From Coleofasciculus sp. B1-GNL1-01 (lineage in GTDB: Bacteria; Cyanobacteriota; Cyanobacteriia; Cyanobacteriales; Coleofasciculaceae), in assembly GCA_040220235.1 (NCBI GenBank), contig JAVJTO010000132.1: 64,000 bases of DNA; one strand, given 5' to 3'. Of the stretch, positions 1-64,000 are shown piece after piece (positions within the stretch are counted from its first letter, which is position 1; the number at the start of each line of letters is the position of its first letter). The notes beneath the pieces are model-generated. The model saw only the letters and a list, made by a program, of their open reading frames with translations. It was not told the DNA's origin and searched no databases. Both the position numbers and the translations under genes were made by a program.

Positions 1-136
1 CCTTATCCCAGTATACTCCATTAATTAGCTACCATCAGGACGGTTTCTAAGACTCGCAGCTAAAGCTGCTATGCTGGACGCTTCGCTCGGTTTCATCCCT
101 CGGTTAAAACACGAGGGCTTTCACCATCGCTATCAT
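1..136 (-). mobile_element. Left end of an IS200/IS605 (IS608-like) element running off the window start
   Basis: Minus strand reads TTAC (140-137), a 15-nt spacer, AAAG, then hairpin CCCTCG-N9-CGAGGG (97-117); same layout as the IS608 left end. Confidence 0.75.
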
Positions 137-404
137 GTAAGTCTTAAAGATGTTGGAACTGCACAGGGAAAGCAGGGGTCAGTACTGGCAAGACCCAAGG
201 AGCATATTACCTTTGTCGGCTGGGTAACGCTTACGCCCCACCCAACCTCCAAGAACATTTTGTGTTATGACATACTCCCAAGACCTAGCGAGGTGCGCTA
301 GGCAAGTTTATTTGATACTGTTTTAGTGTGGTGTGTGAATTGAACAGCGACGCAATTAGCGTCAGCTAATGTCCTCTAGAGGTGACTACAACCGTACTGG
401 TGTG

Positions 405-1691
405 ATGAGTGAGATCGCGATTTCATTGACAAATATCTCCAAGTGCTATAGGCGCTATAACCGTCCCATCGATAGACTCAAAGAAATAGTACTGCCAGGA
501 AAGAGCCGCGCCCAAGCGTTTTGGGCATTGCGCGATATTAACCTGGAAGTTATCCGAGGGGAGACTCTGGGCATTGTGGGACAGAATGGTTCAGGGAAAA
601 GTACCCTGCTACAGATCATCGCCGGAACGCTGACACCAACGACAGGTGAGGTGTGGGTCAATGGTCGAGTTTCTGCCTTATTGGAGTTAGGGAGTGGGTT
701 CAATCCCGAGTTTACCGGGCGACAGAATGTCTTTTTTAATGGTCAAATTCTGGGATTAAGTCGGGAAGAGATAGAAGCAAAGTTTGATAGCATTGCAGCG
801 TTTGCTGATATCGGTGACTTCCTTGACCAACCGGTCAAAACCTATTCCAGTGGAATGGTGGTTCGCCTCGCCTTTGCCGTGGTAGCGAATATCGATCCCA
901 CAATATTAATCGTAGACGAAGCCTTGGCTGTTGGTGATGCCCGATTCCAAGCACGTTGTATGAAACGAATTCGCCAGCTTAAAGAGCAAGGAGTGACCAT
1001 TCTTTTTGTCTCCCACGATTCAGCCAGCGTTAAAATGCTCTGTAATCGGGTGGCGCTGATGAATTATGGTTCAATCATTGAGGTGGGTACTCCTAAAACA
1101 GTCATTGACCATTATATTGCTCTATTGAGTTCAGAGAATACACGAAATAATCAAGAGATTCTTTCACCCAGAAAAAGACTTGAGTTGAATCAGGAAAACC
1201 AATCCTATAGAAAGACAGATTGTTTCCAGAAACATAGACATGGCAACCAACTCGCTGTCATCAATGATGTCAATATTTTAAATGCCAATAACCGCCAGGT
1301 TAAAACGATTGAAACAGGGTCGTCATTTCAGGTTTTGCTTCGCTTACAGGTCAAAGCTAAGTTATCTGATCTGGTCATAGGTATTTCCATTAGAAATCTG
1401 ATGGGGTTAGTGATGTATGGAACAAATACCAAATTAATGAACTGCCAATTACCTAAATCAGACATTGGACAGACAGTGAGTGTTCGATTTCAACTCCCTT
1501 GTTATCTGCATAAAGGCGTTTACACAGTAACCGTAGGCATCCACTCTGAGGAAGGATTGAGTTATGATTGGATTGATGATTTAGCTGTTTTTGAGGTGGT
1601 TAATGGCAATCACTGTGAAGGGGTTGTTGATCTAAACCCGATCATAAAAGTTGATGTAGAGACTAATGACGTTCTTTGTCTAATGTCTTAA
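405..1691 (+). CDS. wzt: Polysaccharide ABC transporter ATP-binding protein with C-terminal carbohydrate-binding domain
   Basis: GQNGSGKST Walker A, YSSGM signature, ILIVDEALAVGD Walker B, Wzt_C-like tail; ORF track starts at 369, ATG at 405 preferred. Confidence 0.93.
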   Translation: MSEIAISLTNISKCYRRYNRPIDRLKEIVLPGKSRAQAFWALRDINLEVIRGETLGIVGQNGSGKSTLLQIIAGTLTPTTGEVWVNGRVSALLELGSGFNPEFTGRQNVFFNGQILGLSREEIEAKFDSIAAFADIGDFLDQPVKTYSSGMVVRLAFAVVANIDPTILIVDEALAVGDARFQARCMKRIRQLKEQGVTILFVSHDSASVKMLCNRVALMNYGSIIEVGTPKTVIDHYIALLSSENTRNNQEILSPRKRLELNQENQSYRKTDCFQKHRHGNQLAVINDVNILNANNRQVKTIETGSSFQVLLRLQVKAKLSDLVIGISIRNLMGLVMYGTNTKLMNCQLPKSDIGQTVSVRFQLPCYLHKGVYTVTVGIHSEEGLSYDWIDDLAVFEVVNGNHCEGVVDLNPIIKVDVETNDVLCLMS

Positions 1692-1704
1692 AAATTTAGG
1701 GTGG

Positions 1705-1820
1705 TAAGTACCTGGACATGAATTCCGTCTGCTGTACTAAGCAATGTAAAAAAGCTGATCGTTGCCTGTTGCCTGTTGCCTAATCTCAACCTTTAACTTT
1801 AATCAAAGTCTGACTACTTA
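1705..1820. mobile_element. MITE family A (TAAGTA...TACTTA ends, internal heptamer repeats)
   Basis: Imperfect terminal inverted repeats; similar to 15041-15170 and 29588-29727. Confidence 0.65.
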
Positions 1821-1827
1821 TCCAGTT

Positions 1828-3138
1828 ATGATGGAATCCAATAATTCAGCAATTAATGTAGATCAATTGATCAAAAAAATTAGAGAAGAGGTTGCTCATC
1901 GTCAGCCTATTTCAGAGAGAAACTTGGAGACAATTAAAGTTGTCTCAGTCAATCAGACTCTAACTCTAAGTCACATAGAGAATTTACTGCATAACGCTCA
2001 GTTAAAGTCTCAGATTCGCACCGAATTTCCTAAAAAACTGAACCGTTTCCCCTTTTCCCTAAGCCAACCGTTACAGAAATTGGCGCTAAAGCTGTACTCG
2101 TTTCTATTTAAAGAGCAACGGGCGATTAATTTTTCTTTAATTGAAGCCATCAGAGAGTCCCTGACCCTAAACCGAAAACTCATTGATCAAGTCATGGATT
2201 TCCAAGGGCAAGTCATGGATCTCCAAGGGCAAGTCATGAATCTCCAAGGGCAAGTGAAGGAAATAAGCGCTTATCTTACTGCAACAGAAAAGCATCTCAA
2301 TGAACAGTTGCAAGCGATGGATGAACATTATATCAAAAATGATAGCTATCTCAAGAATGACTTAACGCAACAGAAGCGGCTAATTACCTTATTTTTAGAA
2401 GCAGCGCGACAGCGTTTACCAGAATCTTTCACTGTAGATCAACTGCAAACGTTGAGCAATGAAGAGCCGCACCAACTCGATGCCTTTTATGTGGCTTTTG
2501 AAGACCAATTTCGGGGAAGTCGCGAGGAGATTCGGAATACGTTAAATGTCTACCTACCCGTGATTGAAGATGCCAAACTTGGTACACCAGAATCCCCCAT
2601 TTTAGATGTGGGGTGCGGCAGGGGTGAGTGGCTAGAATTGCTGCGGGAATCGGGATATTCAGCGCGGGGGATAGATATAAATAGAGTGATGCTAGAACAA
2701 TGCAATACAATAGGTCTTGAGGTGATAGAAGCAGACGCGATCGCGTATTTACAGAATTTGCCTGATCATAGTTTAGGGGCAGTCACTGGCTTTCATTTGA
2801 TTGAACACTTACAGTTTGCTGTTCTCATGAAACTATTCGATGAGACGATGCGGGTTTTGCAGCCCGGTGGGTTGATCATTTTTGAAACACCTAACCCCCG
2901 CAATCTTTTCGTCGGATCAGGAGATTTTTACCGCGATCCGACTCATGTTAATCCCATCCATCCTGATACAATTGCTTACATCGCCATCTTAAAAGGTTTT
3001 ATGAATGCCGAGTCCTATTTTTTTGCCGAACAAGACAATGGGTTGCAACTTTTAGCCTCATCAAACGTGAAATTTGATACCTTAGAGAGTTATCTGAGTA
3101 TTTCTCGTGACTTTGCTTTAATTGGGTACAAGCCATGA
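1828..3138 (+). CDS. Coiled-coil plus class I SAM methyltransferase, probable glycan chain terminator
   Basis: N-terminal heptad-rich region, LDVGCGRGEW motif I, directly after wzt; ATG at 1828 preferred over 1762, which lies in a MITE. Confidence 0.85.
   Translation: MMESNNSAINVDQLIKKIREEVAHRQPISERNLETIKVVSVNQTLTLSHIENLLHNAQLKSQIRTEFPKKLNRFPFSLSQPLQKLALKLYSFLFKEQRAINFSLIEAIRESLTLNRKLIDQVMDFQGQVMDLQGQVMNLQGQVKEISAYLTATEKHLNEQLQAMDEHYIKNDSYLKNDLTQQKRLITLFLEAARQRLPESFTVDQLQTLSNEEPHQLDAFYVAFEDQFRGSREEIRNTLNVYLPVIEDAKLGTPESPILDVGCGRGEWLELLRESGYSARGIDINRVMLEQCNTIGLEVIEADAIAYLQNLPDHSLGAVTGFHLIEHLQFAVLMKLFDETMRVLQPGGLIIFETPNPRNLFVGSGDFYRDPTHVNPIHPDTIAYIAILKGFMNAESYFFAEQDNGLQLLASSNVKFDTLESYLSISRDFALIGYKP
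2188..2256 (+). repeat. In-frame 21-nt tandem repeat (3 copies plus partial)
   Basis: caagtcatg(g/a)at(t/c)tccaaggg x3 encoding QVMDFQG QVMDLQG QVMNLQG. Confidence 0.95.
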
Positions 3139-4175
3139 GAATTGCGATCGCGACGGTTCAAGTCCCGTTTATTCGTGGCGGTGCCGAGATGTTGGCGGCG
3201 GGTTTAGTTGAGGCTATCCGCCAAGCCGGTCACGAAGCGGACGTTATATCCATGCCCTTTCATTTTTATCCGGTGAGGGAAGTCAAACGGAGTATGGAGA
3301 TATGGAATAGTGAGAATTTTGCCGCGATCAATGGCTATAATATTGATTTAGCGATTTGCTTAAAGTTTCCTACCTTTTATCTGAAACATTCGGATAAAGT
3401 GGCTTGGATTATTCACCAACATCGTGCCGTTTATGACTTGTGGGATACTTTTTTTACCCAAGAGTTATCCCATAGTGATGAAGGCAAGGAGTTAAGAGAC
3501 GAGATTATCCAACGGGATACCCATGCCTTCCAAGGGTTCAAAAAGGTATTTACGATTGCGAAAACGGTTTCTAATCGTCTGCAATATTTTAATAAAATTG
3601 ACTCAACTGCCCTCTATAATCCGCCCAAACTCGCGAATTATTTTTACACGGCTGCTGCTGAACCCTATATTTTTTTCCCCAGTCGCCTCGAAAATCTCAA
3701 GCGACAGGATCTATTGATTAAAGCGATGACCTATGTTAAATCACCAACAGTGGCTTTACTGGCAGGAGAGGGTGGACAAAAACCTAATTTACTGCAAATG
3801 ATTGAAGCGTTTGACCTACAGCAACGAGTGAAACTCATGGGACGAATTAGCGATGAAGATATGTTAGCATTTTATGCTCACTGCTTAGGTGTATTTTTTG
3901 GGGTTCACAATGAAGATTATGGCTATGTTACATTGGAAGCGATGTTGGCGGCAAAGCCAGTCATTACTTGTACCGATTCTGGCGGTTCACTGGAGTTCGT
4001 GATCAATCACCAAACTGGGTTAGTCGTTGAACCGGAACCTGAGGCGATCGCGCAGGCGATTGATCAGTTATACTTCAATCAAAAAGCAGCGGCTGAAATG
4101 GGAAAAGCTGGATTAGAACGATATCAGTTCCTGAATATATCCTGGGAGAATGTAGTGCAGAATCTTTTATATTAA
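3135..4175 (+). CDS. Glycosyltransferase family 4
   Basis: GGAE N-terminal motif, EDYGYVTLEAM (EX7E) motif. Confidence 0.92.
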   Translation: MRIAIATVQVPFIRGGAEMLAAGLVEAIRQAGHEADVISMPFHFYPVREVKRSMEIWNSENFAAINGYNIDLAICLKFPTFYLKHSDKVAWIIHQHRAVYDLWDTFFTQELSHSDEGKELRDEIIQRDTHAFQGFKKVFTIAKTVSNRLQYFNKIDSTALYNPPKLANYFYTAAAEPYIFFPSRLENLKRQDLLIKAMTYVKSPTVALLAGEGGQKPNLLQMIEAFDLQQRVKLMGRISDEDMLAFYAHCLGVFFGVHNEDYGYVTLEAMLAAKPVITCTDSGGSLEFVINHQTGLVVEPEPEAIAQAIDQLYFNQKAAAEMGKAGLERYQFLNISWENVVQNLLY

Positions 4176-4192
4176 AAGTTGAGGTTCATTTA

Positions 4193-5107
4193 ATGAATGC
4201 TTTATTCAAAATCCTCTCCAAACTCAATCCAATTAAACCAGATAACTCGAACTATATCTATCGCCCCGACGTGATTGCTCTGAGTTTTGCCGCAGGTATG
4301 GCATCCCTACAAAAATCTGGATGGAACGTTGTCCCCACAGCAATTGACAATACTTCCCCTGCAAAAGTCCGTAACATTCTCAGACTGGCTCACAAGGCGG
4401 GGATGAAGTTTTGTGACTATGAGATTAATTGGGGTAATTATCAAAAATACTTTAATAATGCCGAATACAAAACCCGGTATCCTGACTACTATCGGGGTAA
4501 TCAAGTTGAAAAATCTCTTGAGCATTATCTTACCCTTACTCTATTAAACGTGAGCGCGGAAGACATATTTATAGATATCGCCAGTGAACAATCTCCCATC
4601 CCAGAAATTTATCGCCGACTAACGGGTGCGACGACCTATAGCCAAGACATTATGTACCCACCGGGGATTAAGAGCAATCAAATTGGCGGAGATGCCTGTT
4701 CCATGCCTGTACCCAATAATTTTGCCTCCAAGGCGGCTTTAACTTGCTCTCTCGAACATTTTGAAGCTGATGCAGATACTCGCTTATTTGATGAATTATC
4801 TCGCGTTCTCAAGCCCGGTGGGAAAGTGTGCGTGGTTCCTTTTTACCTGTATGAACAAGCGGCGACTCAAACAGATCCCACAGTCAGCGCGACGGCAGGT
4901 GTCATCTTTGATCCAGACACAACCCTATACTGCGCTCAAGGATGGGGAAACCGACATGGGAGATTTTATAGTCCCGATTCTTTTTACCAACGAATTATCA
5001 AGCCAGTCCAAGATCGGTTCAAATTTGAGTTTTACTATCTGCAAAATGCTGCCGATGTCGATCCGTCAGTATATGCCCGCTTTGCCTTCACGGCAACCCG
5101 TCTATAG
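4193..5107 (+). CDS. Putative SAM-dependent methyltransferase-fold protein
   Basis: IDIASE, GGDA, SLEHF, RVLKPGG motifs. Confidence 0.7.
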   Translation: MNALFKILSKLNPIKPDNSNYIYRPDVIALSFAAGMASLQKSGWNVVPTAIDNTSPAKVRNILRLAHKAGMKFCDYEINWGNYQKYFNNAEYKTRYPDYYRGNQVEKSLEHYLTLTLLNVSAEDIFIDIASEQSPIPEIYRRLTGATTYSQDIMYPPGIKSNQIGGDACSMPVPNNFASKAALTCSLEHFEADADTRLFDELSRVLKPGGKVCVVPFYLYEQAATQTDPTVSATAGVIFDPDTTLYCAQGWGNRHGRFYSPDSFYQRIIKPVQDRFKFEFYYLQNAADVDPSVYARFAFTATRL

Positions 5108-5110
5108 CCG

Positions 5111-7501
5111 ATGAAAATTGCGATTATTGCTCCGAGTCCAGTTCCGTTTACAATTGGGGGTGCGGAAAATCTCTGGTGGGGACTCTTAAATTCGATTAAC
5201 CAGGACACTCCCTATCAGGCTGAGTTGGTGAAAATACCGAGTCCAGAACGAAATTTCTGGGAGTTGATTGATAGCTACAGGCATTTCTCAAACCTTGACC
5301 TGACTCATTTCGATTTGATCATTTCAGGAAAGTACCCGGCTTGGATGGTGCAACATGGCAACCACGTTTGCTATATGTTACATCGGTTGCGCGGATTATA
5401 TGATACTTATCACTTGACTGGTTGCCCAGAAAACTATGTGACCCCGCATAAAGAGATTAGGGGTCTACAGGAATTCATGGGGCATAATCAAGGGGTAAGA
5501 ACGGCACTGAACGAATTCTTTGATCGGTTAGACCAGCTACGGCGCTGCCCAGATTTACCCCTAGATACCTTTAAGTTTCCCGGTTCACTCGCACGAGAGA
5601 TTGTGCATTTTTTGGATGGTATTGCCTTGAAACCCGACGCGATCGCCAAGTATGCTGCCATCTCTCATACTGTAGCCAATCGCGCCAATTACTTTCCCGT
5701 TGATAGTTCTGTTCATGTCATCTATCCGCCCTCAAATCTGAAGTTTTTTCACCGAGGCAATAGCGATTACCTCTTCACCGTCAGCCGACTCGATAGACCG
5801 AAACGAGTTCGCTTATTAGTGGAGGCAATGCAGTATGTTAAATCTAATATCAACCTGAAAATTGCTGGAACTGGTCCTGATGCGGATAGTCTCAAGCAAC
5901 TCGCAGGCGATGATCAACGAATTATTTTTCTGGGGTTTGTTAATGACCAACAACTCACAGAGCTGTATGCTGATGCTTTAGCTGTACTGTATGTTCCTTA
6001 CAACGAAGATTATGGGCTAGTGACGATAGAAGCCATGATGAGTGCTAAACCTGTAATCACCACCACTGATTCCGGGGGTCCGAATGAGTTTGTTCGCAAT
6101 GAAGAAACTGGCTATTCTGTTCCACCTGATCCTGAGGCGATCGCCCAACGGATTGATTATCTGTGTGAACATTTACAGGAAGCTCAACAGATGGGGCTTA
6201 TCGGTCGTAAGTTAGTGCAAGATATTACCTGGGAAAATACAGTTGCCAAACTCCTAGGTGACGCGCAGCAATACATCACAACTATAGCCCGAAACGAGCG
6301 CAAAAAAATTACAGTTGCTCTTACGTTTCCTGTGTTTCCGCCTCGGGGAGGTGGTCAAATCCGGGTGTTTCATCTGTACCGTTATCTCGCCCGTTGGTTC
6401 GATATCGAATTTGTCACGTTTACTCACGCTCATGAAGTCCCGTTTAGAGGTGAAATTGCCCCAGGTGTGTGGGAAATCCGCATTCCCAAGTCAGCTCAAC
6501 ATCAACGGGAAGAGTTAGGGATTGAGCAACAGGTTGGGGTGCCGATTACCGATATCGTGATGCCACAACTCTATCAGTTGACGCCGGCTTATGTTGAGGC
6601 GTTAAGAGCGTCTACGGCAACGTCCGATTTTATTGTGGCTTGTCACCCTTATCTGTTGCCAGCGATTCAAGCCGTCAGTAATCAGCCGATTTGGTATGAA
6701 GCACAGGATGTGGAAGTGGCGCTAAAACAAAGTGTTCTGCCTGATAATCCTACGGGGCAGAAATTACTTGACGCGACTCGCCAGGTTGAGCAGGAATGCT
6801 GTCAGGCAAGTAATTTAATTTGGGTGTGTTGTCAAGAGGATGCTCAATGTTTAAACCGAATTTATGGTGTAGATTCCAGCAAAATTTTGGACGTGCCGAA
6901 TGGGGTGGATATAGAAATGGTTAATTACGTTTCTATAGAAGAACGCCATTCCTGGAAATCTCAGTTAGGCTTAAAGGCTAATAGTTTTACGGCATTGTTT
7001 ATGGGGAGCTGGCACAGCCCGAATTTGGCAGCAGTGGGTCATATTTTTCTTATGGCTGAGCAACTCCCTCAGGTGAACTTTCTAATTATTGGTAGCGTGG
7101 GTTTGGCGTTTAAGCATCAAAAAAGACCTGCAAATGTTGGCTTTATGGATGTCGTTGATGACGAAACTAAAGCGGTTACCCTAGGTTTGGCTGATGTGGC
7201 ACTCAACCCCGTCACCTTTGGCTCTGGCACTAATCTGAAAATGCTGGAATACTTTGCCTCTGGTGTTCCGGTGATCTCGACACCCATTGGTGTCAGAGGT
7301 TTAGGGGTAGAAGCGGGAAAACACTGTATCGTGGTGGATATTGAGGACTTTGCTGAGGCGATCGCGGATCTAAACGCCGAAAAATTGACAAATAAAGAAC
7401 TTTGTGTTAAAAATGCCCGACAGTATGTTCAAGAGAATTTTGATTGGCAGGTGATATCCCAGCGATTGTTTAACCGTTTAACTCAGTTGAATTTGGTGTG
7501 A
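5111..7501 (+). CDS. Two-domain GT4 glycosyltransferase
   Basis: Two GT-B modules (EDYGLVTIEAM; GSGTNLKMLEY); first module paralogous to 3135-4175. Confidence 0.9.
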   Translation: MKIAIIAPSPVPFTIGGAENLWWGLLNSINQDTPYQAELVKIPSPERNFWELIDSYRHFSNLDLTHFDLIISGKYPAWMVQHGNHVCYMLHRLRGLYDTYHLTGCPENYVTPHKEIRGLQEFMGHNQGVRTALNEFFDRLDQLRRCPDLPLDTFKFPGSLAREIVHFLDGIALKPDAIAKYAAISHTVANRANYFPVDSSVHVIYPPSNLKFFHRGNSDYLFTVSRLDRPKRVRLLVEAMQYVKSNINLKIAGTGPDADSLKQLAGDDQRIIFLGFVNDQQLTELYADALAVLYVPYNEDYGLVTIEAMMSAKPVITTTDSGGPNEFVRNEETGYSVPPDPEAIAQRIDYLCEHLQEAQQMGLIGRKLVQDITWENTVAKLLGDAQQYITTIARNERKKITVALTFPVFPPRGGGQIRVFHLYRYLARWFDIEFVTFTHAHEVPFRGEIAPGVWEIRIPKSAQHQREELGIEQQVGVPITDIVMPQLYQLTPAYVEALRASTATSDFIVACHPYLLPAIQAVSNQPIWYEAQDVEVALKQSVLPDNPTGQKLLDATRQVEQECCQASNLIWVCCQEDAQCLNRIYGVDSSKILDVPNGVDIEMVNYVSIEERHSWKSQLGLKANSFTALFMGSWHSPNLAAVGHIFLMAEQLPQVNFLIIGSVGLAFKHQKRPANVGFMDVVDDETKAVTLGLADVALNPVTFGSGTNLKMLEYFASGVPVISTPIGVRGLGVEAGKHCIVVDIEDFAEAIADLNAEKLTNKELCVKNARQYVQENFDWQVISQRLFNRLTQLNLV

Positions 7502-7509
7502 GGTGAGGG

Positions 7510-10395
7510 GTGAAATTGATCAGCTTCAGCACAAAAAAATTATTTCAGTCTGGCATCCTTCATTCGCTCTCAGTCGTTCTCTTTTTTGCGCTCCTTTACA
7601 CCCTTTTCTTTGCGCCAGTCATCTTCTCAGGGCGATTGCTTGCCCCAGGAGATGGAATTGTTTTTTATGTTCCCGCGTTTTACTCGATCCGCACCTTATG
7701 GACGGATCTGATTCTGTCGGGTTTTCCGGTAGCCGCCGATCCCCAGATTCAGACATGGTATCCGATTTCTCTAGTCTTTTCGCTTATTCCTAACTCTTGG
7801 AATGCCTTTGTTCTCTCCGCTTATATATTAGCGAGCTGCTTTACTTATGGCTATGTTTACAGCCTCACCCAGTTGCGATTGGCAGCCTTAGTCAGTGGCA
7901 TTATCTACGGGATGAGTGGCTTTATGATGGCTCATTTGGGTCATACGGTGATCATTCATGGGGCGGCGTGGATGCCCCTGCTGATTTGGACGGCAGACAG
8001 GTTGCGCGATCGCATCCGTCCCCTGTGGTTTGTCGTCGGTGCTTTGGCTGTGAGTTGTAGTGTTTTGGCAGGACATCCCCAAATTTCTTTTTATAGCTTG
8101 GGTCTGAGTACAATCTATGCCCTTTGCCGCCTAGGCAAAGCACCCGTGGGTCGCTGGAGGTATTATGGAACTTATTTGGCGGTTATTGCCCTAGGCATAA
8201 GTCTGACGGCTATTCAACTGATTCCCACAGCCGAGTTGTCAGGACTGGGATTGCGATCGCGGATGACGTTCAATCAGTTTATTAGCTTTTCGTTGCCGAT
8301 CGAACAAATTCCGCAGTTTCTGTTTCCCTATCTGTTCGGTGGCGGTGGACCCTTCAATTCCTTTTACGATCCCCCTTATTTTGGCGGCTGGAATCTCGCC
8401 GAAATGACGGGTTATATGGGATTACTGCCTCTACTCTTGGCGATAGTTGGATTTATCGTACATCGGGATCGACCCATTGCCTGGTTTTGGTTAGGTGCGG
8501 GTGCGATCGCCTTCTTACTCGTCTTGGGGAAACCGTTGGCTTATTTGACCTACCATCTGCCTGTCTACAACAAGTTTCGCGCCCCAGCGCGACACCTGAT
8601 TGAAGTGGCTTTGGCGGTGAGTGTGCTGGCAGGTTTGGGTGTTGCGGCTATTCAAAGAAAAGCTGTTTCCCAACGTTTGAGCTTCAAGATCGTTAAGATC
8701 AGCGCTGGCGTTTTCCTAATTACCTTAACCAGTATTGTCATTTTTTCTGGTGCGCTAGAGTCAGAAGCCGTAGCAGCGGGTTCTCAACCCCTGAGTTTTC
8801 TGCCCTGGACAAATCCTGCCGTTGGAGTCCCCCTAGTCATTTTTTTGCTGGCAATAACCGTTATTTTCTACTCAATTCACGCCAAACCCTCTCAATGGGG
8901 TGTTCTTGCCCTGTTATTGCTAGTGATTGATCTGGGTAGTTTCGGTTGGTTTTATGAGTGGCGGTATGCTGCACCAAGTCAGGATGCCTTAACCCCGACG
9001 ACTGCTATTGCCCAATACCGAGACATACTAACTCAAAGTCAGCAGCGGATCTTAACGCCCAGAGGAGCAACCGGAAATTTCCATGAAATGCCGCCCAATC
9101 TCTCCCGGATTTGGGGAGTTCCCAGCGCTAGCGGTTACGGACCATTGATGTTATCCCGATATAGCGAGTTATTTCCCATGGGAACAACCGGAAATGATTG
9201 GGGGCAATGGGCAGGAGCCTCTAACCGTACCTTGGATTTGATGGCTGTGCGCTATATTCTCATCCCTCCTTGGGGATTGACCCCTGTAACCAACAGCCAA
9301 GGCATCGGTTGGCATAGCGAGGATATGAGCCTCAGCCTGGGGAAAGATTGTCTGACTAATCCGTCGAACTCGGTTAAATTTTATGTACCCTCTCAGCCTC
9401 AAGCAACAGCGATTGGAATTGTCAGTGCAATGGCTTGCTCCCAAGGGTTGCCTAATGATGCACAAGTCTTGCGAATCTCAGTACAGGATGTCACCGGAGA
9501 GACTGTAACTCAGACCCTGCGTGCTGGCAGAGATACGGCGGAATGGGCTGATGACTGTAGCGATGTACGACCTCAAGTGCAGCATAAACGAGCGCCCATC
9601 TTTAGCAGTGTTCCCCATAAACGACCCTCTTTTCCCGATTGTGAGCGGCACAATTACCTCAGCGTGCTACCCCTAAACCTGATGCATCCGGTTCAGGACA
9701 TCCAGTTGGAATGGATTGGCGCATCGGGTGCAATTACCCTTCATAAGATGAGTTTGATTAATCAGTCAACCGGGCAATCCTACCCGATTACAGAAGTCTC
9801 CAGCGCTTTAGCCAACCCAACTCGGTGGCGGCGGATGCCGGATATTCCAGCTTCTGGAGAAAAACCCTCAAATGCTGGAGGCTACTGGGGCGCTCAGGTT
9901 TATGAGAATCGGCGAGCTATGCCTAGAGCCTGGTTAGTTCCAGAGGTTGTCAGCGCCAAGCCTAACCAGATCCTTGAGGCGATTCAATCCTCTCGATTAC
10001 CGGATGGGCGTCCTTACGAACCAACTCAGGTGGCTTTGGTTGAAGTACCCCTCAACTTTAAAGCCAAAAATCCCGACTTGGCAGCTACTGCCCAAGTTTT
10101 GAGTCTATCGAATACCCAAATTGAGGTGCAAACGGATTCCACTTCTCCGGCTTTCCTGGTGTTAAGTGATGTGTATTACCCCGGTTGGAGAGCCACAATT
10201 GATGGTAAACCGACGCCTATCTTTCAAACAAACTATGTCCTGCGAGGTGTTCAAGTTCCCGCCGGAAACCATCGGGTTACCTTTGAGTTCAATCCGGTCA
10301 GTTTTCATATTGGCTTGGGCGTGAGTAGTGCATCTCTGGTTTTGTTGGGCTATTCAGCATGGAAACTTTCGCGAAGCCAGGAACGACATAACTGA
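7510..10395 (+). CDS. YfhO-family membrane glycosyltransferase (GT-C-like)
   Basis: Many TM segments, GHPQ, FRAPAR, C-terminal YYPGWRATIDG and TM anchor. Confidence 0.85.
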   Translation: MKLISFSTKKLFQSGILHSLSVVLFFALLYTLFFAPVIFSGRLLAPGDGIVFYVPAFYSIRTLWTDLILSGFPVAADPQIQTWYPISLVFSLIPNSWNAFVLSAYILASCFTYGYVYSLTQLRLAALVSGIIYGMSGFMMAHLGHTVIIHGAAWMPLLIWTADRLRDRIRPLWFVVGALAVSCSVLAGHPQISFYSLGLSTIYALCRLGKAPVGRWRYYGTYLAVIALGISLTAIQLIPTAELSGLGLRSRMTFNQFISFSLPIEQIPQFLFPYLFGGGGPFNSFYDPPYFGGWNLAEMTGYMGLLPLLLAIVGFIVHRDRPIAWFWLGAGAIAFLLVLGKPLAYLTYHLPVYNKFRAPARHLIEVALAVSVLAGLGVAAIQRKAVSQRLSFKIVKISAGVFLITLTSIVIFSGALESEAVAAGSQPLSFLPWTNPAVGVPLVIFLLAITVIFYSIHAKPSQWGVLALLLLVIDLGSFGWFYEWRYAAPSQDALTPTTAIAQYRDILTQSQQRILTPRGATGNFHEMPPNLSRIWGVPSASGYGPLMLSRYSELFPMGTTGNDWGQWAGASNRTLDLMAVRYILIPPWGLTPVTNSQGIGWHSEDMSLSLGKDCLTNPSNSVKFYVPSQPQATAIGIVSAMACSQGLPNDAQVLRISVQDVTGETVTQTLRAGRDTAEWADDCSDVRPQVQHKRAPIFSSVPHKRPSFPDCERHNYLSVLPLNLMHPVQDIQLEWIGASGAITLHKMSLINQSTGQSYPITEVSSALANPTRWRRMPDIPASGEKPSNAGGYWGAQVYENRRAMPRAWLVPEVVSAKPNQILEAIQSSRLPDGRPYEPTQVALVEVPLNFKAKNPDLAATAQVLSLSNTQIEVQTDSTSPAFLVLSDVYYPGWRATIDGKPTPIFQTNYVLRGVQVPAGNHRVTFEFNPVSFHIGLGVSSASLVLLGYSAWKLSRSQERHN

Positions 10396-10618
10396 TTTAG
10401 ACTCAATGGCACTGAAAAGCGTGCATTTGGAGATCACCAAAACCCTTACTATACCGTAGGCACTGCCCACCAGCTTTAATCTGCGTTCCCTTCGATTTAG
10501 ACTTCCTTGATCCAGTTATCAGGGTATATTCAGCAGACTACTATATACTCTGTATTGCAGCCCATGGAGGGATGGCGCGATCGCAAGTCTTCTCCATCAA
10601 TTAAGTAAGGAGAGAGGA

Positions 10619-11608
10619 ATGAAGTGGACGGGCAAAAACGTTGTCGTGACTGGTGCAGGTGGCTTCATTGGTAGTCATCTATGTGAAGCGTTGCTCGAAG
10701 CAGGCGCTCAAGTTACAGCAATCATCCGCTACAACTCGCAAAACAATTGGGGTAATCTGGAACTATTGTCGCCCCAACATCGAGCCGCCCTGAATGTCGT
10801 CGCTGGCAATATTGAGGATGGTGATTTTGTCAATCGCCAGGTCAAAAACCAGCACGTTATTTTTCATCTGGCGGCGCTAATCGGGATACCTTATTCCTAT
10901 ATTGCTCCCCGCAGCTATATTCGCACCAATATCGAAGGGACGATGAATGTCCTAGAAGCAGGACGCAACTTCGACCTCGAACGGATTGTTCATACATCAA
11001 CCTCAGAAACTTACGGTACTGCTAAATATACCCCCATTGACGAAAACCATCCCTTGCAGGGTCAATCTCCCTACTCGGCGTCTAAAATTGGCGCTGATAA
11101 AATGGCTGAAAGCTATTACCTATCCTTTGGTCTACCCGTTTCCACGATTCGACCCTTTAATACCTATGGTCCGCGTCAGTCAGCCCGCGCCGTGATTCCC
11201 ACTATCATCAGTCAAGCCTTAACCCAAAATCAAATCCGTTTAGGATCACTAGACCCAGTACGCGATTTGACTTATGTTAAGGACACAGTGAGGGGATTTA
11301 TTAACGTGGCGGAATCGCAACAGACGATTGGCAAGGTGACGAATGTTGGTTTTGGTAAAGGGATTACGATTGGAGAATTAGCCAAAACAATTCTTTCCTT
11401 GATGGAGAGTGACAAACCCATTGTTCTCGATAACCGTCGAGTGCGTCCCAGTAAAAGCGAAGTATTCAAGCTCATCTGTGACAATACCCAAGCCCGGGAA
11501 AGAACGGGTTGGCAACCCCACTATTCACTGGAGGCTGGGTTAAAAGAAGTAATTACCTTTGTCTCAAATAACCAAACTCTTTTTAAATCAGAGCAGTATA
11601 CGGTGTGA
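10619..11608 (+). CDS. NAD-dependent NDP-sugar 4,6-dehydratase, LegB-like
   Basis: GAGGFIG, HLAALIGIPYSY, TSTSE, YSASK, GPRQSARAVIPTII. Confidence 0.88.
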   Translation: MKWTGKNVVVTGAGGFIGSHLCEALLEAGAQVTAIIRYNSQNNWGNLELLSPQHRAALNVVAGNIEDGDFVNRQVKNQHVIFHLAALIGIPYSYIAPRSYIRTNIEGTMNVLEAGRNFDLERIVHTSTSETYGTAKYTPIDENHPLQGQSPYSASKIGADKMAESYYLSFGLPVSTIRPFNTYGPRQSARAVIPTIISQALTQNQIRLGSLDPVRDLTYVKDTVRGFINVAESQQTIGKVTNVGFGKGITIGELAKTILSLMESDKPIVLDNRRVRPSKSEVFKLICDNTQARERTGWQPHYSLEAGLKEVITFVSNNQTLFKSEQYTV

Positions 11609-11619
11609 GGTTTAAATCA

Positions 11620-12336
11620 ATGCAGGCTTTAATTCTCGCCGGCGGTCGAGGAACTCGGTTACATCCTTATACTACTGTGCTTCCTAAGCCGCTGATGCCC
11701 GTGGGTGACTATCCGATTTTGGAGATTATCTTACGACAACTTAAAGGTGCAGGAATCACGGATGTCATCCTGGCTGTGGGATATTTAAGCCAATTGCTTG
11801 AGGCTTTTTTTCAAAAGGGTGAACGTCTGGGCTTGAATATTAGCTATTCATTCGAGGAACGGGCTTTGGGAACTGCCGGTCCAATTGCTTTGGCGATGGA
11901 TCAGTTAGAGGATGATTTTCTGGTTATGAATGGTGATTTAATGACAACATTAAAGTACCAGAATATCATGGCTTTTCATCAAGATCAGGGTGCAGCAGCC
12001 ACCATTGGTATCTATCAACGGGATGTGAAGGTCGATTTTGGCGTCCTGGAAACCGATGCTCAAGGAAAGCTAGTGCGTTACGTGGAAAAACCCACCTATC
12101 ATTTTGATGTCAGTATGGGCGTTAATGTTCTTAAGAAAAATGCCATCCAGCCTTATTTAAAAGTTGGTGAGTATTTAGATATTCCTGACCTAATGCGGAA
12201 ATTATGTCAAGATGGTCATCCGGTTCATTGCTATCGTGAATCCTGTTACTGGCTGGATATTGGCAGAATGGACGACTATCGAACAGCCACTGAAATCTTT
12301 GAATCAAGACAAGCCGAATTTCTGCCTAATTTATGA
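11620..12336 (+). CDS. Sugar-1-phosphate nucleotidyltransferase (guanylyltransferase-like)
   Basis: LAGGRGTRLHP...PKPL, EKP, WLDIGRMDDY; alternative GTG start at 11605. Confidence 0.9.
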   Translation: MQALILAGGRGTRLHPYTTVLPKPLMPVGDYPILEIILRQLKGAGITDVILAVGYLSQLLEAFFQKGERLGLNISYSFEERALGTAGPIALAMDQLEDDFLVMNGDLMTTLKYQNIMAFHQDQGAAATIGIYQRDVKVDFGVLETDAQGKLVRYVEKPTYHFDVSMGVNVLKKNAIQPYLKVGEYLDIPDLMRKLCQDGHPVHCYRESCYWLDIGRMDDYRTATEIFESRQAEFLPNL

Positions 12337-13250
12337 CAAAAGCCCTAATTACAGGTGGGGGTGGGTTTTGCGGACGGCATCTAATTTCTTATCTAGAACG
12401 TCAGGGTATAGAAATTTATACCCTTGGCACTCAACCCGCCTCTAAACATCATTACAATTTAACGGATACGGCTGACGTTTGTGCTCTAGCCAAAACCATT
12501 CAAGCTGTCCAGCCGAACTATGTGTTTCACTTAGCTGGTGTCGCCCGTTCTAGCAACCCCACGTTATTCTACCAGGTGAATACCGTCTATGGGGCGACAC
12601 TCTTGCATGCCTTAGAGATTACAGGCTATCAGGATTGTCCTGTCCTGTTAGTGGGGACATCGGCTGAATATGGTTTAGTGAGTCCTGAACAAGTTCCCAT
12701 TCATGAACAGACGCCAACCTGTCCTTATAGTCACTACGGGATTAGTAAACTTTCCCAAACGTTAATGGGACTTGCCTTATCCAGACAAGGGAGACCCTTA
12801 GTTATGGTCAGACCGTTTAATATAATTGGTGCTGGTATGCCTGAGTATCTGTCTATCCAAAGCTTTGTCCAGCAAATTACGGCAATCGCCCAAGGTCAAC
12901 ACCCTTCAATAATCAACGTCGGTAATTTAAGTAGTTCCAGAGATTTTATTGATATCCAAGAGGTGATTAAAATTTACTGGCAATTAATCCGGACACCAAC
13001 AGCCTATGGACAGGTGATTAATGTTTGCTCGGGACAAGGTATACTCATGAGTGATCTACTGCACAAGCTGATCGAGATAGCTAATATCGATGTAGACATT
13101 CAAACCGATCCCGCCCGATTCAAACCTGTTGATGTTCCCGTTCATTATGGTAGCATTGAAAAATTGCAAATGCTGCTGGGTTATGCGCCCCAAACCAAGC
13201 TTGAGTCAGTGATACATTCAATCGTTTCGGAGATCAATACCCACCCATGA
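12333..13250 (+). CDS. NDP-4-keto-6-deoxysugar reductase/epimerase (Rmd-like SDR)
   Basis: GGGGFCG, YGISK, VGNLSSSRDF, RFKPVD. Confidence 0.8.
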   Translation: MTKALITGGGGFCGRHLISYLERQGIEIYTLGTQPASKHHYNLTDTADVCALAKTIQAVQPNYVFHLAGVARSSNPTLFYQVNTVYGATLLHALEITGYQDCPVLLVGTSAEYGLVSPEQVPIHEQTPTCPYSHYGISKLSQTLMGLALSRQGRPLVMVRPFNIIGAGMPEYLSIQSFVQQITAIAQGQHPSIINVGNLSSSRDFIDIQEVIKIYWQLIRTPTAYGQVINVCSGQGILMSDLLHKLIEIANIDVDIQTDPARFKPVDVPVHYGSIEKLQMLLGYAPQTKLESVIHSIVSEINTHP

Positions 13251-14194
13251 AAACCTTAACGATTATTAGCCCAGTTTACAACGAAGAAGAGGTGATCAAC
13301 GATTTCTACACGGAACTTAGGGGGGTGCTAGCTGGATTATCACCGCGTTATGATTCCAAAATTTTATTTGTGGTTGACCGCAGCAGCGATGCGAGTTTTG
13401 AAATCTTAAAATCAATCGCTGAACAGGATAAAGCTGTACAGATTCTATTGATGTCGTCTCGGTTTGGTCATCAAATGTCACTCCTAGCCGGAATTGATCA
13501 TAGTGATTCTGATGTTTTAATTATGCTAGATAGCGACTTACAGCATCCCCCGTCCTTGATTCCCAAAATGTTGATGAAGTATGAACAAGGCTATGATATT
13601 GTTTATACAATTCGCCAAGATTCTAAGGATATTAGTATTTTTAAACGCTTGACCTCTAAACTATTCTACAAAATCATCAACAAACTCTCAGACGTCCCCA
13701 TCAATGAAAGTGCTGCAGATTTTAGATTAATATCTAACCGTGTAGCCAAAACATTTAAACATAAAATTCGAGAAAGAAACCAATTTCTGCGGGGTCTTTT
13801 TAGTTGGGTGGGGTTTAGAAGCACAAGTATTTATTTTCAAGTCAGGAAGCGGAGAGCAGGTCGGAGCAAATACTCACTAAACCGGATGATTCAGTTTGGA
13901 TTAGAGGGAGTTGTTTCCTTTAGCAAAAAACCGCTCAAAGCCGCCATTATTACTGGCTTTATTTTTGCCCTATTTGGCTTTATCTATGCCCTTATATCCG
14001 TCGTTCAATATTTTATTTATGCCTCCCTGCCTTCGGGGTGGACAACTCTCGTCTTTTTAGTGTCAATATTTAGTGGAGTACAACTCATTTTTTTAGGTAT
14101 AATCGGAGAATATATTGGCGCAATCTTTGATGAAGTTAAAGGGAGACCCCACTACATTATTGAAGACAAGGTAAATTTTAATCACGATGAATGA
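13247..14194 (+). CDS. GT2 polyprenol-phosphate glycosyltransferase (GtrB-like)
   Basis: PVYNEE, LDSDLQHPP, two C-terminal TM helices, IGEYIG...RPHYII. Confidence 0.9.
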   Translation: MKTLTIISPVYNEEEVINDFYTELRGVLAGLSPRYDSKILFVVDRSSDASFEILKSIAEQDKAVQILLMSSRFGHQMSLLAGIDHSDSDVLIMLDSDLQHPPSLIPKMLMKYEQGYDIVYTIRQDSKDISIFKRLTSKLFYKIINKLSDVPINESAADFRLISNRVAKTFKHKIRERNQFLRGLFSWVGFRSTSIYFQVRKRRAGRSKYSLNRMIQFGLEGVVSFSKKPLKAAIITGFIFALFGFIYALISVVQYFIYASLPSGWTTLVFLVSIFSGVQLIFLGIIGEYIGAIFDEVKGRPHYIIEDKVNFNHDE

Positions 14195-15029
14195 ATGTAT
14201 TGTTTGTGGAACGACGCAGCATGAATCGGTCTATAAAGGTCTGCTAAAATGCCAGCGGTGTGGTCATACGGTTGCTGATTTAAACCTGACTGATGCCGAA
14301 CTATTTAAACTTTATAGCCGAAATTATTTCTTCGGAGAAGAGTATAGCGATTATGTCGCAGATAAAAAAGTCATGCAGAAGAATTTCAAGTTACGATTGA
14401 AAACACTGCAGACATTTCTCAACCCCACGTTTCACCGTAATTTACTGGAAATTGGCTGCGCTTACGGATTTTTCCTGGAGTTTGCCCAGCATGACTTTGA
14501 TCACGTTCAGGGAATTGATATTACTGAAGAAGGTGTTCGATATGCCCGTGAAACCTTGCACCTTGATGCAATTCAGTCAGATTTGCTCAAGCATGACTTT
14601 GGTGAGCAAAAGTTTGATGTTGTCTGTATGTGGGATACAATCGAACATTTAGGTCAACCTCACTTCTATATTGAAAAGATCAGCAAACAGATGAATCCCG
14701 GTGGGCTTATCGCCATCACAACCGGTGACATTAGCAGTCTGAATGCCCGAATCAGAAGAAGCAATTGGCGATTAATTCATCCTCCGACTCATCTGCATTA
14801 CTTTTCGGGCAAAACACTGGAAAAAATGCTCAACAATTATGGGTTTGATGTTGTTTACAATCGATATTGTGGTTTTTATCGGAGTGTGGACAATATTGCC
14901 TATAATATTTTTGTGCTGCGGCAAAATAATCCCAAACTGTATCATTGGCTGAAGCGACTCCGATTGACGGATTGGTATTTCTATCTGAACTTGTATGACA
15001 TTATGTATGTCATTGCTAGGAAACGCTGA
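14187..15029 (+). CDS. Class I SAM methyltransferase with N-terminal Zn ribbon
   Basis: CxxC...CxxC, LEIGCAYG, DTIEH, PPTHLHYF. Confidence 0.88.
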   Translation: MNECIVCGTTQHESVYKGLLKCQRCGHTVADLNLTDAELFKLYSRNYFFGEEYSDYVADKKVMQKNFKLRLKTLQTFLNPTFHRNLLEIGCAYGFFLEFAQHDFDHVQGIDITEEGVRYARETLHLDAIQSDLLKHDFGEQKFDVVCMWDTIEHLGQPHFYIEKISKQMNPGGLIAITTGDISSLNARIRRSNWRLIHPPTHLHYFSGKTLEKMLNNYGFDVVYNRYCGFYRSVDNIAYNIFVLRQNNPKLYHWLKRLRLTDWYFYLNLYDIMYVIARKR

Positions 15030-15040
15030 ACTCAATATGA

Positions 15041-15170
15041 TAAGTAGGTGGACACAATAAAGGCTAACGGTGGAGATCGTCATTCGTCATTTGTCATTTG
15101 TCCTTCGTAAGGGTTTGAGGCTTGTTTACAAAACTTAGTACAGTACTGTTTTCTTTTGTCCGACTACTTA
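15041..15170. mobile_element. MITE family A
   Basis: taagtaggtggaca...tgtccgactactta TIRs, internal gtcattt heptamers. Confidence 0.7.
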
Positions 15171-15223
15171 CATGTACTAGGATCAGACCATTTTTGCACA
15201 AAACGTTCAAGTAGGTTAAACCC

Positions 15224-15631
15224 ATGAGATTAAAAAAATATAGAAAAGCAAAGCTTACCAAGAAATTTATTAGATATGCAATTGTTGGCGCAATAGGTAC
15301 GGCTATCTATTTATTTATTCTAACGTTATTAATCGAATTTTTACGCTATGACCCAGTAATTAGTTCGACTTTGGCCTTTATCATTATTGTGATTATTTCT
15401 TATATCTTGAACTATAAGTGGACATTTAGAGCTAAAAGTAGACATCGGATTTCTTTCCCTCGTTACCTGACAGTCTCTTTTATCGGCTTATTATTAAATA
15501 CGATAATTATGTTTCTAGCGGTGAATGTTTTTTCGATCTGGTATGGACTTGCCCAAGTAATTGCCATAGTTTTAATTCCTATCAGCAATTTTATATTAAA
15601 CTTTTATTGGTCATTTAAAAGTAAAAATTAG
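15224..15631 (+). CDS. gtrA: GtrA-family flippase
   Basis: 135 aa, four TM segments, FIRYAIVG, NYKWTF and NFYWSF motifs. Confidence 0.88.
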   Translation: MRLKKYRKAKLTKKFIRYAIVGAIGTAIYLFILTLLIEFLRYDPVISSTLAFIIIVIISYILNYKWTFRAKSRHRISFPRYLTVSFIGLLLNTIIMFLAVNVFSIWYGLAQVIAIVLIPISNFILNFYWSFKSKN

Positions 15632-15646
15632 CGGATTTTTGAATTC

Positions 15647-16810
15647 ATGCTAAAAATTGTCATTGATGCCACTCCTGTTCAACCCAATCCTAGTGGAGTT
15701 GGTCTTTACGTCTTAAATTTAATTGAATCCCTACTCAAGCTACAAGTCCAGGAAAATTTTCAACTGGGCATTGCTTACCAACCAGGCTTCAAAAATTGGC
15801 TGCGTGGCTGTTTCTCCCTTCCCGACTCTCTACAACAAGTTTCTCCTATTTACTTAGTTCCTATACCCGTTCGAGTCTCAAACCTTATCTTATCTCTTCC
15901 AGCTAACATTGTTTCCCAGTATTTTGAGAATTGCCTGGGTTCACCCGATATTGTTCAGGGAACCAATTATTCCGTGTATCCCTGTAAAAATAGCCAAAGA
16001 ATTATTAATATTTATGATTTAAGCTTTATCAAATATCCTGACTATATTGATTCTACAGTTGCCACCTATAAAAAACGAATTAAGAGATACTTACAGTGGA
16101 CTGACTTAATTCTCACGATTTCCGAAAGCTCTAAACGCGATATTGTGAACTATTTAGGAGTCAATCATCAACAGATTTATGTCACCCCCCTAGCTAGCCG
16201 CTATTCATCAGGTTACTTGAAAAACTATCTTAGAAATCAGGTCATGGAATCCATTGACTATGACTTTTCACAACCTTACCTTCTGTTTGTGAGTACCATA
16301 GAACCCCGAAAGAATATTCAAACCTTAATTAATGCCTTTAACTTACTAAAACAAACCGTTAAGCTAGAGCATCACTTAGTCTTAATTGGTAGAAAAGGGT
16401 GGCATTATCAACCGATATTTTACGCTATTGAAAACTCTCCCTGGAGTCACCATATTCATCATTTGAACTACCTATCAGATGAACAGGTTGCCTTTTTCTA
16501 CTCTAAAGCCGATGTCTTTGTTTATCCCTCCCACTACGAAGGGTTTGGTCTTCCGGTTCTCGAAGCCATGACCCTTGGTGCTCCTGTGGTTACTTCCAAT
16601 ACCTCCTCTTTACCTGAAGTCGCTGGTGATGCAGCCCTTCTCATTGATCCGAACGACTCCATACAGTTAGCTGAGGCTATTTTAAAAATCATCAGTGACA
16701 CTCAATTCCGCCAAGAATTAATTCACAAAGGCAAAGCAAGAGCTAAACTATTCTCTTGGGAAAGAACGGCACAAGAAACCCTAAACGCCTATAAATCTAT
16801 ACTCAGTTAA
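15647..16810 (+). CDS. GT4 glycosyltransferase (mannosyl/rhamnosyltransferase-like)
   Basis: [25 protein letters not shown]. Confidence 0.92.
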   Translation: MLKIVIDATPVQPNPSGVGLYVLNLIESLLKLQVQENFQLGIAYQPGFKNWLRGCFSLPDSLQQVSPIYLVPIPVRVSNLILSLPANIVSQYFENCLGSPDIVQGTNYSVYPCKNSQRIINIYDLSFIKYPDYIDSTVATYKKRIKRYLQWTDLILTISESSKRDIVNYLGVNHQQIYVTPLASRYSSGYLKNYLRNQVMESIDYDFSQPYLLFVSTIEPRKNIQTLINAFNLLKQTVKLEHHLVLIGRKGWHYQPIFYAIENSPWSHHIHHLNYLSDEQVAFFYSKADVFVYPSHYEGFGLPVLEAMTLGAPVVTSNTSSLPEVAGDAALLIDPNDSIQLAEAILKIISDTQFRQELIHKGKARAKLFSWERTAQETLNAYKSILS

Positions 16811-17078
16811 TAAATTCTTTAATCCATCATTTAACCTTGTCTTCCCCCCTATTAGTCAACCTTTCCATCCTCTTTGCTCAACCCACTGGCATCGCCACCT
16901 ATGCTGCCAACCTATTCTCCTACTTAAAACCCCTAGATCCCACCCTACTCATTTCACCTCTCACGTCAAACCACTTCCCCCTCGCCTCTGACTTTCACAG
17001 CTACCCTGTTCCCGCCAACCTCAGCCCTGCCCATGGAACAAAAGGACACTTCCGTCGCCTGTTATGGACTCAATTCAA
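16803..17078 (+). repeat. Direct repeat copy 1 (partner 23664-23939)
   Basis: Near-identical colinear sequence at offset 6861, includes the upstream stop codon and first ~80 codons of a GT4. Confidence 0.95.
16837..17078 (+). pseudogene. 5' fragment of the GT4 at 23698
   Basis: [18 protein letters not shown]...LLWTQF matches 23698 protein then diverges abruptly. Confidence 0.9.
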
Positions 17079-17173
17079 ACACCCATTCCCCAGCATCCCG
17101 ATATCCTCGCGTTGGGGTTCACTAACAGTCCGTAAATATCTAGACAATTAGTGACATAACTGGACATTTTCTA

Positions 17174-17182
17174 TGATATAAT
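17174..17182 (+). promoter_or_regulatory. Extended -10 promoter for a likely leaderless tnpA-tnpB transcript
   Basis: TGaTATAAT ending 6 nt before ATG 17189. Confidence 0.6.
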
Positions 17183-17188
17183 CAGGAA

Positions 17189-17383
17189 ATGTCTAGTTTA
17201 ACTGCCCAAGAAGCGGCTACTCGACTAGGTGTGACGGTCTTGCACGTTGCACCGATGGCAACTCAACGGCTCTCATTCGATCTTCTCGGACGGCTGGCGG
17301 TCCGGAGTCGATATGATATTGTTGACTTAATTGGCAATAAATCGGGTAACGAATTAACCGTTGGCGTAGCCGCGAGTATCTAG
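17189..17383 (+). pseudogene. tnpA: Degenerate IS607 serine-recombinase TnpA (MerR-like HTH remnant)
   Basis: LTAQEAATRLGVT...RYDIVDLIG...LTVGVAASI resembles HTH and decayed YARVSS; catalytic domain missing. Confidence 0.8.
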
Positions 17384-17412
17384 TCAGAACTGAGGGAGGT
17401 AGCCAAAAAGCT

Positions 17413-18903
17413 ATGACGACGATAACTTATTGCAAAGGCTTGCCAACTCCCGCCGATGAACTTAACCCCATCGGTTTCACCGAATTGGAAATGTTTTTAA
17501 CGTCATTGTCCGATATATTTTATCAAGCAACAGTTGAAACAGTTAACCAGTTATTAAATCAAGAAATCAAGTTTAATCAATCCAGTTGGAATAGTCATAT
17601 TCAAGAGAAATACGGACTCAGTAAGCGTTATGCTAACGGAGTAATTGCATTAGCTAGAGGAAAAACTTCCTCAGCCAAAGAATGTAGAAAGCGCCAGATA
17701 AAGCAATTAGAATCACGAGTTCAGTCAGCGGAATCTTGGGTAGCCAAAGCCACAAAGAAAATTAAGTTGGCTCGGAAGTTCTATGGAAAAAAGAACTGGC
17801 AAGCCTCCCAAAAAGGTTGTAATTTCCCCTTGTCGTCAAACCTCAAGACAAGAAAAACTAACTGGCATCATCTGCGTCAAGGTCGGCATCATAAAAAGCG
17901 ATATATCCACCGACTTCAAAATCAAATTAAACATCTGAAATCGGCGACAATTAGAGTGAAGGTATCCAGAGGGTCAGTATTTATTGTTGGTTCCAAGGAT
18001 GAAAGTTATGGGAATCAAACTTGTCAATGGTCTGGGGATACGCTCAAATTGAGAGTTCCCGATTGTCTTTTAGCCAAATTTGGGAAATATGTCACATCAA
18101 AAATTGGCAGCTTCTCCAGAAAGATTAATAGATTACCCAATAGTGGTGCGAAAACATGGCACTTCTATAGAAAGGATAATCGCTGGGTTATTGCTGTTCA
18201 ATTCACGCCCGCAGCGGTGGAGAAAGTTAGTCGAGAAATTAAGTATGGTGCCTTGGGTATCGATTTAAATCCTAGTTCTATCGGTTGGGCTTATGTTGAT
18301 GGTCAAGGAAATTTAAAAGCGCAGGGAACTCTTCCTTTTCAGACGGGTTTACCTAAAGGTAAACAAGATGCTCAACTTGTCGATGTTTGTTTGAAATTGG
18401 CAGCTTTAGCCAGGGATTTTAAGATCCCTGTTCTGTGCGAAAACTTAGATTTTTCGAGAAAAAAAGCTCAACTTAGAGAGCGAACGAAAAAATATGCTCG
18501 AATGCTTTCTGCCTGGGCATACAGTCGTTTTTATCAGATTTTGTCATCGATTTTATCCAACCGAGGAATAACTCTTGTGTTTGTCAATCCAGCTTACACG
18601 AGTTTGATCGGCTGTGTTAAATATAGTCGGATGTATGGACTATCATCTGATGTGGCAGCGGCCCTAGCAATTGCCAGAAGAGGCATGAACTTAAGAGAGA
18701 GATTGCCGCGCTCTTTGTCCGCCTATCTCGGAGTGAATCCGAGAAAGCACGTATGGAGCGCTCTATATCAACTTAATAATTTTATTGGTCGATGCCCTGT
18801 AGTCAATCGTAGACACGATTACTACGGCGTCTCTAACTGGGAACCGTTGGTTAAGGCTGATATCGAGCAACAATGCCGGGTATCAGCCAAGCGCAAGCGT
18901 TAA
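17413..18903 (+). CDS. tnpB: TnpB-family RNA-guided nuclease (IS607-associated, Cas12n/V-U4-like clade)
   Basis: RuvC-I GIDLNP, RuvC-II CENLDF, VNPAYTS, RuvC-III SDVAAALAIARRG; no Zn finger; 496 aa. Confidence 0.88.
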   Translation: MTTITYCKGLPTPADELNPIGFTELEMFLTSLSDIFYQATVETVNQLLNQEIKFNQSSWNSHIQEKYGLSKRYANGVIALARGKTSSAKECRKRQIKQLESRVQSAESWVAKATKKIKLARKFYGKKNWQASQKGCNFPLSSNLKTRKTNWHHLRQGRHHKKRYIHRLQNQIKHLKSATIRVKVSRGSVFIVGSKDESYGNQTCQWSGDTLKLRVPDCLLAKFGKYVTSKIGSFSRKINRLPNSGAKTWHFYRKDNRWVIAVQFTPAAVEKVSREIKYGALGIDLNPSSIGWAYVDGQGNLKAQGTLPFQTGLPKGKQDAQLVDVCLKLAALARDFKIPVLCENLDFSRKKAQLRERTKKYARMLSAWAYSRFYQILSSILSNRGITLVFVNPAYTSLIGCVKYSRMYGLSSDVAAALAIARRGMNLRERLPRSLSAYLGVNPRKHVWSALYQLNNFIGRCPVVNRRHDYYGVSNWEPLVKADIEQQCRVSAKRKR

Positions 18904-19005
18904 CGGTTATCGACCAAAAGTTACACCGTGGACTTATACCAAGGCAGAATTACTGATGGGTAGGTTTGTCTAGGTTTTTAGAAGCGGTTTGTGGATGAGC
19001 CAACC
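18720..19005 (+). ncRNA. Putative omegaRNA scaffold plus flank-derived guide
   Basis: Nested stems 18785-93/18909-17, 18799-810/18815-25, 18842-48/18902-08, 18855-62/18881-88 overlapping the tnpB 3' end; 5' and 3' limits uncertain. Confidence 0.65.
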
Positions 19006-19327
19006 AAGTGGAATGTGATCGCGGCGTGTGATATTTTAGTTATGCCATCGCCTTATGAAAGTCTTTCTATGGTATTGTTAGAAGCCTGGGCAGTCGGTAA
19101 GCCAGTTCTCGTTAATGGGGGATGCGATGTTTTAGTGGGACAGTGTAGGAGGCCGCAAGGAGGATTTTGGTATAAGAATAAGGATGAATTTATTGTGGCT
19201 GTAGACATGATCCAAAATTCCGTCAGCTCTCAGTTGGGATGACAAGGGCAACGGTTTGTTAAAATGCATTATGTTATGTCAAAGATCGAGCTTGATTATT
19301 TAATCATATTTCCCCAAAAGTATCCCT

Positions 19328-20311
19328 ATGTCAGAAATCACGGATAACTCTAGAAATAGTAATTTTTTTGTGATTCTAATTCCGGTGTTTAATGACTGGA
19401 ATTCTTTAGAGGTATTGCTTATCCATTTAGAGAAAGTTTTTGAAAATGAAACTATTAAAGCTGAAATAATAGCTGTAGATGATGCGTCTAATATAGCTAT
19501 TCATGAAAATTTTATCAGTTTTAAATTGACAGCAATAAAAAAAATTAGTATTTTAGAGTTAAGGAGAAATGTGGGACATCAGCGAGCAATTGCTATAGGA
19601 CTAGCATACATAGAAGAGAATATAGCCTGTAAAGCGATTATAATTATGGATGGGGATGGAGAAGATTCCCCACTAGATGTCATTCGGTTAATTAAAAAAT
19701 GTGAAACAGAACAATATAGAAAAGTAGTTTTTGCTAGACGAAGTAAACGTTCTGAGGGTTTTATATTTAAGTTGTTTTATGTGATTTATAAAAACTTGTA
19801 TAAATTTTTAACAGGTCAAGAAATTAGGGTAGGAAACTTTAGTATTATACCTCGCAAAATCTTGTGTAGACTTGTCGCTGTATCAGAGATATGGAATCAC
19901 TACGCTGCAGGCGTTTTAAAAGCAAAAGTTCCTTGCACAGATATTTATAGCCAACGAGGGAAGCGTCTTTCTGGAAAGTCTCAAATGAATTTTGTACAAC
20001 TTGTAATTCATGGACTCAGTGCTATTTCTGTGTACGCGGATATTGTAGGAATAAGATTATTGTTTATCTCTTGTTTGCTTATAGTCATGAGTTTAATTTT
20101 TATTTTGGTAGTTGTGGGCATTAAGTTGCTCACTGAGTTGGCAATTCCGGGTTGGACTTCTTATATTGTAGCCTTGTTGTTTATAGTATTCATGCAAGGG
20201 TTTATGCTATCTATGATTTTTGTTTTTGTCGTTTTAACAGGAAGGAATAATCTGGGTTGTATACCAAAAAGAGATTACCGATATTTTGTTTTGGAAGCTA
20301 AAGAATTATGA
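19328..20311 (+). CDS. GT2 polyprenol-phosphate glycosyltransferase (GtrB-like)
   Basis: IPVFND, VDD, NVGHQRAI, MDGDGED, C-terminal TMs. Confidence 0.88.
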   Translation: MSEITDNSRNSNFFVILIPVFNDWNSLEVLLIHLEKVFENETIKAEIIAVDDASNIAIHENFISFKLTAIKKISILELRRNVGHQRAIAIGLAYIEENIACKAIIIMDGDGEDSPLDVIRLIKKCETEQYRKVVFARRSKRSEGFIFKLFYVIYKNLYKFLTGQEIRVGNFSIIPRKILCRLVAVSEIWNHYAAGVLKAKVPCTDIYSQRGKRLSGKSQMNFVQLVIHGLSAISVYADIVGIRLLFISCLLIVMSLIFILVVVGIKLLTELAIPGWTSYIVALLFIVFMQGFMLSMIFVFVVLTGRNNLGCIPKRDYRYFVLEAKEL

Positions 20312-21015
20312 ATAATTTTCATTACGTAGGCTCAGAACTTAGATTATTTAGTGAAGCTCAGAATTGGAAGGCTTATTACGCCAGTATTATTAGACAGTAT
20401 TTAGGTAGTGAGGTATTGGAGGTAGGCGCTGGTATTGGCACTACGACTGAAAGGCTGTGTCAAAGAAATGAAAAACGTTGGATTTGCCTTGAACCTGATC
20501 CTGTTCTAGTCAAGATATTGGAGTCCTCACTTCAAAAAAACTCGCTGTTAAGTTGCTGTGAAATTAGAAATGGTATTATATCAGATTTAAGCGCAGATGA
20601 ACGATTTGATTCAATCCTCTATATTGATGTACTTGAGCATATAAAAGATGACATAAATGAGACTAGACTAGCAGTCAATCACCTGAATAAAGGAGGATTA
20701 TTAATAATCCTGGTTCCTGCTTATCAATGGCTTTATACTCCTTTTGATTCATCTATAGGTCATTATCGCCGTTACAATAAAAACACGTTATCGAAGACTA
20801 TTCCATCTTCTCTCAAGGTAGTATATTTAAATTATCTAGACTGTGCTGGCTTACTGGCTTCTATAAGCAATCGTTTAATTCTAAAGAGTAAAATGCCAAA
20901 TCGAAGGCAAATTTTAGTTTGGGATAGATATATGATTCCAATTTCACGTACACTAGATTCTCTCATTTTACATTCTTTTGGTAAATCAATATTGGGTATT
21001 TGGCGTAAACAATGA
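20308..21015 (+). CDS. Class I SAM methyltransferase
   Basis: LEVGAGIG, DVLEHI, GHYRRY. Confidence 0.88.
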   Translation: MNNFHYVGSELRLFSEAQNWKAYYASIIRQYLGSEVLEVGAGIGTTTERLCQRNEKRWICLEPDPVLVKILESSLQKNSLLSCCEIRNGIISDLSADERFDSILYIDVLEHIKDDINETRLAVNHLNKGGLLIILVPAYQWLYTPFDSSIGHYRRYNKNTLSKTIPSSLKVVYLNYLDCAGLLASISNRLILKSKMPNRRQILVWDRYMIPISRTLDSLILHSFGKSILGIWRKQ

Positions 21016-23324
21016 AGAAAAGTGCATACGTATTAAAAACATCAGCTTTTATTGCCATAACAACTATCATTGGCTTTCTTTTTTCAGTTTTAGTCATTAA
21101 AAATTTTTCTGACCCATTGGCAGGAGGTGGAGACTTAGATTATTGGGAATATACGGGTTTTTATCTAAGTGAAAATTTTAGTATATTCCCATTTCCTCAT
21201 TTAGACTTACTCAATAATCAATCATTCTATCCCTATGGAGTTGAGCAAGTTTTTCAACCTTGGTCACTTGAAAGAGATTTTATATATGCAATATGCTATA
21301 AACTTTTTGGCTTAGGTGCATGGCTACAGTTTTACTATCTCGCATCAGTTCTTTTGACAGCAATAGGATCATTTCTTCTTTTAGCAAAAGATTATGGTTT
21401 CGTTCGTGCTAGCTGGTTTGGAATTGTCGTTTCTTTTTGTAATTTTTATGCCATTCATAAATATCCAGTTCATCTCAGCTATTCTGTAATTCACTGGATG
21501 GTTCTTGGTTTTGTGACTGACTTTATCTTAGTCAAGAAAATTGTATATAAAGAAAATGTTTCCTTAAAATTCGTTTTACTAAAAATCTGTTTTTGTCTTT
21601 TAGCATTAGGTCAAGAATTAGGCTATATAACCGGATATACTTTAATGTCTCTAAGTATATGCATGGTGTTTGTTATCTTTATTTTAGGGCATAGACATTA
21701 CAATAATCCGTCAAGGCTCTTAAAAAAAATTTATTCTCAATTTATGACCTACAAACATGAGCTAATAGAATCTCCTCGTATTCATTTAGCGTTACTCGGA
21801 TTAATCTTTCTATTATCTTATATATACTTACCTTTAATTATTCAAATTTACAATCAAGCTAAAAGCTTTGATTTTACCGGAATCAATAATGGGGCTTGGT
21901 GGACTCATCCGGTGAGATTACTGATTCCTTATTTACCTTGGATAAACCCAGGACAACCTATTTTTACTCAAATCTTAAAGGATTCACCAACAGATTTAGG
22001 GTCTGGTAGTACCGGTTGGTTTTTGTTAATATTGGGCATTACAGGTTTATGGCAAGCTCGTAAACAACGGATAATATTTATTCCTTTAGTTATAATTTTT
22101 ATTTCCTGTATTTTATATCACCCAGTTAACTTCCCCATCTTAAAATTATTTCCTTGGTTTACATTTAACAGAGTGCAAGGTCGCTGTACTGTTCTTTATC
22201 CGGTCATTTTAGGTCTTTTAAGTTTGCATATTGACTTTTCTGGATTGAAAAAATGGACAAAAAGCTTGATTTCAATCCTGTTAATATGTCTATCTTGTAT
22301 GGAAATATATATAGCTTATTCATTTAAATTTAACTATCAACCTTACTCTTTTGACAAAAATTTCTTTAGTTATATGAACCGGGTTAAACAGCAACCTGGA
22401 GAAGCTGTACTTGATTGGCCATTTTGTGTAGTGGGAGGTAACGGTGTAGGAGCGGGAGAACTTTGCCCATATTATAAAAATGCCTCTGTTTTTTCCCTAA
22501 GAAGATTTCATCAAAAAAAGGTCATGGGTCAGTATTTTGGGCGGTTACATCCTGACCAAATTAAACCCTATCTTGACGCGGGTTGGAATAAATTATTCTT
22601 TCCGGATAGTCCCGACATTTTTAAAGCAACTCGTCAAACTCGCTGTTTCAGTTCAAATGAATGGTCTTTTTTTACAGAATTTTATGCAGCCAATGACTTT
22701 TCTGGAATTAATTTATATGTAGATTTGTTACCTGAAAACTGTGTGCAAGATTTTTATGAACGTTTTGGTCAACCAATAATAGAAACTCAGATACCTTCGG
22801 CTGGTACAGTTAAATTTATTCCCAAAGATATAGCTTTAAAAAATCAAGTCAACTTAGCATTAGGGTCTAAGCTTAAATTTGAACCTTTGTTAGACTTAGT
22901 TGAATTTAATTTACTTGAGAGTAGAAACCCATCTGGATTAACTATTACGGGGTTGAGCGAGATTGAGCAAGATCAAAAAAATAATAGATGGCGTTGGGGT
23001 CTTGGCCCAGAGACTCGACTAAGCTTTCAACTTTCTACTTCTCAAAAAATTGTATTGACTTTTAGTTTTCATAACCCCATTGATAATCAAGAAGTTTTGC
23101 TTGAAATTAATGGACAAGTGATTCGTAATTTTTTAGATATTTCAAAAGATACAGTCAAAAAAGAATTTATAGAGTTTTCTGGCAAAAAAGGAGTTAATAG
23201 TATTGTTTTTAAGTACAATGATTGGAACCATAATAATATTTCTTTTGCCCCAAAAGACCAACGCAACATGGCTATTTATTTTACAGAAATTAAATCATTT
23301 TCTAATGTGCAGTATAATAAATAA
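21012..23324 (+). CDS. Multi-TM membrane protein, probable GT-C glycosyltransferase
   Basis: Many TM helices, early acidic loop GGDLDYWE, FNRVQGR, C-terminal beta-rich WRWG domain; coupled to GtrB-like gene. Confidence 0.65.
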   Translation: MKKSAYVLKTSAFIAITTIIGFLFSVLVIKNFSDPLAGGGDLDYWEYTGFYLSENFSIFPFPHLDLLNNQSFYPYGVEQVFQPWSLERDFIYAICYKLFGLGAWLQFYYLASVLLTAIGSFLLLAKDYGFVRASWFGIVVSFCNFYAIHKYPVHLSYSVIHWMVLGFVTDFILVKKIVYKENVSLKFVLLKICFCLLALGQELGYITGYTLMSLSICMVFVIFILGHRHYNNPSRLLKKIYSQFMTYKHELIESPRIHLALLGLIFLLSYIYLPLIIQIYNQAKSFDFTGINNGAWWTHPVRLLIPYLPWINPGQPIFTQILKDSPTDLGSGSTGWFLLILGITGLWQARKQRIIFIPLVIIFISCILYHPVNFPILKLFPWFTFNRVQGRCTVLYPVILGLLSLHIDFSGLKKWTKSLISILLICLSCMEIYIAYSFKFNYQPYSFDKNFFSYMNRVKQQPGEAVLDWPFCVVGGNGVGAGELCPYYKNASVFSLRRFHQKKVMGQYFGRLHPDQIKPYLDAGWNKLFFPDSPDIFKATRQTRCFSSNEWSFFTEFYAANDFSGINLYVDLLPENCVQDFYERFGQPIIETQIPSAGTVKFIPKDIALKNQVNLALGSKLKFEPLLDLVEFNLLESRNPSGLTITGLSEIEQDQKNNRWRWGLGPETRLSFQLSTSQKIVLTFSFHNPIDNQEVLLEINGQVIRNFLDISKDTVKKEFIEFSGKKGVNSIVFKYNDWNHNNISFAPKDQRNMAIYFTEIKSFSNVQYNK

Positions 23325-23433
23325 TTTAGAGTCTGTTATTGTTTACAACTTTTTGTCTGATTTGTTTTATTTTATATCTAAAATTTTTATTCTCATGAAA
23401 TTTCAAAATTATAGACATACAGTTTTCCATATT

Positions 23434-23651
23434 TAGGGTCTGCTGAATAAATCTTATGGTGGGGATCGGGAATAGGGAATAGGGAATGGGCAATAGTTTC
23501 AAGCCTCTGTTAAGGTAAGATTTTGTCATCGCGGAGGCTTGCAATCCCAAGATTTTTAAACTAATGGTGTAAAAACCTTGCACTTGTTGGGTGTAAAAAT
23601 AGCTTGAAACCCTTATTTTGTATGCCTTCCACACTCATGCAGCAAGCCCTA
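23434..23651. mobile_element. MITE family B (218 bp)
   Basis: TIRs tagggtctgctgaat / atgcagcaagcccta; inverted homolog at 51676-51893. Confidence 0.85.
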
Positions 23652-23663
23652 TTTAATGTGATT

Positions 23664-23939
23664 TCAGTTAATAAATTCTTCAATCCGTCATTTAACCTTG
23701 TCTTCCCTCCTATTAGTCAACCTTTCCATCCTCTTTGCTCAACCCACTGGTATCGCGACTTATGCTGCCAATTTATTCCCCTACTTAAAACCCCTAAATC
23801 CCACCCTACTCATTTCCCCTCTCACGTCAAACCACTTTCCCCTCGCCTCTGACTTTTACAGCTACCCTGTTCCCGCCAACCTCAGCCCCGCCCACGGAAC
23901 AAAAGGACATTTCCGTCGCCTTTTATGGACTCAATTTCA
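23664..23939 (+). repeat. Direct repeat copy 2 (partner 16803-17078)
   Basis: Colinear near-identity with copy 1. Confidence 0.95.
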
Positions 23940-24861
23940 ACTTCCCCGCCTATACCACAGATCAAAATCTCAGTTACTTTTTTCTCCCATTCCCGAAGCG
24001 CCCCTCTATACCAATTGTCGCTACGTGGTAATGGTTCATGACCTAATACCACTGCGCTTTCCCAAACGCAACTCTCCCCTCACCCCCTACTTCCGTTACT
24101 ATATCCCCCAAATCCTCACCCAAGCCCAACATATCCTCTGTAACTCCACCGCCACCGCCACAGACATTACCAACTTTTACCCCATCCCCGCCACCAAAAT
24201 CACACCCATTCCCCTAGCTTACGACGCCAACCACTTTCGCCCCCTCTGCGCCCCTCTGCGCCAACCTCTGCGCCCCTCTGCATTTCCCAAACATCCCGAT
24301 GAAGCAACTTCAACTTCAGCTAACGATAACCCCTATTTCCTCTACATCGGACGCCATGACCCTTATAAAAACCTATACCGATTGATCAACGCCTTTGCCA
24401 CTCTACCCAATAGGGGTGATTATGAACTGTGGATTGCGGGGTCTAGTGATAAACGGTACACCCCTAAACTTCAATCCCAAGCCAACCACCTCGGCTTAAG
24501 CCATCACGTCAAATTTCTAGATTATGTTCCCTACAACCAACTCCCCATACTTCTAAATAACGCGATCGCACTCATCTTTCCCAGTCTCTGGGAAGGCTTT
24601 GGACTCCCAGTTCTAGAAGCCATGGCGTGTGGGACTCCGGTAATCACCTCCAACCTCTCCGCCCTCCCAGAAGTATCTGGTGATGCAGCTATCCTAGTGA
24701 ACCCTTACAACACCTCAGAACTCGCTGCCGCGATGCATTCTATCGCTACCGACACCCAACTGCGATCGCGCCTTAGCACCCTCGGACTTCAACGCGCCCA
24801 TCAATTTAGCTGGGCAAAAACTGGACAGCAAACGGTTGAAGTCCTGCAAAACTATCTTTAA
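23698..24861 (+). CDS. GT4 glycosyltransferase
   Basis: TTG start; [27 protein letters not shown]. Confidence 0.92.
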
Positions 24862-24884
24862 AAAAAAAGAGGGATTTACCCTCT
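24860..24884 (-). terminator. Intrinsic terminator after rps1
   Basis: AGAGGG/CCCTCT stem followed by a T run on the minus strand. Confidence 0.65.
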
Positions 24885-24934
24885 GTTCAAACCCAAAAAA
24901 TTCTTGGATATATAAACCTGTCCTGACACCGGAA

Positions 24935-25906
24935 TTACTCTTCTGTCGCTGACACAAACTCTTCTTCTTCAATCCCCTCTTCTTGAGATTCAGGATTAAC
25001 GCCTTCCTGTTGTGCCAGCATTTTCTCCCGATACTTCTGAGCCATTTCTTCTGCCTGATCGTAGACTCGATCCCGATTGTTGATCATATCTCCCGGTTCA
25101 GGTTCCAACTGCTTCGTTGACAGCGAAATCCGACCGCGTTCGGCATCCAAGTCAATGATCATCACTTTCAATTCATCATTGACATTAAACACACTATGAG
25201 GCGTGTCAATATGATCATGAGAAATTTCCGAAATGTGTAGCAATCCGCTCACACCACCAATATCAATGAACGCACCGTAAGGCTTAATACCCCGTACCGA
25301 ACCAACGACCACTTCACCGACTTCTAAGCGGTTCATCTTGCGCTCAACCAAAGCGCGACGGTGAGAGAGAACCAGGCGGTTTCGGTCTTCGTCTACCTCT
25401 AAGAATTTCAGTGGCAGTTCTTCGCCGACTAAATCTTCTTTCGGTTTGCGAGTGCTAATGTGGGAACCGGGAATAAAACCCCGTAGCCCTTCAATGCGAA
25501 CTAGCGCCCCACCTCGGTTTGTGGCAAAAACCAAAGAACGAACGGTCGCGTCTTCAGTTTGAAGCTGGCGCACCCGCTCCCAAGCCCGCATATACTCAAT
25601 GCGGCGAATGGAAAGGGTAAGTTGTCCATCTTCATTCTCGTCAGTCAAAATGAAAAATTCTCGCGTTTCATTTGACTGCAATACTTCTTCGGGAGCGTCA
25701 ACCCGATTAATTGACATCTCCTGTATGGGAATATAAGCGGCGGTTTTAGCACCAATGTCAATCAGAGCGCCTCTTGGCTCCAGACTGAATACTGTACCTG
25801 CGACAATATCACCAGGGCTAAAGTGATAATCATATTTGTCCAGGAGGGCGGCAAAATCGTCGTGAGTGAAGCCAATATCTATTGTATTTGTGTTCTGACT
25901 GAGCAT
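24935..25906 (-). CDS. rpsA: 30S ribosomal protein S1
   Basis: Three S1 domains, typical cyanobacterial Rps1 (GFTHDDFAALLDKYDYHF); ATG at 25906 preferred. Confidence 0.96.
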   Translation of the reverse strand: MLSQNTNTIDIGFTHDDFAALLDKYDYHFSPGDIVAGTVFSLEPRGALIDIGAKTAAYIPIQEMSINRVDAPEEVLQSNETREFFILTDENEDGQLTLSIRRIEYMRAWERVRQLQTEDATVRSLVFATNRGGALVRIEGLRGFIPGSHISTRKPKEDLVGEELPLKFLEVDEDRNRLVLSHRRALVERKMNRLEVGEVVVGSVRGIKPYGAFIDIGGVSGLLHISEISHDHIDTPHSVFNVNDELKVMIIDLDAERGRISLSTKQLEPEPGDMINNRDRVYDQAEEMAQKYREKMLAQQEGVNPESQEEGIEEEEFVSATEE

Positions 25907-26165
25907 GTGCGTTGTGTTTCCTTGTTTAATCTCCGTAATGACTATGCCTCCTGTCGATGTACTCGCACGTCGGTATTGTGCCACCTACACCTACATTGCT
26001 TTGTCTCAACCTTATTTTAAAATATTTAATAAAGTCCAGACAGGTAATTATAACTCAATCTGGATCGCCCTGTTGAGATCGAGAAGTATACAAAATTTCA
26101 TAAAAATCGGCTATACTGAATCATGGTAATGATAAAACCGTTACCTGATCAGGGTTTAGCCCCTT

Positions 26166-26738
26166 TTATCGTAAAACCTGTTGTTCCTCTGACGCAGGAG
26201 TGACTAAGTTAGCTGATGTCTCTGAATCATCCGACTCACTTGGAATAGCGGGTGGTACAGGCGATATTTCTGGGTTATCTAGTTCAGTATTATTTCTGAG
26301 ATGCTCTAGGGTTTCGATAAAATCGCGAATGCCCTGAAACTTTCGATAAACTGAGGCAAACCGGACATACGCTACTTCACTCTCGTGTCGCAGGTAGCGC
26401 AAGACTAACTCACCCACTTCATCACTGGTGACATCCCGCCCATAGTGCTGCTGAACTTCAGCTTCAATCTCATCGACTATCGCTTCTAGGCGTCGTTGGG
26501 AAACTCCTGTTTTCTCACAAGCCCGCACCATTCCCCGTAATAACTTAGAACGGTCGAAGGATTCTCGCTTACCATCCCGCTTCAGGACAGTAATCGGCAC
26601 AAATTCAATCCGCTCATAAGTCGTGAAGCGATGTTTACAAAGCAAACACTCCCGACGACGCCGAACACTTTGTCCTGCTTCTGTTGAACGAGACTCCAAA
26701 ACGCGGCTGTCGGTGTGCTGACAATAGGGGCATCGCAT
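26166..26738 (-). CDS. nrdR: Transcriptional repressor NrdR
   Basis: MRCPYC, RRRREC, ATP cone, [10 protein letters not shown]. Confidence 0.97.
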
Positions 26739-26949
26739 AATAGCAAGTCTTTTCCGACTGGTTAAATACAGAAAATTGAGCCGATACGAGTCTATCTAAT
26801 GTCCTCCTGCTCGAATCCCTGTCAGCAAAAGTAATCAGATAGACGTTGACGGCTCAGGGTATCCTAGAGAGCTGATCAAATTCACGATCAATCATAATCA
26901 TCAGGGAGACGATGGCGCTCTCCAGGATAGAAGACAGCGCCACAGGGAT

Positions 26950-27045
26950 CTACTTTTCAATCCGAGGCGGTTCCCGGAACGCGATCGCAAAAAACAGAAC
27001 GCCTAGAGCGCCAATCAAAACAAAGATATAAATGAGGCTTTCCAT
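26950..27045 (-). CDS. psbT: Photosystem II protein T (missing from ORF track)
   Basis: Translates [31 protein letters not shown], downstream of psbB. Confidence 0.96.
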
Positions 27046-27114
27046 TTCACAACTTACCCAATTATCTGCTGTACTACCAGTTTACCTTGCTCAGTCAACC
27101 ACAATAGCGAAAGA

Positions 27115-27144
27115 GGCAAAAGAAAAATTAATTTTTCTTTTGCC
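27115..27144. terminator. Perfect 30-bp palindrome after psbB (terminator or stabilising stem)
   Basis: ggcaaaagaaaaattaatttttcttttgcc is its own reverse complement. Confidence 0.6.
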
Positions 27145-27157
27145 CTCCATGATTAGG

Positions 27158-27185
27158 GTAGAGACGCGCCATGGCGCGTCTCTAC
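27158..27185. repeat. GTAG-type REP palindrome
   Basis: gtagagacgcgccatggcgcgtctctac; related copies at 34234 and 39987. Confidence 0.9.
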
Positions 27186-27204
27186 GAGTAGGGGTCTGCA
27201 ATGT

Positions 27205-28734
27205 TTAGACCGCTTCTTTTTTCCGAGTGGTCTTATCACCCACTTTCTGGAACAGACCGAATTCGACTTGTTCGTCTAGGTCAGGATCAACCCCAGCAAA
27301 TACATCTCGGAACAGAGTCCGGGAACCATGCCAGATATGACCAAAGAAGAACAACAGAGCAAATACCGCATGACCGAAGGTGAACCAACCCCGTGGGCTT
27401 GTACGGAATACCCCGTCGGAGTTTAAGGTTTCACGATCAAATTCAAACGGTTCACCCAATTGAGCTTTACGGGCATACTGCTTAACAGTAGCGGGATCTT
27501 CAATGGTTTGACCATCCAAAAGACCGCCGTAGAATGTCGCGGTAACACCAGTTTGCTCAAAGCTATATTTTGATTCAGCCCGTCGGAAGGGGATGTCCGC
27601 CCGCACAACACCATTGGCATCAGTTAAGACAACGGGGAAGGTTTCAAAGAAGTTGGGCATACGGCGCACTGTCAATTCCCGACCTTCGCCATCAGTAAAT
27701 ACTGGATGACCTAACCAAGCTTCGGCAATACCATCACCCTTATCCATCGGACCAGTGCGGAACAAACCGCCCTTAGCCGGAGAGTTGCCAATATAGTCGT
27801 AGAACGCCAGCTTCTCCGGAATCTGATTCCACGCCTCTGAGGGGCTGGCTCCGTCTGCCATCGCCATTTCCACACGGCGATCAATTTCTTCCTGGAAATA
27901 GCCTTGATCCCATTGGTATCGGGTTGGACCAAACAGTTCAATCGGCGTAGCCGCAGAACCGTACCACATTGTACCCGCCACCACGAACGCCGCAAAGAAT
28001 ACAGCGGCAATACTGCTAGAGAGTACTGTTTCGATATTCCCCATCCGCAACGCTTTAAACAGTCGCTCTGGGGGTCGAACCGTTAAGTGAAATAACCCAG
28101 CAATAATTCCGACAATACCCGCAGCGATATGATGAGCAACGATACCGCCTGGGTTAAAGGGGTTAAATCCTTCTGGACCCCAGGCTGGGGCTACAGGTTG
28201 AACGCTACCCGTTAGACCATAGGGATCAGACACCCACATTCCTGGACCAAACAGTCCAGTCTGGTGAAACGCACCAAAGCCAAAGCAGAGAAGACCAGAC
28301 AAGAACAGGTGAATGCCAAACATTTTTGGCAAATCCAGCGCCGGTTCACCCGTGCGAGGATCTCTAAACAGTTCTAAGTCCCAGTAAACCCAATGCCAGC
28401 AGGCGGCTAAGAACAACAGACCTGCCAGAACAATGTGAGCAGCGGCGACGCCTTCAAATGACCAAAAGCCGACATCTGTCGCTGTTTCGCCACTAATACT
28501 CCAACCCCGCCAGGATTCAGTGACCCCTAAACGCGCCATGAACGGCATCACGAACATTCCTTGACGCCACATGGGATTGAGGACTGGATCACTCGGATCA
28601 AATGTGGCTAGTTCGTATAGAGCCATCGAACCAGCCCAGCCTGCCACAAGGGCAGTGTGCATCAAATGCACGGCAATCAGACGCCCTGGATCATTCAGGA
28701 CGACTGTATGTACTCGATACCACGGTAGTCCCAT
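27205..28734 (-). CDS. psbB: Photosystem II CP47
   Basis: [26 protein letters not shown], 509 aa. Confidence 0.99.
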
Positions 28735-28985
28735 CGACTACGCTCCTCCTAGAGATAGAGTTTCTACTTTGACGCTTCTTTTGCTAAAGATGTTAGAAAT
28801 TGATCTTACCCGCCTAAAAGCGTGAACTGATGACCTTTTCCGGTTATCCTTCATGTTCTAAACAGCTAGGCGGGTTAGTCTTGACTTTAAAGAAGTGTAA
28901 CTTTTGTTAGAAACGATTGCAAGCAGGGGGAAAGTTTTGAGTGTTGACCCTTCACGACCTTCGAGGGCATGGCGCGTGATGTTAA

Positions 28986-29039
28986 CTCCCCCATCTCCCT
29001 CATCTCCCCCATCTCCCTCATCTCCTTCATCTCCCCCAT
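28986..29039. repeat. 9-nt tandem repeat (ctccc(c/t)cat)
   Basis: About six units. Confidence 0.85.
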
Positions 29040-29064
29040 TCCGAGAGCTACGCGATCGTTTAAA

Positions 29065-29400
29065 TTACCCATCGCTAGTTTCTGAGGAGAGATTCAAAAC
29101 ACTCGGCGCTGTGGTCAATCGCTCAACCACTTGTTCTGCACTCATTAAGCGTTTGAGGACAACTTGACCAATAGTTTTTGCGGATTGGGGTGAAGCATCC
29201 GGTGTCGGTTTAACTTCTACCATCAACACCGCATCCTCAACCCGATATAGCCATAACTTTTCCCCCTGTTCCAAGATGCAAAGGTTGAGGCGGATGATTT
29301 CGGGTTCCCGTCGCCAAGCATTGATATTCCAAAGTCCTCCAAACTCCCACACTCGTCCCACAGTCCAGCCATCGGATAGAAAAAAGTACTTTACAGACAT
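29065..29400 (-). CDS. Conserved hypothetical cyanobacterial protein
   Basis: Clean 111 aa ATG ORF with globular composition; function not recognised. Confidence 0.75.
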   Translation of the reverse strand: MSVKYFFLSDGWTVGRVWEFGGLWNINAWRREPEIIRLNLCILEQGEKLWLYRVEDAVLMVEVKPTPDASPQSAKTIGQVVLKRLMSAEQVVERLTTAPSVLNLSSETSDG

Positions 29401-29587
29401 TTGTATTACATTACACTGTAGAATTTGTGTTCTAGTGCATCATGGCAAAAGTTGTTTTTTTGTTTCAGTCTGTATTGATGATAAGGGAGATGGGGCAGAT
29501 CAGGCAGGTTAGTTCGATCAGGGGAAATGGGGGAGATAGGCACAGATGGGGGAGATCAGGACGGGTTTGACCAAATTAATAGCCAAT

Positions 29588-29727
29588 CGGGAGTTAGACA
29601 CAATTAAAGTTAAGCGTGAGGACAAGGGAACAGGTAAAGGAGAACAGGTAACCGGAACAAGAGACTTGTGAAGTTTTACAATTCTTAACTCAGGTAACAA
29701 AATTTAAAATTTGTGTCCAGGTACTTG
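29588..29727. mobile_element. MITE family A, degenerate copy
   Basis: End tgtccaggtactt is the reverse complement of the 1706 end; shared attaaagttaa and ttttaca blocks. Confidence 0.6.
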
Positions 29728-29778
29728 GCTTTCCCATTTTCAAGCATGATTAAATCAGAATAGCTTGGAGGTTGGGCA

Positions 29779-30966
29779 ATGAGTCTGGGTAAATGGATTG
29801 GCATACTTGTCTTTATTATTTCACTATTTATTTTGTGGCAGATTCGGCAAATACTGATGCTAATTTTTGCCGCAATTGTCATATCCAATGCCTTGAATAT
29901 TCTGGTAGAACGATTTCAGCGATCTGGAATGCAGCGATTTTTTGCAGTTCTGCTGTCGCTTTTTCTCCTCCTGTGCATTTTGGTCGGATTTTACTTCCTA
30001 ATTGTCCCTCCTTTTGCCGAACAATTTTTACAACTGAGTGAGTTAGTTCCTCAGGGTATTGAACAATTAAACGAGTGGATAGAAGCTTTAGAAGCAGATA
30101 TTTCCTCGGGATTAGTCGATCAGTATATCCCAGACATTAACCAATTGCTGCAACAGCTTCCTCCCTTGATAAATCGGGTATTAGGGGGCGGATTCACGTT
30201 TTTCAATAATGCTTTGGGTGTCCTCCTGAATAGTTTGCTTGTTCTGGTATTAACACTGATGCTTCTTGCCGACCCTGACCCTTACCGGAAAAGCTTTGTT
30301 CGCCTTTTCCCGTCATTCTATCGGCGTCGAGTTGATCAGATTTTGCAGCGGTGTAATGAATCGTTACGGGGATGGCTAGCCGGTATTCTGTTTAACATGG
30401 CAGTCATTGCGTTATTAAGTTTTTTCGGCTTACTGCTGTTGGGAATTCCCCTGGCACTGGCACAAGCTACGTTGGCAGGGATTTTAACATTTATTCCTAA
30501 TCTTGGACCCGTCGTGAGTGTGATCCCACCTATTGCGATCGCGCTGCTAGATTCGCCCTGGAAAGCCATTGCTGTATTGATTCTATATATTGTGATTCAG
30601 CAGGTTGAAAGTAATTTACTCACGCCTTTAGTCATGGCGCAACAGGTATCCCTGCTACCCGCTATAACATTGCTTGCCCAGTTGTTTTTTGTCACCTTCT
30701 TTGGATTTTTAGGGTTATTGTTAGCCCTTCCCCTAACAGTAGTGGCTCAGGTTTGGCTCAAGGAGGTTCTCGTCCACGATATTCTTGACGAATGGCGTCA
30801 TCCGAGTCATAAGGATGCTCAACCTGTGGCAACAACGTTTGCTGTCTCTCCCACTGCTGATATGGTAAGGGATGAGGGAGATGAGGGAGATGAGGGAGAT
30901 GAGGGAGCTGGGGAAGCTGGGGGAGCTGGGGGAGCTGGGGGAGCTAGGGAAGAGGATGACCAATGA
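29779..30966 (+). CDS. AI-2E family transporter
   Basis: Multi-TM, IPNLGP, QQVESNLLTP, GLLLALP; tail built from 9-nt repeats (30871-30951). Confidence 0.9.
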   Translation: MSLGKWIGILVFIISLFILWQIRQILMLIFAAIVISNALNILVERFQRSGMQRFFAVLLSLFLLLCILVGFYFLIVPPFAEQFLQLSELVPQGIEQLNEWIEALEADISSGLVDQYIPDINQLLQQLPPLINRVLGGGFTFFNNALGVLLNSLLVLVLTLMLLADPDPYRKSFVRLFPSFYRRRVDQILQRCNESLRGWLAGILFNMAVIALLSFFGLLLLGIPLALAQATLAGILTFIPNLGPVVSVIPPIAIALLDSPWKAIAVLILYIVIQQVESNLLTPLVMAQQVSLLPAITLLAQLFFVTFFGFLGLLLALPLTVVAQVWLKEVLVHDILDEWRHPSHKDAQPVATTFAVSPTADMVRDEGDEGDEGDEGAGEAGGAGGAGGAREEDDQ

Positions 30967-31020
30967 ACCATGAACAATCAACAATAAACCATGACCAATG
31001 ACGAATAACAACTTTTTATC

Positions 31021-32220
31021 GTGCGAACCCTAGCTGAAATCAATGATAAAATTCACCATCGTCGTGCAGTCGTCTGGACGGTCGAGGAATTAAAAGCGCA
31101 AGTCGCCGATATCGGTGTCACCCAGGCGGCTAAGAATGTCGATGTGATTACCACAGGTACATTTGAGCCAATGGAGTCATCGGGCGCGATTATTAATTTA
31201 GGTCACACAGACCCCCCGATTAAGATTCGTAAATGCTGGTTAGATGGTGTACCTGCTTATGCTGGCTTTGGTGCGGTGGATTTGTATTTAGGCGCGACTC
31301 AAGTTGTGGACTCTACCGATATGGGAGATCTGCCAGAGATCGAGGAATCTAGAGAACGGGGTGGTTCTCATGTCATTGAAGACTTGATTGCCGGTAAACC
31401 CGTGCAATTGCGGGCGATTGGACAGATGACTGACTGTTATCCTAGAGCCTCTTGTGATACGACGATTACTCGTGAAACGATTAACCAGTTCTATCTCTAC
31501 AATCCACGCAATCTCTATCAAAATTTTATCGTCGGCGTCAATGGGGGCGATCGCCTCTTGTACACGTATCTTGGTCCACTCCAGCCCAGATTAGGCAATG
31601 CAGTCTACTCCAATCCGGGAGCAATTTCCCCACTCCTGAATGATCCCGAACTGAAAGTGATTGGGATTGGTACGCAAATTTTCTTGGGTGGGGGTATTGG
31701 GTACATCGCTTGGGAAGGAACTCAGCATTTTCCCCTCCAGAAACGCTTACCCAATCATACCCCCATTGGTCCAGCCGCTACATTGGCGTTAATTGGAGAT
31801 GCCAAGCAGATGAATCCCAAGTGGGTACGGGGGTGCTACTTTAAAAATTATGGTCCGTCTCTGATGTTGGGCGTGGGTGTACCCTTACCTGTCTTGAGTG
31901 AAGAGGTGGTTCAGCATTGTGCTGTATCGGATCAAGATATTGTCGCCCCAGTGGTTGATTTCTCGATTCCCCGTCGCGTTCGTCCTACCTTCGGATTAGT
32001 CAGCTATGCCCAGTTGAAGCAGGGGCGCATTACTATTGACGGCAACTCTGTGCGGACAGCACCTTTGGCAAGTGTATTTCGGTCACGGCAAGTTGCTTTG
32101 GAATTAAAGCAATGGATTGAACGGGGCGAGTTTACGCTCACCGAACCCGTGGCATCCATTCCCATGGATCGTTCCTTTCTGCCTCAAGACCGCTGGGGTT
32201 CTCAACTGAGTATAGAGTAA
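31021..32220 (+). CDS. Homocysteine biosynthesis protein (DUF39, aspartate-semialdehyde sulfurtransferase-like)
   Basis: RTLAEIN, DVITTGTFEPMESSG, YNPRN, GTQH motifs. Confidence 0.85.
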   Translation: MRTLAEINDKIHHRRAVVWTVEELKAQVADIGVTQAAKNVDVITTGTFEPMESSGAIINLGHTDPPIKIRKCWLDGVPAYAGFGAVDLYLGATQVVDSTDMGDLPEIEESRERGGSHVIEDLIAGKPVQLRAIGQMTDCYPRASCDTTITRETINQFYLYNPRNLYQNFIVGVNGGDRLLYTYLGPLQPRLGNAVYSNPGAISPLLNDPELKVIGIGTQIFLGGGIGYIAWEGTQHFPLQKRLPNHTPIGPAATLALIGDAKQMNPKWVRGCYFKNYGPSLMLGVGVPLPVLSEEVVQHCAVSDQDIVAPVVDFSIPRRVRPTFGLVSYAQLKQGRITIDGNSVRTAPLASVFRSRQVALELKQWIERGEFTLTEPVASIPMDRSFLPQDRWGSQLSIE

Positions 32221-32253
32221 GCTAATCCCACAACTTGAGGTCGTGGGATTAGC
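32221..32253. terminator. Stem-loop between convergent genes
   Basis: gctaatcccac / gtgggattagc 11-bp stem right after the stop. Confidence 0.7.
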
Positions 32254-32401
32254 AGTCATCTGTCATCTGTCATTTGTCCTTTGTTATATTAACACTTTAT
32301 TGTGAATTCCTCATAGCCGCCCCTAACTACTGCTTCTACTTCATCAGTGAAGCGCAGGATGGGCGGCGGAATCAGGCTCACGTCCTAATCAGGAATCCCG
32401 C

Positions 32402-33388
32402 TTAGGAATTATCTTTACCTGGCTTGTCCTTACGTTGAACGGGTTTGGATAAGGGTTCTGAACGCTTGGGTGAGGTTCTTTTTCCTGTTGTCGAACGATC
32501 TTCGCCCGAACCACGACGGGGAAAACTCTTTTTAGGTCTTGACCCTTTGCGTGAACGAAACTTATTTGATCGCCTTTTGGGTGCATGAACAATACCAATA
32601 TCATTTCCTGCCTCAATCATCAGGGTATTGGTATGCAGTTTGACGTGCAAATCCCAAAAGTGATTAATTACCTTTTCCCCTAGCAATCCCTTGAGCTGAA
32701 GCTTGAAAAATTTGGTTTTCTCTGATTCTCTGCGGGGAGACTGCTTGATTTTGACAATAACGTCTTCATTCTCCCGCGACTGGTAGATGACTTGACCCCG
32801 AATTGAAAAATAACCTTCTGGTAATTGCTCAGTTGGTTCAGGTTGAGGATGATCTGGAGACGTTTGTGCCTCAGGGGTTGACTCTTCCGGTGGCGAGTCG
32901 GTTGATTCTGAAGCCGTTGTTTGATCTTGATTGAGTGTTTCCGGTTCCCAAACACCGACAATTTGGACGTGCAAATTTCCGTCTTGTTGTCTCGTGCGAG
33001 GGTAAACTACCCAAAGATGGGATAGAGCTAAATCGAGATGGTTTTTCACCAAACTCATGACCCGACCCAGTAAGACGGCATCAATTAAGGTACCGTCATC
33101 TGCTAATAGAGTACCCCTTGTCAATTGCTCTTGAGAGGGCATATATTTTCCCCGAATCAGCCCGATTGCTCGGTACTGCATGGGTTCACTGGGCGGAGGA
33201 ATGGGTTGTTGTCGTTGGACATCTGATGGCATTGTCCCGGTTGAATCCGTTGTAGTAGATGAGTTAGTCACGTTTTGAGAATTGCCATTGGGTGGGGCTG
33301 AGTGTGGCGGTTGCACACTGGATGCTTCTGGCAGATTTTCACCAGAAGACTGGGGTGAGTCGGTAGACCGATTCACAGAAGGACTCAT
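32402..33388 (-). CDS. Conserved hypothetical cyanobacterial protein
   Basis: PIPPPSEPMQYRAIGL...WVVYPRT core; AGGAGG precedes ATG 33388. Confidence 0.8.
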   Translation of the reverse strand: MSPSVNRSTDSPQSSGENLPEASSVQPPHSAPPNGNSQNVTNSSTTTDSTGTMPSDVQRQQPIPPPSEPMQYRAIGLIRGKYMPSQEQLTRGTLLADDGTLIDAVLLGRVMSLVKNHLDLALSHLWVVYPRTRQQDGNLHVQIVGVWEPETLNQDQTTASESTDSPPEESTPEAQTSPDHPQPEPTEQLPEGYFSIRGQVIYQSRENEDVIVKIKQSPRRESEKTKFFKLQLKGLLGEKVINHFWDLHVKLHTNTLMIEAGNDIGIVHAPKRRSNKFRSRKGSRPKKSFPRRGSGEDRSTTGKRTSPKRSEPLSKPVQRKDKPGKDNS

Positions 33389-33712
33389 ATAACCTCCTAG
33401 CGGCGGAGACACATTCCCTTGTGGGAGATTTGGACTGACTGCTTGAATTTTAGTTTGTTCAACATCCTTACTGGAGTGGTGCAATAGCTAGAATGACTCT
33501 CCTAGCTATGTTTTCACCGAAAATTAACAAAGTAAGGAAACTCAGTATCAGTCTGCCCATTTTACAAAATGCAGTCATAAGACTGGTACATCCGCAAAGT
33601 TTATGGAATCTTTACTCGCAGCAATCTGCACTCTATTCAAATTTTGGCGAGAAAATAGGGGAGTGGTGATAAATCTGAGTAATCCATTACACAATAGTTA
33701 AGAGGACAAGAG

Positions 33713-34183
33713 ATGAGTGAATCCTCCATCAATTCCTTACTGGAGAATCTAAAAAACCCTGATGAAAACGTCCGCAAGCAGGCAACCGAAGAACTCTGGC
33801 GTATCTGGTTCTATCAAAAGGGCATCTCTGGCATGGAACGGCTAGGGCGGACACAGATTTTATTAGAACGTGGGGAAACAGCCCAAGCTGAAGCACTGCT
33901 GACCCAGATTATTAGAGAGCAACCTGATTTTGCTGAAGCTTGGAATCGACGAGCCGTTCTTTACTACCTACTTAAACAGTATCAAAAGTCAAGGGACGAT
34001 TGTCAGCAGGTTGTCCGACTCAATCCCATTCATTTTGGAGCGCTGCATGGTTTGGGATTGTGTTATATGGCGTTGGGAGATTATCAAGCGGCAATTACAG
34101 CCTTTCGCAGGGCGTTGGACATTCAACCCTATTCTTTAATTAATCAAAAGTTTATTCTTGAATGCACGGCGCAGTTGAGTTAG
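33713..34183 (+). CDS. Tetratricopeptide repeat protein
   Basis: PDFAEAWNRRA, NPIHFGALHGLG TPR units. Confidence 0.9.
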   Translation: MSESSINSLLENLKNPDENVRKQATEELWRIWFYQKGISGMERLGRTQILLERGETAQAEALLTQIIREQPDFAEAWNRRAVLYYLLKQYQKSRDDCQQVVRLNPIHFGALHGLGLCYMALGDYQAAITAFRRALDIQPYSLINQKFILECTAQLS

Positions 34184-34233
34184 GGGGTATGAGCAGATGG
34201 GGAAGATGGGGGAGATGGGGGAGATGGGGATGT

Positions 34234-34261
34234 GTAGAGACGTAGCATGCTACGTCTCTAC
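34234..34261. repeat. GTAG-type REP palindrome
   Basis: gtagagacgtagcatgctacgtctctac, perfect palindrome. Confidence 0.9.
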
Positions 34262-34278
34262 AGTGAGTTGAGGTAAAT

Positions 34279-35304
34279 TTGGTGAACATCAATCAACCTA
34301 GTCCCTTACAACCAGGTAATTTGCTCCGGGTGATTGCTCCGAGTGGGGCGTTACGAGAGATTGACGCCTTCTATCAGGGAGTAGAAATTTGGCGTCGCCG
34401 AGGTTATCGGGTTGAATTACCAACCAATTGGGATGCTAGAGAGGGTTACCTGGCGGGTACAGATGACCAACGACGCCAGCAGTTAGCCACCGCTTGGTAT
34501 GACCCAGACTGTCGGGGGATTCTTTGTATCCGAGGTGGCTATGGTAGCGCCCGTCTTCTGGAAGATTGGACATGGAGATTGAGCAGGGGAGTAGGGGGAG
34601 CTGGGGGAGCTGGGGGAGCTGGGGGAGCTGGGGAAGCTGGGGGAGCTGGGGGAGCTGGGGGAGCTGGGGGAGATAAAATTAGAGCTGATGAGAGTCTTGA
34701 GGCAAAATCCCATAGTCCCAAATGGCTGATTGGGTTTTCTGATATTACCTGTCTCCTCTGGAGTCTAGCTGGAGGGGAAATTGGCAGTGTTCATGGTCCA
34801 GTCTTAACCACATTAGCCAATGAACCGGAATGGTCGCTGAATCGCTTATTTGACTGTGTAGAAGGACGCCCTCTGTCTCCTTTATCTGGGAAAGGTTGGG
34901 GCGGGGGTAAGGTTAAGGGGTGGCTTTTGCCAGGAAATCTGACTGTGGCAACTCATTTACTAGGTACGCCGATTCTACCACCGCTAGATGGGGCAATTCT
35001 GGCGTTAGAGGATGTGACAGAAGCGCCTTATCGAATTGACCGCCTGTTGACCCAGTGGCGGATGAGTGGCATTTTACAGAAGGTTAAGGGTATTGCCTTG
35101 GGACGGTTTAGCCGCTGTCATCCTCCCCAGAATGTGCCAAGTTGGACGGTTGAAGAGGTGTTACGCGATCGCTTAATGGATCTCGATATTCCCATTGTCT
35201 CCGAGTTACCCTTTGGTCACGATGGGGTCAACGCCGCTTTGCCTGTGGGATGCAAGGTGGAACTAGATGGGGATCAGGGAACATTATGTTGGAAAACTTC
35301 ATAA
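34279..35304 (+). CDS. LD-carboxypeptidase (peptidase S66)
   Basis: APSG, RGGYG, GFSDIT, GNL, LED, FGH. Confidence 0.92.
   Translation: MVNINQPSPLQPGNLLRVIAPSGALREIDAFYQGVEIWRRRGYRVELPTNWDAREGYLAGTDDQRRQQLATAWYDPDCRGILCIRGGYGSARLLEDWTWRLSRGVGGAGGAGGAGGAGEAGGAGGAGGAGGDKIRADESLEAKSHSPKWLIGFSDITCLLWSLAGGEIGSVHGPVLTTLANEPEWSLNRLFDCVEGRPLSPLSGKGWGGGKVKGWLLPGNLTVATHLLGTPILPPLDGAILALEDVTEAPYRIDRLLTQWRMSGILQKVKGIALGRFSRCHPPQNVPSWTVEEVLRDRLMDLDIPIVSELPFGHDGVNAALPVGCKVELDGDQGTLCWKTS
34585..34674 (+). repeat. In-frame 9-nt tandem repeat (gggggagct) in the peptidase
   Basis: Nine to ten units encoding (GGA)n. Confidence 0.95.
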
Positions 35305-35369
35305 ATAATTCTCAACCAGGAATGGTAAGCTAACAGAGCGCTGAAAACTTTGTATAGGGTAGGTCTAGT

Positions 35370-36431
35370 ATGGCTGGGTTAACCCAGGTTCCTTATTTAT
35401 TACGAGCCGCTCGTGGTGAAAAATTAGAACGTCCGCCTGTGTGGATGATGCGACAGGCGGGTCGATATATGAAAGCCTATCGGGATTTACGCGATAAGTA
35501 TCCCAGTTTCCGGGAACGCTCCGAAATTCCCGAAATTGCTATTGAAATTTCTCTCCAACCCTGGAAGGCGTTTCGTCCCGATGGGGTGATTCTGTTTTCT
35601 GATATCCTCACGCCTCTACCCGGAGTCGGTATTCCCTTTGATATTGTTGAAAGCAAAGGTCCGATTATAGATCCGCCAATTCGCTCCCAAGCACAAATTG
35701 ACGGGCTTCATCCCTTAGAGTTAGAAAAATTAACATTTGTCGGGGAGATATTACAAGCGCTGCGCCGGGAAGTCGGGAACGAAGCCGCTGTCTTAGGTTT
35801 TGTCGGTGCGCCTTGGACATTAGCTGCTTATGCGATTGAGGGCAAAAGTTCCAAGAATTACTCGATTATTAAAGGGATGGCATTTTCCCAACCCGCCATG
35901 CTGCACGAGTTTCTGGGGAAAATAGCTGATGCGATCGCGGTTTATGTGCGCTATCAAATTGATAATGGTGCCCAAGTTGTGCAACTGTTCGATTCCTGGG
36001 CGGGTCAACTAAGTCCCCAAGACTACGATACCTTTGCCTTGCCCTATCAGCAGCGTGTGGTTGAGCAAGTAAAAGCCACCCATCCTGATACGCCTCTGAT
36101 TTTATATATCAGTGGGAGTGCGGGTATCTTAGAGCGCATGGGTAAATCCGGTGTGGATATTATCAGCGTAGACTGGACAGTGGATATGGCAGAAGCGCGA
36201 CAGCGGTTAGGCTATAAAATGAACGTTCAGGGAAACATGGACCCAGGGGTGCTATTTGGGTCACAGGATTTTATCCGCGATCGCATTTTGGATACAATTC
36301 GTAAAGCTGGGAACCGAGGTCATATCTTTAATTTGGGTCATGGTGTTTTACCGGGAACTCCAGAAGATAATGTCAGGTTCTTCTTTGAAACAGCGAAACA
36401 GGTTGATCAATTGTTGACTGTTCATGCGTAA
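35370..36431 (+). CDS. hemE: Uroporphyrinogen decarboxylase
   Basis: [21 protein letters not shown]. Confidence 0.98.
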
Positions 36432-36452
36432 GAGATTGGGGAACAGGGGATT

Positions 36453-36608
36453 GGGCGAAGCATTCGTGTTGGTATGTTGACCGAAAACCGAGACATCGGG
36501 ACACGAATGCGATAACCCCTACATCTGTTGGACATTGCGCGTCTGTAGGGGCGGGTTTATGGGTTTTCGTGTCGCTATTGATGATAACGTTTATTCAAAA
36601 CCCGCCCT
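36453..36608. repeat. Two REPIN-like hairpins with variable spacers
   Basis: gcattcgtgt...acacgaatgc-ccctac and gtaggggcgggttt...aaacccgccc; latter arms recur at 55533-55592. Confidence 0.75.
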
Positions 36609-36767
36609 TTCCAAAGGTAGAGGTAGGATTTCACTATTGTCGTTTTGTCCATCACCCAGATGTGACTCAACGGAATCTAGGGACCAATGTCCCTACTACA
36701 AGCCTAATATTTACATAATGTAATATCGGTTGAGTTAGGATCGGATTATCAAGAAATCTCAAATCAA

Positions 36768-37745
36768 ATGACTCCCAAGCGAATCTTTATGACCGGTGCT
36801 AGTGGTTGCATCGGTCAATATGTCGCCGAAACCTTAATTCAACAAACAGATCACGAGTTGTATTTGTTGGTTAGAAATCCCGATAAATTAGGATTTGACT
36901 ACCATGCTCGTCCGGGTATTACGATTTGTCAAGCTGATTTACGGCAGATTGATCAATTTAGCGATTTGCTTAAAACTGTAGATGTAGCAATTTTGGCTGC
37001 AACGGCTTGGGGAGGAGTCCAGGAAGTTTTTGATATTAATGTGGTCAAAACCCTGCGATTGCTGGACTTGCTGGACACTCAACGTTGTCAACAAGTTATT
37101 TATTTTTCCACTGCTAGCATTCTCAATCAGCAGAACCAATTACTCAAACAAGCCGGTCAACTGGGAACCGACTATATCCGTTCCAAATACGACTGTTTAC
37201 AGCAACTCTCAAAACTCGCGATCGCGCCTAAAATTACTACAGTGTTTCCCACGTTGGTATTAGGGGGAGATGAGCGCAAACCTTACTCCCATATTTCATC
37301 AGGGATTAAGGATGTGGTGAAATGGATGGACTTGATTCGTTGGTTCAAAGCCGATGGGAGTTTCCACTTTATGCACGCCCAGGATATCGCCCAGGTAGTG
37401 CTATATCTGGTTGATCATCCTCCTAGTCAGGAATTGACCACTAAAACGGGTGAAGTATTATCAACCAATCGCTTAGTCTTAGGAAATCCACGCCTCACTG
37501 TTAACCAGGCGGTAGAAGAAGTCTGTGCGTATTTAGGTAAAAAAATTTATGTTCGCGTCCCCTTATCGATTGGACTAGCGAATCTATTAATTATCTTATT
37601 TCGGATTCAGATGGCGGCGTGGGATCGATTTTGCCTCAATTATCGCCATTTTAGTTATCAAAACCCAGTGAATCCCGATACATTCGGTTTACCCACGTAC
37701 TGTGCCACCCTGAGTGACGTGTTGAAAATCAGTGGTCTTCCGTAG
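36768..37745 (+). CDS. NAD(P)-dependent epimerase/dehydratase family oxidoreductase
   Basis: TGASGCIG, YIRSK. Confidence 0.88.
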   Translation: MTPKRIFMTGASGCIGQYVAETLIQQTDHELYLLVRNPDKLGFDYHARPGITICQADLRQIDQFSDLLKTVDVAILAATAWGGVQEVFDINVVKTLRLLDLLDTQRCQQVIYFSTASILNQQNQLLKQAGQLGTDYIRSKYDCLQQLSKLAIAPKITTVFPTLVLGGDERKPYSHISSGIKDVVKWMDLIRWFKADGSFHFMHAQDIAQVVLYLVDHPPSQELTTKTGEVLSTNRLVLGNPRLTVNQAVEEVCAYLGKKIYVRVPLSIGLANLLIILFRIQMAAWDRFCLNYRHFSYQNPVNPDTFGLPTYCATLSDVLKISGLP

Positions 37746-37760
37746 GAGCGCACCGACGTG

Positions 37761-38062
37761 CATCCGTGTCAACTTAATCAACTTAAGCTCAACCCCTCAC
37801 CCCCAGCCCCTCTCCCACGCCAGCCCTCACCCCCAGCCCCTCTCCCAAGCTTGGGAGAGGGGAGCAAGAGGGGAGCAAGAGAGTCCGGTTCCCCTTCTCC
37901 CATGCAACAAAAGCGAAGCATCCTCTGTCATCCCTCCTCGCAGGGGGGAACGAGGGGGGTTGGGAGAAGGGGTTAGGGGATGAGGGGGAATTTTTGAGCC
38001 GTAGATAGACATAGCTGAAAACCTTGCCAGCATTGGTTTTCTACCTTAAGTTGACACTAATG
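37761..38062. mobile_element. MITE family C inserted in a REP
   Basis: TIR CATnnGTGTCAACTTAA; flanking duplication accgacgtg (37752-60, 38063-71). Confidence 0.85.
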
Positions 38063-38721
38063 ACCGACGTGCGCCCTTTACCAACGTGCGCCCTGCACTG
38101 ACCTTAAGCCCAAAAAAAGCGATACCTTGATCTAACCCCTCCCTAACCCTCCCCTTGCCAAGGGGAGGGAATTTCAAGGACTTTGGTTTCTCCCCACACC
38201 CAACACCCGACACCCGACAAACTGTTCAAAATGTAAATTGTTACCTACTACCTATTCATTGTTCTATACAATGGAATAGAAAGAGATGGAATTAGCAGTA
38301 TGAACCCCTGCTCTCCATCCAGGTTTCGCAGGCGATACCCCGGTCAACAAACGGTTTCCTAAGCAAATCTCAATAATCTTTCAGGAATCTGTCCGATGGG
38401 TGATGTAGATTAATACAGACTTTGACTAAGGTCACTCATCCCCCAAAAGGGTATCGCGTATACTATCTGCTAGAGGAGAAGCCCAGTTATCTAACCTGAG
38501 ACAGAATTTAAGCCCAAAATGCGGAGAATTCTGTAAAAACGGAAACTGGGGCGATGCGTTAGCAGTAAATCTCAGTAAGGGTTTCCTGGAAAAACAGGTA
38601 ACCCTTCGCGGTGAGAAAAACGAAAACGCTGTTATCCGGTCATCAAGGGTGGGAATTCTAGTAATAAGTGATGACACACTTCGATCAAGTGTCGTTATCG
38701 GTCGTAATCTAAGAGATCACT

Positions 38722-39969
38722 ATGCCAGCCACTCCTTTTGCCGACACTGAATTCGACCACGACCAGCCTACCTACAGCCTGGATTTGCAGGATACCCACA
38801 GCGATATGGACAATTCTGTGGATGATTTCGTTGATCCAGATGAAGAGGATATCGACACGACTAGCTTTGCTAAAAGTGCCAACCGCCGTACCACTGATTT
38901 GGTGCGGCTATATCTTCAGGAAATCGGTCGGGTTCGTTTATTGAGACGAGATGAAGAAGTTTCCGAAGCGCAAAAAGTTCAGCGCTATATGCGACTATTG
39001 GACTTGCGAGCGAAGTTCGCCACACCAGAGGAGCAAGTTATTGAGCATTTCGTTCATTTAATCGAAACCCATGACCGTTTAGCCTCGCAGTTAGGACATC
39101 GTCCCTCCTTAGAACGCTGGGCGACCACTGCTGGGGTGGATGTGGCTACCCTGAAGCCAAGTCTAGTAAAGGGGAAACAGCGCTGGGCGGAGTTAGCGGA
39201 ACTGACGGTTAAGGAACTAGAACAGGTTCAAGCCCAAGGATTGCAGGCGAAAGAACACATGATTAAAGCCAACCTGCGCCTAGTGGTGTCGGTGGCGAAA
39301 AAGTATCAAAATCGCGGGTTAGAACTGCTGGATTTGATTCAAGAAGGGACTCTGGGATTAGAACGGGCGGTTGAAAAGTTTGATCCGACGAAGGGGTATC
39401 GGTTTAGTACCTATGCCTATTGGTGGATTCGTCAGGGAATTACTCGCGCGATCGCCACTCAAAGCCGGACAATCCGCTTACCCGTCCACATTACCGAAAA
39501 GCTGAACAAGATTAAGAAAGCCCAGCGGAAGATTTCTCAGGAACAAGGGCGCACCGCCACCATTGAGGATATCGCCAAAGAGTTGGAAATGGATGCGCCG
39601 CAGGTACGGGAAGTGCTGATGCGAGTTCCGCGATCGGTTTCTTTGGAGATTAAAGTTGGTAAGGAGAAGGATACAGAACTAGGAGATTTACTGGAAACTG
39701 AGGAAACATCTCCAGAAGACGTATTGATGCGTGAGGCTTTACAGCGGGATTTACAGCAACTCCTGGCTGATTTAACCAGTCGCGAACGGGATGTGATTTG
39801 TATGCGGTTTGGTTTAGGCGATGGACATCCCTACTCCTTAGCTGAGATTGGGCGGGCGCTGGAACTGTCTCGCGAACGGGTACGGCAAATTGAGGCGAAG
39901 GCGTTGCAGAAATTGCGCCAACCCAAGCGACGGAATCGGGTGCGGGATTATCTGGAAGCGTTGAGTTAG
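38722..39969 (+). CDS. sigC: Group 2 RNA polymerase sigma factor SigC
   Basis: DLVRLYLQEIGR, ANLRLVVSVAKKY, STYAYWWIRQ, region 4 HTH; MPAT N-terminus and insert typical of SigC. Confidence 0.9.
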   Translation: MPATPFADTEFDHDQPTYSLDLQDTHSDMDNSVDDFVDPDEEDIDTTSFAKSANRRTTDLVRLYLQEIGRVRLLRRDEEVSEAQKVQRYMRLLDLRAKFATPEEQVIEHFVHLIETHDRLASQLGHRPSLERWATTAGVDVATLKPSLVKGKQRWAELAELTVKELEQVQAQGLQAKEHMIKANLRLVVSVAKKYQNRGLELLDLIQEGTLGLERAVEKFDPTKGYRFSTYAYWWIRQGITRAIATQSRTIRLPVHITEKLNKIKKAQRKISQEQGRTATIEDIAKELEMDAPQVREVLMRVPRSVSLEIKVGKEKDTELGDLLETEETSPEDVLMREALQRDLQQLLADLTSRERDVICMRFGLGDGHPYSLAEIGRALELSRERVRQIEAKALQKLRQPKRRNRVRDYLEALS

Positions 39970-39986
39970 GGGGTTTCCCACACATT

Positions 39987-40014
39987 GTAGAGACGCGCCA
40001 TGGCGCGTCTCTAA
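39987..40014. repeat. GTAG-type REP palindrome
   Basis: 27/28 identical to 27158-27185. Confidence 0.9.
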
Positions 40015-40503
40015 GATTATTTTCACTCCCTAAAAAATCGTACCCATATACCCCTTGCAATCGCTTCGCGATACCTTCCTTCGGAACAGACTTAGCCAAC
40101 GCGCTATTTTGGCAATAGACAAGAGATCGACGGAAACCCTCGCCACATCAAAGTTGAGCGCGATTGTACCTAAGTAGGGCGCGTCAAAAATAACGGAAAA
40201 GCTTACAGTGAGACAGTTTCAACTTTTGGCGTGGGGGGAACTTCAGCTTAATTTTTTTATGGTATCCTTGGTTAAGGTACGACAATTGTTCTAAAAAGTA
40301 AATGGATCACAGAATCGGACGACTGAGACAATTAACTCTCTAGCCGGGATGAAAACCCTAACTTTTCTGCCACGTCGGCTGTCTACGGTGGAGAACTGTT
40401 ATTGGTATCGCTTTTCATAACCCATAAGAATGTTTTTTGCCAAACTGACATCCTCCAAAGAAAAATCACCCCCCAAAGAAAAATCACCCCCAGGAGATGC
40501 ACT

Positions 40504-41343
40504 ATGAATTCAACTTCACTATTTTGTCTTGAGAAAGATTACTTAATTGATTTGGTGAACAAGTATCAAGAATCCTACTCTCAAGCGCAGCCATTTCCTC
40601 ATGTCGTTATTGATGACTTTTTGCCAGAATTTGTTTTAGATGAGATTCTCCAGGAATTTCCTAAACCCGGTTCAATCGATTGGCAAAAATTTGATGTATC
40701 GTCTCAAAAAAAACTGGGTTCAAAATCAGAGTTACAGATGGGAGAAGCAACACGCATGCTCTTATATCAACTGAACTCTTCCACGTTTATTAACTTTTTA
40801 GAAAAATTAACCAGTATTGAGGGAATTATTCCTGATCCTCACTTTGTGGGTGGGGGTCTGCATCAAATTGAACCCGGAGGGTATCTGAAAATGCATGTCG
40901 ATTTTAATCGGCATACCCGACTGAACCTAGACCGTCGTTTAAATCTGCTCCTATACTTAAATAAAGATTGGCAGGAAGACTATGGTGGTCATCTCGAACT
41001 TTGGGATCGGGAGATGAAGCAGTGCAAAAAGAAAATTCTGCCTATCTTTAATCGGTGTGTTATATTTAACACTACAGACTTCTCCTATCATGGGCATCCT
41101 GAGCCATTAACTTGTCCAGAGGGGCAGACGCGCAAGTCATTAGCGCTATACTACTACAGCAACGGGCGACCAGCCGCAGAAATTACTGGTTCAGATCATT
41201 CAACCTTGTTTAAAACTCGACCAGGAGAGGATTTTAGGGTAAATACATCATCTGGTATAAATACTGGTATAAATACCTTGATAAAGAAGTTAGTTCCTCC
41301 TATTTTGATTGATGCGCGAAATTATCTAAAAAAGAAATCTTAA
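40504..41343 (+). CDS. 2OG-Fe(II) oxygenase
   Basis: HVD...H triad, RRLNLLLYLN, RKSLALYYY; AGGAG before ATG 40504. Confidence 0.88.
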   Translation: MNSTSLFCLEKDYLIDLVNKYQESYSQAQPFPHVVIDDFLPEFVLDEILQEFPKPGSIDWQKFDVSSQKKLGSKSELQMGEATRMLLYQLNSSTFINFLEKLTSIEGIIPDPHFVGGGLHQIEPGGYLKMHVDFNRHTRLNLDRRLNLLLYLNKDWQEDYGGHLELWDREMKQCKKKILPIFNRCVIFNTTDFSYHGHPEPLTCPEGQTRKSLALYYYSNGRPAAEITGSDHSTLFKTRPGEDFRVNTSSGINTGINTLIKKLVPPILIDARNYLKKKS

Positions 41344-41371
41344 ATGTTGAGACTTTGGATCAAATAAAGTA

Positions 41372-41511
41372 ACGAGGACAGACTAAGTTTTTCACCCGAA
41401 ACGATAAGGCGGCAATGGTATCATCGGGTTTGGGGTGCGGTGGTTGCTCTAACAGGTAAATGGCTTGAGTGGGTCTTGGGGACGTGTTGGCACGTTGAGC
41501 GAGTTCGCGAT
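41372..41511 (-). pseudogene. Internal fragment of a diverged copy of the GT2 at 41812
   Basis: Matches 42454-42594 (LAQRAN...QAIYLLEQPP...RVKNLV). Confidence 0.85.
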
Positions 41512-41620
41512 TAGTTTCCCACAGGATTTCGATAGAGCAAAAGCAAAGATAGAGCAAAAGCCTTGGCTGAGCGTTTATATCAGCTAGCTCAGGATATTGA
41601 TTTACGCAAAAGGGCGAGTC

Positions 41621-41718
41621 ATATCATGTCATGTCCGGTCAAACACCCCTGAATAAAAACGCCTGTAATCCTTGTTTTTATGGCTTTGCAATTATGGGCA
41701 ATCGTTAGGACATGATAT
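41621..41718. mobile_element. Small MITE family D
   Basis: atatcatgtc ... gacatgatat inverted ends. Confidence 0.6.
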
Positions 41719-41811
41719 CAATCAGCCCGTGAGTGTACTGTTGAGGCATTTGATGTACGCGTTAGCGCTCAGCGGATTTTTGATGGGATTAAAACTTATG
41801 CTGATGTTTGG

Positions 41812-43041
41812 CTATAGAACGGTTTCTGATGACTCACCTGCATCCCGTTCTGTTCTAATCCACTTATTCTCAGGCTTCACCAGAAAAGCAAAATACAGGG
41901 GAATCTTCCACAAAATATAAAACGGTACAGTCAACAGTGTATGTGCAGGTATATTCTCACGGCAAAACTTAACCCATGCTGCAATAATGGAAACTAAAAT
42001 CAACAGTCCTTCTAGCCCTACAAAAACTGCTGGTATCCAGGATACTCCCACAACTGCTGCTAGTAACGTTCCCCCCATCACTGCTACCCAAATCATGACT
42101 AATAGGGAAAGCGGAGGTACAACTAAATCAAGAGCGATCGCAAACAAGTCAACCCGCCGCTGAATCACAGACTGGGTAAGGAGTCGCGGGACTTGGGTAA
42201 GTAAGGTTTGTAAATGACCATGTTCCCATCGGGTGCGCTGGGTTTTGGCGGCTTCCTGCTGCTGGGGGAGACATCCGGTAACTCTAGCGTCTAAACAAAA
42301 TAGGGGAGAATGTCCGGCTATGGCTAAATCAATGCCAAGCTGCATATCCTCGACTATATTATTACTCGCCAGGGGCGCTTGACTAATAACTGACCAAGGA
42401 AACGCCATCCCCGTACCCATCAATAAACAGGGAAATCCTAGGCGATTTAATCCACGGGGACGAACTAAGTTTTTCACCCGCACCGATAGGGCGGAAATGG
42501 TATCTTTGGGTGTAGGGTTGGGGGGTTGTTCTAACAGGTAAATGGCTTGGGTGGGTCTTTGGGAAATGTTGGCACGTTGAGCGAGTTTCGCGATCGCGCT
42601 TTCATGTACGATACAGTCAGCATCTACGAGTACCACGATATCCGGTGGGTCGGTAGAAAGGTACTTTATACCGTAGTCTAGGGCATATCCCTTACCTTGG
42701 TGTTCTGTGTCGTGACGTTCGATTACCTTTGCGCCTAGTTGACGTGCGATCGCGGCGGTGTCATCGGTACAATTATCGGCAATAACTACCAGTCTATCTT
42801 GGTCGGTTAGCTGGGGTACTATGGTTTTTAGGGTGGTGCTAATTCCAGAGGCTTCGTTGTGGGCGGGAATTAACACAGTTATGCGGGGAGGGGAGGCTGA
42901 GGCGGTTTCTGGTGGTTGACTCGGTGGGAAGAGGGCGGCGAAACACTCGATAAATAGCATCCCGATGGGGACAAGAAGAGAGAGTGCGATCGCGAATAGG
43001 ACTATTTCCACGATAATAAGCCATGGCGGATTGGTGAACAT
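41812..43041 (-). CDS. GT2 glycosyltransferase (membrane, QxxRW type)
   Basis: PAHNE, DNCTD, KGYAL, DAD, VED, QRTRW. Confidence 0.92.
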   Translation of the reverse strand: MFTNPPWLIIVEIVLFAIALSLLVPIGMLFIECFAALFPPSQPPETASASPPRITVLIPAHNEASGISTTLKTIVPQLTDQDRLVVIADNCTDDTAAIARQLGAKVIERHDTEHQGKGYALDYGIKYLSTDPPDIVVLVDADCIVHESAIAKLAQRANISQRPTQAIYLLEQPPNPTPKDTISALSVRVKNLVRPRGLNRLGFPCLLMGTGMAFPWSVISQAPLASNNIVEDMQLGIDLAIAGHSPLFCLDARVTGCLPQQQEAAKTQRTRWEHGHLQTLLTQVPRLLTQSVIQRRVDLFAIALDLVVPPLSLLVMIWVAVMGGTLLAAVVGVSWIPAVFVGLEGLLILVSIIAAWVKFCRENIPAHTLLTVPFYILWKIPLYFAFLVKPENKWIRTERDAGESSETVL

Positions 43042-43179
43042 GACCTGGAAACCTCGCTGTGTCTGGAACTTTGGGGAATAGGGATAGTGCGATCACTAGG
43101 ACGCTGTTTGGGAAGTTTATTGTTACCTACGTTTTTGTCCTATGTTCTGGGAGAGTTATTCGTGAGCGACGAAATATTT

Positions 43180-44139
43180 TTACTTAAGATATCGCTTTTC
43201 AATAGCATTGAGTTTCAATTTTACACGTTTGTGCCATGGCTTGATCTCTAGCTTTCTCGAAAAATATTCTGCTAAAAACAGAGGCAATCCCTGACGTTTA
43301 ACTCGGAATTTTACCCGTGCATACCAGTCCTGAAATCTTAGGCTTCTTGCCCTTGCTGGAGTAACCTCTAGAGGTGGCAATCCACTAAGTTCATAACCCC
43401 GCTCAACTAGCCTATCTGCAATTCGTGATTCAACCAACTGAATCTCATCCTCAGACAGTTTTCGTCGCCACTGTTGAATTAATTTCGGATCGGGTAAATC
43501 AAAAGTAGTGTTCTGAGCGTAACTAAGCATTGCTTCATCGTAAGGAACACCAATAAATTCACTCAGGCGCGTCAGAGTTTTAGTCGGTTCTGAAATAAGG
43601 GTTTCATAATTTACCTCAGTTCGCCGTTCACCGGGGATCATATCTTGTAGCTGTGTCCATAATTGTTCAACTTCTATCCAACGCTCTACCCCTGTCCAGA
43701 CATTACCTGCCCAGCCCATACCGATACAGGAACGAGCAACATCTCTACCATCTCTAACTATATGTATAAAGCGAGCATCTGACCAAATCCGCAGCAATTT
43801 ATCGAAGTGGCGATGAGCGGTAGCACCGATTAGGGATTTGCGCTCCTGATTCTGTTTCTGGAGTAAAAAGCTATTAACTAGTTGCGGATAGCTTAAACTG
43901 CGGTCAATTCTAAAACCAGTGGCTTGAAAGATACGGTGAGTTTCCAACCATTGATAATATTCTTCAAGCTGGGGCCAGCCATCACCATCAGGTATGCGAT
44001 CGACGGTATACTCAAATTCATTACACCAAGCAATCTGGGGATGATGACTCAGCATGAGTCTCAGAACTGTTGTACCCGAACGCTCCGCACCAACCAGAAA
44101 AATGGGTTCAGATACTAAATCTTTTTCTTTCACTATCAT
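43180..44139 (-). CDS. Sulfotransferase
   Basis: GAERSGTT 5'-PSB, VRDGRDVARS 3'-PB. Confidence 0.92.
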   Translation of the reverse strand: MIVKEKDLVSEPIFLVGAERSGTTVLRLMLSHHPQIAWCNEFEYTVDRIPDGDGWPQLEEYYQWLETHRIFQATGFRIDRSLSYPQLVNSFLLQKQNQERKSLIGATAHRHFDKLLRIWSDARFIHIVRDGRDVARSCIGMGWAGNVWTGVERWIEVEQLWTQLQDMIPGERRTEVNYETLISEPTKTLTRLSEFIGVPYDEAMLSYAQNTTFDLPDPKLIQQWRRKLSEDEIQLVESRIADRLVERGYELSGLPPLEVTPARARSLRFQDWYARVKFRVKRQGLPLFLAEYFSRKLEIKPWHKRVKLKLNAIEKRYLK

Positions 44140-44378
44140 TTTATTTTAATCTCGAGTAACAATTAACCCCAACTAATCACCAATTTTTTTCTTAAGCAAA
44201 TGGGAAAGCCAATGGAACGTTTTTGTTTGGCAGCTTTGAATGACTTGCCACCGATGGATACCCAGCGTTTATCCGATCCCTCCCTACTCCTTTCCAACGG
44301 TTCCCTCACTGGCAAGGGGCAAGACTGGATTGAACATAGAATTTATAATACTATCAATTCTATATAAAGTCATGTCTG

Positions 44379-44672
44379 GGTTGGTTAGCTGGGGTATTAT
44401 TGTTTTTAGGGTCGTGCTAATTCCAGAAGCTTCGTTGTGGGCGGGAATTAACACGGTTATGCGGGGATGGGAGTCTAGGAGAGCTTCTGGTTGTTGACGC
44501 GGTGGGAAGAGGGCGGCGAAACACTCGATAAACAGCATCCCGATGGGGATAAGCAGGGAGAGTGCGATCGCGAATAGGATTATTTCCACGATGATAAGCC
44601 ATGGTGGATTGGTGAACATGACCCGGAAACCTCGCTGTGTCTGGAACTTTGGGGATTAGGGAGAGTGCGATC
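44379..44672 (-). pseudogene. 5' fragment and leader duplicate of the GT2 at 41812
   Basis: Matches 42801-43094 at offset 1578; MFTNPPWLIIVEI...PQLT then diverges. Confidence 0.9.
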
Positions 44673-44763
44673 GCGACAAACCTATATCTTCTGGTTATTA
44701 TAGTGCTGGCAGCTTACTCCAGTCGAGTAAAATATACAGTATACTCATCAAACGCTAACGATT

Positions 44764-45969
44764 ATGACGTGTCGGATTTGTTCAGCCGATGTATCGGTAC
44801 TCCTGGATTTAGGAACCTCACCCCCCGCCAACTCCCTGAAAAAATCGCCAGAACAGGTTCAGGATTCTTATCCCCTGGTTCTAGAGATTTGTGATAACTG
44901 TGGCAATGTCCAGTTGCGAGACTGCTTGGATGAAGAAGCCCTCTATAAGGATTATTTTTATGTGACCCCTTCGTCTACATTGCTATCCCGCCATTATGAT
45001 TTTCTTCAGTCATTCTTATTCAAAAATAATTATTTAACCAGTCATTCCTTTGCGTTAGAGATTGGTAGTAATGTTGGTTTATTTTTAGACCATATTAAAC
45101 CCAATGTGGCTAAAGTAGTGGGCATTGATCCAGCCCAGGAAATTAGTGAACTGGCTAATCAGAAAGGGATTGAGACGGTTTGTGACTTTTTCAACGAAGC
45201 ATCATCCGTCAAACTGAAAGACCAATTTGGCAACCCTAATATTATTCTCGCCCGTCACTGCTTTGCCCATAATTGTGACCCCCATCGGATGCTTAAGGGG
45301 GTGACGCATTTGCTGGATGATTCTGGCTTGTTTGTAATTGAGAATGCCTACTTGTTGAACACGATAGAGAACAATGAGTTCGACCAGATTTATCATGAAC
45401 ACATGTTCTACTATTCTATCCGCTCGATGAAAGCGCTGTTGGCGATTCATAATATGCATTTGGTGGATATTATCATGTCGCCTATCCATGGGGGGTCGAT
45501 TGTTTTTGTCGCCAAGAAAGTCAGCGCTGAGGATAAGATTAGTTCAGCGGTAGGGAAGTATACGCTTCAGGAGGATCTCTTACTCACCCCCTCAGCGTTT
45601 AAGCATTTTGTCGAGAATACCTGGAGAATTAAGGATACGTTAGGTCGATTGATTAAGGGGTTAAGAGATGGTGGGTGGACGATTTATACTTATGGGGCGA
45701 CGGCGAAGGGAAATACGTTGTTGAATTTCATCGGATTAACAGATAAAGAGATTAAATATTGTGTGGATAGTACACCAATGAAACAGGGGAAATATTTACC
45801 TAAGTCCAATATTAAAGTGATTTCTGAGGAAGAATCTCAGGAGAATCCCCCGGATTATTTCCTGTTAACCGCCTGGAATTATCGCGATGAGATTGTAAAT
45901 AAGGTGCGTCAGTCTGGGAATTATACGTCTCAGTTTATTGTGCCGATACCTTTTGTGCATATTTTATAA
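44764..45969 (+). CDS. NDP-sugar C-methyltransferase (TcaB9/NovU-like)
   Basis: CxxC...P.AN...CxxC Zn domain, EIGSN, IYHEH, HGGS, YGATAKG, LTAWNY. Confidence 0.88.
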   Translation: MTCRICSADVSVLLDLGTSPPANSLKKSPEQVQDSYPLVLEICDNCGNVQLRDCLDEEALYKDYFYVTPSSTLLSRHYDFLQSFLFKNNYLTSHSFALEIGSNVGLFLDHIKPNVAKVVGIDPAQEISELANQKGIETVCDFFNEASSVKLKDQFGNPNIILARHCFAHNCDPHRMLKGVTHLLDDSGLFVIENAYLLNTIENNEFDQIYHEHMFYYSIRSMKALLAIHNMHLVDIIMSPIHGGSIVFVAKKVSAEDKISSAVGKYTLQEDLLLTPSAFKHFVENTWRIKDTLGRLIKGLRDGGWTIYTYGATAKGNTLLNFIGLTDKEIKYCVDSTPMKQGKYLPKSNIKVISEEESQENPPDYFLLTAWNYRDEIVNKVRQSGNYTSQFIVPIPFVHIL

Positions 45970-46064
45970 GATTATTGACTCCCGGTACTCATTCTGTATC
46001 ATGTAACTGTCACTGTTGTCTTCCCTTTGGTAGGTTGGTGGGATGCTCCCTATCAATTAGGTGT

Positions 46065-47087
46065 TTATGGCACAGGTTGGCTATCTGGGCTAATGGCAGT
46101 TACATCTTTATACTCAACCAATTTAGTATGCCGTCCTTTTAGTCGGTTAAGGTGAAACAGAATTTGACCCTGTACTAAGGGGAATTTACCAATCACACAG
46201 AATAGTGCAAAAATTCGGGCATCTCTCGAACTTAAACCTTGTTTTTGCATCCAGTAGTCTATGCGATAGATCAGAATTGGATAACCGAGGAATAGCAGTA
46301 AACTCAATCCCTGGGTAAACCATGCCATGCTCAAAGCTAGCAGGGGCAGAACTAATCCCCAAAACCAAATACTTCTGCTTTCTTTGAGCCAATGCCGTTC
46401 CGGACTGCGACCGTGTAACCAAGATCCCTCAGCATAGGCATGACCACATCGGCGAAAACGGTTCCACCACTGGCTAAACCGTTTAATGTCAGCATCGTGT
46501 CGGGTCATTTCAGCATCAATGCGGAGGATTTTCCAGTCCTTCCGCCGCAGTCGCACGCACAGTTCGGGTTCGCCACCGCCGATGAGAGTGGGATTGAATC
46601 CTCCCACCTGTTGTAAGGCGTCTGGACGCATCATGGCGTCACCGCCACAGGCTTTGGCTTCACCGATTGGGGTATCCCATTCAATATCGCATAAGCGGTT
46701 ATAAACCGAGGCGTCGGGGTACAGTTCGCGTCGCCGACCACAGACGACGGCAACATCTGGTCTGGCGTCGAGTTGGGCTTCGGCTTTTTCCAACCATCCC
46801 TCGACTAACTCGCAGTCACCATCGATAAATTGGACATATTTAATGTCGGGATAGGTGTTGATTAAATAGAAGAAGCCTTCATTCCGGGAGCGAGGAGACG
46901 CCATCGGTTTGGCTGGGTCGAGTTCAAGGACATCGACGCCGAGAGAACGGGCGAATTCTACGCTACCATCAGTTGAAGCCGAATCGACGTAGACGATATG
47001 AGCGACTTTGCCAATGACAGAATCTAAGCAGCGACGCAGGCGTTCTCCTTCGTTGCGTCCAATAGCTACTAATCCGATGTTACTCAT
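46065..47087 (-). CDS. GT2 glycosyltransferase
   Basis: IGRNEG, VDSASTD, FIDGD. Confidence 0.9.
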   Translation of the reverse strand: MSNIGLVAIGRNEGERLRRCLDSVIGKVAHIVYVDSASTDGSVEFARSLGVDVLELDPAKPMASPRSRNEGFFYLINTYPDIKYVQFIDGDCELVEGWLEKAEAQLDARPDVAVVCGRRRELYPDASVYNRLCDIEWDTPIGEAKACGGDAMMRPDALQQVGGFNPTLIGGGEPELCVRLRRKDWKILRIDAEMTRHDADIKRFSQWWNRFRRCGHAYAEGSWLHGRSPERHWLKESRSIWFWGLVLPLLALSMAWFTQGLSLLLFLGYPILIYRIDYWMQKQGLSSRDARIFALFCVIGKFPLVQGQILFHLNRLKGRHTKLVEYKDVTAISPDSQPVP

Positions 47088-47145
47088 ATTCCGACTCCGA
47101 TAGTCTCCAATCTACTTACTTATAGCGATAGTTTTGACAGATTAA

Positions 47146-47760
47146 TCAAATTGGATTCGGACAAGCTTGGGAGTTAATAATTTTAGCGGGAATACCGACA
47201 GCGGTTTTTCCGGCTGGGATATCGGTGAGAACCACGGCGTTAGCTCCAATATTGACATCATCTCCAATAGAGAGCTTGCCCAGGATTTTTACACCTGCTC
47301 CCACGTTAACGCGATTTCCTAGTTGTGGCGCATCCAAGGGGTGTTCCCGATAACGATTTCCCAGGGTTACTCCTTGACGGATCACACAATCGTCACCAAT
47401 TGTGCAATATCCGTGGATAATGATGGCACCTTGATGTTCTATGATTACGCGACGACCGAGTTTGACGGTGTAGGGTAAATCAATCCCATACACATTCCGG
47501 ACATGGCGGTATAAGGCTCGGTAAAGGATGCTAAACGGCGCTCGCAGCAGTTTGGGTTCGATGGTCATGCGCCAGACGCCAAAGCGATAAATGGCGACAG
47601 CCCGAAATCCCGGTTTTGTCCAATCTTGTTTGTGGGCAATCCAATCTTCTTTGATTTGTTGCCAAAGTCCTAGAGGTTTGGTTTCGACTTCCTGGCTACT
47701 GGATAGGGCGTCGGGCTGCGTCTCCATTGTAGTTCTGTTTAGGTCTGCGAGTTTTTCCAC
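47146..47760 (-). CDS. Hexapeptide O-acetyltransferase (serine acetyltransferase/WcaB-like)
   Basis: Left-handed beta-helix repeats, IGANAVV, VGIPA. Confidence 0.88.
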   Translation of the reverse strand: MEKLADLNRTTMETQPDALSSSQEVETKPLGLWQQIKEDWIAHKQDWTKPGFRAVAIYRFGVWRMTIEPKLLRAPFSILYRALYRHVRNVYGIDLPYTVKLGRRVIIEHQGAIIIHGYCTIGDDCVIRQGVTLGNRYREHPLDAPQLGNRVNVGAGVKILGKLSIGDDVNIGANAVVLTDIPAGKTAVGIPAKIINSQACPNPI

Positions 47761-47972
47761 GTTTAAAGTTAAGTAAGGACTATCACACCAGTGGAGTCAT
47801 CGAATCAGGATGCTGAAAAGGTTCAAAATGTCAAATTTTCTACATGTAAATGCTAATATAAGCGATTAAATTCTCCGTTTTCTATACAAACCGATGTTCT
47901 GCTAAAACGTCTCTACTGACCTTATTCTTTTTTGTTTTGTCACCGTTAACCTGGGTTATGCTGACCAACACT

Positions 47973-48977
47973 TTAGGGTTGATTTGTGGGCAGGTTTCGT
48001 TGCCTATATACACTATTGCGGATGAAATCATTAAGCATATAGGGTGGATCTTTGTCCGGTTTCCGTTGAATGATGCGGCGCATACGCCATAAGGAAAAAC
48101 CAACGATCCAGAGAGTATCGGCTAATAGGGTGTAAGGTAATCCATAGTTTTTGATAAAGAATCGTCGCCTAGAATTGAACCAGTACTGAGGGCGGCGCTT
48201 GGCTGGGCGTTTGGTGTCAGTCACTCCCGTGCTTTGTCCAACGATATGAACAATTCGACTATCCGGGACATACCAACAACTCCAGCCTGCTCGTTTTGCC
48301 TGTAGGCAAAAGTCGCCATCTTCATAATACAAGAAATATCCTTCATCTAGTAAGCCAACCTGCTCAAATACCTCCCGGCGCACAATCATGCTGGCTCCTG
48401 CTACCCAGTCGGTTGGGCAAGGTTCTTCGGGGATGGGGGGCCAAACCACCCATTTTTCCAGAATTTTCGAGGCGATGCCCAATCGTAAGCCTCTGTCTAA
48501 TTCGCTCAGTGCTGTATGAAAGCGGAAAGCAGAACATTGGGGAGTGCCATCGGGTTCTTCGAGGCGACTACCGGCAATCCCCACGTCCGGATGTTCGTTC
48601 ATAAAGTCTACTAGGATTTTTAGGGCATTGGGGCGAACAATGGTGTCTGGATTGAGTAAGAGAACGTAGGTCGGGGGATTGGTCGATTCTAGTGCTGGAC
48701 GGATTGCCGCATTGTTGCCGAAGGCACAGCCGCCGTTGTGGTTTAAGGGGAGTAATGATGCCCATTTTCCCCAGCCTTCGGTTTCTATGGCAGCGGCAAT
48801 TTGTTCGACGGAGCCATCGCCAGAGGCATTGTCGGAAACGACGACGCGAGTGCCAGGTAGGGATTGGACTTCTATTTCTAAGGAGCGCAGGCAGTCGATT
48901 GTTAGGCTGGGGGTGCGGTAGTTAAGGATGACTACGAGTAGAGGATAGGAAGGATTGGGTTGAGCTGCATTTGACAT
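47973..48977 (-). CDS. GT2 glycosyltransferase (rhamnosyltransferase-like)
   Basis: DNASGD, LLNPD, DWVAGA, FLYYED. Confidence 0.9.
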   Translation of the reverse strand: MSNAAQPNPSYPLLVVILNYRTPSLTIDCLRSLEIEVQSLPGTRVVVSDNASGDGSVEQIAAAIETEGWGKWASLLPLNHNGGCAFGNNAAIRPALESTNPPTYVLLLNPDTIVRPNALKILVDFMNEHPDVGIAGSRLEEPDGTPQCSAFRFHTALSELDRGLRLGIASKILEKWVVWPPIPEEPCPTDWVAGASMIVRREVFEQVGLLDEGYFLYYEDGDFCLQAKRAGWSCWYVPDSRIVHIVGQSTGVTDTKRPAKRRPQYWFNSRRRFFIKNYGLPYTLLADTLWIVGFSLWRMRRIIQRKPDKDPPYMLNDFIRNSVYRQRNLPTNQP

Positions 48978-49231
48978 TTTGGGTATAAATTAAGTAAGAG
49001 TGCCAAGCATAAGCAGAAGTTTTGGGTGGTTTCGACTGTAGTGTGTTTCAATCATTCACATAGTTACGAAGTCTTGCTGGCTGGCTAAAGGTTTAAGCAA
49101 CTCATTTAGGCTAGCTACATTTCTCTTAGCAATCATAACTGAAATCGGTAAGCTTTATTCTAATTAACTGGCTCGTGCGTGCGTTGATTGCTCAACCGGA
49201 AATAATCCCCAATGTATTCATCTTAGCGCCA

Positions 49232-50215
49232 CTAATCTTCCCACCAATTTGACATGAAGCTGCCAGCTAAAATGCGCTTGGTCAACTCAATTTTCTCTGG
49301 CTCTAACTTCTTAGACCACGCCGTGGCGATCACCTGGGAACTTGATGCACTTTTAGCGATCTCCGCTTCGATGTCCTTTGTCCAGGGTAGATGGCATTTA
49401 TCATAAACATGCTTCGCCACATCAATAGGATTGGCAACCAAGTCCTCATATACAAGCTGCACATAATTGGCACGTCCCTCACCCGCCGTGTGAATCGTTT
49501 CGCTAGCATAGCGCCAATACCACAACTCCGATTCTTCTTCAGACATCGCCTCTATCTCGCCAAACCGTTCAGCCCACTCCGGTTCATATTTAACAATCTG
49601 CCTGAGACGTTCCTGGTTATCCTGCTTAATCACAGTTATATCCTGATCTGCCCAATAGCGACGACTCATCGAATTCAAAAACCCTCCTGGGTGTCGCACA
49701 ATATGAATCACCAGCACATTGGGACGGTTGAGGAGTACCCACTCTGCCCATGCTGGAGCCATATTCAGCTTTAAAACCGTAGACGCTTGCTTAAGGGCAT
49801 CGGGGTGAACAAACCACCTCGGCACGGGCCAGTCAGGTTGCCTGAGGCTAGGCATGATTGGGGAAAAGAGTTGGCGAAGTCGGCGCTTGCCCAATACTAT
49901 AGTTCCTAACTGACGGACTGGCTGATTAATATAAAATTTAGGATAAGTTCCTATGCGATCGCGATCACCCATTCTCAATGCAACTGATGCAACAGCTTTG
50001 TCCCATTGTCCTCCAAAATCATCACCTAGAGGTTGTCGAACAATGGGTGATGGGAGTTGAGCCAGAGGAGAGGTTTTTAACTTATTGGCTTCATTGCGAC
50101 AATAAGTCTGAGGGCTAAGGTCGAGGAGATCAAGCAACCAGTTGGTTCCAGAGCGTCCCTGCCCGAAAATTAAGATATAGTCTGGTTTATCTGCGCCCAT
50201 ATTTGTTGTTATCAC
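49232..50215 (-). CDS. Sulfotransferase
   Basis: GQGRSGTN, VRHP...S, YEDLV. Confidence 0.85.
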   Translation of the reverse strand: MITTNMGADKPDYILIFGQGRSGTNWLLDLLDLSPQTYCRNEANKLKTSPLAQLPSPIVRQPLGDDFGGQWDKAVASVALRMGDRDRIGTYPKFYINQPVRQLGTIVLGKRRLRQLFSPIMPSLRQPDWPVPRWFVHPDALKQASTVLKLNMAPAWAEWVLLNRPNVLVIHIVRHPGGFLNSMSRRYWADQDITVIKQDNQERLRQIVKYEPEWAERFGEIEAMSEEESELWYWRYASETIHTAGEGRANYVQLVYEDLVANPIDVAKHVYDKCHLPWTKDIEAEIAKSASSSQVIATAWSKKLEPEKIELTKRILAGSFMSNWWED

Positions 50216-50256
50216 TCAAGTGTTGCTTAAGTAAATTAATCATTCAGATATTGTCT

Positions 50257-51645
50257 CTATCGTACCAGATACGCCTTAGATACTGAGGGACGACTGCCTC
50301 TTAGTTTTTGTGTTTCTGGCTGATTTAATAAAAACCCGGCTAACCCTCCACATAAAAGCATATAAATTGGGTTTTCTATGGCATTAAGCAGACAATCAAA
50401 CATATATAACGTTAGGATCAAGGCTGCTATAGCCGCAGGAGCGACTTTAGGATTAAACCAGGTTTGGGGAGGATATCGACCCAAGCAAAACCTGACCACC
50501 GGAAGTAGCATCGCCACGTATACACTCAGTAAGCCCACAATACCCCGGATGCCAAAAGCTTGCATCCACAGACTGTCGGTCAATGATGTATTTATTTCTT
50601 CTCCATACCTGTTATATTCATAAATGCGATTTCGTCCCCATCCTCCCCATCCAAAAATTATCCGCTGCCGTGCTTTGTCCCCTAATTCTTCTTCATTATC
50701 AAATCTTATTTGTAAGGAAGCAGCTCGTTCTTCATTCGTTACCTGAGCCATAAATGAAACCATCTGATCAGCCCTTTCACCCGTAAATGTCCCACTCACC
50801 CCCATACCTAAATAGAAGAACATCGCTCCAATCACCAGCAATAGAGGTAAAGAGGTCTGAAACCAGCGAATAGTAAATAGAATAACAATTCCAATTCCCA
50901 GTAACAGCCATGCACCTGTAGATTTGATCAGTATAAATGTAATCAGCAAGACTGGCATCAGCAAACCCATGGGAATCCCCCACACTTGCTTAAGTCCCCT
51001 AGCTTGCCACAGCCAAATGCCAGCCAGTGTCGCTGCCATCATCCACATACCCACTTCAAGACCATGTTGCATGAAAACTTGTGGTCTAAATCCCCCATAA
51101 CGCATCGTTTGAAGAAACATGTGAGGAAAGAAACCGTAAACCATGCGGTGTAGCTGCGGACTCATGCGGATTTCATACAGACAAAAAGGAACATAGACTA
51201 AACCGCCAATAAAAATACCAATCACTAATAAGCGCAACCCCCGCCAATTATTGAAGTAGATGCGACCGAGAAAATAAGGGACACCCCAAAGCAGCGTTTG
51301 ACTAAGAACTGATGACATGCCATCGTAGACTCCTAGGTTGTTACTGATTGATGAAGCCAAGGGACACAGACACCAGATTAGCATGGGCAAATCTAGCCAA
51401 CTTAATTTAAATGAACTGAAACGTCCGACATCAAAAATAAACGTAGCGAGTAAAACGCAGTAAACAGTTGCTGATACTCGCGTATAGTCAGGAAGACCTG
51501 GAAACGAAAAAGCCGTTTTTTGGGGAAGGAATAGCCAGGCGACAATGAAGCTAATTACCACTGCCTTTGGGGGCGGAAACCGAGTAAATATGTATAATAC
51601 TAGGGGGATCAAGGCAAGCATCGCCAGTTGAGCTTGAGGGGTCAT
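50257..51645 (-). CDS. Wzy/O-antigen ligase-like membrane protein
   Basis: Multi-TM with large loop, KSTGA, FGWGGWGR, DSLW. Confidence 0.8.
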   Translation of the reverse strand: MTPQAQLAMLALIPLVLYIFTRFPPPKAVVISFIVAWLFLPQKTAFSFPGLPDYTRVSATVYCVLLATFIFDVGRFSSFKLSWLDLPMLIWCLCPLASSISNNLGVYDGMSSVLSQTLLWGVPYFLGRIYFNNWRGLRLLVIGIFIGGLVYVPFCLYEIRMSPQLHRMVYGFFPHMFLQTMRYGGFRPQVFMQHGLEVGMWMMAATLAGIWLWQARGLKQVWGIPMGLLMPVLLITFILIKSTGAWLLLGIGIVILFTIRWFQTSLPLLLVIGAMFFYLGMGVSGTFTGERADQMVSFMAQVTNEERAASLQIRFDNEEELGDKARQRIIFGWGGWGRNRIYEYNRYGEEINTSLTDSLWMQAFGIRGIVGLLSVYVAMLLPVVRFCLGRYPPQTWFNPKVAPAAIAALILTLYMFDCLLNAIENPIYMLLCGGLAGFLLNQPETQKLRGSRPSVSKAYLVR

Positions 51646-51675
51646 GGGCTTTGTTTTACAGAGTCACTGTTTAAT

Positions 51676-51893
51676 TAGGGCTTGCTGCATAAGCGTGTAA
51701 GGTAGACCAGATAAGGGTTTCCAGCCATTTTTCGATCCAACAAGTGCAAGGTTTTTACACTATAACAGTCTTGCATCCTGGAATTTTCGCCGACAACAGC
51801 ACTAAATTTTACCTCGACAGAGGGTTAAAACCATTGCCCATTGCCTATTCCCTATTGCCTCTCCCCACCACAAAACTTATTCAGCAGCCCCTA
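51676..51893. mobile_element. MITE family B (218 bp), inverted relative to 23434
   Basis: tagggcttgctgcat...attcagcagccccta; shared caacaagtgcaaggtttttacac core. Confidence 0.85.
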
Positions 51894-51915
51894 ATTAGAC
51901 CATCTATCTATATAG

Positions 51916-52956
51916 TTATATAGTGGGCTGCCCATTCGGTTTTTCAGCAATAACGCGAACACAATCATACTTCTGTTCATTGGCAGCGAAAGCACTTTGA
52001 AGTAGTAGAAGCCAACTCTTTAAGTTGAAGTTTTTGACTTGGGGGGATTCGTTATTTTCCTCCAGAGAACACAATATTTCAGCTATCTTTTGTTCTATAC
52101 AGATATGATGTTTTGTAAATTGTCGGCAGTAACCATAGAACTCAGTAGCGCATAGTTTAAGCTCTAACTGTTCACAGAGCTTATGTAAACTATATTTTGT
52201 AAAAAAGTTTAAATGTCTTGGTACATCCAGATGAAACCACGCGATTCCCCAAAATTTGAATTCCAAGGCTGAATTATTGGGAACTTCAATTACTAACTTA
52301 CCACCTGGAGCCAATAGCTTAATGGCATTAGAGACTGCCTTAACCGGATCTACAGTGTGTTCGAGGGCATGTTTAATAATCACTAGCTCATAGTGTCTCA
52401 AACTAATTTCCGGTGGTAGAGACTCCGCTGTACCAGCAAACACTTGAAGACCCCGTTCTTCGACCGCTATAAATCGGGCTTGCGGATCAGGTTCAACTCC
52501 ATAGACGGTATGCCCCCACTCTCGCAATTTTTCCAGCAGCTTGCCATTACCGCAACCGATTTCGCAAATAAACCGAGAAGTCGAACCAAAGTGAGAGTGA
52601 AACCAGTCATGAGGCCATCCGTTAATCCCATCATCAAAACGCCAAGCCAGTTGAGTTCGTAATCTTTCTAGGAAAGAAACCGATGACACAGAGTCCGACG
52701 ATCGGGGATTGACTCCATGAGTATAATATTCATCAACGTTATAAAAACTGGTAATTTCACTCGGATCTGGAACCGGGTATACTCGTCCAAACTGTGACGC
52801 TTGACACCAATACAATTGGAATGGCTTGCTTACGGTAGGGCGTCTCCAATCACCCGGAACAAAAAGCCACGGTTTCATCTCAGCTCCAGAGATTGGGCAA
52901 ACGGGGCTAGCTGTTAAGCCACTCTGATCAATCATTCCATTCCTCTTGCTCATCAT
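51916..52956 (-). CDS. Class I SAM methyltransferase
   Basis: EIGCGNG, HALEH, DVPRHL. Confidence 0.88.
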   Translation of the reverse strand: MMSKRNGMIDQSGLTASPVCPISGAEMKPWLFVPGDWRRPTVSKPFQLYWCQASQFGRVYPVPDPSEITSFYNVDEYYTHGVNPRSSDSVSSVSFLERLRTQLAWRFDDGINGWPHDWFHSHFGSTSRFICEIGCGNGKLLEKLREWGHTVYGVEPDPQARFIAVEERGLQVFAGTAESLPPEISLRHYELVIIKHALEHTVDPVKAVSNAIKLLAPGGKLVIEVPNNSALEFKFWGIAWFHLDVPRHLNFFTKYSLHKLCEQLELKLCATEFYGYCRQFTKHHICIEQKIAEILCSLEENNESPQVKNFNLKSWLLLLQSAFAANEQKYDCVRVIAEKPNGQPTI

Positions 52957-52979
52957 ATCGACTATATTTTCCTAAGAAG

Positions 52980-54785
52980 TTAACTGTCCAAAACTACTTC
53001 CTGATAACTCCCCGACTTCACTACTCGTCCCTTCTCCAACATATAAACCCGATCGCAGTTCTCAACCGTAGATAGGCGATGAGCGATCACAATCAGGGTT
53101 TTCGTCCCCGCCAGAGCGTTAATCGCCGCTGTCACCCGACTCTCTGTCTCATTATCCAATGCCGCCGTCGCTTCGTCCAGTACCAAAATTTCCCGTTCAT
53201 GATAAATCGCCCTCGCAATCCCTATCCGTTGGCGTTGTCCCCCGGATAAACGTACCCCCCGTTCACCTACCCCTGTCTTTATCCCATCGGGCAATTGCTC
53301 AATCAATTCCTCAAGCTGCGCGGCTGCGATCGCTTTGTGCAATCGTTCCTCATCAATCTGCTCATCAGGAACACCAAAGGCAATATTCCGTTCGATTGTA
53401 TCATCGGTCAAAAAAATCGATTGGGGAATATACCCGACAAGGTTTTGCCAAGAGCGCAGATTATCATAGATGGATACACCATCGACTTTAATATCTCCAC
53501 TCTCTAGCTCCAACAGCCCTAGTATCACATCCACTAAAGTCGTCTTTCCCGCTCCCGATTTGCCAATTAAGGCAATCGATTCCCCTTTCTTAATCTTAAA
53601 CGAAATCTGGTCAAGAGACAGTTCGGAAGCCTCCGGATAACGATAGGTTACATTAATCAGCTCAATTTGATTGGCAAAGCTAAGCGCTTGATTTGCTTTA
53701 TTTTTCCCATGAGCTGAGCCATTTACCCTTGCATCTGGCAGTATTTCTAGACGATTGTGAATTTTTTGTTTCTCTATTTCCTTGAGATCTAAGTAGAGCA
53801 TATTCAGCGCATAGTTAGAGGTTCGCATTTTTGCCATGGACTGAACAAATTGACTTGATGCTGGGATTAAGCGTACTGACGCCACAGCAAAAACACCCAT
53901 CACAGCGGTCAAATCTTGTCCATTTTCCGTGAAGAAAACATGAAACAGAGAGACAAATAGAACCACAAATACAATTAAACTTGTCTTAATAAAAATGTTC
54001 GGTAATAGATTTGATGCTTGTGATAAAGTAGCAGCTCTAGCATATTTTTGAGCTTGTTGGTCTATTTGATTTTCAAAATAGGATTCACAGCCAATCAACC
54101 GTGTCTCTTTTAATCCACCTAGGCCGTGGTTAATCGTACTAATCATTTCTTTTTGAGTTTGCGATTGGATTCTACCCCATCGCTTAAATCTATGCCCAAA
54201 TTTACTAAATAACAAAAATGTGGGTACCAAAACAACCAAAACCATGACCAAGAGCAGGGAATTGCTATATGCCATTAATCCTGTTAAAACCCCGATCACA
54301 ATTCCATTGGTCACAAATATGAGTAACGCGAGCAAACATTGATTGGTAAACATATTTGTCTCGGTAATAATATTTCTAATAATACTGGCTGTATTTTGAT
54401 TTAAGTGAAATGTATAAGGTGCTTTTAAATATGCCTTGAGTAACCGAGATATCAAGATTGATTTTTGCTTATGGGTGTATCGATATATATATGTTTGAGA
54501 CAGAAAATAAAGCAACGCTTGAATACAGAAAATGGCAATAATTATAAATCCGACGATGGGGATAAATTGCTGAGGGGATTCCAATCCTGACTTTCGATAA
54601 GCCCAGTCGAGTACAGTAATACTTTGAATCGATTCTGGGTTGGACGCTAGGCTGATGAATGGTCCGACTAAGCCAATGCCAAAGGCTTCTAGAATTGAGG
54701 TAAAGATAAATATTAGTAAGAGGAAGATAAGACTTTTGCGACTTCCCGTTAAAACGTATAAAACTTTGGAAAGATAGTCAATCAT
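52980..54785 (-). CDS. ABC exporter, fused TMD-NBD (HepA/PglK-like flippase)
   Basis: TMD plus GKSGAGKT, LSGGQRQR, LDEAT. Confidence 0.92.
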   Translation of the reverse strand: MIDYLSKVLYVLTGSRKSLIFLLLIFIFTSILEAFGIGLVGPFISLASNPESIQSITVLDWAYRKSGLESPQQFIPIVGFIIIAIFCIQALLYFLSQTYIYRYTHKQKSILISRLLKAYLKAPYTFHLNQNTASIIRNIITETNMFTNQCLLALLIFVTNGIVIGVLTGLMAYSNSLLLVMVLVVLVPTFLLFSKFGHRFKRWGRIQSQTQKEMISTINHGLGGLKETRLIGCESYFENQIDQQAQKYARAATLSQASNLLPNIFIKTSLIVFVVLFVSLFHVFFTENGQDLTAVMGVFAVASVRLIPASSQFVQSMAKMRTSNYALNMLYLDLKEIEKQKIHNRLEILPDARVNGSAHGKNKANQALSFANQIELINVTYRYPEASELSLDQISFKIKKGESIALIGKSGAGKTTLVDVILGLLELESGDIKVDGVSIYDNLRSWQNLVGYIPQSIFLTDDTIERNIAFGVPDEQIDEERLHKAIAAAQLEELIEQLPDGIKTGVGERGVRLSGGQRQRIGIARAIYHEREILVLDEATAALDNETESRVTAAINALAGTKTLIVIAHRLSTVENCDRVYMLEKGRVVKSGSYQEVVLDS

Positions 54786-54860
54786 CTGGATAAGTAGTTT
54801 GTTTGAGTTTTAGAGTTTATTGCCCTGAACCGCCAGCTAAGGGGAAGGGCACACGTCTGT

Positions 54861-55135
54861 CATGCGTGTCAACTTAAGCGCCAAAAGCTCGACTGGCAAT
54901 CTTTTAACCCTTATCCCCTAACCCCAACTCCCACCCCCCTCGTTCCCCCCTACGAGGAGGGGGGATGACAGCGGATATTTCGCTTTTGTTTCAAGGGAGA
55001 AGGGGAAACCTCCAATAAAGACGCTTCCAAAACACACTTGGAAGATGATTTCCATAGCGCTTCCTTCTTGCTCCCCTCTCCCCTGGTGGGAGAGGGGCTG
55101 GGGGTGAGGGGGTTGAGTTTAAGTTGACACCAATG
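54861..55135. mobile_element. MITE family C, second copy in a REP
   Basis: catgcgtgtcaacttaa...ttaagttgacaccaatg between REP halves gggcac and gcgcccctac. Confidence 0.85.
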
Positions 55136-55387
55136 ACCTCTATGCGCCCCTACGGACGACCTTTTTTGATAAACGGGATTTTCTTTGATCGGCAATACAC
55201 ATAGAATGCTGAAAGTGGGTTTGGTTATGACCACAGTGTTGGTTTTATAATAAAAGGCTATAGCTAAATTCACTTACACTCGGGTACGGTAGCCAATTTA
55301 TCCTGTACTCTCCTAATTTTAGAGGATAAATAGCTCAACTGTTAACCTTGCCTGGGAAACACTTTTTGTCACAGAGGGTTGAGCAGA

Positions 55388-55665
55388 GGGCGACCCGAAC
55401 CCATTAAGTAGCTAGAGTTGTTAATTGGTGCAAGCGGGTCGCCCCTACCTGTCACGGTCACGGGATGTGGTGCAACGAAGGAAGGTAAGTTTTGACCCTT
55501 AGCTTCCCTCGATGACATGGCGTCTCTGGTGTGTAGGGGCGGGTTTCACGACTATCTTTTCGGTTCCACCCAGATGTGATTAAACCCGCCCCGACTCAGG
55601 GTTCTAGACTTGGTGAAACCCGCGCAGGCGGGTTTAGTTTGTGTAGCTGCGGTTTCAACCGCCCA
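55388..55665. repeat. Cluster of REP/REPIN-like hairpins
   Basis: gggcgacccg...cgggtcgcccctac; gtaggggcgggttt...aaacccgcccc; aaacccgc-gcag-gcgggttt. Confidence 0.75.
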
Positions 55666-55675
55666 GCCAACGTTA

Positions 55676-56749
55676 TCAAACTAATTCAATTTGTGAATCA
55701 TCTCCAATCATAAACCGCAACGCCTTGGGACGCCGTGGGGCTACACTCAACTTTGCCCGTTGTCCAATCACACTATCTACAATCCGCTGCTGTACCCCAA
55801 TCACCTTCGCCCCCTGTAAAATCACACTATGCTCTAAATCAGTATCAACCAGGGTAACCTGGTCAGCTACACTACTGTAAGGACCAATAAAACAATTTTC
55901 CAGATGGCAATTGCTGCCAATCGTCACTGGTCCACGAATGGTACAGTTAACTACCTGGGAACCTTGACCAATCTTAACCCGCCCAATCACCTGGCTAGTT
56001 TCATCAACCTCACCCTGAACAGAGGTTTCTAACAGGGTATCCAAAATCACCCGATTGGCTTCCAATAGGTCATCCTTTTTCCCTGTATCCAGCCACCAGC
56101 CTTTTAACTGGAAGGATTCCACCTGCTTGGGTTGGTCAATCAGATATTGAATCGCATCGGTAATTTCCAATTCCCCTCTCGCCGAAGGTTGAATATTCGC
56201 GATCGCCTGGTGAACTGTGTTAGAAAATAGATAAATCCCCACCAGTGCCAGATTTGAGGGCGGAACTTTGGGCTTTTCCACCAACTGCAAGACTCGCCCT
56301 TCCTCATCCACCTTTGCCACACCAAAGGCGGTGGGATTGGGAACGGAACACAGCAGGGTGAGGGCATCTAGATTTCGCTGTTGAAACCGTTCGATAAATA
56401 GGCTCAAGTCACTTTGTACCAGGTTATCACCCAGATACATTAAAAAGGGTGCATCCCCTAGAAACGGTTGAGCAATCTTGACCGCATGGGCTAATCCGGC
56501 TGGCTGATCTTGCAGGATATAAGTAATCTTAGCCCCAAAGCGATCGCCTGTTCCCGTTTTGGTCTTCACTTCTTCTCCGGTTTCTGGGCTGATAATAATC
56601 CCAATATCGGTAATCCCAGCGGCGACGATCGCTTCAATTCCATACCACAAAATGGGTTTATTGGCAACAGGCACGAGTTGTTTTGCCCCAGTATAGGTGA
56701 GGGGGCGTAGTCGCGTTCCTTTTCCGCCGGAAAGAATGAGTGCTTTCAT
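55676..56749 (-). CDS. rfbA: Glucose-1-phosphate thymidylyltransferase (long form)
   Basis: GGKGTRLRP...AKQLVPVANKP, RGELEITD, WWLDTG, beta-helix tail. Confidence 0.95.
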   Translation of the reverse strand: MKALILSGGKGTRLRPLTYTGAKQLVPVANKPILWYGIEAIVAAGITDIGIIISPETGEEVKTKTGTGDRFGAKITYILQDQPAGLAHAVKIAQPFLGDAPFLMYLGDNLVQSDLSLFIERFQQRNLDALTLLCSVPNPTAFGVAKVDEEGRVLQLVEKPKVPPSNLALVGIYLFSNTVHQAIANIQPSARGELEITDAIQYLIDQPKQVESFQLKGWWLDTGKKDDLLEANRVILDTLLETSVQGEVDETSQVIGRVKIGQGSQVVNCTIRGPVTIGSNCHLENCFIGPYSSVADQVTLVDTDLEHSVILQGAKVIGVQQRIVDSVIGQRAKLSVAPRRPKALRFMIGDDSQIELV

Positions 56750-56819
56750 TAGAACTTGTTGAGATTGGCTGGATTATCGCCGGGACATAAATGATACTTT
56801 TGGTTAATTATCGGTGGAA

Positions 56820-57125
56820 TCTGACCCCTCCCAAAACCCCTCCCCGAACCTCTCCCTAGCCCTCTCCTACAAGGAGAGGGAAGCGGAATATATTCTTTAT
56901 TTGGAGGGGCTTTCATGCTCCCCCTTCCGTGCCACAAGAGCGAAGCATCCTTTGTCCTCCCCCCTCGCAGGGGGGAATGAGGGGGGTTGGGAAGGGGGCT
57001 GGGGGGTTAGGTTGGTTTTTCGACGAGAGCAAAGAGCATCATCAATCTCCACAACTTAAAGCCCAAGTGAGCGCAGTTTGTAGTCAGCGCTTGAGCGCGA
57101 AAGGCACTAAAGTGCCTACTACAAA
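56820..57125. repeat. Composite GC-rich palindromic repeats
   Basis: Shares ~60 bp core with MITE family C; further hairpin at 57077-57125. Confidence 0.75.
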
Positions 57126-57167
57126 CGTACCATTTCCTCTAAGTTACTATATCCTCATAGTCTCAGT

Positions 57168-58202
57168 TCAAAGGGGTAGGTCAGACCAAAGATCTTTCAA
57201 CGGTGAATCGCGAATTACAGAAGCGATATCGGCTTGTTGTTCATCGGTAAGCTGGGTTTTCCACTTGGACATACTGGTGCGGGGATCGCGGTAGACACTA
57301 AAATATGCCTTAGATTGATCAGATAACTGGCGTTCACCAGTGGTTGATTCATTGATGAAGTCGCGAGTGGTTTGACCGAGTTCCCAGCCCACGAAGTTAA
57401 AGATTTCCGTAATTTTGCTCTGGGGATCATTACATAAATCTTCATAAACAACGACTAATCCCTGGTCATAGGAGCGAGTATACTCAACCAAGGGTTCAAC
57501 TTGGATACGCCAGATTACAGCATCTAACTGCATATCTGACATTTCCTCCAAGCGATCGCGATACTCAGCCAGGAAATTCCCCCCAACGGCGTCAATTGAT
57601 CGCCGCATTCCTTCTATTTTATCCGATTGGGAGCGCTGGCTAAACTGATTGAGTTGTTTACCTTTGAGCGTAGACGCAATTCTACCAAAGGGATTACGGA
57701 TCATCCCAATCAACTTAGGCTGTAGCACCTCACACAGGCGGGGTAAGAGGGGAGTAGGGAAATTCACATCCTTAATTAGGATAGGAGTCTCTGAAGTTAG
57801 TTTAGTATGACCATACCAGTGATAGAGAGGCTTCAGGGCTTCGACACGACTACCTAAACCATACAACAGGTGTAAGAGTTGGGGATTTTGCCAGCGAAAA
57901 CTCTTGGCGGGAAATGGGGGTAAATCAACGTCATGGTCAAAATTAGAACACAGCGACGCAAAGCGACGACGTAATTCCTTAACGTCGCCCGACTCTAAAT
58001 CATTTTTCCACTCTCGGTAAAGGGGCGATCGCACAAAGGGTTCAAATTTATAACTACAATGTTCATAGCTATCCATCATCCGACCTAGCCACGTTGTCCC
58101 CGAACGCCCAGGACCGGTAATCAGAACATAGTTAAAGGGTGAGTCGTCCTTTGTCAACTGGGTTGTATTGCCACGACGGGTTGGATTAAGCTGATCAGAC
58201 AT
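57168..58202 (-). CDS. Sulfotransferase
   Basis: GPGRSGTT, IRNP...S, YEDL; ATG overlaps rfbD stop (TAATG). Confidence 0.88.
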   Translation of the reverse strand: MSDQLNPTRRGNTTQLTKDDSPFNYVLITGPGRSGTTWLGRMMDSYEHCSYKFEPFVRSPLYREWKNDLESGDVKELRRRFASLCSNFDHDVDLPPFPAKSFRWQNPQLLHLLYGLGSRVEALKPLYHWYGHTKLTSETPILIKDVNFPTPLLPRLCEVLQPKLIGMIRNPFGRIASTLKGKQLNQFSQRSQSDKIEGMRRSIDAVGGNFLAEYRDRLEEMSDMQLDAVIWRIQVEPLVEYTRSYDQGLVVVYEDLCNDPQSKITEIFNFVGWELGQTTRDFINESTTGERQLSDQSKAYFSVYRDPRTSMSKWKTQLTDEQQADIASVIRDSPLKDLWSDLPL

Positions 58203-59086
58203 TATTGGTGAGCATAGAGTTGTTTGAGCATTTGCCGCAGTGCTGTGCGCCAATGGGGGGGATGAGTCCCTAAAACGGCGGATATCTTCTTGCTAGAGAG
58301 TACGGTATAAGCTGGACGGGGAGTGGGTATGGGATATTCTGAGGTATTAATCGGCACAACTTGCTCGACGTTTAAGGGAAAGCCCAGTTGTCGAGCTTCC
58401 TCAAATATAGCTACGGCAAAATCATACCAACTAATCGCACCACTATTGGTATAGTGATAGATACCCGTCACCGACTCTGAGTTGAGGTGTGGAATTAACT
58501 GCGCGATCGCACGGGCTAATTCCCCTGTCCAGGTTGGCGCCCCCACTTGATCCACAACTACTCGCAGTTCTTCCCGTTGTGCGCCGACTCTTAACATCGT
58601 CTTAACGAAGTTACCTTTACCGTGAACTCCATACACCCAAGCTGTTCTCATAATAACAGCGCGATCGCACGCCTGTTGTACTCCTGTTTCTCCTAAGAGC
58701 TTCGATTTCCCATAGGCGTTTAAGGGATTGGGTGTATCCGTTTCAGTATAAGGTGTATTTTTTCGCCCATCAAAGACATAATCGGTAGAAATATGAATTA
58801 AACCTGATCCCAGCTCTTGGGCGGTTTCTGCCATAATTGTGGGAGCTGTGCCATTAATCGTATTTGCCAGTTCAGGTTCACTTTCGGCTTTGTCTACGGC
58901 TGTGTAAGCGGCGGCATTTACAATCAGATTAGGCTTAATCTCCCGAATAACCTGACGAATTTGATCCGGTTGTGTCAAATCCAACCCCTGGCGGTCAAAA
59001 CCAATCACCTCTCCCAAGGGAGCTAGGGTGTGTTGGAGTTCACTCCCCAGTTGTCCAGCCATACCGATGAGTAAGATACGTGTCAT
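58202..59086 (-). CDS. rfbD: dTDP-4-dehydrorhamnose reductase
   Basis: GQLG, AAYTAVDKAE, STDYVFDG, YGKSK. Confidence 0.96.
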   Translation of the reverse strand: MTRILLIGMAGQLGSELQHTLAPLGEVIGFDRQGLDLTQPDQIRQVIREIKPNLIVNAAAYTAVDKAESEPELANTINGTAPTIMAETAQELGSGLIHISTDYVFDGRKNTPYTETDTPNPLNAYGKSKLLGETGVQQACDRAVIMRTAWVYGVHGKGNFVKTMLRVGAQREELRVVVDQVGAPTWTGELARAIAQLIPHLNSESVTGIYHYTNSGAISWYDFAVAIFEEARQLGFPLNVEQVVPINTSEYPIPTPRPAYTVLSSKKISAVLGTHPPHWRTALRQMLKQLYAHQ

Positions 59087-59628
59087 GGGTAAATCTCTGC
59101 TGTTTTCAAAGGTTGACCCGCTTGGTCTTTTGCCGATAATATTGGATCGGTGGTGAGTTGCCAGTCAATTGCCAAGTCGGGATCATTCCAGAGTAGGGTT
59201 CTTTCGTGTTGCGGGGCATAGTAATCCGTGGTTTTGTATAATACCTCGGCTACCTGTGACACCACGTAAAATCCATGGGCAAAACCTTCTGGTACCCAAA
59301 GTTGGCGCTTATTTTCAGCACTCAAGAGACAGCTTACCCATTGTCCAAATGTCGGAGAACTTTTGCGGATATCGACGGCTACATCCAGTATTTCGCCAAC
59401 AACCACTCGCACCAGCTTCCCCTGCGGTTGCTGGATCTGGTAGTGTAGTCCTCGTAGGACGTTCTGCCCGGAACGGGAATGACCATCCATGACAAACTCA
59501 GCTGTTATGTTTGCTGTTTCCGCCAAAGCTTTGTGGTTGTAGCTTTCTAGGAAAAAACCACGGTCATCGGTAAAGACGCGGGGTTCTAAAATTAAAACTT
59601 CTGGAATTTGAGTGGGAATACTTTTCAT
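59083..59628 (-). CDS. rfbC: dTDP-4-dehydrorhamnose 3,5-epimerase
   Basis: DDRGFF, LRGLHYQ, GFAHGF, LSAKD. Confidence 0.96.
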   Translation of the reverse strand: MKSIPTQIPEVLILEPRVFTDDRGFFLESYNHKALAETANITAEFVMDGHSRSGQNVLRGLHYQIQQPQGKLVRVVVGEILDVAVDIRKSSPTFGQWVSCLLSAENKRQLWVPEGFAHGFYVVSQVAEVLYKTTDYYAPQHERTLLWNDPDLAIDWQLTTDPILSAKDQAGQPLKTAEIYP

Positions 59629-59743
59629 TGAGGTACGATTAGACTCATGGCTGTCAGTCTAGCTAAAAGTCCCCAGGTTATTTTAGCTGAAGGCATGGTA
59701 CTATCAAAATCATATATTTAATTGAATATAAATGTAAAAATTT

Positions 59744-60745
59744 ATGAAAGAATCAGTTTTTGTCCCCCTGAAAGAGGCGATTCCTCGCCAGTACAAGTCC
59801 AAGTATAAGCGTCAATATGATCAGTTCAGACGTTTCGTGGCAGAACCCCTGATCAGGTTCAGGAGATTTTCTTTGAACTTTCGGGAACTTCCCCCTTTAG
59901 TTAACCCAATTTTTATGGTCGGTACAGCTAAGGGGGGAACGACTCTCTTAGCCAATTGTATGGGACATCACCCCAACATTTGCCATCCCACGTATGCCCA
60001 TTTTGAGCTTTCACCTGAGTGGTGTAAATTAGCCGATATTGATATTGCGGCTTTAGCGACGCATAAACAGAATTGTCCACCCCTGAGGGCGGAAGATGTG
60101 ACAGACACTATCCGTCAAAATGTTAGAGAAGGCTTTGCTCGACTCATGGTAGAGGAAGGCGGGAGCAAAAATACTCGCTTTTTCAATAAGAGTCCTCATT
60201 TGTGGAATAAGCTGCCTTTTGTGCATAGCATTTTTCCGGATGCACATCTGCTTGTTTCCAGCCGAGATATTGTAAGTAGTGTCGCTAGCCTCAAGGAAAC
60301 TTGGGCTAAACAACACAAGCTTACGGGAGTTAAATACTATTTTCCCATAGATGGCAAGCATTGTTGGAGTTCAATTTGGCCCAACTCCTCCGCTCAAATT
60401 GAACCCGAACGGACGTTTCCAGGTGGAGAAGTTTCTGTGTTAGCAGAATACTGGTTGCGCGTCTACACAACAATTGAGGAAAATGCGCCTCAATTTGATG
60501 TAGTGTTTCCGGTGCATAGTCGGGATTTTGCTGAGAATCCGGGCTTGGTTGTGTCTCAAGTCCACAAGGCGCTGAATTTGCCTGATGTAGACTATTCATT
60601 GCCGACAAGACTCAAACCGTCAAAAAATCAGCGCTGGCGTGAGATGTTAACGCAACAGGAACAAGAATCACTAAAAGCTTTTATCGAAGCCAATTACAAC
60701 CAGATAACGTCTTTGAAATATGCCGATACTACAGTAGCGCTATAG
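59744..60745 (+). CDS. Sulfotransferase
   Basis: GTAKGGTT, NKSP, RD...S. Confidence 0.82.
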   Translation: MKESVFVPLKEAIPRQYKSKYKRQYDQFRRFVAEPLIRFRRFSLNFRELPPLVNPIFMVGTAKGGTTLLANCMGHHPNICHPTYAHFELSPEWCKLADIDIAALATHKQNCPPLRAEDVTDTIRQNVREGFARLMVEEGGSKNTRFFNKSPHLWNKLPFVHSIFPDAHLLVSSRDIVSSVASLKETWAKQHKLTGVKYYFPIDGKHCWSSIWPNSSAQIEPERTFPGGEVSVLAEYWLRVYTTIEENAPQFDVVFPVHSRDFAENPGLVVSQVHKALNLPDVDYSLPTRLKPSKNQRWREMLTQQEQESLKAFIEANYNQITSLKYADTTVAL

Positions 60746-60871
60746 ATGTTTCATCCTCTAGTAAAAATGCGTACTAGACTAGATAGCTGGGAAAATATTG
60801 TCAATTAGCTCAAGTCGCTTAAACTTTATAATGATTCCTGAAGGTAATAAAAAATATTTGGAAATGAATCA

Positions 60872-61570
60872 ATGAAACCTTGGTTAAAAAATCTAGTTCA
60901 ATCAATAGCGCCTGTATTTGATATTATGATAATCCGAAGTCATGAGCGCTTATTCCAAAATCCTCTGCCTTGGTATACAAAAAGCTCTATTAGGTGGCTA
61001 GACGAACATATAAATACAGAAATGACCATACTTGAATATGGTGGTGGCGTTTCCTCTCTTTGGTGGTGTCAAAAAGCCAAGAAAGTTTATACTTTTGAGG
61101 CAAGTTTTAAATGGGCTATCATTCTCCTCTATCACTTTTCCCGACATCCAGAGTTACTAAAAAAATGGAGATTGCATTTTTCTCCTTGTGAGTGGAAGCC
61201 AACGATAGATACTCCTAAAGATTACTGGAAAGCTCATCGAGGCTTGCTGACTGATGCAGAGATTGAAAGTATGGAGGAAGATTATTTACTCGATCTGCCA
61301 GACAAGTTCGATGTAATAATTATAGATGGCGCAATTAGACTAAAAGCCTTAGAAAAAACCCAATCTATTATAGAGAAGCAAAAAGTTCAATATATTGTAA
61401 TTGACAATACAAATAATAAGGCTTTATCTAGAGAAGCAGATGCCACAATTCCTAAAAATTTTAAGAGGTTAGACTTTCCTGCTAATGACGAAGATAATGT
61501 ATCCAGTCCTAGTGGAGAGTGGATTACGTCTGTTTGGATTAATCAAGCAAATATGGTAGAATCAATCTAA
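60872..61570 (+). CDS. Putative methyltransferase
   Basis: PLPWYT, LEYGGGVSSLWW, IIIDG..R, IDN. Confidence 0.75.
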   Translation: MKPWLKNLVQSIAPVFDIMIIRSHERLFQNPLPWYTKSSIRWLDEHINTEMTILEYGGGVSSLWWCQKAKKVYTFEASFKWAIILLYHFSRHPELLKKWRLHFSPCEWKPTIDTPKDYWKAHRGLLTDAEIESMEEDYLLDLPDKFDVIIIDGAIRLKALEKTQSIIEKQKVQYIVIDNTNNKALSREADATIPKNFKRLDFPANDEDNVSSPSGEWITSVWINQANMVESI

Positions 61571-61631
61571 ATTATTCGTTTTCATCTTCAGTAATCCCAA
61601 TACCTCTATTCTGAGTCGTTTTAATAATAGT

Positions 61632-62318
61632 ATGAAAAAAATTATAAAAAAAGCTTTCACCAGACTAGGCTACGATATAAGACGGATAAAACCTGAATAT
61701 TCTGGATGGAATGCTTCAAATCTCAGAAACTTTGCAACTGATATAAAGACATGTGTAGATATTGGAGCAGGTTATGGCACAAAAGAGCTGTATAAGGCAT
61801 TCCCCGATGCGTTTCATGTCTTAATTGATCCTCTAGAAGAATACAAGCCCTCCTTAGCAAACATTCTCAAAGAATATAAAGGACAATATTTGATCACGGC
61901 AATAGGTTCTCAAGATACTACTCTTACACTATCAATCGAACAAAATTCTTTAACAAGAAGCAGTTTCAATAAAAGGACTGAGTTGACATCAACAGGAAAA
62001 GAAATTCTCAGAACGAGAGAAGTACCGATTACAACACTAGACACTTTATTGGAAGAGTATAAATTTCAGCCTCCTTTCGGCTTAAAAATAGATACTGAAG
62101 GGTTTGAGTTAGAAGTTATACGAGGAGCATCACATTTTCTTCAGAATACAGAATTTGTTATTGCAGAAGTATCATACAACAAGCGTTTTGAAGAAAGCTA
62201 TCGCTTTCCGGAGTTTGCTGAAAAGATGAGACAGGCGGGTTTCTATTTATGCGACATACTTAAGGTTGTCGGTAAACCAACATTGTTTCTAGATTGTATG
62301 TTCAAAAAATTCAGATAA
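61632..62318 (+). CDS. FkbM-family methyltransferase
   Basis: DIGAGYG, TTLD, LKIDTEGFELEVIRG. Confidence 0.9.
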   Translation: MKKIIKKAFTRLGYDIRRIKPEYSGWNASNLRNFATDIKTCVDIGAGYGTKELYKAFPDAFHVLIDPLEEYKPSLANILKEYKGQYLITAIGSQDTTLTLSIEQNSLTRSSFNKRTELTSTGKEILRTREVPITTLDTLLEEYKFQPPFGLKIDTEGFELEVIRGASHFLQNTEFVIAEVSYNKRFEESYRFPEFAEKMRQAGFYLCDILKVVGKPTLFLDCMFKKFR

Positions 62319-62340
62319 TTTATTCGCTAAAAAACCAAAA

Positions 62341-63261
62341 TTAGCAATCATAACCAAAATCAGCTAAGTTTATTCCAATCAAACGGCTAGTCCGTTGATT
62401 ACTCAGATGGAAGTAATTTCCAACACGCTGCTCAATATATTGCTTCCACCGATTTTCTATTCGTTCATGAAAGCTAGATGGTATCATTTTATCGGCTGCT
62501 GCTGACAATTTCCCCGTAACCTGTATTCCCATCCTGTTATAGAGAGGAAACAATATATTTAATCGACGTTTTATAATTAACGAACCTCCTCTGTAACCAC
62601 TATTTTTAGCAACTTTGTCTTTAGGTAAACTTCCATTAGATCCACTAAAGTCTAGGATGGCTTGAGCAAATTTTTTTGAATCTTTTTTTAATAATTCAAA
62701 AGGTAAAACTAATACATTTTCTTTGCTAAAAACATTCTGATAATATTCAATTAATAAATCATATTTTACAAAATCTAATTTAAAAGTTGGTCTCTTCAAA
62801 TTATCGGCTGTTTCATGACCCTTTTGTATAGAACCCAAAAATTCCTCTATAGTTAGAGTCCTACCCAACTTAATACACTGTCCATACGCTGACAACAAAA
62901 TTGATTTCTGTTCGCGTACTATTATGATAATTTTTGCTTCGGGAAAGGTCGAATAAAGTCTATCTGCAACTTCCTGCTTCCAGCCTATATTCGCTAAGTT
63001 ACCGCTTAAATGCTCGTTAGATAATACGGGTACTAGATTGTTCTGATTAGCTGCTTGTAAACCAATATTATAAACTCGACGTACTTCATCAGCATTAAAT
63101 GAAGAATTATCCGAATTGACAAATTGCTTCTTAACTTCTTTAGATTTAGCACCCCAAGCAGCTAAAAATCCTGTTTGCTCATCAGCAAACATAACCTGCT
63201 GTAGCCATGATGAGGCACATTTCGGGTAGCCAATATGTATCACTATGCGTTGATTAGACAT
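62341..63261 (-). CDS. Sulfotransferase
   Basis: HIGYPKCASSWLQ, LSNEHL, VREQ...SAY. Confidence 0.85.
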   Translation of the reverse strand: MSNQRIVIHIGYPKCASSWLQQVMFADEQTGFLAAWGAKSKEVKKQFVNSDNSSFNADEVRRVYNIGLQAANQNNLVPVLSNEHLSGNLANIGWKQEVADRLYSTFPEAKIIIIVREQKSILLSAYGQCIKLGRTLTIEEFLGSIQKGHETADNLKRPTFKLDFVKYDLLIEYYQNVFSKENVLVLPFELLKKDSKKFAQAILDFSGSNGSLPKDKVAKNSGYRGGSLIIKRRLNILFPLYNRMGIQVTGKLSAAADKMIPSSFHERIENRWKQYIEQRVGNYFHLSNQRTSRLIGINLADFGYDC

Positions 63262-63263
63262 AC

Positions 63264-63366
63264 TATAGCAATCCTAAATAGGATGCAACAAGCGAAATGC
63301 TCGAAACTCAGGTATAGCAAGGGTTTCAATTTTGAAAATTGCCACGACCTAAATAGGATTGCTATA
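63264..63366. mobile_element. MITE family E (TA-flanked)
   Basis: tatagcaatccta...taggattgctata 13-bp perfect inverted ends. Confidence 0.8.
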
Positions 63367-64000
63367 AATATTTCTACCGTTGATATTTGCTACTGCTTTT
63401 TCAACTAACTCTTTCAATTGGTTGACATTAACATACTGTCCTATCCCATCTTTTTTACAGACCAGAAAACCATATTTTACATTTTTAATTCCAGCTAATC
63501 GATAGAAAGTAGGAGAAAACCGACCTTCTTGGAATAACTCAATTAAAATCGATTGGGCAGGTGTAAACGCTATATTGCTGAAGCCAGCTCCGTGACTCCC
63601 AATTACAAATTCTGCCTCTTGAAATATTTTAACCTGCTCTTCTAAAGAATGATCCCTGAGACACACCGTTTCAAAACCAAACTCTGACAACATCTGCTCC
63701 ACTTCTGGCTCATTCGTGATAGAGCGACGTAAAGCATCGCGGCGAGACACATAAATTCGCCTTTTATTGTTAATTTGATTATTCGTTACCAGTTTTTTGC
63801 TTAACCATTCAATCGCTAGAGGTGAAGGCTGTTTGATCAGAGAAAGCAAACTAGGTATGTACAGGTGATCAAAGTGATAAACTCCGTCGTCAAGAAAAAG
63901 AGTTCTGTCTAAAAAACCTGTTAATTTTATACTTTCATATACAAATTTCGGAGTTCTGTTTTTAGGCATAATTATCGGAATATCTTTAAACTTTTCATCA
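63349..64000 (-). CDS. Glycosyltransferase family 61 (DUF563), 5' end beyond window
   Basis: IYVSRRDA.RR...NE, EQVKIF..A, HGAGFSN, LIEL; frame open to the window edge. Confidence 0.88.
   Translation of the reverse strand, partial: DEKFKDIPIIMPKNRTPKFVYESIKLTGFLDRTLFLDDGVYHFDHLYIPSLLSLIKQPSPLAIEWLSKKLVTNNQINNKRRIYVSRRDALRRSITNEPEVEQMLSEFGFETVCLRDHSLEEQVKIFQEAEFVIGSHGAGFSNIAFTPAQSILIELFQEGRFSPTFYRLAGIKNVKYGFLVCKKDGIGQYVNVNQLKELVEKAVANINGRNIYSNPI

Follow-up and report, generated by a model that had tools for sequence, protein, structure and literature searches.

The locus lies in a window of 64,000 nt that forms part of contig C132 in a 172-contig cyanobacterial assembly (G000); all features given below are on the + strand. 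Positions 17118-18987 are a non-autonomous IS607 derivative inserted in a glycosyltransferase gene, and they comprise a left end (17118..17188), a relic of tnpA (17189..17412), an intact tnpB (17413..18903), and a predicted omegaRNA scaffold with the right end (18832..18987), which overlaps the last ~24 codons of tnpB and ends in GCGG. IS607 elements carry short repeats at both ends in place of terminal inverted repeats, and their TnpA combines an HTH with a serine recombinase and catalyzes excision to a dsDNA circle. Conservation among copies begins sharply at 17118, and the left end holds imperfect CTAGACA-type repeats at 17140-17146 and 17160-17166. CTAGACA-like units, few in number, occur at both ends of the element, and we infer a putative TnpA-binding role for those of the left end.

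Joining 17117 to 18988 in silico gave the frame ...PIPQHPDILALG|FVDEPTKW..., and GG is present at each junction. Because the two junctions share GGTT, this site alone leaves the cut point ambiguous by 4 nt. A search with the right flank across nine genomes of the genus found the exact empty site in four of the eight others; in each of them, the 37 nt on the left meet the right flank at the same joint, which sits within an intact GT4 gene of 386-392 aa. A GG core, a scarless empty site, and the lack of target duplication beyond the core are as in IS607 elements, and together with ends shared across copies they uphold the assignment of an earlier note, which had proposed an IS607 derivative with both ends present.

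Left of the insertion, 12 codons of the host gene remain (17081..17117), matching three of the four relatives at 89-100% over 38 nt (blastn) and the intact allele of the fourth by eye. The 3' part (18988..19330; PF00534) shares 76% identity with residues 278-384 of an intact relative and carries a premature TGA at 19240-19242. Only about residues 264-386 are left, and the N-terminal part (~260 codons) was not found in the assembly. Immediately upstream, 16803..17078 is a 5' fragment of a different GT4 gene, a 94% copy of 23664-23936 (blastn); this piece of the GT4 gene at 23698 joins the host gene at ~17080, 37 bp left of the element. The host glycosyltransferase here is a truncated pseudogene, so no gene would be regained by excision. 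The earlier claim that deletion restores the reading frame thus holds for the GG junctions and for the intact gene in four relatives, but in this genome it recovers only the last ~120 host codons, interrupted by the TGA at 19240.

We defined the target motif from 36 distinct left flanks, namely those matching the left-end pattern among the fetched homologous loci. Positions -1, -2, and -3 were G in 36/36 and position -4 was A or G at 18:18, giving a consensus of RGGG (GGGG here, 17114..17117), the predicted TAM; as background, RG precedes GG at 13.4% of genome sites. On the other side, GCGG ended 29 of 30 distinct right junctions, with T as the next base in 29/30. A wider set of 57 distinct junctions (80 wider loci), collected with a pattern that itself required CGG at the right end, had T 34, C 12, and A 11 at +1. 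From the left-flank and right-junction counts, the target is RG-GG-(T) and not TTGGGG, the TAM offered at first: its G-rich part stands, whereas T was found at -5 in 13/36 and at -6 in 17/36, and we rejected TTGGGG since only RGGG is conserved over the 36 flanks. The search for other copies that the earlier note proposed found the same ends in sister copies. The TnpB protein was matched in 21 of 61 genomes, including all eight of the genus; among its named homologs, those of Coleofasciculus and Microcoleus come closest.

The tnpA relic retains the first ~60 codons, with frameshifts, and the last ~9 codons, and ~380 nt are deleted. The distance from the left end to the tnpB start is 295 nt here. 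In three of 26 measured copies it is 670-675 nt, and these code for a TnpA of 200 aa (NF033518, IS607 transposase; 211 bits vs a cut-off of 110); metatranscriptome contigs carry 381 extra letters at 17386. The serine recombinase of the IS607 family is thus present in the sister TnpA and survives as a relic in this copy, as had been proposed. Among 68 wider loci with enough upstream DNA, tnpA-like sequence was present in 24, and in 18 it was near-full and upstream of tnpB. For the autonomous tnpA that the earlier note had suggested searching for, the three sister copies provide full-length candidates; in this genome, the one IS607 TnpA above cut-off is on contig C55 and is 33% identical to the cognate TnpA. 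This tnpA (G000:C55:532-1059) is apparently intact and of another subfamily; downstream of it lies a different tnpB, truncated at the edge of the contig, and both the end and the TnpB of that element look different from those studied here. Neither a cognate TnpA nor a second full element was found in the 172 contigs, whose fragmentation means that absence is not shown, and so this copy is probably stranded and immobile.

Copies elsewhere vary in state. One relative (G003; loci L002, L022, and L031-L043) carries at least 15 copies, with an uninterrupted tnpB in 10/15. One of them, L040, has a full tnpA yet a frameshifted tnpB, which suggests complementation in trans. At L092:2725-4720 there is an apparent second left end inside tnpB, and the start of the scaffold seems to recur beyond the right end, which may reflect a tandem or nested insertion.

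The tnpB ORF is open and encodes a 496-aa, RIIIr-4-like protein with RuvC residues D284, E343, and D413 and no C4 zinc finger, in agreement with the earlier description. It scored at the cut-off of TIGR01766 and below the cut-offs of NF040570 and PF07282. In 64 close proteins (the query and 63 of the 120 matches listed; 57-89% identity), site I is D in 64, site II is E in 64, and site III is D in 63 and E in 1. The AlphaFold model (pLDDT 80.5, falling to ~60 just before D413) matched Cas12f, Cas12k, TnpB, and RuvC with no single best family: the top Foldseek matches were Cas12f (E 8e-9), and alignment gave Z 14.3 with RuvC (rmsd 2.6, 133 aligned) and Z 12.8 with ISDra2 TnpB (rmsd 6.1, 287 aligned). 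PDB sequence searches with the protein and its close profile gave nothing significant, a weak Cas-phi3 match (E 0.06-0.67) being a single motif; a deep-profile PDB search gave, among the matches listed, only short ones to Cas12f, and the ESM Atlas only unnamed transposase/TnpB-related clusters. Over the first 460 codons, dN/dS was 0.26-0.39 vs 12 close copies and 0.14-0.18 vs four distant ones (16 of 17 comparisons tried gave values, and the pairs are not independent), indicating that tnpB is under purifying selection. A TnpB/Cas12 fold with the RuvC triad is that of an RNA-guided TnpB nuclease, and from these features we infer that the protein is probably an RNA-guided DNA cutter.

The protein had also been called Cas12n-like. 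A Cas12u4 HMM did not match the query or seven family members at E up to 1, but matched 51 other places in the same genome, down to E 2e-77, and a C4 finger was present in each of the six of these that were examined. According to the accessible part of its report (PMC12216341), RdCas12n carries a CCCC zinc finger in its TNB, recognizes an A-rich PAM, and uses a crRNA/tracrRNA. Because RdCas12n has this finger, the lack of one here points away from Cas12n and towards RIIIr-4. No Cas12n was among the best 60 of 67 PDB profile matches; RdCas12n (9J09/9UDI) was absent from the listed fold-search rows, a weak comparison because these entries lack the nuclease lobe. In a crude scan, the window held no array-like repeat, and one of 80 related loci did: at L105:225-682, seven repeat copies lie ~1.8 kb upstream of a tnpB of this family.

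RIIIr-4 is defined by His at RuvC-III together with loss of the C4 finger (Altae-Tran et al., PMC10691335, accessible text). With a profile of the TnpB family, a search at E up to 0.001 returned 2,602 clusters. We aligned 98 proteins, made up of the query, 91 long matches of 150 listed, and six close homologs; site III was His in 64, Asp in 17, Gly in 11, Ala in 5, and Glu in 1. A zinc finger was found in 0/98; the stretch between positions 389 and 413 comprises 23-24 residues with at most one Cys. The query thus shares the finger loss of RIIIr-4 and departs from it at D413. Against the family profile, an IS607 TnpB from Streptomyces that carries the His motif scored E 6e-58, vs 3e-5 or worse for six zinc-finger TnpBs of G000. 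By eye, this Streptomyces protein closely resembles ortholog 39 of Nety et al., which carries the RIIIr-4 label, is of His type, and is the only RIIIr-4 row found in their Supp. File S2 (PMC10278001); there, the protein did process RNA but showed no activity in the TAM screen. On a Streptomyces plasmid, the IS607 element with the His-type TnpB (L181:429-2650) has, by eye, AGGG-G before its left end and ACGG at its right end, and so follows the same logic as the element studied here.

The query belongs to a 32-row non-His branch (support 1.0) nested among His lineages, in trees rooted either on the Streptomyces His-type protein or on zinc-finger TnpBs (FastTree, SH-like support only); the midpoint-drawn FastTree alone gives no direction for the D/H change. 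Since the non-His branch is nested inside His lineages, its Asp is most simply explained as a secondary return, and it appears to be one in the query's branch. The protein would fit the zinc-finger-less RIIIr-4 clade as a derived branch and not as a typical member, with the link to ortholog 39 made by eye. Site III is G or A in 16/32 members of the same branch. These 16 relatives, including rows P0127, P0131, P0137, P0138, P0146, and P0154, retain site II, with site I lost in only one of them, and they are candidate non-cutting or rearranged enzymes.

For the right end, we aligned 36 copies, the window and 35 of 40 non-redundant loci, leaving out L101, L109, L113, L133, and L146 as mis-bounded or irregular. 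Invariant blocks run from 18832 to the terminal CGG. Helix 1 (seven pairs) shows changes on both sides in 6/7 pairs, and 97.5% of cells pair vs at most 47% in slid controls, a score favoured by the derivation of the structure from the same alignment. Being invariant, the CCG that pairs with the terminal CGG contributes no covariation. The MFE z of the fold is -3.97 for this copy; the family median is -0.72, and values fall below -2 in 8/36. The alignment thus predicts a conserved, structured RNA of ~155 nt with one covarying helix that ends at the right boundary, as a TnpB scaffold does. It matched no Rfam family, and a promoter scan found nothing on the + strand. Metatranscriptome data from 4 of 20 listed runs, all of them contigs, contain element-like sequence, and two show the empty-site joint. 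These are variants from other strains, and contigs cannot show RNA ends, strand, or level, so they are not evidence of expression or excision. An orphan 168-bp copy of the scaffold and right end (94.6%), also ending in GCGG, lies at G000:C24:48579-48746, and upstream of it there is neither a left end nor a tnpB. Acting in trans, it could provide this TnpB with a second guide; the assembly holds no perfect GGG + 12-nt target for that guide.

Conservation drops after GCGG(T) in both the 30 and the 57 distinct junctions, and by analogy with ISXfa1 and CboTnpB the right flank (predicted guide, 18988..19007) would be used as the guide, as the earlier note had read it. The 20 nt that follow the empty-site joint match this guide at 20/20 in two relatives and at 19/20 in two, with GGG before each. 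The predicted target, an empty or intact allele, therefore agrees with what the four relatives carry, and an incoming intact glycosyltransferase allele would bring both TAM and target. No perfect match to GGG and 12 nt of the guide was found in this genome assembly.

The published systems that these features recall are described in preprints, here as far as their text was accessible. ISXfa1 TnpB accepts GGG as TAM and not CGG, its scaffold measuring 144 nt and its guide 17 nt (bioRxiv 2023.08.09.552727), and CboTnpB cuts the empty donor joint with TAM TGGG and has a scaffold ending in UCGG (bioRxiv 2023.11.20.567912). By analogy with them, we favour, at a probability of roughly 0.7, a non-autonomous IS607 element whose TnpB would cut guide matches that abut RGGG and would thereby retain the element. 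A serine TnpA, as in characterized IS607 systems, would have recombined at the GG core to place it at RG-GG-T. A transcript reading through the right end would supply the ~155-nt scaffold ending in GCGG followed by ~17-20 nt of flank; RNA-bound TnpB would cut where RGGG abuts a guide match, either in the excised chromosome copy or in an incoming empty allele; and repair from a filled copy would keep the element. The filled site would be spared because its right end offers CGG and not GGG, a pattern that we take as fitting the logic demonstrated by experiment for ISXfa1 and CboTnpB. The element appears to fit that model in every testable feature, with cleavage, RNA ends, and TnpA activity read across from it. 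Counting for this retention mechanism are the empty sites, the RGGG and GCGG flanks, the TnpA of sister copies and the near-full tnpA of wider loci, the triad, the dN/dS values, the uninterrupted tnpB of G003 copies, and the covarying helix; counting against it are the TAM-negative ortholog 39, G or A at site III in half of the branch, the weak median fold z, the scoring of the helix on the alignment that yielded it, and the chance that RGGG is a mere preference of TnpA.

The same observations against cutting bear on an alternative that keeps the element and its RNA and has TnpB bind without efficient double-strand cutting, as an RNA-guided binder, nickase, or transposition regulator. RGGG would then be TnpA's target choice, and it could indeed reflect TnpA preference alone. 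The frequency of G, A, and His at site III across the family and the low model confidence just before D413 add to the inactivity of the sole tested RIIIr-4 ortholog found. Yet close homologs keep Asp at this site in all but the one with Glu, sites I and II are invariant among them, the strict GGG/CGG asymmetry suits self-avoidance, and the TAM screen scored only 27 of 59 orthologs as active (PMC10278001, accessible tables). We consider this alternative unlikely. Less probable still is that TnpB cuts with a differently placed TAM/guide boundary, for example with the first flank T taking part in scaffold pairing or in the TAM. The T at +1 of nearly all close junctions can extend the ACCG/CGG stem, and GGT(T) is common to both junctions, but C and A together make up 23 of the 57 wider +1 bases, and the CboTnpB and ISXfa1 scaffolds end in CGG with a TAM that includes GG (bioRxiv 2023.11.20.567912, 2023.08.09.552727, as accessible). 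That the protein is a relative or precursor of Cas12n (V-U4) is very improbable and already largely refuted: the two share a TnpB-type bilobed RuvC architecture, a similar size, and a C-terminal tail whose coding end would overlap the RNA, an arrangement general to TnpBs, but here there is no profile match, no zinc finger, no array-like repeat in the window, and a predicted motif that is G-rich and not A-rich, in a gene inside a transposon, and we rejected the kinship.

Retention of IS607 elements by a GGG-TAM TnpB is already published and its design is well known, so under the retention mechanism the locus is unsurprising. The mild novelty lies in a zinc-finger-less RIIIr-4-type branch that bears Asp, and in its uncatalogued scaffold. 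Literature searches, with subscription journals mostly outside their reach, found no study of this TnpB subfamily, and the accessible text of bioRxiv 2026.03.27.714800 does not mention IS607. We hold it tentatively, at somewhat short of even odds, that this cyanobacterial branch combines a RuvC-III Asp regained inside RIIIr-4 with an active RGGG-TAM nuclease and an undescribed omegaRNA. If so, a major TnpB clade on which we found no report of activity would gain an active member, and the naturally occurring D, H, G, and A variants of a single site could be used to test directly which arrangements of RuvC-III support cutting. The locus is a well-defined test case, its ends, predicted TAM, and predicted scaffold being fixed by dozens of natural insertions, and it represents a little-tested clade in which the single tested member that we found showed no activity in a TAM screen. 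Should the protein prove active, it would contribute a zinc-free nuclease of 496 aa whose TAM is short and rich in purines; its usefulness as a tool would be modest, because smaller IS607 TnpBs (~390 aa) have already been put to use in human cells.

Compared with the RIIIr-4 clade, the protein shares the missing C4 finger, a family in which His prevails at RuvC-III, and homology to the IS607-linked Streptomyces His-type TnpB; it differs in the Asp that it and its close homologs bear at site III and in the absence of a ~30-residue segment before GSKDE. The TAMs of 23 other IS607 TnpBs are AGGAG or GAGGG (PMC11061315, accessible part). Like ISXfa1, the CboIStron TnpB, and ISFba1 and its relatives, the system described here belongs with a serine TnpA, has a GG core and a scarless empty site, and combines a predicted G-rich TAM (theirs being GGG, TGGG, and GAGGG/AGGAG) with a right end in CGG, a predicted right-flank guide, and a scaffold of ~150 nt. 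In contrast to these known IS607 systems, its TnpB is longer than that of ISFba1 (496 vs ~390 aa), lacks the zinc finger, and has no sequence match to solved TnpBs, its target is RGGG, its scaffold has no Rfam match, and no group I intron was seen.
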